From Vicugna vicugna (lineage: Eukaryota): DNA of 64,000 nt. The stretch spans positions 1,240,001 through 1,304,000 of the forward strand of contig MU058059.1 of assembly GCA_013265495.1 (NCBI GenBank). Direction: 5' to 3'. This document shows, in pieces, positions 1 through 64,000 of this stretch (positions within the stretch are counted from its first letter, which is position 1; every line of letters begins with the position of its first letter). The notes beneath the pieces are model-generated. The model was not told where the DNA came from, did no database searches, and worked only from the letters and a program-made list of their open reading frames with translations. Position numbers and translations under genes: made by a program.

Positions 1-871
1 AAATTTTCATAGTCATTTAAAGAAAGTCATTCCTTTTGAAGAAAAGACCTGAAAGATGATTTCTGGGGGTGGGGGAGGGGGAAGCCTTAGAATGTGTTTC
101 AGAGTTTGTCATTCAAAAATTTAGTCTAAATATTCAACCAGTAATTTTTGTAGTCCAAAATAAATAAAACAATAGTTTAGGTCTGTAGGAAACACTGCAC
201 AGAGATGAATTCTGTTCTTTATATGTGAAATGTGCGTGTGTGTATATATATATATATATCTGTCTTGGCAAAAATTCTATTCTGATCAAAATACAAATTC
301 ATATATTCAATTTGTTCTAATCTAATGTTATTGGCAGGGATTTTTTTTAAAGTTCTCTAACTCAAAAGTAATTTTTCAAAACTGCATCTTTAAAAAGAAC
401 ACAAAATGACTAAAGAAAAGCTAGTATAGAAAAAACTTTTGTTGAGACAACTGAAAAAATCCACAGGTCCCTGCTCCTCACTTAAGTCTTCCCTCAGCCT
501 TTCTCCCAGGCTTCCCTCCTGACTGGAGGGGGCTGGGACCACGTGGGCACCAGCCTGGCCTGTCTGATGTGACCAGCTGCCGTAATGGGAAAGGAATAAC
601 CATGGCCAGTTACAGCCAGGCAGGCCAGTTTGCGTGTTCCTTCTCTGTTCTGTGATGCTATGATGCCAGGGGATGTTTGGGGTACAGATACCAATGCTCA
701 CTCAGTCCATGTTCTACTGGGGGCATTTCGGCAGCCTCGGTGCTCAATCTTTACATTGTCCTTTCTTTAATCTACCTAAATTATAGAGACTCTTTAGTAC
801 AGTAAGTTTACGGTTGTCCCTAACAATCGAGCAGTAAATTTAGCCTACTAATTACTTTTCGCTCTTCTGCC

Positions 872-1400
872 TTAATAATAGTAGTTAACATTTACTGAAG
901 GTTTATTTGTGCCAGGAGTTGTTCTGAGTTCTTTAAGTGTGTTAATTTATGTCGTCAGCCCTCAAATAATGAATTCCACGAGTCAGATGCTCTTTATTGT
1001 CTCCACTTACCAAGATGTGGAAACCCAGGTCCAGGGTTCCAAAACCCCACCCAGTCAGGCTCTGTTGCCTTAACCTCTAGATTTTAAACCCCACATTATT
1101 CTGTTATTAAAAAAGCAGGCCACACGAAATGATTCTGTTTACCAGTTGATTCTATTTTAAAGAAAACGAAAACAACTTTAAAGAACACTTTCTACTCATT
1201 GTACGCATTCTATACAGGTATGAATTCATTTGGTCTTTGCGCCGGTCCTGTGCGATAGGCACATTATTATTACCATTGTGTGGGAAAGGAAATTGAGACA
1301 CAGAGAGGCTGAGTAGCTTGCCCATGGTCACCCAGCTAGAATGAGAGAAATTCAGGGTGAGGGTGCATATGCCAATTGTCGTCACTGTTTTAACATTCTA
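872..1400 (-). mobile_element. Two MIR SINE relics (~872-1078 and ~1215-1400)
   Basis: Reverse-orientation MIR core: gaaattgagacacagagaggctgagtagcttgcccatggtcacccagcta; catttactgaag...tgtgccagg. Confidence 0.7.
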
Positions 1401-1719
1401 GTCCGGCTGTTGCCGTTTGCCTTTGAACGAATTATTCCATCTTTCTAATTCTTAGCAACCTCACTGATAAAGGACAGGGGTTGATTATGATCTCCCACAA
1501 ACCCTGTAAAGTGACATTGAAAAAAACCTTGTTTATGCTGATCTGAAGATTTGAATGCGAACTCCAGCTTTTAACTGGCTGTGCATTCTAACACTTCTCT
1601 GAATAGCCCCAAGAATGGTTTCTAGAAAAGGATTCTGCAGGACTCTAAAAATGTAGAAAATATTTTGATGGTCTCCAGAAATGTCAGCTTCAGCTCAGCA
1701 ACTGCCAGTGGGTACAGAT

Positions 1720-1952
1720 AATCCCCAGCTCTGTGTAAATCCTGGCTCTACCATTTAATGGCTGTGTAACCCAGACAAGAGCTCCATTGTTCTGACCTCA
1801 GTGTCTCTGTCTGGAAAGTGGAGATAATAACAACCCCACCTCAACAGAGTTGAGTGAGGATTGAATGAAGAGTCATTGAGACAATATGTATACAGCACGT
1901 GGAACAGCACTTGGCCCACAGTGACCAGTGAGTAAAAGTCTAGCCTTATTAT
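1720..1952 (+). mobile_element. MIR SINE
   Basis: aatcctggctctaccattta...gctgtgtaacc...cctcagtgtctctgtctggaaagtggagataataa...gaggattgaatga. Confidence 0.8.
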
Positions 1953-3678
1953 TGCAGAAGGTCTCTGCTCCTATGAAAGGGAAGGACTGTGAGCTACTAC
2001 AGTGGTAATTGCAGAGGATTCCGTCTGAGGTCTGATGAAAGCCCAGCTCCTCCCAAGATTTGGGCTCATCTTTTATCTTCAGGGGAAGAAAATCTAGTGG
2101 AATTGCTCAGTGGTCAAGATAGATGGGACTTGATACTGAGCTGAATTAGTTTGCTGAAGTTACTTAATTTCAGGAGGCCTGAGACGGAAGGCTCAAGTCC
2201 AGGTTGTGCTGTGCTAGGCGGGCGGGGACTCGGGGGTCAGAGGCACCCAGAAGGGGATCAGTGTGAGCTAGAAGCTTTTATTTAATCTGATTAATACAAT
2301 GAGGCAATCGGCATTGTTAAGTTGAATCAATGAGTTGGACTGAATTTTCTAAAGTTCGTAAGGTATATTCTGCATGCCACTCTTCAGTTAAACTGAGAGG
2401 TACCAGCTTCATTATTTGCTAAAAGTCTTACAGTGCATTCTCTGATGACTAGTAACAGCATTTTAGAGCACTAGAACCTGTTTTTCCTTTTAAACAGCTC
2501 ATCAGACTTTCTCAGTATATAAGTTGCCCAGTATGCAAGGTAATGGAGAAGAAAAACTTGGAATATTTTTATAAGTGTGATAAAACAACTGTGAGTTGAA
2601 ATTTAACATGACTTGGAGGTCTGATTATACTTGCTTGTCACTCTTACTAGTGGAAACTCACTTTTGATATGTAGAAGAGCCAAATAAATTAATCCACAGC
2701 TTTAAAGTGAATTATTAGCTTAATGAAAATCCAATCTGGGAATAAATTAGGTCCTTTAAAAATTGATTACAGAATGTTACAGTATACAGTAATTTATGAG
2801 GTAATATATTCACTCTGCAAAGTTGTGTGTACAAATATGATATGACTATATCCAAGAAAAACAAATACCCTAAATTTACTGGGTCACTGAGACTGGGAAG
2901 CTGTGACTTGTTCACGGCTACACAGCTAGCAGATGCCAAAAGCTGGGGTCATCTTACTCTTAAATCTGCACTCTTTCCACTGCGCCCACTGCTTCACCAT
3001 GGGGACCAATGTGACCACATCTTTGACTGATTTTCCTTGAAAAACAGTATTTCAACCTCCTGCAAAGATAGCCTCAGTTGTGCTTAACTGGAGACCTTGT
3101 GTCCAAATGGCTGAGAGCAAGTAACACCATTCCCACGGTGCTCAGTTCACACTCAGAGGAAAACGACATCAGAATGGAACGCTAATTACTGTGTTTGTCT
3201 ACTGTGCCTGAAAATGAACTGAGTTTTAACAAAATCAAGTGTAAACAATCTACCGTATTATGAAAACATTACCTGTTAGCCTATGTAGGCCGTGGATTCA
3301 AGATCAAGAATTTAAAAGCAAAAAGCAAATAGTCAACTCCAAGAGGATGAAAACAGAATATTAAGCCTGATGTTCTGTAAATTCATACTTGGAGGACTGT
3401 AGAAGATTACTGTTTATTTAATGTTTCATTCTATTTGAAAGAGAAACTCCCAGATGTCCAATTCCACCCTACATACAAAAATTAAAAATATTCTTGATAT
3501 TGATTGAGTGAGGATGGCGCTGAGCACTTCGGGGGAAAGTAACTACAATCACGGTAGCAATGTCATAGCGCAGTATTTTAGATTTACCAGTTGAACTGTT
3601 GAGTGTTTTACATGTGTTAGAAGCATTAGTTCCACAGTGCAATGAGGCAATATTAAGTTTAACTGTTTGGAAACTTCT

Positions 3679-3684
3679 TTTATT
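3679..3684 (-). terminator. Candidate proximal polyadenylation signal (AATAAA) of TMEM200C
   Basis: Minus strand ttttgtAATAAAagaag, ~770 nt after the stop. Further AATAAA at 3413-3418, 2277-2282, 993-998 and 902-907; the 3'UTR may extend beyond the window start. Confidence 0.4.
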
Positions 3685-4455
3685 ACAAAAAGATTTTTTT
3701 CATATTAATGCTATTTTTGATATAGGTGTGGTAATACTCAGTAAAGTATTGTGACTTTGCTAGAGTGAATTAAGGAATGTAACAGTCCACCCAGATGCTG
3801 GCCCCTTCCAGTCTCCAGTAGACACCCTAGTAGCAAAATGTAAATACCCTTTTAAAAAATAAAGAGGCTTTTGGGCAGTTGGATGAGCAGAATGGGGTGA
3901 GGGAAGGAAAGTGCTCTTCCCGAACATACTCATGCTTTTGGCTTTGACTTCATTTAGTGATAGCAGTTCTCAGAGAACTGAGGCAAACCACTCTATGCTC
4001 TGCAAAAGCATAGGAGGAAAAAAGCTTGTCATTCACAAGCAGCTATGGACAAAACCAGTGGCTGAGTACAGGGTAAGGAAATCAGGGAACTAAAAAAAAA
4101 AGTTGGAGTAAAGTGCACAGTTACTGTCAAAAATAGATTATTTTGATCCTAAGAAAATTAAGAGAATTTTATCTAATGAACTAGATTGCTGACCTTTTAA
4201 TACATTTGGTTTTCATAGAACTTACAATCACCATCGGACATAAAAGACTAGTTTGCGCTTTAAAAAAATTGCTTGGAGTTATTTATCTACAGGAATCTCG
4301 TGAACGCAATTCAAGGCTAACATTCTGCAGCTCTTTGGGTAGTGGACGATTGCCTCGGACAAGTCCACAAGGACAGAGGGAACTGTGAAATTCACTGATC
4401 CAAGCGGGCATTTCCCCTATTTTCTCACTCTCTTCCCTTCTCCCTCCCTCTTTCC

Positions 4456-6430
<1,975 letters not shown>

Positions 6431-9049
6431 TCAGAGGGCTTGGCTGCAGCAACATCCCACGCGCTGCCATTGTCCTGCTCCCAGGTCCTACCACGTGTCT
6501 GTCCCCCACCCATAACCCGACTGACTGCCGTATGTAGAGACTAGGGGGTGCCATTAATGGATTAGAGAAGGAAAGCACTGTAGGAGATGATAAAACACTT
6601 GGAGAGAACGCCTTCTTTCCACCCCCCTCCCATACACCCCCCCAAGGTAATATCCCAGCATAACTCATTTCAAACCTTCCTGGCTGGCAGCCAGTGGAAT
6701 TCTGACCATTAGTAAAAACCAAACGTGGGGACTCAGAGAAGTAGGTGAGGGCTTTCCTGGCAAAAGCCTTTCCCTTTGTCCCACTGGACAGCTTTCCCAA
6801 GGGAGCTGCCACAGAGTTCCAAGTCCCAAACTAGGGGGAGGGCTCTGTCAATGTGGGACCCAAAGTCCCTAAAACAGTCACAAAAGTTACTGTCTTATTA
6901 AGACAAAAGGAAATCATTTCACTGGATGAAAATCTGGAGTTAAATCCTGGCAAACGGCTTATTTACCCCAGATAATTAATGGAGTCCATTGCTGGGAGAA
7001 CACCAGAGATGTCAGTGCTCTATTAATCCCTCCACCAATTGTCTCCTACCTACCACTGTCTTACAGCTCAAGACAAGCAGATCCCTTTCACAGCCGTTTC
7101 CTCATTTCTTTTCTGCAACATCTGGACAGCTTCTTGGGGTGGAATATTTAGTTTTAGGTAACTGGTTATGTAACTGCTTTCTTCCTTCTGGCCTCCTCTC
7201 CTCTCTCAGAGGAACTCCCTTAAAGGTACCATGTGCTAGATCTCATCAGGGAATCTGAGAAGTCCCCTAGGATCTCCAAGGGAAAGATCTTTTTCTTATG
7301 TGGGAAAATTACAATCTTAAAGAAAAAAATTCGGCCATAATAGCTTTCTGACCTCTTATTACTGTGCCAAGAGCACTCTAAGGAATCCAGATATTCAAAT
7401 GAGTAGGCAATTACTAGGTACAACAATCCACATAATGATGATTTGTGGAATGACGTCTCCCCAAGTGAGAGCTGCTTCCTCATCTTTTTCTCATGAGGTC
7501 ATTATCAGGAAAGGAGGGTGGTGACAATCAATGGACTGTCTGGTAGGAAGTTTAGTTGTTGATAATAAAACCTGGGTAGGTAAATGCACAGAGGCACCTC
7601 TGTGGATGTCTGTCAGCTTCTAAAAATTTCAATCCTGCTGGGTCCCTAGAGTAAACCATTTTCTGTTCCATTGGTTGTGTTCCCTCCTATAATAGAGATG
7701 CTAGAATTAAGGGCATTGTATGAATTTGAAAAGGCTTAGGTATCACTCACAATCCTTTGGGTATTTTATCCTTTATAAAATAATTCATGTTTTAGAATAA
7801 ATTACCTTTTGAAAATGTGGGATTACTTAGGTAGAATTTTGCTTTTAATTGGTGCCTGGGTGAAGAGCTTTGGCCCTTGATTTCCCTCCATTATGCCAAA
7901 TACAGGCAGGATCTTTTTTCCACTGGTGGAAAAGCAAATGGTAATCAGCTATTTACAATGTTTGCAAATCAGTATCTCCTTGGAGAATTTAGTTGGTTTT
8001 CAGTAAGGAGAAATGCTGGGTAGGTTAGAGAGGGGTTAGTAGATTACATCTATAAACCTTTTAAATTTTGTTTTAAGAAGGAGCTGCACCAGTAAGTACA
8101 GATTAAGAAAAAACAAACAACCCCCCAAACCTAGAGTAGCTTACTGCCCATCCCTCCCCCAATGAGCACATTTATTATACGGTTGTAACATAGAAACTCC
8201 TCTTTTAAGTGATCCCTAGACTCCAGCATCTTTAATGGTAATAATCTGGAGATCTGTGATTATTTTAAGAAGGATTTAGAAGCCAGAGATTTTAGAAGCA
8301 GCCCAGACTCAGTTGGCATGGTGGCTCTCCCAGAGGAGAGAAGGGCTAATATTTTGTTGGGCATTGATACGGATGCTGGACGTCTTCAGGGAGGAAGGTA
8401 CACACATGTATTTCTCCTCAGCAAGGCAGCTTTGGCTCTGGGTAGAATGTAAGGAAGATTGGAGTGGATTTCAATCGTTTACAGAAGACCTTTAAAATTA
8501 GTTTAATAGCTAGTAATTAACTCCCTAGTTTATTATTCCTTCAGCTCTGTTGAAGCCTGAATGCTTTTATAATGTATCTCTATTTCATGTGAAATACTGA
8601 CAAAGGTCAGAAGGCAAGGAAGATCCACCTTTGAGGTTTTCTTCATACATAAGGAAAGAAAATAAACTTGGCCTTTGAGGTTGGCTGCCCTAGCAATTTA
8701 CTGCCTGGTGCTGGTCTTTCCGTGGTTAAGGAATGGAGGATGGGGGAAGCAAAGGAGGGATGTCTAAAAATACAACTGCTTCCAGGAGAGACATTCAAGT
8801 TCTCGGCTCATGATGGATTAAGCCCCACTCTGTGTCTTGAGGCTCAGAGCCCGCAGGCTGGGAGCGCCCTGCCCTCCCTGGGACTCAATCCAGGTCCTCG
8901 ACCCCCGGTCCCTCATTGGCAGGGCAGCGAGCCCCTTGCCCTTCTTTTAGGTCTGTTTATTTATGTTGGAGTCACATGAGTGCAGCAGCTGGGAGTCCGC
9001 CTCTGGAGAGAAGACAGGCAGGAGCGAAGTGAGGACAATCCTGAACTCG

Positions 9050-10410
9050 CTTTTATCTGGGCAGCGCAAGCCGTGTAGCCCGCCCAGGAAAATCACTCTC
9101 CTGTACACCCGCGGGGGGGACCGGGGTTCGGGCAGGAGGGCTGGGGAGGGCTGCTCGGAGGCTGGGGACAGACAGAATTTCTCAAAATGGCAGCGCTAGA
9201 AGCAAACAATATCGCTCACTTACCCAGGAAGACTGGGGCAGCTCAGGGCTGGCGAACGGGCGCTCGGGCGACACAAAGGAACCATGGAGAAACTTTTTCA
9301 GCCCGAGCCGACGGCAGAGCGCAGGGACAGCGCCTTGGGGCCCGCCATCCGAGCGCGGCTCAGCATCCCAGCAGGGGTGAGCGCCCGCCCCAGGTTCGCA
9401 GCCCCCTCCGGTGCCAGGGCGGGAGCCATTTCCAAGAGTTTCCATGAAGTGTCAGGTCCTCCGCATCCTGCATCCTGCCTGGAGCCGGTCTCCCCGCCGC
9501 CGCCGCCCCTGCTGGTCGCCGTGCCCTCCCGCGGCGCTCCTGGCCAGCCCAGCGCCTCTTTGTGTGGCTGCGGCGCGCCGGGCTCCGCCGGGTGGAGTTG
9601 AGCCCGCGGCGGCGGTGGCTTGCGCGGCTCGGGGCGGCCGGACCCGCGGCTGTTGCTAAGAGACCGGAGCCATGACACAGGGAAATTGCTGCCGGATGGC
9701 AGTCGGTAATTCCTCTCCCGCCGGCGCGCGTCCCCTCGAAAGAACCGCTTCCCCGGGGACCTGGAGACGCTCGGGAGGCGGAGTAGAGGGCTGGGGCCCG
9801 GGGGTGCACGCAGGTTGGGCAGGGCGCGGGGCGCCTCGGCCTCGGTCCTCCCCACCCCCGGAGCGCCCCGGGACTGCCGCCTGCCCTGGCTGGGAGCTTT
9901 GTTCTTTTTCTTTCAACTACCTGTCTGAGCAGCGGGCTGGAGGGGGCCCAAAGAAAGGGCTGCTGCTTCCGGAGGGGGCCCGCATCAGCTTCCGAGGGGG
10001 CACTCTCGGGGAAGAAAGAGGTAGCGCCCCTGTTTCTCTGCCTCCCTCCCTCCTCGCCTCCTCTCTTCTCTCTCCTCTTTTGTTGCCTCTACTCTTGGAC
10101 ACGACACAGCCTCTGCTGTTTCCCCCCTCCCACTTGGGAGTTTGCAGTGTGGACGCACAGCGAACACAGTAAGTTGTCCCTCAGCGAACTCGGCCAGCCG
10201 AGTGGGGCCACCCCCACCAAGCTGTGCGCACCGCGGGGCTGGTGGCAACCTCTGTCTGCTGTCCTCGAGCTCCAGGGAAGCCGGGTTTTGTGGCCGGCCT
10301 CCCTAGGACGGCGGCTCCCCCGGAGGCGGGCAGCTGGGGCTTATCGGGGATTAGAATCAACACCAGGGTTCTTCCTCACCAGCCCCTCCTGTGCCGACGC
10401 CGTGAGGTAA
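9050..10410. promoter_or_regulatory. CpG island, probable TMEM200C promoter
   Basis: Very GC- and CpG-rich, ~3 kb upstream of the coding exon in transcript orientation, and contains the minus-strand splice donors. Confidence 0.85.
9224..9655 (-). other. TMEM200C: Probable non-coding upstream exon of TMEM200C (donor well supported, 5' boundary tentative)
   Basis: Consensus donor TGG|GTAAGT at 9224/9223. Candidate acceptor tctctTAG|caaCAG at 9655/9649. A weaker upstream donor CAG|GTAGTT at 9921 could end a first exon. Confidence 0.5.
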
Positions 10411-12494
10411 TCAGCAAGCATTAAAAGGAAAACTGTAATTCTCCGGGAATCAGGGTTAGAATCAAAGAGGGGAGGTGGGGGTAGGGAGGCTGTCCAAAGT
10501 CCCTACGTCATTGTAAAAAAGCGAGAGGGAGAGAGAAATCCTGTTTCCTAGCTTATCCCTGCCCTTTCAACTGTAAAGTAGAAATGACAGGGAAAAGAGA
10601 ATTTCAAAGTGGAATTTCCCCGTGGAGAATTGAGAAGAAAGTAAGAAAGATTTCAATTATCTATTGAAATGGGGCAGCCAGGAGTCATGAAGAAAGAAAT
10701 GGAAGAGTCAGTGAAGCAAGTGCTCTCTGAACTCTGGGGTCCAGACAAACATTTTAGTGGTAGTGGTGGGGCTGTTGTATATTCTGAGTTATTATGTTTA
10801 AGGGTGGGGTGGATGGAACCCATACAGGAGGGCTTTGCTGCCCAGGGTTCCAGTTATAAGGTTGTTCCTCAGGGTACCCAGCATTCACTTGTGTTTAAAG
10901 CTAGAGCTTGCACTTTGTAAAAAGAACAATAAAGACCAAACATTTACAGGTTTAAAGAAATAAATGTGGATAGTGATATGTGAGGTGAGTTTGGAGATGG
11001 AGGGGCGGATGGAGGAGGAATGTTTCCTCAAAGGAAACCCTGCACCTCCCTGTTTGAAAGGTGGCCTGTGTCACCCTTTGCAAGCAGATAACGAAGCTGG
11101 ATGGTGATGGGGTTACTCAGAACCCACCTCCTTCCACCTTTGTGTCCCTGCTCAGATTCAAAATGTTAGAAAACAAGCCACAATAAAGGGAAACTTTTCA
11201 GTCCCACATCGGGTTTTCTTTCAGAGAGATCCCTGCAAAGGAGAAATAACTTGGTCTAGTTGTCATTTTAAAGGAGTTTTGTTTTGTTTTGTTTTGTTTT
11301 TGGCTCCGAGCATCTAGACTCCTTGAATCCCAATGATAATCTGGTGTTTTGCGTGAAGATTGAATCTGAGAACTCATTTCGTTACACAGCTGGCTGCTGA
11401 GGCCATGGGTGGTGGTTCCTACCCTTGTGGGCCTCCGTTGGCTGAGCTGTGTAAACAGGAATCATCCTCCAGAACTTCATTAGGACCTGAGGTGGATCAA
11501 GCCATTAATAGTTTCAAATTTCTGCATAAATTGTTGTCATCATTTGCACGGTTAAAACTCATTTGAAGGATTTGTGAAAGAATCCTTTTCTAGACAAACA
11601 GGTCTTGGGATATATTTTTCTTATATTGATGACTGCAATAAAATTTATGGTTTATTATTAAAAGGCTTCCTTCCAAGTTGAGTTCTTTGGAACTTTGAAA
11701 TGTTTTCACCTGAGTGCTATCACCTTTGGGAATTTTCTTTGTTTTCAGCTCAGGGTATCGGAGGAAATCAGATCACATCTGTTTCCAGTGGACTCCTTTA
11801 GCCTGTCTGTGATAATATAATATCAACATACATTCCCACGGGGGTTCCAACTTCTGTAGTTATTTTTAAAGGACTCGTGATGCTCTTGGCCTTCTGGAGT
11901 TATTTTCTTTCTAATTTCACTGGCCTTTCACTTTGGATGATTTCTGAGATTATGGGACACCCCCTTTCATCCTACTGAGGACTGAAGGGCTAAGGCTACC
12001 AAATCATAATAACTCACCAGTGTCTCAAGAACTCGGAGCTGAGCACAGCATTCAGAACATGTCATAGGGGAGAGTCATGCAGGCCCAGGGTAAAAAGAAG
12101 AGGGGAAAGATTAGCTGAGTTTAGTTGGATTAAATTCTGACCTGAAAGCTTTCATCTGCTCTTTCTTAAAAACAACCTTTATGTAATTTATTCCATTTCA
12201 TAAGTTATTCACAGTCCATTTACTTCCCTTGATCATGTCATCCACCTGTGCTCCCAGAGCCGTCCAGCAGGAGACCTGGTGGCCTGCCTGCTGCTCTGGG
12301 CCACTGATGCCCCTTTGCTCCCCAGGAATGTGCAGTGGGAAAGGGGTTTGCTTGTGGCAGCAGTGTAGCTGCTCTGACCTCTTCCCACACCCTGTTCTCA
12401 CAGATTATTCAGGCAGTTCAGTGTCATGGGTTCAGGAACGAGTTTGTATCCTTCACAAAGCAGCTACTTAATTTAATTAAATAGATGATGTAAT

Positions 12495-12625
12495 GTTCTC
12501 TGCCTCAGTTTCCCCATCTGTAACGGAAATAATGACACATGTCTACATCACGGCATTATTGTAAGTTTAGTTCATGTAAACTAATGCTTAGCACCTGGTA
12601 AACACTCAGTACACTTAGCTGTCAT
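12495..12625 (+). mobile_element. MIR SINE
   Basis: ctctgcctcagtttccccatctgtaa core. Confidence 0.75.
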
Positions 12626-13184
12626 CCTTGTCAGGCCAGGCATCTTCTCCCAGCTTGTAAGCCTCACTCTCGCATTCTATTCTTACTCACCAGCATCTCC
12701 TGGAGAGGTATCTGCACTCCATTGTTCTGAAATGGAGTTTCAGGATCAGCTTTTGTGACTGAGTGATGCCTGTCCACAAGGCTCAGGCTCAGTGTTGCTC
12801 AAGACAGCCCGCTTCCCAGGGGAGAGAAAACACTTTTCCCCCATTGCTATTTTGCTCATTTTTCAATTCCCAGGGTCCCTTCATTTCAGTTTGTTTGAGA
12901 ACCTAGATCGCATACTCAGGTCACTCTAGAGTCAAATTTGGAATTTGGGAAGACAAGACCAAGAAGACATCCTTCAGACTGGAAGTTTGAGGATTTCACA
13001 GAAAAGACTCTTGAGTTTATAGCATCTCTATAGCAGAAGAAGGAAACAGCTATCCTGAGGTTAAACACAGGGCACCAAATACCTCACTCCTTGTCTTTCC
13101 TTCTTCCCTTCGTGCGCCTACCAGTAAAAAACATGACAAACAAAAGCATGACCAAAGAAAACAGTAAACTCAGCCCTAGCCAAT

Positions 13185-13295
13185 AAAATCTTACACGCAC
13201 AGATGCTCAAAAACTCTGTTGTTTACCTGAAATTCATATTTCACTGGGCACTGTCTCCTACCTGCAAACCCACTGTTACATACCTTGGTAACCTC
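13185..13295. mobile_element. Possible MER53-like hAT relic
   Basis: tgttgtttacctgaaattcatatttcactgggca...tggtaacct resembles the MER53 core. Confidence 0.45.
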
Positions 13296-14494
13296 ACAAT
13301 TTTTTCACGGCACAGGCAAGGGTAAAAGAGCTGATAAAACAGAAAATACGAGCTGCAACAGTGGGTTAAAGCCCCATTCATTTCTTTAGGAAGAGAACAG
13401 ACAGGAAAAGAAAACACCTAGCAGAGCCTGGATGGAGCAAGAGAACTTAGAAAACTCAAGGACGGCATTTCCACACTTGCTGCTCTTGGCCTTCGGGTTT
13501 CTCAGTGAGAGATTACGTGGTTTGTGTTTCTAGCCCTTCCCTGTGGAACATAGCTGTGCCAGTGGGACAGATGCCTGCCTCTGCCTCCAGTCCCTGGAGT
13601 CCCACAAATGACCCCATGAGAGAAAGATCTCAGCATCACTTTCAAGAACTTCTGTTTGGAAACAAAGGGTAAAGTCATGCTGTGTCAAGGTTAAGAGCAA
13701 GCCCGTTCTTATGCATCTGAAAGGTATCAGAATTCAAGCCCAAATGCTTCCAACCACAGAGGAAAGGAAATGACAAAACTTCTGGGGAGCGTTCCTTCGA
13801 ATACATCAGACAGGGGCCTCTACCTCCATTCCAGGCAAAGGGCCTGTGGCAAAGACAGCTCTCACTTTCTGCCTTCAGCCCCATTCGTTCTTAATTTTGC
13901 AAATCACCAAGCTCTGGAGACCTACCAGGGGTTGTTTTCTCTAATAAGTAGGTTCATTTTTGTACACTCGATTTCTCCCTATGCCCAGCAGTCTCTGCTG
14001 TTTTCCATGTACACCATCAAAGCTGGATTGTGTGCCTTAGAAAATAATTGAGGTCTGAAATGAGAAACCAGGGTGTGTTTGCAGGCCTGAAAGCAGATCA
14101 GAGCCCAGCTTGGAAAGGGCTTTGCAGAGACGGCTCCATCAGCGGTCAGCCAAGAGGAGACTCAACAGCTAAATTTGCTCTGTGTCCCCAAAGCATGTCC
14201 TACGTGTCCACACTGACGCCACTTCTGTCATTTCTTATAATCCACAAGCACTCTGGACAGAAGATTTGCCCTACTGAGAACTAACAGAAACTCACATGTC
14301 CGAGTGCCTTTCAAAATTAATTGTGATGTGAGCTGCTGTGAGTACTCAGCAGGAAAGGAGAAACACACAGGCAAGGAACTCATTTTCAAAAGTAAAGAAA
14401 CATAAGATTCCAGGATGAAGGCTTGGGTGACAGGTCTCTGAGTCATCCCAAAAGCATGTTCTTAGACGCCTCTGGTATGCCCAGTTCTTTGATT

Positions 14495-14830
14495 CTTGCA
14501 CTGATTCACTCCACAAATATTTACTGAGTAGCTGCTGTGTTATAGTTACTCTTCTAGGCACCAAGGGAGAGTGGTGAACAGTGTAAACCAGGTCCCTCTC
14601 TGGAGTGGGGAGATGTGGCAGGGAATGAACAAGTAAACGAAGCAAGGATTTTTCAGAACTTGATGAGTGTCGTGAGCAAATTAAAAGAGGGCACTGTGAC
14701 TGCTGAGGGGCTGCAAGAGAGAATCATTTCGACTGGGGGTTCAGGGAAGGCCCTGCCAAGGAGTAACATTTGCACTGAAGGCTGGAAGGAGCTGACCATT
14801 TGAGCATATTCCTGGGACAAGGGAAGATGA
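14495..14830 (-). mobile_element. L2 LINE 3' fragment
   Basis: attcactccacaaatatttactgagtagctgctgtgt...tctaggcac (L2 3' end, reversed). Confidence 0.7.
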
Positions 14831-14918
14831 GGGCACACAGCTCTCCCAGCCTGTGACTGAGTTAGGTTCATTAAAAAATAATTAGTGACCAATGCGAGGC
14901 AAGAGGGTAGAGGACTTT

Positions 14919-14925
14919 TTAAAAA

Positions 14926-14956
<31 letters not shown>

Positions 14957-15036
14957 TTTAATAGAAGGACTAGGGATTGAACCCAGGACCTGTGCATGCT
15001 GAGCGTGCACTCTACCACTGGGCTATACCCTTCCCC
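14919..15036 (-). mobile_element. tRNA-derived camelid SINE (Vic-1 type)
   Basis: Minus strand GGGGAAGGGTATAGCCCAGTGGTAGAG...GGTTCAATCCC (pol III A/B boxes), (AAT)n tail, 10-bp TSD agaggacttt at 14909-14918 and 15037-15046. Confidence 0.88.
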
Positions 15037-15286
15037 AGAGGACTTTAGGAGAAATGATCACTGGGGAGAAAAACTAGTTAAGGACTAGCTCGTGCATTTG
15101 GACCCTTCCACTGACCTGGAATGGATCTGGGGAAGTGGAGCAAAGGTGGAGAGGTAGGCACTGGGCAGTAATGATGTGGGCTTAACCTCTCTGATGGGCG
15201 CAAGGGGCCCAGGGAGTAGGGGCCAAGCATGCCGTTGACAGGGATGTTAAGATGCTCGGAATGGGGAGGGACCTTCGGGTACCCTA

Positions 15287-15455
15287 GTCCCTTGCTCCTC
15301 GTTGTGTGGTCTGTGGACTGGCAGCATCAGCATCACCTGGGAGCTCATTAGAAATGCAGAATCCTGGGCTCCGTCCCAAACCTGCTGAGTCAGAATCTGC
15401 ACTTTAACAAGATGCCCAGATGATCTGGGTGCACATTACACTCTGAGAACCACTG
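15287..15455. mobile_element. MER5-family hAT-Charlie DNA transposon relic
   Basis: cagcatcagcatcacctgggagctcattagaaatgcagaatc...aatctgcactttaacaagat...tgagaaccactg. Confidence 0.8.
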
Positions 15456-18400
15456 CCGCAGCCCAGTCCTCTCATTTGAGGGATGAGGGATCAGAATTCA
15501 CCTAGTCCCCATTGTGTGCTTACATGTGTGAGAGAAGGAGAGAGAATGTTGCTTTTAACTGTTGGTTTCTAAGAGTGCGCCGGGGGTATCTGACACCTGT
15601 GGGCAAATGTGCGTTTCTTACATAGGACAGCAGCATGGTATTTAGCCCAGATGGAAGAGGAAATGAACACTCGGTGGCTTTTGCAGGTGTATGCATCTGT
15701 CTGGGAAATGGGTTTGGCAGGTGTGAGGCCCAGTCCAGCTATCTGAAAGGTCAGGTGTTCTCTGCTCTTAGATTACTCTTTGGATTCAGGCCATTTATAC
15801 TCCAGTAACTCTGTCCCTTCTAGTTGTGATACTAGATGTACTGTTTGACACCTGCGTGTCTGAGTGTAGTGGTATTGTCTGACTCTTCTCTTTTAAGGTG
15901 GTTGTGGGGAAGAAATGAAATCACCAGGGCAGCTTGGAGAAGCAGTTGTGGGGAAGAGGCCTGCTGGTCCCCCATCATTTCCACCACCCGAAAAAGCACT
16001 CCTAAATGAACGTATAGAAGTGAAAACTGAGTACTTGCTATAAAAATGTTCCCCATTCGGCCACATCATGGTCCCTAAGCCTATTCTGTACAGAAATTTT
16101 GGAGCTGCCAGGGTAGGTGTTGCGTTGAGGCTGGGAAAGCATTATCCACATGTTAGTGGTGGTGGTGATAATGGTGACTCTGCCTAGAGGGCTCATTACA
16201 TGTTGGGGACCAGAGATGCAATGGAGGCAGAAGCTTTCTACGCAGTTTGGGTCAGATCCCAAAGACAGGGAGAGCTTCCCAGAGTGCTTTGCGGTTTGGA
16301 ATGAGTCTCAGGCAGGCGACAGTGGCGCCCACTCTCTCACCTCTTCTGAGCTGCAACACTCCTGGAGTAACTGTATTTTGAGGCTGGCCTGGGTTTCCTC
16401 GATCTCACACTGGGGCCATTGCAACGATCATGGGAAGCCCCCAGTTTGCTTCATGATTTAGGACTTCAGGTCGGGGCCCTGGCATTACCTCACTCTGTTT
16501 TGGAATCCCCGCTGCTGAGTTATTGAACATGTAACTATGGAATCTTAATGTCTGGGGCTCACAATCGTGAGAAGGCCAAAGAGGAATTCATTTCACATTT
16601 GAAGGAGGTACCACCCAGTTATTTTTTTTATTATACGGCCCTTTCGGATGACCCTGCTGCAACAACTATAATACATTCATATTCTTTCAGAGTATAAATA
16701 CAGTCCTAGCAAAAGAGAAGATGGCCTGCTCCAAATAAGGATCCGAAAGCACATGTGTGTCTAGTACATCAAACCAGCACTGATGGAATATTTTTACCCA
16801 GTGAGACTCTTCCGATCTAATCAGGACCACAAAAGAAGTTACGGGATTAAAATGGGCTCAGTCATATTAATATAAATTTTTTTCTGAAGAGGAGAAGCAC
16901 ACATTTTCCACACTAAATTTAATTTTGAATTTCTATCAAATCTTACAATAATATTAGCTGGTTTTTTATTCTGAAGAAGACAGAATTATCGTTACGTCAG
17001 AAAAGCATCACAAATACTTGCTAGCGAGAAAGAGGCCAACGTGACTCCTTGACAGGTGAAGTCAAGTGATGACACAGCTTGTTACAGAGCTGAAATATTG
17101 TATAGTATATTGGAAAATGAGATGCAGAAAAAGCAGAGATAATGCTTTTTAGGTCTGGTCTGTATTATTCTCCAAAGCCACTTCCTCCAAGGATTAGGGC
17201 TCGGCTGCAGAAAGATCTGTAGAGCTCTGAACATTCACAGCAGATCATGTAAGAGCTGAGTATATTCAGCTCACCAGAGTGAGGCTGTGCCGCAGATTTC
17301 CTTCAGATTCCTCCCAATCACTTAGACCTTCTGGCTTTTGATGACATTAATATTAATGAGATGAGATAAAAATGATCCTTTCTGGAAATTTGATACCAAT
17401 CAATGTTACAGCTCTATATTTTGACCAAGGAAAGATGTTTTTCCTATTTTCACGGATAAGTATATTACCATCAGGACTGCGAGTCCACAACCCCAGGGAG
17501 GAGAATGAGAAGAGATGGTCATTTGCAAGGGTCACTTTAAGAGCGTAGGCATCCGAACGTATGTTTAATGGCTTACTTCAGAAGTACTAGAACTCAGAGA
17601 GTATCTACAGCTTCCCTTTGTAAGCAGTAGAGGAATCTCTCCAGGAGTCTATGAAGGCTGAGGACACAGGTCGCAGGTTGGGGGGTGCTGGGCAGGACAA
17701 GGAGTCCTGCTTCCCAAGTCAGAGGAAGTTACAATTACAAAGCTCTAGGGATTCCATCAGTGGAACTGGCTCTCTGGTTTTCAGTGCCTGTCGCTACTGG
17801 CATGTAGTGACATCAAAAAGTCAGCTAGTCTTCCCATCTCTGAGCAAGGCGGGGTTCCAGACCACGTCAAAATGATCATTTCTGTACCTGTTTCCTGGGT
17901 GATCCTTCACCTCACAAGGTGAGGTGGAGACTGAAAACGTCCTATTTATTTAAGGGATGTGGAAAGTCAAACTAGATAGTTTGATTCCCTCTTTGCTTTT
18001 GCAGTCATAAAAATCTCAAGGGCATATTGCATAACCTCTTGGACATAATACATATTAATGCAGTATTTAAATGATGCATAATGTTGAAGAGTTGGTATTG
18101 AGTGATGTGATTTGAAGAAAGTACTAGATGGCTTTTAAAGATTCCTTCCTGCTTTCTGGTCCGTGGTAGTCTCCCATAAAGCTGTGGAAACGGGAGCTGG
18201 GTCATTTCTGTAATGTTCATGAGGCCACTGCGTTTTCTAGAAACCCTGACTTATACAAAATGTAGTACAATTACAATGTCCCCAAAACACAAGCTATTGG
18301 GTTTGGTTTTATACCGCTCTGGACTTTGCCCCCACTTGGATTAGTGATTCTCAGACTTCTTCAGGAGGTGGGATATTTGAAAATCTCAGAGCTCTCCTTG

Positions 18401-20264
18401 GAAGGTTTTGAGATACCAAACAGAATAAATTTGTGTATTGTTTTCCATTGAATCACAAGCCCTCTAACATTAGACTCTTATACGGGAATATAGTACGCAT
18501 CACATATTGGAGGAGTGCTCGTGGGAGGAAACCTTAGAGCTGTGGACCTTTGTCTGATGACATTTTTTTTCCCCTAAAAATTGGGAAAGAACACAGTCAT
18601 TTATTTGAGCCATGGGACACTCTGACCTAGTTACAAACACCAGTATTCTCCAAGAATATAATTTTTAAAACACGGGCTTAGCAATCACGATGGTCAGATA
18701 GCTAAGAATCTGTCTTCTGCCATTATTTTTGCTTTGGCCACTTAACATGTTGACTCTCAGGACCACACTGCAAATGCATACCTGTTTCTGATTCTCTGTT
18801 CTGCCACACTGCTTTTCAGGTTTCTCTAGCTCATTAACTACCTTGTTTCTCTGGACAATACCCCAGAGGTATTAGTGGGCACTTTTTCCCAGTTGAATCT
18901 ATTTTTTAAAATTTCCTAGTGCATTTTCTTTATCCAAGCAAATCGTTTGCCGTCATTTCTGTATCCTTAGAGGTGTCTATGACACCTCCTTGGTTTTGTG
19001 TCAGCATTAGTTAGGGTGCTGTTTACTGCCTTCTCCTGATCATTAGGGAACTCGGGTGAGGTTCAGGCTCACCAGGGGAATTTCCCTTCTGGTTATTTGT
19101 ATTCCACACCTCACTGTCCTCAAAGGGACAAGCACCTCAGGCTTGTATTGTTTGAAGACAGAGAAAGGGTTCAACCCACACAGAGTTCAGCTTTGAAGAA
19201 ACATTTTGTGAAGTCTCTCTCTACCTAAATCAGGTAGTAAGCTCACGTCCAATTCTAACAGCCGTCTCTGTTTCTAGCTGCGGGATGGTATCAGGAGTGT
19301 TCAGTCCACAGATTATCTCACACTTTTTCATCACAGGCTCTCTGTATGAGGTGGGTGACGGGGGACTAGCTGTTTGTAAAGTTCTCTAGGAGGCTTTCCG
19401 GGGGGGGGGGTCCTGCCTCCAGCCCCCACTCTTGAAGGATTCAGGCAAGAGGATCATCAGCCTCTGGAGGGAAGCCTTTCTTCCTCACTCTCCAGCCTCT
19501 CCAGCCTCCCTTTACTTCTCAGCAGGCCTGGGGATGGCACTTAACTGCTTCTCTTAGTGAGTAGCCAAGTAGCCGCCACCATCCATCCCATCTCCTCCTG
19601 GGGATTTTTCTCTCCCAAACTCATTCTCAGTGGGGTTGTCTCTTCCTGGCTAACCCCTTTCTCACACCCTCCAAACAAATGCACCAACATTGTTTTAGAG
19701 CTTTTCTGTTGATCACATGGGCCAAGAGCCTACTTAGCACTCCTGAAGAATTGATAGGGATATCCGGATCTTCCAGACCATGAGACAGGGGATGGACATC
19801 TCCTTGGCTGTATTTTATTTCTGAGAATGTGGTTTGTCCATCCCCACCTCCTGGCCTCTGGCCTGCAAAGATTGCACACGTCCATTCTTCGTCACAGCCC
19901 CTCTTCCCGGCGCGGTGGGCCTGATGAGTCGGGACAGAGCCTTAAGTACCTGCTGGTCGTACATATCTGGGTCATTCCCACCTCAGAGACCTTCTGGATT
20001 GGAAAGATGGTCCCGGCCTCAACCCGGAACATGTTTTTTCTGTTTCTGATCCTCAGTCACTCACCACTGTCCATGCGCTACCTTCCGGTCAGATATTTTA
20101 AGATTTCAGGCAAATTGTCCCTTCATTCAATGAGGAAATAAGCTCAGTGAGAGTAGATATTTGGTCTTGTTCAATGCCATATGCTTAATGCCAAGTAAAG
20201 TGACTGATAAGTATCTGTTCCATGTACAAGACAGGGAGTGGATTTGTGGGCAACAGGGAAGTGT

Positions 20265-21030
20265 GCAGAGTTGAAATGGAAATATTAGATAGCATCCCAT
20301 TAACCAAGGAGCCTGTCTAAGTACAAAAATTGGAAGGAAATTCTAACATTTGAATCACTGAAGGGATAGACCACTTTTCTGGACATAAAGACTCAGTATT
20401 GTAAAGATGCCAATTATTCCCTTAGCTTAATGAAATCCCATTAAGAATGTGACTGGGTTTTTCGTTTTTACATATCAGTGTTATTCTAGGGACCTACTCA
20501 AGAGACATGAGAATGTATTTCCACATAAAACTTGCATGTGAATGTTCACAGCAGCATTGCCCATAATAGCTAAAAAGCGGAAACAACTCAAATGCCCATC
20601 AGCTTGTAAATGGGTAACTAAAATATGATCCATCCATGCAATGAAATACCCGACTCAGCAATAAAAAGGGAGGAAGTATATACTGACATGCTACACCATG
20701 GGTGACTTCAACAACGTGCTCTGGGAAGGAAACCAGATGCCAGAGATCAAATATTGGAGTTGATCACTCCGTGTATATGATAAGTCTAGAAAAACAAATC
20801 TGTAGGGACAGCAGGTAGTTTTGTGGTTACCTAGGGCTGGGGGTGGAACTGAGGAGTGACTGCAGGTAGGTCCAGGGTTTCTTCTGGGGGTGATAGAAAT
20901 GTGCTAAAATTAGACCAAGGTGGTGGTTGCACAACTCTATAAATACACTAAAAACTGTGGAATTGTATACCCAAAATTGATGGATTTTTTATTATGTAAA
21001 TTATGTCTCCGTAAAAGCAAAATTGAAATT
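20265..21030 (+). mobile_element. Old L1M fragments (ORF2 piece and 3' end)
   Basis: Degenerate motifs such as aatgttcacagcagcattg...aaacaactcaaatgccc and gggtgatagaaatgtgctaaaattaga...ggttgcacaactct, typical of L1MB-like 3' ends. Confidence 0.7.
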
Positions 21031-21194
21031 CTAAAGTTTTTCTAGAAGAATAGAATGATATGAGGAGCCAGGGCATTTGGGGGGGAAAAAAAAGCAGTGG
21101 CAGGACACTAATTATATCCTTTGGAAAAAGTCTTAGAAGGAGACTTTCTGGATTAAAGGATATACATAAAATGAATAATAACAGTAATTGAATA

Positions 21195-23140
21195 CCACAC
21201 ATCCAGAATTGATACTGAACGAACCTGGCTCAAAACTTCACACCTTAAGATGTAATCTAAAGTAGATTAGAGTTTAAAGTAGAATATAAAATTATAAAAT
21301 GTTTGGAAGGAAACAGGAAAAAATCTGTGGGACAGATTTGGGCTTGGTTAAGAGTTCTTAAATGTCCATAATCCATACAAGAAAAAATAATCAATAAATT
21401 AGACATCATCAAAATTAAAATATTTTGCTCTGTGAAAGATTGATCCTGCTAAGAGTATGAAAGAAATAAGCTACAGGCTGGGAGAAAATATTTGTAAACT
21501 ATGTATCTGACAAAGGACTCATATGTGTAATATATAAAGAATTCTCAATAATCAACAGTTAAAAAGACAATCCACTTAGAAAATAGGCAATAGACATGAG
21601 CAGATATTTCACCAGAGAGGATGTCTGAATGACAAAAAAGCCCAAAAAAGATGTTCAACATCACTAGCCGTTAGAAAAATGCTAATTAAGACTATGGTAA
21701 ACTATCACTACATTTCTACTAGAACCACTGAAATTAAAAAAAAAAAAAAGACAATACCCAATGCTTGTGGTGATGAGAAGAACTGGGATCTCTTACAGAT
21801 TGCTGCTGTGACTGTCCAAGGGTATATAGTCACTCTTTTTTTAATTGAAGTATAGTCAGTTAAAATGTGTCAATCTCTTGAGTACAGCACAGTGTCCCAG
21901 TCATGCGTATACATACATGTTTATTTTCATATTTTTCCATTAAAGGTTATTACAAGATATTGAACATAATTTCCTGTGTTATACAAAAGAAACTTTTTAA
22001 AAATTATTTTTTATATATAGTAGCTAACATTTGTAAATCTCAAACTGCCAAATTTATCCTTTCCCTCCTCCCTTCCCCGGTAATGATAAGATTGTTTACT
22101 ATGTCTGCCAGCCTTTTTCTATTTTGTAGATGAGTTCATGGTGTCCTTTTCTTTTTATATTCCACATATGAGTGATATCATATGGTGTTTTTCCTTCTCT
22201 TTCTGGCTTACTTCACTTAGAATGATGATCTCTAGCTCCATCCATGTTGCTGCAAATGGCATTATTTTACTCTTTGTTATGGCAGAGTAGTATTCCATTG
22301 TATAAATATACCACAACTTCTTTATCCAGTCATCTGTCAGTGGACATTTAGGTTGCTTCCATGTCTCGGGTGTTGTATATAGTGCTGCTCTGAACATTGG
22401 GATGCATGTATCTTTTCGCATTAGACTTTCAATGGGTATAGTCACTCTTAAAATTATTTAGTGGCTTTAAAAAAATTAATACTCTTTTAACATATGACCC
22501 AGCACTTCACAAATCTGGGCATTTATCCCAGAGAAATAAAAACTTAAATCCACACAAAAACATGTATATAATTGTTTGCAACAGCTTTATATGCAATAGC
22601 CCCAAATTGGAAACAACAGTGTCCCTCCATAGGTAAATGGCTAAACAGACCACAGTACAGCCACACCATGGAAGATTACTCAGCAACAAAAAGGAACAAC
22701 TTTTCATAGATGCAACAACTGGGATGGGTCATTATGCTGAGAGGAAAGAGCCAATCTCAAAACAGTTCCTATTGTGTAATCCGTTCTGTAACATGCTCTG
22801 AAATGCCAGGATTATAGAGATGGAAAACAGATTAGTTAGTGGTTGTTAGGGGTTGTGGATGGTGGTCAGGGGTCAGGAAGGTGGGGGGCGGGGAGCTGTG
22901 TGTAAAGTGGGAGAGCAAGGGAGATCTTTGTGGTGATTAACTAGTTATTGCACCTCGATTGCAGTGACACAGCTCTACACATACATCATACCAGTGTCAA
23001 TTTCCTGGTTTTGATGTACTGCAGTTATGTAAGACATAACACCTGGGAAATACAGGGTGAAAGGTACATGGGACCTCTCTGAACTATCTTTGCAGCTTCC
23101 TGTGAATCCATAATTATTTTAAAATAAAAAGTTTAGAAAA
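21195..23140 (+). mobile_element. Old L1MC-like element (ORF2 3' part and 3'UTR), interrupted by the L1 at 21838-22436
   Basis: catcaaaattaaaatattttgctctgtgaaaga, gggagaaaatatttgtaaac; resumes after the TSD with catatgacccagca... and ends tgtgaatccataattattttaaaataaaaagttt. Confidence 0.75.
21838..22436 (-). mobile_element. 5'-truncated lineage L1 (ORF2 C-terminus and 3'UTR) inserted into an older L1
   Basis: ORF 22155-22445 is the ORF2 C-terminus (WKQPKCPLTDDWIKKLWYIYTMEYYSA); 13-bp TSD tatagtcactctt at 21825-21837 and 22437-22449. Confidence 0.88.
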
Positions 23141-23339
23141 TTGGTAAAGAACAAAGATGTACAGATACAAATGTATTATAAAATTATAATTAGAGTTTAA
23201 TTATTAACTTTAATTATTAATGTTCTAATAATTAAAAGAATGTACATAATTTAAAATAAACAGATGGGTAAAGAAGTGGAAGATTTTAACATGTTAAAAG
23301 TGATATTTTTCTGAATAGGTCAGTATTTTTTAATATATC

Positions 23340-24470
23340 TTGTTAGGTTAGCTATTTATTGAAAAACAAATTAGGTCCCTGCTTTTCACTATACTCCAAA
23401 ATGAATTCCAGATGGATTAAACATTTTAAAGTTAAAAACTAGACCATTAAAAAATTAAAGAAAATTTGAGTGAATATATATTGGATCACAGGATAATGAG
23501 ATTCCTTTTAACCAGGAATCAAAGACCAAAGTCATAAGGAAAAAAATTGACAGTTTGCACTACATAAAAATTTTTAACATTTTAATTAATGAATATCAAA
23601 AAGAAAACTCAAGAACAAGAAAGAGGAAAAAATTTCAATATAGTCACCAAAGAGTTGATACCCTTAACATATGAAAATGTTCCCAATACCTGAAAAAGAT
23701 CTTAATTAGAAATAAGGGATAAATGGAAAAAACAGATAATTCATAAAGTAAGAAATTCAAACATTATATAGACAGGAAAAGTATTAATTTCATTAATAAG
23801 AAAGGTAGCAAATTTATTAATATGATTTTATGTATCTTAAAATTAATAATTCTATTTCAATATAATATTCACCTTTCACAATGGCAAAAAATCCCTTTTT
23901 CTAAAAGATAATATTCACTGTTGCTCAGAAATTAGGAAAATATATTTGTATGCAGTGCAGTATAAGTCTTAAAATATGCATATTCTGAGCAATTTCACTT
24001 TTAGGGATTTAACCTACTACTAATGGTAATAATGACAAAAAATTACAGCACCAATATTAGCTAATACATGTGGTACTTTCCACGTGCAGGCATTTTCCTA
24101 ATCACTGTGCACATGTTGTCTCATCCTCACAACACAGGCGGGTTTTGCCAGTGAGAAAACTGAGGTCCATAGAGGTTAAATCATTTACTGAAGGTCACAT
24201 GGTTGATGATGGGTCGAGCCAGGATTTGAACCCAGCAGTCAAGCCCCAGAAAAGATGCTGTTAATTACTGAACCATACTCCCTCTCTTCCTAGGAAAATA
24301 ATCAGAGATACATGCAAAGATGTTTGTACATGGATGTCCATCACTGTTTCCTTTACCATGGTGAAAACTAGAACCACTTTAAGATGGCAAAGTAGAAGAT
24401 GGGTTAGCTAACTGAAGGGCTGTATCCATCCATTGTACCAAAATCAGCATCCATTAGAAACGATGCTGTC
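23340..24470 (+). mobile_element. Very old L1 (L1ME-like) ORF2 3' fragment, split by a MIR
   Basis: A-rich degenerate L1 motifs (aaatgaattccagatggattaaa; tacataaaaattttt); continuity ttagggatttaacc...taggaaaataatcagaga across the MIR. Confidence 0.55.
24058..24280 (-). mobile_element. MIR SINE
   Basis: gagaaaactgaggtccatagaggttaaatcatttactgaaggtcaca...ggatttgaacccag. Confidence 0.8.
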
Positions 24471-24599
24471 CAGTTAAAAATTAGGCTACTGAACTTTTTT
24501 CCGTGCAGGGCCAAGTAGTGAGGACATTGGCTGTGTCGGCCAGATGGTCACTGTCACAGTTCTCCAGTCTGCCTTTGTAGCACAGACAGCATGGGGACC

Positions 24600-24877
24600 A
24601 GTTGAGTGCGGCCATGCAGCACTGAGACTCAGGATGGTGTCTAAGAAAGCTTTCATGTTATTGACGGAAGGACACCTTCCAGCCTGGTGATGGTATTCAG
24701 CTGCTCAGCGAAGTAGAGCACCAGAAAGAGCCTGAGTCCTCAGTGCAACTCTGAGCCAGTGCCCCAGTCCTGTACTGCCCGTTCGTTGTAGGGGAGAAAC
24801 AAAACCCCTCCATATGACTAAGCCATTATTAGTTGGGTTTTTGTCATGTGCGTCCAAAAGCATTCCTAATGCATACA
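24600..24877 (+). mobile_element. Old MaLR LTR 3' part (MLT1 family), preceded by a MER58-like fragment at ~24490-24600
   Basis: taagccattattagttgggtttttgtcatgtgc...aaagcattcctaatgcataca is an MLT1-type 3' end. Confidence 0.55.
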
Positions 24878-25179
24878 AAACGGTAGGGAAATTAAACGTT
24901 TATAATTTTGCCTCAGACGAGCCCTGGCCTCCCAGAATTTCAGTTTTCTCTTTGATGGAGCCTAGAATGAAGAACAGTGCAGAGAAGCGCATCAAAATTG
25001 CACTCAGTGAGGGAACTTCATAGGTAGTTTTTTTTCCACTTTTTTCTTTGTGTATTTTTGTCTTCATGTCAAACACTTCCAAAGTGATCATGGATATCTT
25101 TTGTAATTACAGTAAAAAAGAAAATATGAATAAAAACAGCTCTTGTGAAGGAATTCTCGACCTAACTACAAGATATGAA

Positions 25180-25620
25180 ATGCCAAACACATGGACAAAT
25201 GAAGAAGTGGACACAGATTAGATAGAACGGATCAGTGGAGAACAGATTAGTGGTTTGCAGGGATTAGAGATGGTGAGGAGTAGGGATGGGTGTGGTGATA
25301 AAGGAGTAACATAAAGGAACCTTGTGGTGATGGCGGAGTTAAGCATCTTGATTGTTGTGGTGGTTACACGAAACCGCAGATGTGATAGAACTGTACAGCT
25401 ACACACACACACACATGCACACACACGAAAGTACATATTTAACTGGTGAATGTCGTGTAAACTCCGTGGATTGATTCAATGCTACTTTCCTGGTTTTGGT
25501 ATTATATAGTGATACAAGAGGTTAACACTGGGGATTGCTGGGTGAAGAGTTCACAGTACCTTTCTTTGCGGCTTCTTGTGAATTTGTAATTATTCCAAAC
25601 TTAAAAGGGTTTCAAAAACT
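25180..25620 (+). mobile_element. L1MC-like 3'UTR fragment
   Basis: gagaacagattagtggtttgcaggg...cttgtggtgatgg...(CA)n...ttgtgaatttgtaattattccaaac; similar to 22800-23140. Confidence 0.7.
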
Positions 25621-26538
25621 TTTAAAAACATGAAAGTTTGTAGTTTAGCCAAAGTCATTATAGGTTTCCGAAGCTAAGAAAGAAGCAAAGCTTACTTATC
25701 CTGTGCCTAGAACCAACTCGTGAGTTCTAGCAAAAGCATTTTTCTGGAAGTAAATTCTAGCCAGCGTCTCTATGCCTCCCTGAAAGCAAGCTAGGAAACA
25801 AATTAGGCTAAAAGTATTTGTCACTTAACTGTCAGTGGTCAACACTTTGCTTGTCTACCCTCAGGGCTGGGAGACTCTCAGCACATTTAGCACCTGATGC
25901 CAACCTTCTAAAAGCCACCTGGATTATTTCTGGGAATAGACTGAGGTACTTCTTTTTTTAAAATTCCTGGCTTCATAATGAAAAAATATAAGATTAAAAT
26001 ATATATATATATACATATACATATATATATGAATAATGGAAGTACCACACAGCATGAAGTAGGGATTAGAAATAACAATCGACAGTGTCATCTATTAAAG
26101 TTTTTGAGACAGTAATGGATTCATCCCTGTATACATCTTATCTTTATTTTTTAAGTATTTTATAATCCTCTTGATTCTGTGGAGTTCTTTACGAGGTTCG
26201 CTTTCTTCCAGTCATTGAAGTTTTTTTTTTTTCCTGTTGATTCCTTCTATGTTTCAGTGCCAGTTGAATCAAGTGGTCCTCTTACCACTTTGAATTTTAA
26301 AGGAAATGCAGAGCTGAATATTTGCCTTGGGATACATTTCCTCCTTCTCCTCCCATTTCTCTCTTTTAAAAGCATCTCCAATCCATCCACCAACATGGCG
26401 AGCCTACTTGTGTGTATCTGTCTTTCCTTCCTATCTATTGCACTGAAGCGTGGGCCCAAGTAAGATTCCTGAGAAGGAGCAGGCTGCCTAGAGCACAAAA
26501 TACATTAAATTCCTAACTTGTCTTGGGCAAAAATTTTA

Positions 26539-27090
26539 TTTTTTTTAATTTTAATTTTTAAGTTTTTTAAAATTTAAGTATAGTCAGTTACAATGTGTCT
26601 ATTTCTGGTGTACAGCACAGTGTCCCAGTCATGTATACATACATTTACTCATTTTCATATTATTTTTCATTAAAGGTTATTGCAAGATCTTGAATATAGT
26701 TCCCTGTGCTATACAGAAGAGACTTTTTTTAAAATCTATTTTTATATATAGTGGTTAACATTAGTGAATCTCAAACTCCCAAATTTACTCCCTCCCACCT
26801 GCTTTCCCTGGTAACCATAAGATTGTTTACTATGTCTTTGAGTCTGTTTGTTTTGTAGATGGCATTCATAGTGTCCTTTTTTTTTTCTTTTTAGATTCCA
26901 CATATAAGTGATATCATATGGTATTTTTCTTTCTGTTTCTGACTTACTTCACTTAGAATGACAATCTCCAGGTCCATCCATGTTGCTGCAAATGGCATTA
27001 TTTTATTCTTTTTTTATGGCAGAGTAGTATTCCATTGTATAAATATACCACAACCTCCTTATCCAGTGTTCTGTTGGTGGATATTGAGGG
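26539..27090 (-). mobile_element. 5'-truncated lineage L1 3' end
   Basis: Highly similar to 21838-22340; T-rich tail; possible TSD aaaatttta at 26530-26538 and 27091-27099. Confidence 0.85.
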
Positions 27091-28299
27091 AAAATTTTAA
27101 AGTAGGAGAATACAGGGCTCCCCTCTAATGTCTACAGCCTTCCTGGATTTACCCCTGTAACTCTAAAATAGAAATAGTTAAAATCTACCTATCATCCACC
27201 CAAATCTGTCTCTTCATGACTTCCTAGGTGTCATCAGCCAATGTGATCAATTAAGTGACATTAATGGGAGCATCTGGACACGACTCCCAGAAGCCTCACC
27301 AAAGCCCTCCTGATGACAGCACCCCTCCCCTCCTCTCGGTGTTTAACCCCAAGTCACTCAACTAATCTGAATTTTGGGGAGTAAGGTTAGGCCGGTGGGG
27401 AACCTGTTTTAAATGCTGGCAGATGCATCCTGATCAGTGGGTCTAAACAGCTATTTGAATTTTTAGCAAAAAAATGCAATATTCTGGGAGGATGCCCAGT
27501 GGACGAGGAGGCAGTCTGTGGAGCCACAGGACCAGTCCTGCATGAATAACAGGGCTCTGCCCTCTCTTTGTCCATAAAATCCCCTCGTCTGTTTGTTAGG
27601 ACAACACAGTCTAATACTGAGTCTAAGTGTCCGTCACCTGCGGAGACCTTCACACACCTAGGTTTATTTTCAAGACAACTGTCAATGGGATTTGGTTGAT
27701 TATCTCCATTGGACCTAGGGAGATATTGAGGCAGCATTTTAGAGAGAAAGACATGAGTCAGAGTGAGAACTAACCCAGTCGACTATCTGTATATTTCTTC
27801 TGAGTCTGCTACTGAAATACTTATGAATTGTATAACGTGATTATAGCACCGAGACTAGCAATTCAATCAAGAAACAGCACGTGTGTTGTAGCCCTGTTTA
27901 TTTTTCACTGACCACAGGCAGCTCTGAGGCAGCAACTGAAAAGGTGAAAAGTCACAACTTCCATTCACCCATCTCTGGGGCTCCCTCATGAAAGCACAGT
28001 CTTCTTCTGGCTTTGGTTAGAAGTGCCTCCTCCTCCCAGGCTCTGCACCTCTTCCCTGAGGAGTTTCTGCTTCTCTGCTTTGAAATCTCCAAGTAGACAT
28101 GGGTGTGCCATGGTTCCCAAATGAGTTGCCTAAGACACAAAAGGTTATTTCTAAATAAAAATATACACCCAGACTCATTAAAAGGATGCAAAAGGAAAGT
28201 AGGACAGAAGGCAATGACTGATGATGGAGACATGGCCGTTGCCATGGTAATGACAGAGTGGGTGGGGCTAATTCTGGCCCTTCGGCATTTACTTTAAAT

Positions 28300-28985
28300 C
28301 CCTGGTTCTCAAATACCAGGGTGCATCAGAGTTAGCTGGTGGGCTTGTTGAGACATGGGTATCTGCCCCCACCTCCAGATTTGGACCTTACGATTTACAT
28401 TTCTGACAGGTTCCCAGGTCTAGCCCAAGGGCCAGATCTGTTTTGCCACCTGTTTTGGTAAGGCCTGCGAGCTAATAATGGTTCTTACAGATGAACCTTT
28501 GCGATTGATTCCATGATGGGAAATGCTAATTTTGAACCCCAATTAAGTGAAATGCTGTCCCCCACAAAAAGAATTAGATTTTTCTCACGAGTAGATCTGT
28601 ATTATAAAAAAGCATGGTGGGGGGAGGGTATAGCTCAGAGGTAGGGTGCCTTCTTAGCATACCTGATGTCCTGGGTTCAATCTCCAGTCCTTCCATTAGT
28701 ATAAACAAACAAACAAACAAACAAACAAACAAACAAACACCCTCCTCCCAAGAAACTAAGGGGAAAAAAAAGTCTACTCAGTACTATAGTTTGAATTTCA
28801 TCAGTAGAACTAGGGGATTCTGATTTCCTCCCTTGTTGTATAAGTACCCAGATAATATCCTTGATTTTGCCTCTTGGCTCACGAAGCTGAAAGTATTTCC
28901 TCTCTGGCCTTTTACAGAAAATATTTGCAGATCCCTGTTCTAGCAGATGCTGCAGACCTGGGAGGGACTTTGAGGACCACTGCTC
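28300..28985 (+). mobile_element. MER5-like element interrupted by a MER58-family element (~28420-28937), itself interrupted by a SINE
   Basis: MER5 halves (tggttctcaaa...catttctgacaggttcccaggt and gatgctgc...ctttgaggaccactg) flank MER58-type sequence ending tggccttttacagaaaatatttgcagatccctg. Confidence 0.7.
28619..28771 (+). mobile_element. tRNA-derived camelid SINE (Vic-1 type)
   Basis: GGGGAGGGTATAGCTCAGAGGTAG...GGTTCAATCTCC followed by (AAAC)n and an A-rich tail; homologous to the 14919-15036 copy. Confidence 0.85.
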
Positions 28986-29244
28986 TGAACTGGTTTACTA
29001 AACGCCCCTTCTGCTCCCTGGCACAGCTGTTCTGGCCAGTCACACAATGTCCGGAGACACACAGTCCTTGGTGTTTATTGTTCCACTGCAAGCAGAGAAT
29101 CTGCGGAGCCCGCAGACTGTGGAAAATGCCTTAGTGTTTGTTTCCAAGAGTAGAGAAAAGGGATTTGAAACAATATGGTAGTGAATCCTTAGCAGAATTT
29201 TAAGGGGGGAGAACTTTGTTTAGGATGCCATCCCTCCTCTTTCT

Positions 29245-29939
29245 TTTTTTAAACTGAAGTATAGTTGATTTACAATGTTGTGTTAATTTCTGGTGTACGG
29301 CATAGTGATTCAGTGATGCACACACATATATAATCTTTTCCAGATTCTTTTTCACTATAGGTTATTATAAACTATTGAATACAATTCCCTATGCTGTACA
29401 GTAGGACCTTGTTGTTTATCAATTTTATATATAGTAGTTTGTATCTGCTAATCCCAAACTCTTAATTTACCCCTTCCTCCTCCCTTTCCCCTTTGGTAAC
29501 CATAAGTTTGTTTTCTATCTCTGTGAGTCTGTTTCTGTTTTGTAAATAAGTTCATTTGTGTCATTCTTTCAGATTCTGCATATAAGTGATACATAATACT
29601 TGTCTTTCTCTGTCTGACTTCACTTAGTACGGTAATCTCTAGGTCCATCCATGTTGCTGCAAATGGCATTATTTCATTCTTTTTTATGGCTGAGTAGTAT
29701 TCCATTGCATAAATGTATCACATCTTCTTTATCCAGTCATCTGTCGATGGACATTTAGGTTGCTTCCGTGTCTTGGCTGTTGTAAATAGTGCTGCTTTGA
29801 ACATCAGGGTGCATGTGTCTTTTTGAATTAAGAGTTTCCTCCAGATTGTGCCCAGGAGTGGGACCACTGGATCAATCATATAGTAACTCTATTTTTAGTT
29901 TTTTAAAGAACCTGCATACTGTTCTCCATAGTGGTCTCA
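29245..29939 (-). mobile_element. 5'-truncated L1 3' end (artiodactyl-type)
   Basis: ORF2 C-terminus MEYYSAIKKNEIMPFAATWMDLE; TSD cctctttct at 29236-29244 and 29940-29948. Confidence 0.88.
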
Positions 29940-30644
29940 CCTCTTTCTATAAGCCTTTTCTCCTTGGAATCCCAAGTGCCTTGTATTCCGAGGGTTTTCT
30001 GACTGTTCAGTGTCCCCGACTTCTGCTCTCCACGTGAACCTTCTCCCACACCTGCTGCTGCATTATCACCTCCCAAGCTAAGTGGTGGGTGTGTAATCCA
30101 AAGAGTAATTCTTCCAAATTTATAAATCTGCTCTGCATTTCAAATATTTGTGGCACAGATAACTTACTTCCTTTGTAGTTTAATATGGGATTGTATGTTG
30201 TGATATTATTTGGAAATTATTGCAGCTTGTAAAAAAAATGTCCTTTTTCTGGTCCCCCTCCCTCCACTTCACTGTCCATAGCAGGTTCTCGATATTAAAA
30301 CCTGCTGAAGGTGAGATTTTCTTTTGTAGCTTGTCTCCAAGAAGGGTACCACTTAGATTCTGCCTACTAATGGAATTTGGAATTCTCCCCAAGAAAAGCT
30401 CTGTCCTCTTGACTTTTCTTAACCACTGGGTAGGTCAGCCCAGGTCTTCCTCCAGCTTCTTTGAAATTAGACGGCAGGGAAAACCCTGAGGAAAACAACG
30501 TGATCTCACAATATGATGAAAATGGCTTTCACTATCATGTTTAACATGTCCCATGGCAGGCAATTACTCACCGCTTTCTCTTTTTCCTTTGTAAATTTGG
30601 ATCCACCATTTGGAAACTCCTGGCTACTATGAAAGCTGGGAGAG

Positions 30645-30895
30645 AGCAGGGTAGTGTGGTAGTTATGAATTCTGGAGTCAGAAGACCTAAATTTGAGTCC
30701 TCACTTTGTCACTAACTGTGTGAGCTTGGGCACAACGCGTGGCCCCTCATCACACTAGGTCCTCATGTGTGCAATGGTGCTATAATCACAGCTACTCAGA
30801 GGCGACTGTCAGGATTAAAATAGGTACTATGCAGAGTTTCTAGGCCAGTACCTGGCACATAGCTTAGTGAGGATCCCATCAAGTGTAGCTGTCCT
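30645..30895 (+). mobile_element. MIR SINE
   Basis: gtagtgtggtagttatga...tctggagtcagaagacctaaatttgagtcc...tgtgtgagcttgggc...cctggcacatag. Confidence 0.8.
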
Positions 30896-30959
30896 CTAAG
30901 TTTGTATAACGTACTCTACAACCAGAAGTGAATCATGTATGCATCTGTGCTCCCCACTA

Positions 30960-31008
30960 AACCAACCAAGCAACCAAGCAACCATCCATCCATCCATCCA
31001 TCCATCCA
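30960..31008. repeat. (CCAA)n(CCAT)n tetranucleotide repeat at an L2 tail
   Basis: accaaccaagcaaccaagcaaccatccatccatccatcc followed by an L2-like aatatttttgaagacctattataagccaagcac. Confidence 0.85.
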
Positions 31009-32419
31009 TTTCCTTGAAAAATATTTTTGAAGACCTATTATAAGCCAAGCACTCACTTGGGTTTGGGGATATGGTGTGAGCAGACCAGAGGAAACCCCAG
31101 CCCTCTGAGAGGTACATTTTGGTGGATTGTGAGTTCTCAGAGTCAGAGAGCCTGTCCATGTAGCTCCATCTGATCCCAGCATAGCACTTCACCTAGAAGA
31201 GTTGCTTATAAAGTGTTTATGTAAGAATGACTGACTGAGTAATGGACACTTCTGCAAAATGAAAAGGGAAGGCAGCTGTGTTAGGCTTCCTCTCAGCTGG
31301 GGCTGGGCCACCCCTCGGAGCGTCATCTCTGGGTTGTGCTGCTGGACCCAGATCTGAGCTTAGCATCCTCGGAGCTCTGGTGTGGCCTGGCTCCGGGTGC
31401 CGTGCCAGGAACTTTCTTCCCAGCGAGCACAGAGTGGGGAAGTGATGGCCCCTGGAGAGACGGCGGTCATTCAGACCGTGGTCTTCATTTTAATTGCAGG
31501 ATGTAATTCTGCACTGAATTCCAAGTGGCAGCCCCACTCAGATGTTTTCCTACATAACTCAGTGCTCTTTTCATTGCTGTGATATATCAGACTACCCATT
31601 CAGCTAATAGTGAGGTCAGGGGAAGGAAATACGGTATTAGGCTGTCTTGCATACTGAGAGGCAGAGAAAGCTTTCAGATCATGGAGCAATTAATTAAAGA
31701 ACAATCAGGAAAATGTTCCTGATAATTCACATCAGGCAGCTACTCACTGTTCCTTTATTATTTCAGATAATATTCATGATTATTGCTTAATTTGCTTTTA
31801 ATGTAGATACACAGTTTTATGTAATCCTTTTGTAATTGTGAAGCAGTTAGAGGTCCAGGTGTTCTGAAATATTTCTGTATTCAATTATCCAACTCTTAGA
31901 AGAATCCTGTTATGCAGTTAACCCAAATTATTACCACAGACATATGCATTCTGTCTCTTGATTGCATGTAAACTATGAACTTACCTGATTTAAATTTTAA
32001 GTCTCACAGCCAAAGCCACATTGCCGTCTCTGTGTGTCTAATGAGTCCATAGTTCCTACTAGGGAAATCCATTAATAGTCAATCAGCAAACATTTCTTGG
32101 GCAGTTACCTTGTACAAGGTATGGCATTGGAGTTTGGGGGCTAGTTATACAAAAATATAGAAGTTTGTCCTTGATCTCTAGGCACTTTTAGTTTTGTTTG
32201 AAAAATAAGACAGGTAACATAGAATGATAACTAATCATGTAAGGCAGTAAACGTTGAGGGTAATGATAAAATTTAAAAAACTGCTGGAGAAATTCCCAGG
32301 AAATGGCAGGCTCTAGGGTCACACTGGTTGTGACAGCCTCATCTGCTTAACTGGTCTCCTCCCCAAGAGTCAGCCTGATGAACTCAAGGGATGGCAGATT
32401 GAGTTTCTTCCTTTGCTAC

Positions 32420-32572
32420 TCCAGGTGTGACTTGAGAGCCAGCAGCTTTGGCCACGCCTGGAAGTTTGTCAGAGATGCAGGATCTCAGCCCTGCCCCCGA
32501 CTTTGAAACAGAATCTGCCTTTTAACAAGACCCCCAGTGATTCACGGAACATAATGTGCTTAAGAACATAGC
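32420..32572. mobile_element. MER5-family relic
   Basis: gtttgtcagagatgcaggatctcagccctgcccc...agaatctgccttttaacaagacccccagtgattc. Confidence 0.7.
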
Positions 32573-33019
32573 TTGGAGACCGATAAATAGCTTTTTTTAG
32601 CTGAGGGGAAATGAGACTCATGTTTGCTAATCTCATTCTCACCCCAATAAAAATAAAGAAATTGAGGCAAATCATTCGTTCAGCAAGTCTCCATGTACCT
32701 GCTGTGTGCCAGGTGCCTGGTAGTTTGTTCTGGTGACACAGTATCCATAAGTAACCCCAGGTGGTTTGGGGATCCATTAATTCTGGTGACTGCAGAAGAC
32801 TCAGGTCTAAAAGCCAAATACATTCTTAAGGCTAGGGGATATTCCGTCATCAACCAGCAAACCTGGGTCACCCCAAGAAGTGGGGTAGATTGGAAACTCT
32901 TATGGGCCAAGAAGGAGGCCTGGGGAAGGAGGGACTCTGACACAGGAGTCAGCACTGCAGCAGATAGAGTTCTGTGTTTGGTGTCCTCCTGTCTGAAGAC
33001 CATACCAGTGGCCCACTTG

Positions 33020-33860
33020 ACATTTTAGTGTGTGTGCCTAACAGGCTTCTTAATGATAAACATCCAAAGGGAATTCTTAATTTTCTCTCATAAGCCTGTT
33101 TTCCCTCTGATCTTCCTCTTGATGAATGGCACCACTATCCATCCATCCAGTTAACCAGCCAAAAAGGAGAAATGATTCTGAACACGTCTGTTTTCCTACC
33201 CACTCCATGGAACCCGTGGGCACTTCCTGTCAGTTCCACCCTCAGCACGTGATCTTGGATGTGTCCCTTTGGGTCCATCTGCACGGGCGCCAGTGCCATC
33301 TTGCCTAGGGGACCGTGCTGGTCCCCGAAGTGGTCTGCTTCTCCTCTGTCTTATCCAGTCTGACCTGCACACAGCAGGCAGCGTGGTCTTAGAAAAGTGT
33401 CCATCTCTTCACACCATTCATCTGCCCCAAACTTTGATTTTCTATTTATCTTCAAAGAAAACTGAAACCAAGAGGCCCTGTTTGATCTGGTCCCGTTGCT
33501 CCCCTCCACCTCCACTCTGCTACAGCCTGACTGACCTTTCAGCTATTCCTTCAGCGCGCTCGGCCCTCTTCCACTTCAGTTATCTGTGCGTGTGTCTCCT
33601 CTGCCCAGCTCTTCCATGCGGCTGCCTCCTGGTCTTTCAGAGCGCAGAGTACTGTGCTGCCTCAGAGAAGCTCTCCCCCAAGTTCAGCTAGTCGGCAGCC
33701 CCGTCCTGTTTACTCATCTCATGGTCCTAATGACAGTCTCCAATCACATTTGTAATTTTTTTGCTCTGCTTGAGTCTGCCTCTCCAGTCAAGGATGTAAA
33801 GCCATGAACTCACCTCTCTTGCTCATTTAGTTTCCAGCACACAAAGGTGTGAATGGGTGA
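33020..33860 (+). mobile_element. L2 LINE fragment
   Basis: gaatggcaccactatccatccatccagtt...ccagccaaaa and a pyrimidine-rich degenerate L2 body. Confidence 0.6.
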
Positions 33861-34437
33861 AGGTTCCAAATCTGTGTGGTGGCTTTCTGTCCTCTCTCAG
33901 GGTAAATCTGAAAGACTCTTTTACTGAATTACCCAACTTTTAGAAGAATCTTGTTATTCAGCGAGCACAGATGATCCGCACAGGCACCCACGTTCTAGCT
34001 TTGCGGACGTGTATGTGTAACTCGGGCGAGACCCATTTTGCATGGAGGAGATGAGCCCCCTCGCCAGCCCAGCACCTAAAGGAAGGAGCACACACACGGC
34101 ACCCAGTCCTCTCCACAGTGCAGTCAGGGGTGTGCTTACAGGATCCACTCCAGACGGCACTGTGGCCACTTGTGTGTAGATGAAACCGCCCGAATGGAGC
34201 GCTAAGGGATGAAACAGAGGTCAGAGAGGGCTGCGTTCCTGCGCCCGGACGGGAAGTGTGGGTGAATCCCTACATTTGGACTTAAACATGAAAGAAAGGA
34301 GGCTTCCAGTTCCCTCAGGTGGTTTAGATTCTTACATCTTCTGGAGCTCTAAGAAATTTGATAATTAAAAGGAAAAAGATAAACAGCTGCCTGTTCCTAC
34401 ACCCCACACAACACTGAGAAGATTCATGCTTGGCACG

Positions 34438-34912
34438 TGTGACGGGCAGGCTGGTGCCCCCTCCCAAAGACATCCATGTCCTAGTCCCCACCCCCCATCA
34501 ACCTGTGACGACGTTACTAACACAGGGGAGATGTGGTTCAGGACACTGAGATGGGGGATTATCCTGGATTATCTGAATGGGCCCAGAGTCCTCACAGTGG
34601 CCCTTAAAGGCTCAGAGGAGAAGAGGTGAAGACAGAAGCAGAGCGGCGGAGTCAGAGATTCGAAGGTGCTTTGCTGCTGACTTAAAGATGGAAGGAAGTG
34701 GTGAGCCGAGGAAGGTGGTATCTTCTAGAAAGCTGGGAAGGCCAGCCAGCGGGATATCCGCGAGGGCCTCCAGAAGGACTGAACCTGGCTGACCTGGGCC
34801 CAGCGAGACCCATGCAGACTTCCGACGTCCAGAGCCGTGGACTCAAGATTTGTGTGGTTCTCAGCCAATGTGTTTCTAGCAATTTGCAGCAGCAGCAAAT
34901 AGGGAACGAACA
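34438..34912 (+). mobile_element. Solo MaLR LTR (MLT1D-like)
   Basis: TG...CA termini; motifs cccaaagacatccatgtcctagtcccc, gattatcctggattatctg, gcccagcgagacccatg and cagcagcaaatagggaac. Confidence 0.8.
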
Positions 34913-36169
34913 GAGAGAGAGAGTGGCTGGTAAAGAACCATCCCTTCTTAGTTTTCTTGTCCACCGATACAGTGCTGCTGGGGTTCCAGAGTCTTCCACA
35001 CGGTCCTAACAGACGTCATAAAACTCAGAGCACTTTCACTCCAGACTGGGCTGCCTCATCCCTTAACTCTTTGCGCCACACACAGTTCTCACAGCTTCGC
35101 TAACTGGCTCTCCGACCCCCAGCAGATTTAAAATAACAAACAAGGATTCACTGGAGCAAAAATAATGACCCTTCCGGTATGTGACAGTGGATGGCCTGAC
35201 TGTGAGAGGAAAGATAGCAAATCCACAGAAGGGCCCCAAGGGACAGGCTGTTTAGTGGTAACAGACGCCGAGGAAAGTGACAGCTCCTGGAGGGAGTGCT
35301 TGCTGACACCACAACGCATTCATTACTCACCGTTTGAATCAGGACCCTGAAGTATGGGAAAAGGTTAAGTCGTGCCCAAGATACCCCCCCCCCCGGGTGG
35401 GGAAGTGTGCTCTACGTTTGAAGCAGGTACCCATCAAAATCAGTTCCAGTGAAATGCTGTGGTGCTGTGAGGTAGCCAGCTATCTGGAAAGGCTTATTCT
35501 CTAATATCAAGCAGTGTGGCATTTCTGTGGGCATCTGTTCTTCTCAGAGAAATGACCATCTGACATGGTTTTCTAGAGGTAATGAAGGAGCTCTCTGCAG
35601 GACTTGATTCCTCTATCCTTTCTGGAAAATGGTGTGAAGTGACGGATGGACTTCCGACTGCTGTTAGAAAAGGCTGCTCCTGCCTTCTCACCAGCCCTTG
35701 AGAATGGCTGTCGGTTGGCAGAGGAATTCTCAGCAAGCTTTGGAGCTAAATGCTTACAGCACAATTAGACAGAGTTGTCATTGACATTTAAACATTTTTC
35801 ATTTGTCACCACCCTGTAAGCATTAACTAATTAAGCTTCATCAGGCACTGAGGTGAAAGAATTACCTCCAACATTCTGCAGATGAAGAGTTCATGTGATA
35901 CTGGAAAGGTCACCTAATGATGTAAAGGAGGGATGGGTCTCCTGTGGGCCAAATGCAGTGTTTTAAAGCATTGGTTCTCCAGAGGAACATGGTGTTACTG
36001 AAAGGAGCCTATGTTTCCATATATATAACCCCAAACATCACATGGATGCTAGTCGTTGGCAGGCATGTAGCATCACCATGGTGCACACTGGGTACCAGTG
36101 CAGGGTGGTCCACATACTATGGCATATGCCCCCGTTCCACCCTCCTCTCCCCTCAGCTGCTCCTACTCC

Positions 36170-36640
36170 AGACCAAGCCCCATCATTTCTCACCTGGGCG
36201 AGGGCAGGAGCCTCCTGACAGATATCCTGCCTGCTCTCTCCCTTGCCTGCTCAGTCCTTCTTCTCCCAGCAGCCAGAGCAAGCTTGTAAAAACCGAAATC
36301 AGATTGATGCCACTCCCCTGCTTCCATCCCTCCCTGATCTACAATCGAGGCCAGTCTTCTCACTTGGACTTCCGACTCCCCTGCTTCCATCCCTCCCTGA
36401 TCTACAATCGAGGCCAGTCTTCTCACTTGGACTTCCGAGCCCTGCAGTGTCTGCTCGCAGCAGCCTCTGGAAAGCCGACCCCCGCTCATTACACTGATCT
36501 CTTTCTCTGCTTTGAACGTCCCAGGGCCATTCTCACCTTCAGACCTTGACACTCGCAGTTGCTCTGATCTTCCCATGACAGCATCTTCCTGTCTCAGCTC
36601 AGATGTGACCTCCTCAGAGAGGTTTCTCGTAACAGTCTAA
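36170..36640 (+). mobile_element. L2 LINE fragment containing a recent 63-bp duplication
   Basis: catcatttctcacctgg...agcctcctgaca...cagcagccagag...tcagctcagatgtgacctcctcagagagg. Confidence 0.65.
36313..36438. repeat. Perfect 63-bp tandem duplication (2 copies)
   Basis: ctcccctgcttccatccctccctgatctacaatcgaggccagtcttctcacttggacttccga at 36313-36375 and 36376-36438. Confidence 0.97.
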
Positions 36641-36751
36641 CCTACAGAGATGGGGGAAGGGGGGTACTGGAATGAGCACTGCTGTTATTCACAGACTGCA
36701 CATTAATTTGAAAATGTTGCTAAAGGCACCATGGATTTTGGTCATTTGGAA

Positions 36752-36920
36752 TTTTTTTTTAATTGAAGTAGAGTTGATTTACAATGTTGTGTTAGTTTCT
36801 GGTGTACAGCAAAGTGATTCAGTTATCCGTATATTCTTTTTCATATTCTTTATCACTGTAGGTTATTACAAGATACTGAAAACAGCTCCCTGTGCTAAAC
36901 AGTAGAACCTTGTTGTTTTT
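36752..36920 (-). mobile_element. Short L1 3' end
   Basis: ttttttttaattgaagtagagttgatttacaatgttgtgttagtttctggtgtacagc; same terminus as the copy starting at 29245. Confidence 0.85.
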
Positions 36921-37935
36921 CCCAATTTACAGTGGTCCATGAAAGCATTTGGCATTAAAATTTGGTCCTGATACTTGTAAAGTTGTAAAAAGGTAAAAAG
37001 GATAAATTCCAGTATGAATGAAAAAAATGACTATTAAATGGGGATACTTAATACTTTTTAAAAAGCTACTTGATACTAAAAATGATGGCACTGGTATATC
37101 CTGTGATAGTTATTAAACATGTATATTTAGAACATTTCTCAAAACTAATTACATTCTGACTTTACTGCTATAGCTGTAAATACCTAGTACAAAGTCAGGC
37201 GTTGATTGGTGGTGGTTTTCTTGCTCCTCAAATATGGAAGAACCTGTTTTTCTAAGCTTCTCAAAGACACGTGAGACTCCACATTTTCCATCAAGACTCA
37301 GAAAGCTTCATGGTAACACAGTCAGGGCCCAGAAAGAAGAGAGAATTACTATCAGTCTCACTGCAGGCACTTTAACTCTCAGATTGTGAAAGAGAAAATG
37401 TATCCTCTATAAGATTTCCATTTGGGGAGCAAACAAGTTTGTTATGTCAGTAAAATGTGAGACTGAAGCCTTATAAGCTGCAAAAATATTTGATGTTTGC
37501 TGACAAAAAGTGAAAAGGATGCAGAATATTTTTAAAAAGATAAAAAAAAAACCCCAAACTTGGAGGAAATGTATACCGTGCAATGGGAGAACAAGGTATG
37601 GGATTGCGTTGTCTCTGAGCCAGTGGGCCCCTGGAACCCATGGTGCAGGACCCAGAGAGGGTGGAACTGCTCTGCGCAGTGGCAGGAGGAGTTGAGGGGA
37701 AGAATTTGGGGTGTGGTCCAGGAAGTAGAGAGGGTGGGAAGAGGAGAGGATTCTGGGTAAGGCGCTGACGTCAGAAGCATCCGTGATAAAGAGACAGTGG
37801 ACAAAGAATGGCCAAGAGGATATTTAAGGACAGGAAATGTACTTTGGGATGTTCTGTCATTGAAAATGTGTTGAATATGGAACCTTTTCTCCGGATCCTC
37901 CATCGTTGAGCAAAGCTGGCTTTGTATAATGGGGC

Positions 37936-37963
37936 GTGTGTGTGTGTGTGTGTGTGTGTGTGT
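37936..37963. repeat. (GT)n microsatellite
   Basis: About 14 uninterrupted GT units. Confidence 0.95.
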
Positions 37964-40795
37964 ATTGAGGACACCCCTGAATTTCACATCTGTTTAGCAA
38001 GACAATTGAAAAAGTGGCTGTGAGAACATAAACCTTTCAGGAATTCACAGGTTTCTTGGCTTTACGTGTCCACAGGGAGTTTAGCCTAATCTGACAGTTC
38101 CTAAGAGTCTGGGAGGCCACAGCGACGCCTGGGTTATGACTCCTTAGAAGCTTCCAGGGGCTTGTGGGCCGGAAGAAGTAGTGAAGGACTCACTTTAGTG
38201 CATTCTTAATGATGGAAGTTGCTGGTGATATTTAACTGGGAAGTCATAGCTTTTCTCATACTGTCTTATGCCTCTTTATTTGAAGGACAGACTTCAGTGC
38301 TGCACACCAACACTGGGACACTTTTCATTAGAGTTTTACTAAATTCCTACCTAGGCACATGCTCGGGGATGACAGAAACAAATCTAGTTTCGCTGAAGAA
38401 AATTCCCTAAGGTGTGATGGGACAGTGGTTTCCCAAACGTTTGGGAAATAACAGTAAGTACTGAGCAGAGAGGTGTTTGTCTTTCAAAACGTTATTGGAG
38501 TTTTTGGGGCTATGCCAAACTCACAGTGGTAGAAAAGGCAGCTACAACAGATGTGAAGTCATCATATTTTAAGTCTGATGCAATTTATTCCACACAGCAC
38601 ATTTTTATTTAAGTGGGAAAAAATAGTTTTGAAGTAATTTAGTTAAAGAGTATTCCCTGGGGCAGCACCTGAAAATAACAGAACTCAGGTATACGAGAAG
38701 CGGGAGAGGGACTTCATTTGGGCTTTAGTCTGAATTTCTATTTGCAAGTTATTGTGGTTCTTTATTAAGCCAGCCAGTTGGCTTGAGGCTTGTCATGTCT
38801 CCAGTTCTCAATGACTTTATTTCATATACATTTCATATATTTTAAATGTGCCCTTTGAACACATTATTATGAAATGTTATATGAGAATGTCAATCTCCCA
38901 ATAAAAAGAGAAGACGGTTTCAGTTTTGTGTCTGAGAAGATGACTCAGTGACTTGGAGAGAAATCTACTGCTCAAACAAATGTAGTTAGGGAGCAGAGGC
39001 TGCAGTGACATCTCCTATCCTCTGGGAAGAAATCATTCTCTTTCCTGTAGGATACAGTGACAGTTATAGGAGTCTGTACCACATTCTGGAAATGGGCAGA
39101 AATATGTAGCTGGCAGGTTAGCTTTCAAAGGGACCACCACCTGTGTGGAGAGGGAAGCTTCCGTGTTGGTTGGAGTCTGAAATGAGTCCTCACTATCTGT
39201 CAACACTGAAGATTAGAGAAGGCTGTCGCTTTATCAAACCTGACAGTGCAACTTTCTGGAAATTCGCCTCTAGCAAAGTAGCACCTAAGTGGTGATGGGG
39301 AAACTTTTTAAGAGGAAGGGGGTGGAGGCAGTGATGAGATCTGCCATGTCTCCCCTCCCCCGACTCCTCCTCTTGTGTCTTTCCCTTCCCCCTAGTTAGT
39401 TCCATTTTCCATGATTAACTGGACACCCCCCCCACCCCATTCTCTGGGCACACACACTTACTCAGCCTAGGAAACTCCAGAGAATTCCTAAAAGCTCTAT
39501 TCAGTTTGAAACTCCCTCTGTCCAGTACCCACGGAGCCTTAGGTTAAAGCCGCAAGATTGCAAAAAAATGCAAAACTCATTCCAGACCAGTTGCCACTCT
39601 CCACTGGAGCAGGTCAGTGATTTCTCAGGGACAGGTCTGCATTTGTCTGGACAGCATGATATGGCCACCAATGAGTCACACAAACAGCTTGTCTGTGGTT
39701 TGTAAAGGACAGTGTGGATAGTTTACGGGCTTGGAATTGACCCTTCTGCCAGCTTCATCGCCCTCACCATCGTCACGTGGGATCCTACACTTTTTTTTTT
39801 CTTCTCAGAGACTTCAAAGGCCCTAAAAGGGACCACTAGTGTGGAGAAGGAAGCTGGCGTGTTTGTTGAGATTTGAAATGAATCGTCATTATCAACATTG
39901 AACATTAAGGTACATTGCTGCTTTATTAAACCTGACAGTGCAATGAAAATGAAGAAAGCAGCAAGTTCTTTGCCTCCCTGGAGTATGGTGAATGTTATCA
40001 ACGTGCTTTTTTAGAAGTTTGTTGCAAATAAATGCCTCTGGGCTTCAGATATTTGTAAGGATAATTTGTATTTATCGAAAACCTACCATATGTCTGATAC
40101 GCTGCTTGGCATTTGGTATACTTGAACTTTGAAGATCATTGAATCCTTCCTAAGGATTGATCTACTGCCTGCACTTAACAGACGAGAAAATTGCAGCTCA
40201 AGGATGCTGGGTCAGGCCACCAGTAGACACCCAACCAGGTGGTTTTGCGCCATAATCTGGTCTTTCCATCGTATGAAGTTTCCCTCTTTATGCGAGAAGG
40301 AAAAACTGTGGGACAATCATTTGCCACCAGTCGGGGCAAGGTGGGGGTAGGACTTTGTTTTGCTGTAGGTCAGTAATTGGCCTAATAGGAAATGAAATGG
40401 AGAGGAGAACATTTGCTTCTCCAGATGGAAAAATGTTACCAGTTTATTTAATAGTTTTGCAAGTGATTTGGCTCAGAGAGTACATAGTGAGATCTCCAGA
40501 ATTAAAGATAGAAGTGAAATGTCAAACTGACAGGGATAAACCATGGCAAGATCTCATGAGGTTTCTTGAGCGGGTAGAGAAATAGCAAATGAGCTCTTGC
40601 GTGGGCAAGTGTAAGGCGGTATATTCAGGGAAAATAATGCAAGCTTTACTTGTGCTACCTCTTGTTTTCCATACAGAAAAAGAAGTTTAGAATCAATGTA
40701 AAATAGTATAAAATACACACTAGTCCATATTTTGGAAGATGTTTTAGATCTGTTATTTTCTGACGTTCATAAGGTAGCAGGGAGCAAAAGCAATT

Positions 40796-43713
40796 TTTTT
40801 TACATTTTTTTGTATTGAGTAATAGTTATTTTACCATGTTGTGTCAAATTCTAGTGTAGAGCACAGTTTTTCAGTTATACATGAATATATATTCATTCTA
40901 TTTTTTTTCACTATGAGCTACCACAAGATCTTGTATATATTTCCCTGTGCTATACAGTATAATCTTGTTTATCTATTCTGCATTTTAACATCCCAGTCTG
41001 TCCCTTTCCCCCCCCCGCCCCCTTGGCAACCACAAGTTTGTATTCTATGTCTATGAGTCTGTTTCTGTTGTGTATTTCTTTTTCTTTTTTTTTTTTTAGA
41101 TTCCTCATATGAGCGATCTCATATGGTATTTTTCTTTCTCTTTCTGGCTTACTTCAGTTAGAATGACATTCTCCAGGGACATCCATGTTGTTGCAAATAG
41201 CGTTATGTTGTCGGTTTTTGTGGCTGAATAGTATTCCGTTGTATAAATATACCACATCCTTATCCAGTCATCTGTTGATGGACATTTAGGCTGTTTCCAT
41301 GTCTTGGCTATTGTAAATAGTGCTGCTATGAACATTGGGGTGCAGGTGTCATTTTGAAGTAGGGTTCCTTCTGGATATATGCCCAGGAGTGGGATTCCCG
41401 GGTCGTATGGTAAGTCTGTTCCTAGTCTTTTGAGGAATCTCCATGCTGTTCTCCACAATGGCTTTCCTTGCCTCCTTCCCTCTCCCACTTTTAATGATTT
41501 CGATGTCGTCTTTTACAATTTTGTGTTTATTCTTTTTGTAATTCATGGCAGTTATCTCCTTTCCAGTTATGAGTTTCTCATTTTTGTAGCATCCTGCTTC
41601 TTTTCTAGAGTAGACCTGTCAGTATGTCTTTTAGCATGGGTTTAGTGCTAAATCCTTCTTAGTTTTTGCTTGTCTGTGAAGTTCTTTATCTCTCCTATTC
41701 TAAAGGATAGCCTTGCTGGATAGAGTATCCTAGGCTGCATCTTTTTTTCATTCAGGACTGTGAATATATTTTGCCACTCCCTTCTGGCCTGTAGTGTTTG
41801 TGTAGAGAAATCAGCTGAGAGCCTTATGGGGGGGGGTTCCCTTGTAACTCACTCTTTGTTTTTCTCTTGCTGCCTTTAGGATCATTTCTTTATCCTTGAC
41901 TCTGGCCATCTTGATTATGATATGTCTTGATGTGGGTCTCTTTGGGTTCTTCCTGTTTGGGACCCTCTGAGCCTCCTGTACTTGGATATCTGATTCCTTT
42001 AGGTTTGGGAAGTTTTCAGTCATGATTTCTTCAAATGCCTCTTCAATCCCCTTTGTTCTTTCTTCCCCTTTTGGAACCCCTATTATGCGTAGATTGGCGT
42101 GCTTTGTATTATCCCATAGGTCCCTTATATTGTTTTCATTGTTCTTTGTTCTTCTCTCAGCTGTTCTGATTGGGTGCTTCCTGTTGTCCTGTCTTCTAGG
42201 TCACTTATTCGTTCCTCTGCATTATCTAGCCTGCTTTGTACAGCCTTTAAGTCAGCTCTCATCTCAGCAAGTGAGTTTACTAATTCTACTTGGTTCTTCT
42301 TTATAGCTTCTATTTTGTTTTTGACATATTTTATATCTCCAAACACTATTTCTTTTAGTTCCTTCAGTACTTTGATCACTCCTTTTTTGAAATCTCGATC
42401 TTGTAGGCCATCAATGTCTATTTCCTTGATCGTGCTTTCAGGGGATTTCTCTTGATCTTTTAATTGGGAGTGGTTCCTCTGCTTCTTCATATTGCTCACA
42501 TCTCTCTGGCACTGTGGCTTAAGAAGTATCAGTTATCTAGTTCTCCTGGAGACAGTGTGCTCTTAATGATTTTATTGAGAGGTCTTTGTGTCTTCGCCCT
42601 GTTTTGCGAACTCAGCTTGCTGTTTCCAGAGGCCCTTTGTTGGCACCCTCGTCTGTGCTGCTCCCAGTGGCTGTCAGCTAGCAGATAACACCCCCTCCCA
42701 GCACCGTGGTCAGGTGCTGTGTTCCTGCTGGAAAGGCGGGGAGCCACCCGCCGTCTCCTGGTGCCAGTCACTCTGCGGCTACATGCAGCTGCTGCTCCGC
42801 CTTGGGTGAGCACTCCAAAGGCAGGCTCCTGAAAGATCGCAGAACAGCCCCGCCCCTGCTCCATGCCAAATCTCAGCTTGTTAGTCTTGGTGGCGCGAGT
42901 TCTCTGAGGTGCCAGGGCAGAAAGATCCTGTCTGCCTTGGGCTGTAAACAAGTCTCAGTCCTGCCCAGGAGGTTGCGGAGCCCGGGGTGCAGATTCAGGT
43001 CCAGCCCCGCCCCCGCCCGGGTGCTGCACACAGGAGGAGATGGCGGCTGTGGCTGCCACCTCTCTTCTTGCGAGAAGTGCCAGTAATGGTGCCATGGGTC
43101 TGAGGAGACAAAGGCAACGGCGCCCCTCCCTTCAGGGGACACCAGCTGTGTTGCTTTGCTTTTTTTGCAATTTATAGGGGACTGAGGTGGTTCTGCTCCT
43201 TATCCCCTCCCAGCCACGGCGTGTAGCCCGCTGCAGTCCCCGGGGCTGCCTCAGTGCAGCCACCCAAGTCCTCCACCCGGCTCAGGCGGCCTGTCCCGGC
43301 CCCCAGCTGCTGGCTTGCATCTCGGGCTGGGTGTTGCGGGGACCCTCTGTGCCCGTTTAACTCAGTTCTGTCAGTCACGGGGTGCTCCAGGCAGATCCGA
43401 GCCTCGGAGGGTCCCCCTCCGTACCACTGGCCTCTTCGTTGGAGAGGGGAGACCCAGCAAACGAGCGCCAGCCCTCCTTTGCCGTTCCCTTCCCGCGGGA
43501 CCAGTCCTGCACTGTTTTGCTTTTTCTTCTTTCTTTTCTCCTTTTCTCCTACCAGATTTTTGGCGTCTTTGTCTTTCGAAGAGGGCGATGTTCTGTCGGA
43601 GTTGCGCAGGTTCTCTGGTTGGCTGAGTGGGTCCATAGATGTGAGTTTTGGTGTATTTGGGGGAGAGGGTGAGCTACAAGCATCCTTCTACTTCGCCATC
43701 TTGCTTCTCTCTC
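40796..43713 (-). mobile_element. Internally deleted LINE-1: 5'UTR + disrupted ORF1 + ORF2 C-terminus + 3'UTR + polyA
   Basis: 5' end GAGAGAGAAGCAAGATGGCG (YY1-type motif at 43694-43703), CpG-rich ~1.2-kb 5'UTR, ORF1 from 42499, ORF2 C-terminal peptide PLWRTAWRFLKRL...KQPKCPS, A-rich tail, 7-bp TSD agcaatt at 40789-40795 and 43714-43720. Confidence 0.9.
41605..42499 (-). pseudogene. L1 ORF1p remnant with frameshifts
   Basis: Segments MSNMKKQRNHSQLKDQEKSPE...SRLDNAEERISDLEDR (coiled coil) and MTENFPNL...QEAQRVP...RHIIIKM (RRM region), ending GLL* with TAG at 41605-41607; split across frames. Confidence 0.85.
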
Positions 43714-43720
43714 AGCAATT

Positions 43721-44215
43721 GTTAATAATATCATTTTACAGGGAAAATAAAGACCTAGATGGCTGCAGTGACTTTCCAAGGTCACTCTGGTAGTTCATAA
43801 GTGAACTCTAACTAGAAACCAGCACCACAGAACCCCAGCCCACACCCTTCCTCCTCGGGTTCTTGGGAAGGCTCACAAAGCCAGAAATGTCAGATTGTTG
43901 TCAAAAGACGTCATCTTCTCCTGTAATGTCAGGTTATCATCAGGAGATGTCATCTTATCCTTACCATATCAAGGTCAGGAGCTCTGGCTTCGGAGACGGA
44001 TGTACCTGGATTCTCTATTCATTTCAGTCCTTGCCAGAATATATGTCCCAGATTATTTAAGCTGCAGAGAGTGTTTTTTAGTTCTTGTATAAAATAGAGA
44101 TGAGAGTAGCATCTGCCTCATAGAAGTGGTTTAAGAAATTAAATGAGGTAAGAGATGACGATACCTGACACAATGCCTGGCACCTAGGTATTAAATGAAC
44201 ATTCATTTTTGCTGT
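43721..44215. mobile_element. Two MIR fragments (~43721-43850 minus; ~44085-44215 plus)
   Basis: cattttacagggaaaataaagac...gtgactttccaaggtcac; gtataaaatagagatga...aattaaatgagg...tgcctggcacctagg. Confidence 0.65.
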
Positions 44216-44949
44216 GGTCAGTGGACAGGAAGGTGCTGTAAATTCTCGCTTGAGGTACTCTTGAGGATCCCAGCACACAGCAATGATGGATGGAAAAAGA
44301 AGAAAAAAGGTGAATGACCACAGCTGGCTGAACAGTCACTGTCAGCTCCCTTGGACCAGAAATGCAACAACAGTGCAACCGGAGGTTAGACCAGAGGCAT
44401 GGGCCTGTGGGGGCCTCCAGGATGGGAAGCAGGCAGGGGGAGGGGCAGGGTGGCTCCTGCAGGAGAACGAAGACTGAAGCCACCTTCTTGAGCCGGGTGG
44501 AGCCTGGCACTGGTACTAAGGGCGGTACTAAGCCATCCCTTATGAGAGGAAGCTGTGGAAAACTGCTCTCAACAAGCTAGTGCTTCAGGAAAGGTATAAA
44601 CCAGGGAGCACAGAGACAGTGGGGCAAGGAGGCACCCCATGAAACCTCATATTGCCCGGAAGGCTGAAGCAGGGATCACTGCACTGAACTGGAGATCTGA
44701 GTAATAAGACAAGACCCAAGCCTGGGCCGTAGGTGCTGGCAGGTGGAGGGCAGCCCACGACTTACAGACTGGGGGTCCCCAGCACAGAGGGAGGGAGAAT
44801 AAACACAGGACAGACAGCCGAATCCAGCACCTCAGAACCATCCTGCAGATCTGTTGGCTTCAAAAGTTTTTTGGTTGGAAAATGCACAAAGACATTGGAA
44901 GCTAAGAAGGGAAACAAAATCGATAGTGAACGTGAATTAAGTCCAGGAG

Positions 44950-46330
44950 TTAAAATATCTATCAGCCTGAGAAACACATTAACAGGTATGTTTGGAAGGT
45001 TCAGAGAGAGACACACAGGGATAGTAATAAAAAAAAAAAGGAAACAAAACCCAAGCAGAAATAAAACAAGGCCATGTGGTAATGACTATGAGTCAGTTTG
45101 AAACTTTGGAAATAAACAACGTTGTTGAAACTAAAAGCTTCATAAACCATTTAAACAATAGACTGGACACAAAGAATCAAATGAACTTGAGGCCAGTGCT
45201 GAAGAGTTACTACAGAATGCACAATAGGGAGACCAATGTTAAAACATGGAAGAGAAGTTTAGGTGCATAGTGTTAGACTGACAGAGTTAATGGCTCAGAG
45301 CTTTCCAGAATTGGAGAAGGACTTGTCCTCACAGTGAAAGTACCTACCACATGCTAACAAAGGTAAACAGAAGTAAAACTATGACTCGTCGTCAGAGTGC
45401 AAACAGAGAACATCAGAAACAGAGAAAGTTATGGAAATTACCAGGGAGAAAAGATAGATCATTGGCAAAGGTAGAAAAGAGTGGATTTTAAATACTGACA
45501 AATAATTTTCAGTTTTGAATTTTATACCTCCCCAGACTATCATTCAAGATTGAATGCAAAATAGAGGCATTTTCAGACGTAGGAAGACAGAGACCTTCAC
45601 TGGTAGAGGTTGCAGCTCATCAAGAGAAAGGAAGCCTGAAGAGGGGGAAACACCAACACTGCGTACAGGAATTAATAAAATATGTTGTTAGTAAGTATCA
45701 TTAAAATTGGTTATAAAATACAAATAACTAACGGGGGATATGAATTTAGTTTAGAAAAAAACCTTCTGAGTAGATAAATATGCTGCTAAATTTATAGTTT
45801 GGTGTGTATATTATATATTTTAAATACTTACAAAAATAATATAAATACAAGCTCTAGTTTCCAAACTTTCCATGAGAGACCAAAGTTGGGAGTATAGGAA
45901 ATCATATTCAGTAGAAATGGGAAGAGGAAGTGAAGCAGACAAAAGGGATGATGAAAGAAAACACAGTGTGAGATGTAGATATTAATTCAAATGTAAGAGT
46001 GATAACAATTATGATTATGTCTACCCTTTAGCTTAAGACAGCGGCTACTGGAATGAATAAAACACAAAATCCAGCCATATGCAGCTTTTAAAAGACTTAC
46101 AAACAAAATGATACACATATGTGGAGGATGAAGGCAAGAAAAAAGATAAACCAGGTGAATACTTACTAACTAAATGCTAAAAGACAGCCCGTATAGTGAT
46201 GTTAATATGAGGCAAAATAGAAGTTAAGAGAAAAAGCATTAACAGGAGTAAAACAGCAGCAAAACATATAATCAGACAAGAAGCTGTAACAATGTGAACT
46301 TTGTAATGCAGACATTAGGGATGAAAGACA
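44950..46330 (+). mobile_element. Ancient L1 ORF1 and ORF2 endonuclease-region remnant
   Basis: Degenerate ORF1 motifs (aatagactggacaca; gaattttatacc...actatcattcaag...gcattttcagac) followed by EN-like motifs (caaaatccagccatatgc; gatgttaatatgaggcaaaatagaagttaag). Confidence 0.6.
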
Positions 46331-47139
46331 CGATTAGCATGTATAAAACCGTGTCCACTGGCTTTATTTTTGTTCAGTTCAATGTACTGTATTCTATCTT
46401 AGCTAAGCACTCCCTTGGAGTTTTAAAGGCTAAAATCACCAGGAAATTGTTTTGTTTTTGCTTTTGTTTTTTGTTTTTATGGAGAGTGTTAATGTTTGGC
46501 TGACAGGGTCCATCTTGGCTGAAAAAAAAATAGGATTGGAAAAGTTTTAGTTAGGTGAATGAAACAGAGAGCTAAACTTGTTACTTAGGATTTTTTTTAT
46601 ACATCCTTAACCCAAAGTGTTAGGATTCAAGAGGGCGACCCAGCTCTTCCATTAAATGTCTCTTTTCCAGTGTTAGAAGCAGAGGGTTGTTCTGGATCAT
46701 TTTTTTCTGACACATTCCTTCTGTCATTCAATGGGACATATGATCAAAGCATAAACCTCGGAAGTTCATTCAGTGTGACCTCCTGGGTTTATTGTCAGTA
46801 CCCATTAATAATTCATACAAAGCTCCAAGATCCTGGCTCTCCCATTCAGATGTTGAAAATCCGACAAGTTCTGGGTCAGGGACAGACATTCCATGGTGAG
46901 GGCAACAGAGGTCACTGGACATAGGAATCAGAATGAGCCCTCAAGTCCGACACCCGCCCCTCAGCCGCTCAGGCGGTGACCTCTTCTGCCTGAAAGGGGA
47001 AGAGCTCTGTTACGCGCCCCTCACCCCAGACGTACACACAGAAGCTCGGAAGCTTTTTGGTGGTTTTTCATTATTTTTGTGCATGAGTCCCAGCAATGAG
47101 GCATTCATAACCTTTCAGAGTATTTTCATTAATCACAAA

Positions 47140-47248
47140 AGAATTGATCATTTCACAGTATACACAAGTATTGACTCCTTATGTTGTATACTTGAAGCTA
47201 ATGAAATGTTATAGTCATTTATGTCTCAGTAAAAATAGATAAGTAAAA
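47140..47248 (+). mobile_element. Short L1 3' terminus
   Basis: gatcatttcacagtatacacaagtattga...tatgttgtatacttgaagctaat...tctcagtaaaaa. Confidence 0.65.
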
Positions 47249-47467
47249 CTAGCCTTACAGACACGCACACATAGCATTTTAAGAAAGGAAACAGCGGACA
47301 CCAGGAAGTGATGGAGTGCTGCTCTGGAGAACGTTAACTGCCTGTGAGGAAGTGTATTTCACATGAAATTCTTTGGGCTTTGAAAAAGAGAGATTCTGTG
47401 TGTGCACTAACAGTAATTATTTTGGAATCAAGTCTTTGTTTTCAGATTCCTGAGAGACATTTTTCTT

Positions 47468-47621
47468 TTTCTTTTTCTTAAAAACTGAAGTATAGTTGAT
47501 TTACAATGTAGTGTTAGTTTCATGTGTACAGCAAAGTGATTCAGTTGTACATATACATATTTTTCAGATTCTTTTCTGTTATAGGTTACTACAAGATATT
47601 GAATATAGTTCTCTGTGCTGT
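47468..47621 (-). mobile_element. Short L1 3' end
   Basis: L1 3' terminus motif; 14-bp TSD with one mismatch (gagacatttttctt at 47454-47467; gagatatttttctt at 47622-47635). Confidence 0.85.
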
Positions 47622-49156
47622 GAGATATTTTTCTTAAGACTGAAAAAAGGAAAAAAAGGATCAGGTGATCAAAATGAATAGGAACCCTTCATGGGCCCCC
47701 ACCTACTACCTGTCTCCTCTCTGTAGGTGCCGGGATTGGGGGGGGGTTAGGGAACAGCAGAGCGTTGTAGATGGAGACAGGTGTGCAGGCTCATGCCTGC
47801 TCACACTTACACCGCATGTAATACACATGCTGAAACTCCTTGTTGCTTTAAACAAACTGAATTGACTTGAAGCTCTCAGTTGTGTTAACCTTGTTCCCTA
47901 TTTTGTGGGTCACCAGACTCGTGTGTTCACACATCTAAGTTGGGCTCTGGGGGACCAAGCACAGAAGAGCGTTCTAATGTCCTAATGGAGAGTTGGATGC
48001 AAAAGGATGGAGTCACAGGGAGGAGAGATTGTCAAATGATTGACCTCAGTGAGGATGCTGGCATGTTCCCTGTTCTGTGCTTCTCAGAATAAAATCTCAT
48101 GCCTTGAAGGAGCTAGTGGATGATCTTGAAGGTCTTCACTGGGGATAGCTGTGATGTCCTGACTCCCTGGGACACTCACAGTAGCCTGGTGGGGTAATGA
48201 CACTTGAGACGTCTTTGCACTACACAGGGGGCTGTTTTATCAGCTGGCTGACTGGCTTTATGTTTCTATTCCATATCTTTTTTCCTTTCTGTAATGCTTT
48301 AAAAATAGTTCTTGGTGACTCGTGTAACTTTTCTGAGTCTCAGTGTCATGTTTCTGAAAGACGAAAAACGAACAAACTGCACCCCCACCTGCCTCCTCTG
48401 CAGTTTTCAGACCTGCTCTTTGGTTGCCCACAAGGCGGACAGCCCCAGAGCTGACTTGTCTGGCTTTAGAGCTGACTTTGCCCAGCTCTTTGCAGCTCTG
48501 CGTCTGGCAGCGTCGCGTGGGCAGCCTGGACTCCGTCGTGACGACAGTGCTTCCACCGCGGGAGCAGGCACACACCACAGGCTCGGGCGTTTTCCGTGAA
48601 GCCAGTTGTTAAAGATTCCGCTGCTCTTTCCCGCAAAGACAGCGTTCCAAAGCCTGAGGCAGGGTGTCCTTTCAGACGCTGTTCTGCTTGAAAAGGTGAC
48701 TGGAAAGTAAGGACAATTGCACGTGGTAGCTCGTAGGCATTTGTGTTTCTGTTAGTGTAAGACAGCAATATAAACACAGCTGTGCCTAGCCAACAGAAAA
48801 TCTTTTTTAAAAAACCCAACAGAAATGTGTCCTTTTGCTGAAGTTTTTGATTCTCTTCTATTGTAGAATGTTGACTGTACCAAGTGATAATAATCCTTGC
48901 CAAACATGCTTCTCCCATCAATCATGGAATGAAACATTTAATGAGTGTTTACTGTATGTGAGACACAGTGATAGGCAATGTGCTAGATACAGAAAGTAAT
49001 TGTCTAGCGTCAAATGATCGTCTTCAAGAAGTATGTAATTTAGCGAGAGGCCCGACACGCACACGTGAAAGGTTATGTAAGAGGGTTTCTAGAACACGTG
49101 GAATTTGAATGCATCCAGGAAGTGTTCACCTTGAGGTCTGTCTCAGTACATTGTTG

Positions 49157-49213
49157 CACACACACACACACACACACGTACATGTGCCCGTGCGTGCGCG
49201 CGCACACACACAC
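49157..49213. repeat. (CA)n/(GC)n compound alternating purine-pyrimidine repeat
   Basis: cacacacaca...gtgcgtgcgcgcgcacacacacac. Confidence 0.9.
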
Positions 49214-51749
49214 CCTATTGAAGATTCTTATTAAAGGTTTCTGAAGGATGGGCCTCCAGAGGACAAAGGTGGGCTGTAGGGGGGACTGCATGTTACATCC
49301 TAAAGCAAAACTTTCTAAAAATTCTCTCTGAATATTATTTCTCTTTCCCCAAATTACTGCTCCCAGAGCACCCGTCTATGTCTCCTCCTCCCTTTCCTCC
49401 TTTGCCTTTCTTTATCCTCCTCTCTCAGGCCACATGTAGGTTGTATGCTCCCATCTCTCCAGAAATTCTTGAGTTCGGCAAAACAAGGATCTTGTGTGGG
49501 GGACCCACCTTTAGAAGGGAAAGGAGGAAAAGGGTGTGAATTCATATGATTTCATGGGCTTCTGCACCAATAAAAGACAACTCCACAAGCATCGTAGGGA
49601 GTATGTGAAGATGGGTGCTTCTACTTCCTCAAAAAGCCCCCAAATCCACAACCCTTTTTTCCTCTCCCCAAAGAGGAGTCACCTGTGCTTCCAAAGGACT
49701 GACTAAAGGACAGACAGACTTCAGGACATCTCCCAGTTAGTACACAAGTAGGCTCAGACCTCAGATCTTTGGATCCTCACCAGGGCTCCAACTGCTCTTG
49801 TATTTAGTGCAAGAGTTTTCTTCCAAATAATTCTAAGATGACGATGTATTTGAGGAGAGATAAGTGTGGGTTCCCTTTGTTGTGCAGTTTTACAAGCGAA
49901 CCTCAGTATCTGGCCAGAGAGTGACACTGTCCAGCGGTCCAGTCACACAACATCGGTTACCAAATTCAGCTGCTTTTTTTCTTTTCCAGTTTGGTATCCA
50001 TCAACTAGAATTTTTTTTTAGAACAGTTTTCCACTTGTTGTCAACGTTGGTGGACTCAAATGATTTCAGTATGAAGGGGCATTTTGGCAGTGAACTCTGT
50101 TGTCAGCAACTTTGCAAAGTTCCTGGCTTGTGAATTTCCAGCCTCCTCCTTGCAGCCTGGTTGATAGGTTCAGAAAGCTCACTGCACTGGTAAGAATCTT
50201 TATCAGGACCCAAGGTTATCTCCGTGATTCTCGCACTTTCCCACGTTTTTGTGAAGATAGAGCCACGAGCCTGGGACGCGGGGAGTCCAGAGCATTATAA
50301 AATCTCTGTGTGAAGTCGTTAAATTAACAGCAACCTGATTTCCTTCATTTTCAGGCCTGAACCTCTGTAATAATCTGAATAGCTTCCTGCCTGCTTACAA
50401 TCAGCTAATAAGACTCTGACACTCTGACAGGATCAAAGGCACTTGAATCCTTCAAGCGAATCTCACCAGGGCCTCAGGGATACTTGGCTCATCTGGATTC
50501 TGGGCAGTTCTTCCATCAGCAGCAGCAGCTCCTTTTGGCCACAGGACCTTGAGGGAGTTATTTACACCTTCCTGAACCTGAGCCGTATCATCTCCTAAGG
50601 GGCTCAGGTCACATGCCATGTCTTCCCAGGCTGTTCTGAACATCCAGATTAGCCAACAGCTACAACATCACTTGGAAACTAGAAAGCTGTCTACAGTACA
50701 TCAGTAACGTAGGTCCCCTTGGCTGATGAGAACAGCAGGACCGCAGTGTGCACACGCACTGGAAGGCCAGTTCTCAGACATACTCTGTAGCATTTTTAGG
50801 ATGGTGAACATGCAGAAGCATTAGGGGTTGTCTTAAGAAGGTTATTCAGTCTTTCCTGGTTTCTAATACGTTGCCCCCAAGTTAAAGCAGTATTGTCAGC
50901 ATGGCATATGATTGTGCTGTCTTTGACACAGATACATTTTGGTGCCCTTGGCTTTCTGTCTAATGTGGTGCGGGGGAAGCAGCCTGCAGACTGCAGTGTG
51001 ATTCTCGAAGCTAGGAGCTAGAGGCTCAGCTCAGGACTCACTGTAGTGGGGGGAGTGGAGGGTGATGGATGGACAGTGCCATTGTCACCAAAAATCGGGG
51101 GACACTCTTGTTCACAGTGGAGGCATCCAAGCCATCTCCGTTCACTTAGTCACTCAGTCATTTAGAAATTGTGCCCCAACGCTGTATAGTTTCACTGTCG
51201 CTGCTGTTGCACCCATCGTGGTTTAATCTGGGAGGGCGACCTGAAAAGACGGTGCCGGGAAGAACCGGTGGTGGGGTGGGGCATGGAGGGAACCCAGGCA
51301 GGTGTGTGGGCTGAGATCCGGCTCACCACCAGCACCTGATCCTCTGAAAACCGACGTGTTGCCCACTGAGCCCAATACTGGGCTGAGCACATCCTGAGCG
51401 CTCAACCAGTATTAGTGGAATAAAGGCATAGACCTGGCTCTCCTCTCTGAAACCAAACACCGTATTACTCAGTGGATGTGTTTTTGGTCCCCTAACAGCC
51501 TGAGGGTTTGGGCTGCGCCTCCCACTCTTGGTCCCTCCTTGGGCAGCTTTGCCGGGCGAGGCCTGGAGTGACCCGTGATGTCGCCCTCTCTACCAGGTGG
51601 CTATGGGCTAGGCTGACTGCCCCGATGGCGTGTGTGAGCGACCAGCTTGGCCAGATGGTTAGAAAAACCTTGATGTGCAGAATGAGGGGAGGGGTGGTCA
51701 GCTTGGGATTTCCCCCCGAGATTTTTCCAGCATCTCTTTGTATCTGTGC

Positions 51750-51955
51750 TGCTAGCAGGTGGTTAGCCATGAGGACCACATGCTGGGAGTACCCGGGTTC
51801 AAATCTCCCTTGCTACCTGTGTGACCTCGAGCAGGCCTTCTTGTGCCGGTTTCCCCATCTGTAGGATGAAGGCAGTAGAAGCACGTGCTGTGCAGAGTGT
51901 CTGTGAGAACCGGGAAAGTTGAGTGAAAGTGGCTGTTACTGTTATTGTTGTTGTT
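51750..51955 (+). mobile_element. MIR SINE
   Basis: ccgggttcaaatctccc...ctgtgtgacctcgagc...gtttccccatctgta. Confidence 0.7.
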
Positions 51956-53588
51956 ACTCTAAGCAGCAGCAGCAGCTTATGCTCCCTTGCTGCTGCTTCC
52001 CAGGAGCCTCCAGGAGGAGGAGACGGTCCGGGAAAGTGCAGGAGGGGCCCCTGTCTGGCTTGGGCCTCCGCATCCCCCAGCCAGGCCCTCCCCCAGAGCC
52101 TGAGGGAGGCGGCGGCTCTGTTCCATGCTTCGTTCGGAACAGAAGCCTTTGCTATTTTTGTCCTCCTGAAGGGACAGCGGCTGCCGGGCTGCCCTCTCCG
52201 CAGTGCAGTCGGGATGCTGGGCTCTGAGCAGGAACTGGCAGAGGAGCCAGGGAGCTCAGGACTCAGAGGAGAAGGCGCCGGGCCAGCTTGCTGTTCGCAG
52301 GAGGAGGAAGCGAGTCAGAGGGAGGGGGGAGGGAGGGGCAGCTGGGTTCCCTCCACCTTCCCACAGGCAGCCTCGGCCTCAAGGGCCCGCGCCTGGTCGC
52401 CCGTGCCCCTCAGCACTGCCCTGCTGTGGACATTCAGGCCGTGTAACTTCAAACAAGTGTGTCCTCTCTGTGACCTGTTCTTGCCTTCCCATCCTGGAAG
52501 CTGGGAGGTGGGCTGGATGCAGAGAAAAGAGCATCGTCTGAAACCCACCTCACAGCTCAAGGACCTGGAAGGCACAGAATGGAAGGGCAAACAGGAGCTA
52601 CTGCCTCTTTTGTTTCATCTCTAAAAATAGAAAAAGAACCATGAAACCATGGTCAGGCCGACACCATGTGATGTGACTTCTTCGTTTCTGTGGGGACCTA
52701 TTTTGCATAGAAGACTATTTTCTGGATTGGTACCTCCCAGCTGTATTGTCTCCAGCGGCAGAACGGGTGTCATTTTGGAACTACGAGGAGGACCCCAGGG
52801 GTCAGTCTGCCTGGTGTTGCTTTTCCAGCAACCTTCTTGGCTCTGTGTCCAGGCTGACCTCGGACGGTCACCAGCCCTGCATGGTGAGCGTGCACCGCAG
52901 GTGTGGCTGTGGTGACTCGGGAACCGTGGGTTTTGTTTTGTCTTGTTTTGAGGCATAATGGGCATACATAACATTATGCTAGTTTCAGGTCCAAGGAGCC
53001 GCATTATTTAATCTAAACTGAACTAATGAAGTGTAAATAGCCCCATGTGGTCAGTGCTGCCGTCCCAGATGGGGCTGACTGACCCACACGAGGGAGAAGG
53101 GCCAGAGGTCAAAGGTCTCGGGCCCGGTGGCCGTTCACGCGGCCACACTGGCGTCTGGACCGAGGTGAGTCTTAGTTGCTTTATCTCTGCTGTGGGAGCA
53201 GCTGTCTACTCTCTTAAACAGGAATGAGGTCAAGACCACATTAAAATAGCAAAGAATGTGATCTCCTGGGGTGGGTCCCATTTCTCCTTAGAGCCCAGCG
53301 TCGAGCTGCCAAATCACCGGGGAGGACCCGTCATTTCTTCCAGGATTCTTAAGACGCCCAGGCGGCCTGCTCAGGCTGGGATGAGAGTCTGAGGTCAGGG
53401 TAGCCCAGAGGGGACACAGCGAGGCCACCCTGGGCCTCTGGGGCCAGGATTCTGGTCCAGGGCCTTGGGAGGAATGAGTCCTGAATCAAAAGACCAACCA
53501 AAGGAAATGGGCAGCCTTGCGGAGAGGGGAGAGGACAGCCCCCGAGGATGAGCCCAAGGGAAACTGGGTTCGGAAGAGGCCTGAGCAC

Positions 53589-54290
53589 ACAGAGAATGTT
53601 TCTCTAGTTTCTCTTCTAGGAGGTTTATCGTGTCTTGTATTGTAAGTCTTTAAGCCATTTTGAGTTGATTTTTGTGTGTGGAATGAGGGAGTGTTCTAGC
53701 TTCACTGACTTGCATGCTGCTGTCCAGTTTTCCCAGCACCACTTGCTGAAGAGACTGTCTTTTCTCCATTGTATATTCCTGCCTCCTTTGTTGAAGTTTA
53801 ATTGACTGCAGGTCCATGGGTTCATTTCTGGGCGCTCTGTCCTGCTCCACTGTGCCGGTGCCGTGCTGCTTTGCTTACTGGGAGGGCTGTCCTTCCAGCT
53901 TTGTCCTTTTTTTCAGTGTTGCTTTGGCGATTCTGGGTCTTTTGTGATTCCATATACATTTTAGGATTAGTTCTAGTTTTGTCAAAAAAGCGGGCAATTT
54001 GATAGGGATCTCATTAAATCTATAGATTGCTTTGGGTAGTATGGCCATTTTAACAAAATTAATTCTTCTAATCCAAGAGCATGGGCTATCCTCCCATTTC
54101 TTTGAATCATCTTCAGTTTCCCTCATCAGTATTTTATAATTCTCAGCATGTATGTCTTTCACCTCCTTGGTCAGGTTTATTCCTAAGTATTTAATTTTTT
54201 GATGTTATTTTAAAAGAGATTTTTTTAAAACTTCCCCTGATACTTCATTGTTAAAGAAATACAACAGATTTCTATATGTGAATCTTACAA
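53589..54290 (-). mobile_element. Internal L1 ORF2 fragment (post-RT region)
   Basis: Peptides ENYKILMRE...[31 protein letters not shown] and QWRKDSLFSKWCWENW...PHTKINSKWLKDL are L1 ORF2. Confidence 0.88.
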
Positions 54291-55429
54291 CCTTAAGGTT
54301 TTTAAATCAATTGAGTTATTTCTTTATCGTTTCCTCCTGAAAGCAGATATTCCACTGTCTGCACAGAATGTAGACTCAATTGTAGAATAAGTCTCTGCAG
54401 CCCAGGAGCGGTCACAATTTCTGAAAGACTCTTCAAGTGTCAAACAGCCACCCTCACATGGAAAACCTGGGCCTTTCCCCCAAAGTTCGTGGATCCTAGC
54501 TTCCTTTCAACTCCTATCTTAATATACTCTTACAGACTTTTCAGCTTAAGAGAATTTGCCTAGAACTAACTAACTAAATACCATTTTCCCTAAAATTGGG
54601 CATTCTCGAAGGCTAATCAGTTTTCAAATTAACGTGCACTATGATGATTAACTTGAAAACTGGGGGCATTGAGAACAGCTGTGACCCAGGACCTGCTCTA
54701 GGAATGTAGTGCTGACTCACATAAAAGGTCAGGTTCCTTTTCCTTCTTTCCAGACGTGTTTCATTAGGATGTTATCCTTTTCAGGTCAGTATTGCATTTG
54801 AAAATCACACTATTAATCTTTCAGCTGCCCTTCTGGATGGCTGCAAGAATTAAGTATTATTTGCATAATTTTTGGGGACAGGGCAGAATGACCAAGCATA
54901 GCAATGTGAAAACATGTATTTAAAATTCTTATGTATGTGTAATAAATATTAGAACACCACTGAGCTAAATTTAATGAGTCTATATTTAAATTACCTGCCT
55001 GATGACAATTTTACTTAATCACAATTAGAAGTAGCTCTGATTACTTCCTGATAATTGCTACTTAGAATCTGGAGGGGAAATTTCTGAACCCAGACATTTC
55101 CAGGTAACAGATTACTTAATTGCTAACATCAAACTGGCACTCAAAATAATAACCCCACCCTTGTCATGGGCGGTTAGCAATGTGTACTGAGAAGCACCTC
55201 CGGTGGGGACTGTTCTAGGTCCTGTGGGGAGAAGAGAGAACATCTCTGCAGTTGGCAGTGGTGGAGCAAGAACAAAGCCCTAGAAAACACAGTGGCAACA
55301 CGTGGGTCTGTGTAGGTGTGTCATGTGACTCACGGGGACCTGCGTGCTTCCACACAGCGGTACCACCGGACTGTACTGTCCCTGAGATCTGTGGGCCAGC
55401 GAGGGCATGCCTCTGTTACTCAAGACCCT

Positions 55430-55625
55430 GCACTTTTCTTGCTTTCTCTCCTCCTGTTCACTGTCGTATTTTTATGCTTATGGTTTATTACTTGTTTCCA
55501 CCGACTTGAATTTAAGCTGCACAAGAGGAGAGATTTTTATTTATTTATCTGCAGATACATTCCAGATGCTCATAAGGCCTTTGCACGTAGTGGGCTTCTC
55601 AATAAATACTTGTTGAACGAGTGAA
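55430..55625 (+). mobile_element. L2 LINE 3' end
   Basis: Ends gcacgtagtgggcttctcaataaatacttgttgaacgagtgaat. Confidence 0.75.
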
Positions 55626-56245
55626 TTTATCTCCATGATGGATGAAGATAAGGACATCAGTTTAGATGCCTTTGCTGTTCATTGCAAGAAAATTCGCACA
55701 CCAGTATGGATGTGTGTCTGATGTTTTCCTTCTACTCACAGACTGAACTTTCAAAGCCTAAAAGACACAGGGGTAAATCTCTCTGAAGGCCCAGAAAGAA
55801 CAACCTCGAGTTTCAAACTGATGGGGCTCCTGAAAAAAAAAATCTATTCTTAAGAAGAAAATGGAAACAGAAAAAAAAAAAAAAAGTGAGCTGGCTGGCT
55901 GTTTCGGAGGAAAACTTTGCAAGTTGTTGAAAGATGAAAAAATTCAGTCATCAACACCAAGTAACCTGTCTGAGTTCCTTTATTAAACTTATTTTTGAAC
56001 AGTTTGACTCTGTTGGAGAGGCCAAGCCAAATGAAATTTGAATTGCTGCTGCTTGGAAAAAACCAAAACAAAACAAATTTTGGCTGCCTGCAGAAGCAAA
56101 CCGGCCACATAGACCCTAAGTGCAAGTCCCGGACCAGTCACAGAGACGGCTGCACGGATGGAGCGTGCCCTACGCGTACCTTTCCCTTCTCACAACCAGT
56201 GATGACGCAGCTTTCGCGCCTCTGGGTACAGATCCCATGAACACA

Positions 56246-56450
56246 CTTCCTCTTTCTTTTTTCTTTTCTTTTCTTTTCTTTCTTTCTTTTCCTTTCTTTC
56301 TTTCCTTTCTTTTCTTTTCTTTTCTTTTCTTTCTTTCTTTTCCTTTCTTTCTTTCCTTTCTTCCTTTCTTTCTCTTTCTTTCCTTCTTTCCTTCTTCCTT
56401 TCCTTTCCTTTCCCTCCCTCCCTTCCTTCCTTCCTTTCTTTCTTTCTTTC
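56246..56450. repeat. 205-bp pure polypyrimidine tract, compound (TTTC/TTCC)n microsatellite
   Basis: Only C and T on the plus strand across this interval. Confidence 0.95.
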
Positions 56451-59400
56451 GCAAGTTCTTGGTATCTTTTTCCTACTAAAAGACCTCTGAGGCCCCTGCT
56501 TTTCATGGTAAAACACTGGCTCCTGCATCTCCAAACAGCCCCCTTGTGCATTTAACACCATTGCTGTCAGGTGCAGTTCAAACACTGTGAGAAACCCATC
56601 GTGGGACTATTCTGGGTGTAACCTGAGATTTCTCACTGCCTCGTGTACGTCTGAGTCAATTTGCCTTGATGCCAAGACTCTTCAACCAAAAGGAACACGA
56701 TCTGATTTCAAACCGAAGTAAACGCCCAAAACAGGTAAGCCTGATCCCATGAAACGGACCATTTGGAGAGAAACTCTCAGCATTTTAAAGTGAGCCTCGT
56801 TTCCCCCCACCTTTGGCTTCCCAGTCCCTTTGTAGTAGTGGTGGTGACTTTATTTTTACCCCATACCCCTTTTCCCTGACTTTTCTCCGTCTCTGTGTCA
56901 CTCCTATGGCCACTGTCAATCAGCAGACAGTGGTTGGGATATTCTGGCCCTAAAAGACATGCGGCCCCAAGGGAGGAACAATGCGTGCTCTCCACATGTA
57001 CATCGCCCTCTGTGCTCATCACGTGGGAACTGAGTCCTCACTGCTGCCTTTACGGCTCCCAGGACTTCCCTGTGCATCCCACCCCGGGCATCTGGCAGGG
57101 CAGCGGTACTGTGTTTTATTGATCATTGGCTTCAGCATTCACCATGTGCCCAAAGGGATAAATGTGTGAAGACGTGGACAGTCTCACTGAGAAATCAGGT
57201 TGAGAGCACCAGCTCACCAAACGGCTGCTTGTTTAGCTGTTGAGCTGTGTTTGGCCAGTCTTCGCTTTGTCTTCATGGCAGCACTTTAAGGAGCTCGGCT
57301 GTGCCACATCCCAGCTGTGGCTGGAAACTGAGGGCAGAGGGAGACGGAGGCTGAACGGGGATGTGTTCTGAACAAAGACTGCCTGTGACTACATTAGTTA
57401 TTAATATATTCATTCATAGGAAGGATATATTTATAAGGATTCTGAATATTCAAAAACCTATTAACAAATAGATTCTTCATGAATATATAAGGAGAAAAAA
57501 GTTTTTAAGAAATTATAAGAAAATGTATTCATGAATATATTCTTGAATATTAACAGTGTATTCATAGGAACATTTTGTATTCAAGAATATATTTTTATGT
57601 TGGAAAGACAAACTGAATATTCTTTAAAATGATATGGTACAAAATGCAATGCAATCAGTACTCAGTATTTCAAAGGAAATGAGTAAATGTGGCAAGTTGG
57701 TCACTTCCTGGGTGGTGAAGAAATGCTTCCAGATCCAGCCCCTGGCTGGACTCAGGACTCGGTGTCCAAGCCTGGGCCTGACTCCGAATCCCAAGTACTT
57801 GCCCCTGTTTCCCCACCTCCAGCCCTCCCTCAGCAGACGGAGAGTCCACAGACGAAGGTGACTCAACCAAGAAATCCCAGGGGTGTTTGAAAGTCGGGGT
57901 CAGCCCGGTGCTCACAGGGAGGCCCTCTCCTGCACTGCCGCTCCGCGGTCTGTTCAGGGGGCAGTTTACGGGGTGTACGCGGAGGGAGGGAAGGGGTTTG
58001 GCGCTGATTAAGGATTGATTTTTCTTGGAATGTCTGTGAGTTGCTGGAAGTAACAGAAACTTTTGCGAAAGTTACCTGGAGTTACAGGCATTCAAAGACG
58101 ACAGTGTGAGAGGTCCTGAGCCCCCTCGGGGTGCTTGCTGATGACCTAACGCCCAGCGTGGTGCTGTGTACTCGTGATGTGCTGTATGAATGGTCCTTTG
58201 AGGGAGGTCTGTCTTATAATCCAGAAGTTTGTATTTCTTGATGCCCTGATGGCAGTTTTCTTTGCTGTTCCTTGACTCACTTGTATTCCAGGCGGGACTC
58301 AGGAAAAGAGGAAGGGAGGCTGAGGCCGGTACATGGGGGCAGCGGAGGCCCTCACACCATCTGGGCACTTCCCTGAGGGTGGTGGGTGCACCTGGCAGAG
58401 CAAGAGCTCAGCTCCTAATGTTCCAGTGTTCGGCTCCGAGCCTTTCTGGAGAGTCTGGGGAGTTGGGAGGGGCCTGGTTGGTGCAGACTCTGGGCGTGGC
58501 AGAGTGGAATCCAGGACAATCGAGGGTCCCTCAGGGGCATTCCAGGGCCCACCCCATGTGCTCCTGGGCCCCGTGGGTAAGGCCTGATGCAGGCTTGTGT
58601 TGGGGGCAGATTCCTGGAGGATGGTTCAAAACACAGATGGCGGCTGCTGTTAGTTTCCTGACACCTACTTCAGGGCTGCTGTGAGGTGTCAGGCTCCTCG
58701 TGGGCGCTGCGTCTACTGCACTCGCGTACACGGCCTCAGAATCAAATGGAAAAGACCCTTCGTGGGTCGGTGTTATGTCCTCATTTTATAGAGAAGTTAC
58801 AACTATTGTAGGAAGTCACAGAGCTGGAATCTAGATTTGAGTTTGATTCACCTGCCTCATTAACTTGTAACAAATAACTGACTGTGTGTCAAACACCAGA
58901 TATGATGCCAAATGCCAGGAACAAGTGATGTGTAAGACACGGTCTTGGTCCTGGGACCCTAGACTCGTGGGGAGAGACAAGCAAGGAAAAACAGGAGTGA
59001 GGAGCGATGTGATGTGGGGCGGCTGCCAGGGGAGCCGGGGAGCTATGGGTGGAGAGAGATGCTGGAGTCAGAAGATGCAAAGGCGGGAGGCCCAAGAGCA
59101 GGGGGAAGGGGAGGAAAGGAGCTGATTGCAGATCCAGCTGGACCGGGAGAGAAGGGTAAGGAGCACCGTGACTGGGGTGGGGAAGGGCAGAGGCGAGGCC
59201 TGGACCCCAGTGGGGCTGGGGTGGCTGACTGCCCCTCCTCTGCCCTGTCCACGCCCAGTGATGGGGTGTGGGTGGCAGAAGGCTGCGTCGCTCAGAAACT
59301 GGCAAAGAGTCAGATGGTTCCAGCCTCCTGGCCTGGGCAGCTCCTCTGATGATGATATTTCTCTTTCAGGTGGGGCCGAGGACTTGCCATTTGAACGTCA

Positions 59401-59633
59401 AGGTTGAGTGCTTGGGTGACAGAGTGGGGATTTCTGGCAGCTGGCTCGACTCCGGGATCAAGCTCTTTTGGTCTGACTAACCCATCCTCCAGGAACACAG
59501 CAGCTCAACTCTGCTTCTGCCTGGAACCATCTGTCCTGTTCCAGATCATCCTGTTGAAATGACAGGTAATGTACAAACTGCAAATCTCAGGTCTTCCATG
59601 GAGCCTACATAAATGAGCAATTTTGAGGTTCTT

Positions 59634-59663
59634 TTTAATGAAAAAAAAAGCCTCAAATTTAAT
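59634..59663 (-). terminator. Candidate L3MBTL4 polyadenylation signals (two ATTAAA)
   Basis: ATTAAA at 59658-59663 and 59634-59639 on the minus strand, with a U-rich spacer and U/GU-rich sequence downstream; implies a ~1.3-kb 3'UTR. Confidence 0.5.
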
Positions 59664-60897
59664 GTCTTAAATCATTAACACCTAAATCTACTATATGTCA
59701 AACAACACTACAGTAAAATTCCATGTAGGCAGGGTGAGACGCAAGGATGTAACAGCACATCTCTTAAGAGACGAGTCCTGTTTTCTTCACTGACTTGAGA
59801 AGCTCCCCAAACAGCATCAACTTTCTTAAGCCATGAGTCTTAATGAAGCAAACGGGTATTGTAGGTCTGTCTTATCTATTTCTTTTCTCTCCCACTGCCA
59901 ACCCCACCCTCCTTCAAAACCAAAACACGGTGGAGCTCCAGTTCAGTGGGGCACTTGTAGTGCCTGCTGTCAGTGGAGGTAAGAAAAAAGGTGCTTGTCT
60001 TCTTTCAAAACTGGACTGACTCCACTTAAGAGTCAGATACAGTCCCTTATACAAAACAAGTAAGGCTGATAAGTAAGAATTGTTGAAACAAATAACACAG
60101 CTCCCTGCGTTAGAAATCTCCCCTCTCAGTGGTGTGCCCGTCTGCAAAGCTGTACCCAAGGCCCCGTGTCACACAGCCCGCAGGACAGCCGAGTCCCCCG
60201 GAGGCACTGCCCAGAGCTGGCGCTGGGAGAGCGCGGGCTCCCCAAGGCCCCGGACAGCCAGGGCGCCGGGTGGAGGGAGGGTCCTCCCGGCTTCTGCTGG
60301 GCGCCCAGGCTGGCTGTTCACATGCTCCCCAGGCTCGCTCCAAGAGACCTTGAGGGCACAGCTGAGAAACACTTCGTGGAACACGAAGAATTAATGGGTC
60401 ATGAAAACATGTGCTTATCTAAAATTTTTTTTAGAAGATTCACACTTTCCTGAGTAAGTACACACATCTCATGTGAGGTCTTTTGAAAGCACCAGGCCAG
60501 TACCTCTTAGACCCCCTGTACCCAGGCGGCAAATCTGAGCCAAGCTCAGATGTTCTGGGGATGTTAACAATGTGCACGTATCATTTTTCTAATACTCTTA
60601 TCACTTGAGAGTTTCACACTTGCAAAGTAGGAAAAGGCTTCTTGGACAGCATGGGCGAAGAATAAAGGTGCTTGTGTGGGCTGCTTTGGTCAGAGTGGAG
60701 CTGAGGACGCTGGGGAACCCGGCCCGTGCCAGGGTCTCTGTGTCCTTGGCACTGGCTCAGACATCAAATCCTTCAAACGTAAAAACCACAGCCCCTTAAA
60801 AGGTCCAGATCAAACGTGGCCATGAGCCTGGGGACCCCGAAATCAAGTTAACGTTGCTGATCTTACCGCTGAGAACAAGTCACGTGGCCACAGCCCA

Positions 60898-61077
60898 TCA
60901 GGTGGAATGTTTACCCCTGATGTCCTGGCCCGAGACGGCACCTTCCCCGGTGAGGTCCTGGGAGTGCCTGAACGTGAGGATGGAGTTATAGATCTTCAGA
61001 GCGGGACCCAGCTTGATCTTCATCACCTGGACGATGTCTGCCTGCGTCAGGAGCAGGAAGGCTTTGCCATCAATCTG
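60898..61077 (-). CDS. L3MBTL4: L3MBTL4 terminal coding exon (SAM domain C-terminal half)
   Basis: Encodes QIDGKAFLLLTQADIVQVMKIKLGPALKIYNSIL...GQDIRGKHST*, the classic Polycomb/MBT SAM motif. Acceptor ttacttctttacctgCAG|CAG; stop TGA at 60898-60900; 953-nt intron at 61078-62030. Confidence 0.93.
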   Translation of the reverse strand, partial: QIDGKAFLLLTQADIVQVMKIKLGPALKIYNSILTFRHSQDLTGEGAVSGQDIRGKHST

Positions 61078-62030
61078 CTGCAGGTAAAGAAGTAAGTACA
61101 AATGAAAATACCCTGCTGCTCAGATCTGCCTGCCTCCAGGTGCCCCCAGGTGCTGAGCTGTGTGGCCGGGACGGGACCCTTGATGGCCTCCGGGGCTCAG
61201 GGACCACGGGTAACGGCGGCATCTTAGGACCTGCAAGGGGACCGTGGACAGGGTGAGTCTGGACGTTGCTGGATGCAGAGGGTGCCTGTATGTGCGAGGC
61301 TGGGCTCGGGTGGGCCAAGTGAGCCCCACGTTTCCAAGGGCAGCTCCAGGCTGATGCTGTGACATCTGGGTGCTGAGTTCCCTGGAGACAGGGCTTGCCG
61401 GGCTCTGAGGGATCCGGGACCCAGAACACAAAGAGTGCTCCCTCTGCCCACACACACCCTGGCTCCAGAGAGGGAGAGTGTGCGCTGCGCCCCGGGGCCC
61501 TCCGAGTGAGTTCTTGAGTAATGGCGGAAGCTTGGGAATCAGGTGGGTGAGGGCTGGAGTCCTTCCCTTGCCCGCCCAAGCTTCTCCATCCGCACACTGC
61601 CCTGCCCTCCGAGGTTGGCAGCAGGGGCCCTGTGGAAGGACTGGTGGCTTCTGTGTCCCGACAGGGACAGGCAGGATGGCCCTACTTTGACTTTGAAGCA
61701 GACAAGCTCCCTCATTCTGCCAGAGGTGCAGGCCCCTGGCAGATCCTCCCAGCCCCCAGTGGAGCCGGAAGTCACAGTACAGGGGCCTTGGGATAAACTG
61801 ATGGACGCGTTCCCATAGCTGACTTGGTGAGAGGTTTCAGAGCACAGTGACGGCCATCTGTGACCAAGCCCAGCGCACATCAGCCACCCAGACAGAGGCT
61901 GCCCTGGGCCCCCGTTGGACCTCCTTCTCCCACCAGCCCCAAACTGCTCTTATTTACCCTTAAGTAAGTGGAAGCAAAGCACTTCTGGGTATACAAATAG
62001 AGAAATAGGTATAATCAGTACACCTCTTAC

Positions 62031-62093
62031 CTCTTTCTTGAAGCACTTGGCGTGCTCTTCGCAGCCCAGGAGAGACCGCACAAACTCCACCAC
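62031..62093 (-). CDS. L3MBTL4: L3MBTL4 penultimate coding exon (63 nt, part of SAM domain: VVEFVRSLLGCEEHAKCFKKE)
   Basis: Acceptor ttttcatcttgcgctgCAG|GTG, donor GAG|GTAAGA, phase 0/0. Joins in frame to the QIDGKAFLLLT exon to give an L3MBTL-type SAM domain. Confidence 0.93.
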
Positions 62094-64000
62094 CTGCAGC
62101 GCAAGATGAAAAGCCTGATTTAAAACACCCACCTGAAATAACACCTTGGGCTGCAGTCATTCAGCGTGTGAGTGAAATACACTTCAGATCCCTCCAGCAC
62201 TCGGGACGTAAATGAGCAGTGACTCCCCAGGCACAGGGGCCTGTGCTCGGAAACCTTTCCGGCCTCTCACCTCCAGGCTGACCTGCGTTGGGTTACAGGT
62301 GTCAGGACGCCGACGACTGTCCCCACTTGTGCGGAGGCTTGGCGTCCAGAACCTTCTGTCAGATCGTCCTATCCACCCTGTGGCGTCAGTTGTGACAGTG
62401 AAAAATGAGTTGGATGTCGCCTGGTAAGAGCCACTGTGCTTGTGAAAGGTCCCTCACAGGCAGGGGGCTGAGGGTCGTAGTGGGAAAATTAAAGAGAAAA
62501 CTGGGACTGGGAACCAGCTGAAGAGCGTGTTGTCGCTCGCTCACCAGTTCCTGGGGAGAGCCGCCAGCACCAGGGCCCTGGGCTCCCGCCAGGGTGTCCT
62601 GTAAATACGGGCCCCAGGAACTTCTCAGAAAAGGGGTGTGTGTGGCTTTGACGCTTTTCAGGGGTTAAAGTGTCCTTTTCTGGGCAAACAGATTTTGAAA
62701 AGAAGGGTCACACTCCCTCTTAGTATCGTGAGCCAAGAAATCACTGTCCATGTAGGAGGGAGATTGGATTTTTTTAATGGGGAAAAATAATGTGCTAAAG
62801 CAGAGAGTGAAAAGAGCCACCGTACTGACGAGGGTGGCCCCGGGCCGGGCCAGCACAGCCCCTCGCTGTCCCGTCCCGCTGTCCTTTACTGTCTTCCTTG
62901 GACAGTTTTACCACGTGTCTGAGATCCTCGGTCTTTTTGGAAAGAGATTCTGATTTTTTTCCAAAGTAAAGAACGTAGTCCATGAAATCTACTAAGGCAG
63001 ACTTTTCTAGCCAGAATTTTAAAGTACCCAGAGGCCTGGGTCCTTGTCTTGGTATTACTGTTCAATACTGCTGGTCAGGATTTATCCCTCTGAGAATCAA
63101 TTCCACTCTGAGCTCTCACAGGAGCCTGTTTGCTACAAACTTTCTTAAAAGTAACAGACCACAGAGGAGTATGAGACAGGTTCCTCTCGCTCTCCCCTGA
63201 AGCACCGTGGTCCCCGCAGAGATGGCCTCACGGAGCCAACTCCACGTGGGAGGAAGCTGCTGTCCTTCATCCTTTGCCTCCGCCCAGGACGCCCAGCACA
63301 CCTGGAGTGGAGGAGGGGTGCTCGGGAGCGCAGCGTCCCACAGCCTACACCCAGGCTTTGTTTTGGGAGGACACTGAGTAAGTTAGTTCTGGGGATGACA
63401 GCAGTTTGGAAAGACTTGAGAGAGGCTGTGCAGGCCCTGAGCTGAGCCCATTACCTCCCTGCCTGGCGTCCTCCTGGGCCCTGGTGGTGGGGCTGCTGCT
63501 CCCCTAACTCTCCCCAGATGCAGGTGTTTTCCTCTCACTGACACTGTCCTGGCTGTCGGTCCACCAGGGACCGTGTTTCCAGCCCAGGGCTCATTTCTTA
63601 GCAGTGGAATTTATTATTTGCGCTGTTTCAGGGCCTGACTGTGTAAGGCTGCTGTGCTTAGTGAGCAGTATCCTGAATTTTTCAAAACACTCAGCCCTGT
63701 GTGAAGACTGCTCTTAAAGCGACCACTGTCTTTAAGAGTAAAGGGAAATGTAGGGAGCACTTGGATGAGGCCTGGGCGATTTAGATGCGCTGCTTTAAAA
63801 GGCACCTTTGAATGCAAGAAAGAAAAGTTCCCAGACAGGCACCAAGCACCCTGAGCCCCACCCGTGGCTATAATGTACGTCCGTGGCGCATCCAGGCCAC
63901 GTGTGCCCACGGACACCTGGCAGGAGGGGCTGCAGAAAATTCACCACCTAATTCACTCACTCACTCACTCGTCACACACCTGCTCTGGCAAGTTACTTGC

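Follow-up and report, generated by a model that had tools for sequence, protein, structure and literature searches.

A decayed 2.9-kb camelid LINE-1 copy lacking the endonuclease and reverse transcriptase, and its possible origins

Introduction

Half-L1 (HAL1) elements are non-autonomous L1 derivatives described as encoding only ORF1p (PMC5753468). The element reported here, from Vicugna vicugna, resembles them in having ORF1 without a functional ORF2, an L1 5'UTR, an L1-type 3' end and a length of ~3 kb, but its ORF1 is itself broken and, whereas HAL1s are multi-copy families, it is known here from one copy. It also differs from pig HAL1_SSc, in which, judged by eye from supplement 1 of PMC6501411, the inter-ORF spacer gives way to unrelated AT-rich DNA with no ORF2 remnant.

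Two further systems invite comparison. The human SpIREs, as presented in PMC5860796, are internally deleted L1s that, like our element, carry a target site duplication (TSD) and a tail and have a junction that follows an AG. However, SpIREs use donors in the 5'UTR and have a damaged promoter and a retained ORF2, whereas the element keeps promoter and ORF1 and loses ORF2. SpIREs are described as dead ends. TRE5-A.2 of Dictyostelium, a functional analogue, shares with the element, in the description of PMC3159450, an ORF1 and both ends alongside a large deletion of ORF2, but it belongs to an unrelated host and clade, and it has been shown to move in trans, which for the element is only a possibility.

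Compared with the ordinary camelid LINE-1, the element has the same 5'UTR, 300-codon ORF1, spacer, ORF2 C-terminus (81–88%), 3'UTR, A-tail and TSD, but lacks an estimated ~3.7–3.85 kb that includes the endonuclease, the reverse transcriptase (RT) and the zinc knuckle, and its ORF1 is broken. The best reading of this arrangement, to which we assign a probability of about 0.5, is a one-off, non-spliced internal deletion of a full-length camelid L1.

Results and discussion

Structure of the element

The window, that is, the whole 64-kb stretch of DNA analysed, was read directly. An earlier note on this DNA had described an L1 without endonuclease and RT but with both ends and a 7-bp TSD, and this was borne out: a 2,918-bp L1-derived element lies on the minus strand at window 43713–40796, with ORF1, a 143-nt spacer, 121 ORF2 codons and an exact AATTGCT repeat at its ends. 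Its parts, in 5' to 3' order, are:

43714–43720, minus strand: 5' TSD, AATTGCT; can be lengthened to 43723 at the cost of one mismatch, giving an endonuclease-like site, TT/AA[A/C]A
42500–43713, minus strand: L1 5'UTR, 1,214 bp, with CAAGATGGCG at 43703–43694; from composition and alignment to L003
41605–42499, minus strand: ORF1, dead; from PF02994 and comparison with P0124 and P0126
41462–41604, minus strand: start of the inter-ORF spacer (143 nt); alignable with the spacers of full-length non-camelid L1s until 2 nt before the junction
41461–41462, minus strand: deletion junction, with ~3.7–3.85 kb of the parent L1 probably missing, a size based on pig lengths
41096–41461, minus strand: last 121 ORF2 codons and stop, beginning just past the zinc knuckle; from dromedary ORF2 homology
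40796–41095, minus strand: 3'UTR and decayed poly(A) tail; aligns to other L1 3' ends in the window
40789–40795, minus strand: 3' TSD, AATTGCT, an exact match to the 5' copy

The short L1 layout, with both ends and an abrupt internal junction, is confirmed as a real structure. On the minus strand the element begins with GAGAGAGAAGCAAGATGGCG, and within its 5'UTR lies CAAGATGGCG, which we take to be a YY1 site. This 5' end is 74% identical over 80 nt to that of a mammalian L1 (L003). A CpG-rich 5'UTR of ~1.2 kb had been proposed; its extent and enrichment hold (1,214 bp, GC 58.5%), but its CpG observed/expected ratio of 0.46, against 0.14 in ORF1 and 0.36 in the window, shows that the enrichment has decayed. 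At the other extremity, the ORF2 stop (41098–41096) is followed by 300 nt of 3'UTR and A-rich tail; this 3' end aligns at 72–73% identity with those of five further L1s elsewhere in the window.

The two TSD copies are identical over 7 bp and agree at 9 of 10 positions when extended, and the extended target site resembles the L1 endonuclease target (consensus as given in PMC5860796). Full-length L1s in human and chimpanzee are reported to have TSDs with a peak at 14–16 bp (PMC2912911); that of the element is short, yet within range. Together, the TSD, the A-tail and the endonuclease-like site indicate an ordinary L1 insertion. The preserved TSD tells us that the insertion was a single unit bounded by these ends, and nothing more; it is silent on whether the middle vanished before, during or after integration. 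The suggestion that the preserved ends and TSD point to mobilisation of the short form in trans thus does not follow, since deletion during or after the integration of a full-length L1 leaves the same ends and TSD.

We rejected the reading of the element as a 3' fragment nested within an older L1: what follows the tail is not spacer, and the 3' TSD copy has its partner at the 5' end. The flanks (43714–43790 and 40740–40788) resemble the two halves of an ancient MIR that the L1 insertion would have split; elsewhere in the window they match over just 25 bp. When the empty site was compared with the window by BLAST, no other repeat copy matched it continuously.

As for the surroundings, the window contains a single long coding exon with Pfam domain DUF2371 (4456–6318, minus strand), presumably TMEM200C; the element lies ~35 kb upstream of it on the same strand, with a GC-rich island (9–10.5 kb) in between. 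Other L1 pieces include a young-looking 3' fragment (21822–22424, minus strand) with a TSD of ~15 bases, set inside an older L1 fragment of opposite strand, and an isolated ORF2 fragment (53590–54280, minus strand) that spans the RT-to-C-terminal region and has no obvious 3' end.

ORF1 and the ORF2 remnant

The ORF1 announced at 42499–41605 is indeed there: its Pfam PF02994 score of 82.6 bits, against a cut-off of 22.4, places an L1 RRM domain in it. Over ungapped segments, 227 of 268 residues are identical to an intact 300-aa ORF1 of camelid type (P0124) and 208 of 237 to a second ORF1 (P0126), with the RRM piece reaching 89% against P0124, and we regard it as an ordinary camelid L1 ORF1. It is not, however, intact. 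Its first codon is GTG and, with P0124 as reference, the frame shifts at three places (near 42146, 41831 and 41655) and a single codon is lost at each of two others (near 41998 and 41695). With these frameshifts and this first codon, the element is, by its sequence, a dead copy.

The ORF2 remnant comprises 121 codons and has no frameshift; one codon is missing in frame, and an internal stop lies close to its end. Its five best matches are dromedary L1 ORF2 proteins at 80–87% (KAB1262767.1 is among the closest), which places the element in the camelid L1 lineage; against 11 dromedary ORF2 proteins it ranges from 81% to 88% identity. Homology to these proteins begins exactly at 41462/41461, where an abrupt jump to the last ~120 ORF2 codons had been noted, and where the minus strand reads ...GGCAAGGAAAG on the left side and CCATTGTGG on the right. 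Judged from the dromedary proteins, the parental ORF2 reads ...HCWWECSLVQPLW around the breakpoint, which falls four codons past the last cysteine of a stretch that we take, from established knowledge, to be the zinc knuckle. Because the breakpoint lies beyond the knuckle, endonuclease, RT and knuckle are all absent, and the mere 143 nt between the ORF1 stop and the remnant have no room for an ORF2 that encodes endonuclease and RT. Pig L1s are reported to have spacers of 390–529 bp and an ORF2 of ~3.8 kb (PMC6501411); by analogy with these lengths, the missing segment would measure ~3.7–3.85 kb and the parent L1 ~6.6–6.8 kb.

One copy or many?

The element may instead belong to a multi-copy non-autonomous family, HAL1-like or TRE5-A.2-like, in which a shortened L1 was copied to many sites by the ORF2p of full-length L1s and the junction goes back to a single deletion or to recurrent splicing. 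We hold this to be possible, though we lean away from it. The element retains everything that such copying needs (a complete 5'UTR, ORF1, 3'UTR and tail), HAL1s are reported to have arisen several times in mammals (PMC5753468), and pig HAL1_SSc, at 3,016 bp, is of similar length. In addition, by our reasoning, a random window would more readily contain one of a few hundred family members than a unique deletion. Yet pig HAL1_SSc appears by eye to have no ORF2 remnant, and the element has one in an undrifted state, next to an ORF1 of ordinary camelid L1 type.

The state of the remnant can be given in figures. Its mean identity to the 11 dromedary pieces is 84.2%, and those pieces are 87.3% identical among themselves, a value to which a single 90% cluster contributes eight of the 11; with the four cluster representatives alone, the remnant is 81–88% identical to them and they are 80–87% identical to one another. 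Indels number five in the 895 nt of ORF1 versus one in the 363 nt of the remnant. As the remnant is undrifted and ORF1 has more lesions, nothing suggests that the remnant ever drifted while ORF1 was being maintained. This comparison, made on one copy, speaks mildly against a long non-autonomous history of the HAL1 type; a family whose expansion followed shortly after the deletion would likewise show an undrifted ORF2 remnant.

Searches for a second copy of the junction returned none. In the window, the junction pattern at up to three mismatches matched only the element itself, and it had no match in viral contigs. For a spacer-frame peptide, 0 of 270 pattern matches were confirmed in metagenome contigs and 0 of 141 in GTDB contigs. 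A protein search with a junction-spanning 65-aa frame gave one match, on the ordinary ORF2 side only, while an 89-aa junction frame searched against 1.84 billion representatives gave 79 matches, 78 on the ORF2 side only, one on the spacer side only and none on both. ORF1 scans of metagenome and GTDB contigs found 20 and three loci, respectively; their DNA identity did not exceed 76.6%, and none was camelid-like. Viral contigs and plasmids yielded nothing of use. Because the collections searched yielded no camelid L1 DNA and are almost free of camelid DNA, this lack of a second junction copy is weak evidence against a family.

Mammalian L1 ORF1 was seen in bacterial genome or MAG records (L022, L023, L024 and P0238, labelled Streptococcus, Clostridiales, Nocardia and Delftia), most likely as host contamination.

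Among 24 listed sequencing-run rows, 14 (from nine studies and three organisms) hold 0.69–0.71 of the words of window 39000–44700, and two RNA rows hold 0.29–0.30; these shares are no test of orthology, since the flanks alone give 0.49 and paralogues ~97% alike explain the rest. Our literature search did not bring up a camelid ORF1-only L1 with the same junction, and Repbase or Dfam may catalogue one. The text of PMC8605555, in the part consulted, has no mention of HAL1, ORF1 or ORF2, and its supplements may list camelid L1 families. For the dromedary, 326 L1s with both ORFs and 677 with only ORF1 intact have been reported, which are not counts of HAL1s (PMC5203782).

The junction: splice or deletion

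The junction follows an AG, and the earlier note was right both in reporting this and in keeping splicing and microhomology open. Our comparison of the breakpoints used non-camelid L1 DNA only (L012, L025, L014/L018/L019, L002 and the pig consensuses). On the right side, L012 reads ...GATACAG up to the breakpoint and CCACTATGG beyond it, so that exactly two bases (AG) are common with the left side of the element. A rodent-like L1 (L025) has CAA at the equivalent ORF2 site, and the pig consensuses in the supplement of PMC6501411 give 30 string matches to CAG versus 12 to CAA. The parental camelid L1 thus probably had CAG here, as judged from these relatives. On the left side, the spacers of L014, L018 and L019 (probably one locus from several samples) align until two bases from the junction and then read TAGATTC, and that of L002 aligns to within six bases. 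In the pig spacers, the 30 motif matches read by eye, of 31 in total, have the form G-T-A/T-A-G-G/A-A..., with a T-run within ~10 bases (PMC6501411).

These data bear on whether the element is a lone or rare spliced integrant, in which two cryptic splice sites, a donor in the spacer and an acceptor (CAG/CC) late in ORF2, were joined and the RNA was then copied in trans, without founding a family. The AG before the junction and the CAG of L012 and of most pig matches would suit an acceptor, although its tract is poor, with pyrimidines at only six of the 20 bases that precede the CAG in L012. As for the donor, no GT immediately follows the junction in any of the three simplest alignments of the last 13 spacer bases, made with 30 of the pig spacers (PMC6501411) and with L014/L018/L019/L002. 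A donor-like motif does occur nearby: 15 of the 30 pig spacers, of the youngest type, carry GGAG/GTAAAT or GGAA/GTAAAT near the equivalent position. One simple alignment pairs a donor-like motif with GGAG/GCAAG, ~10 nt upstream of the junction and retained in the element, and one extra 2-base indel in the A-run would bring a pig-type GTAAAT donor to the junction. Spliced integrants are reported to make up ~2% of full-length human L1PA1–6 (PMC5860796), but the human L1 splice events in the consulted parts of PMC5860796 and PMC2896524 all start from 5'UTR donors and none removes ORF2. Moreover, an RNA without ORF2 requires mobilisation in trans. We therefore consider a lone spliced integrant very unlikely, and splicing overall, whether in such an integrant or within a family, is disfavoured.

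An assembly artefact, in which a misjoin dropped the interior of a full-length L1, would produce the same layout, and L1 interiors are, as is well established, hard to assemble. However, the window contains no N, there is no long repeat at the junction to seed a misjoin, and homology is clean on both sides, ending two bases short of the junction on the left and starting with the very first base on the right, which makes this explanation highly improbable.

We return to the one-off, non-spliced deletion, which we favour. A full-length camelid L1 of ~6.6–6.8 kb would have been inserted by ordinary target-primed reverse transcription, and a single event would have removed the ~3.7–3.85 kb that reach from the spacer to late ORF2, joining points that probably had only one or two bases in common (A or AG). 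This event may have occurred during integration, by a jump of the reverse transcriptase or by end-joining of the cDNA, or later, as a chromosomal deletion by end-joining; we consider the two timings about equally likely. The reported outcomes of L1 integration include end-joining with microhomology of at least two bases and template switching (PMC11702581, PMC2912911). Afterwards the copy would have decayed neutrally, and mobilisation in trans would not be needed.

Three observations concern the breakpoints themselves. An RNA hairpin as a stalling point at the ORF2 site was not supported in L012 (z of −1.1 for the centred 80-nt window; best neighbour −2.3 of 11). Pig-type spacers (L014:9000–9050, L002:2110–2170 and those in PMC6501411) carry GTAAG or GTAAAT, often AATAAA or ATAAAT, and a T-run, at most ~30 bases from the equivalent of the left breakpoint, and this motif-rich region is a possible RNA-processing or fragile site. 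Finally, an older, 5'-truncated L1 3' end in the window (29244–29934, minus strand), 72% identical to the element and with its own TSD (12 of 14 bases), starts within 0–7 bases of the junction's L1 position (CCACTATGG). As five L1 3' ends in the window were matched, the rough chance of such a coincidence, noticed post hoc, is a few percent, and it may be a hint of a position where breaks or stalling are favoured.

Implications

As a single deleted copy, the element is of little consequence, because rearranged L1 copies are common. If its junction were multi-copy, the element would document the birth of half-L1 families while the parent subfamily and the exact breakpoint can still be read. A 2.9-kb element of promoter plus ORF1, born by splicing or by one deletion and amplified in trans, would represent a young and separate origin of a HAL1-type family, seen at a stage when its ORF2 remnant had yet to drift, which we think somewhat unlikely. 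If, in addition to being multi-copy, the junction had GT–AG borders, it would mean that a splice that removes ORF2 can found a self-sustaining non-autonomous family.
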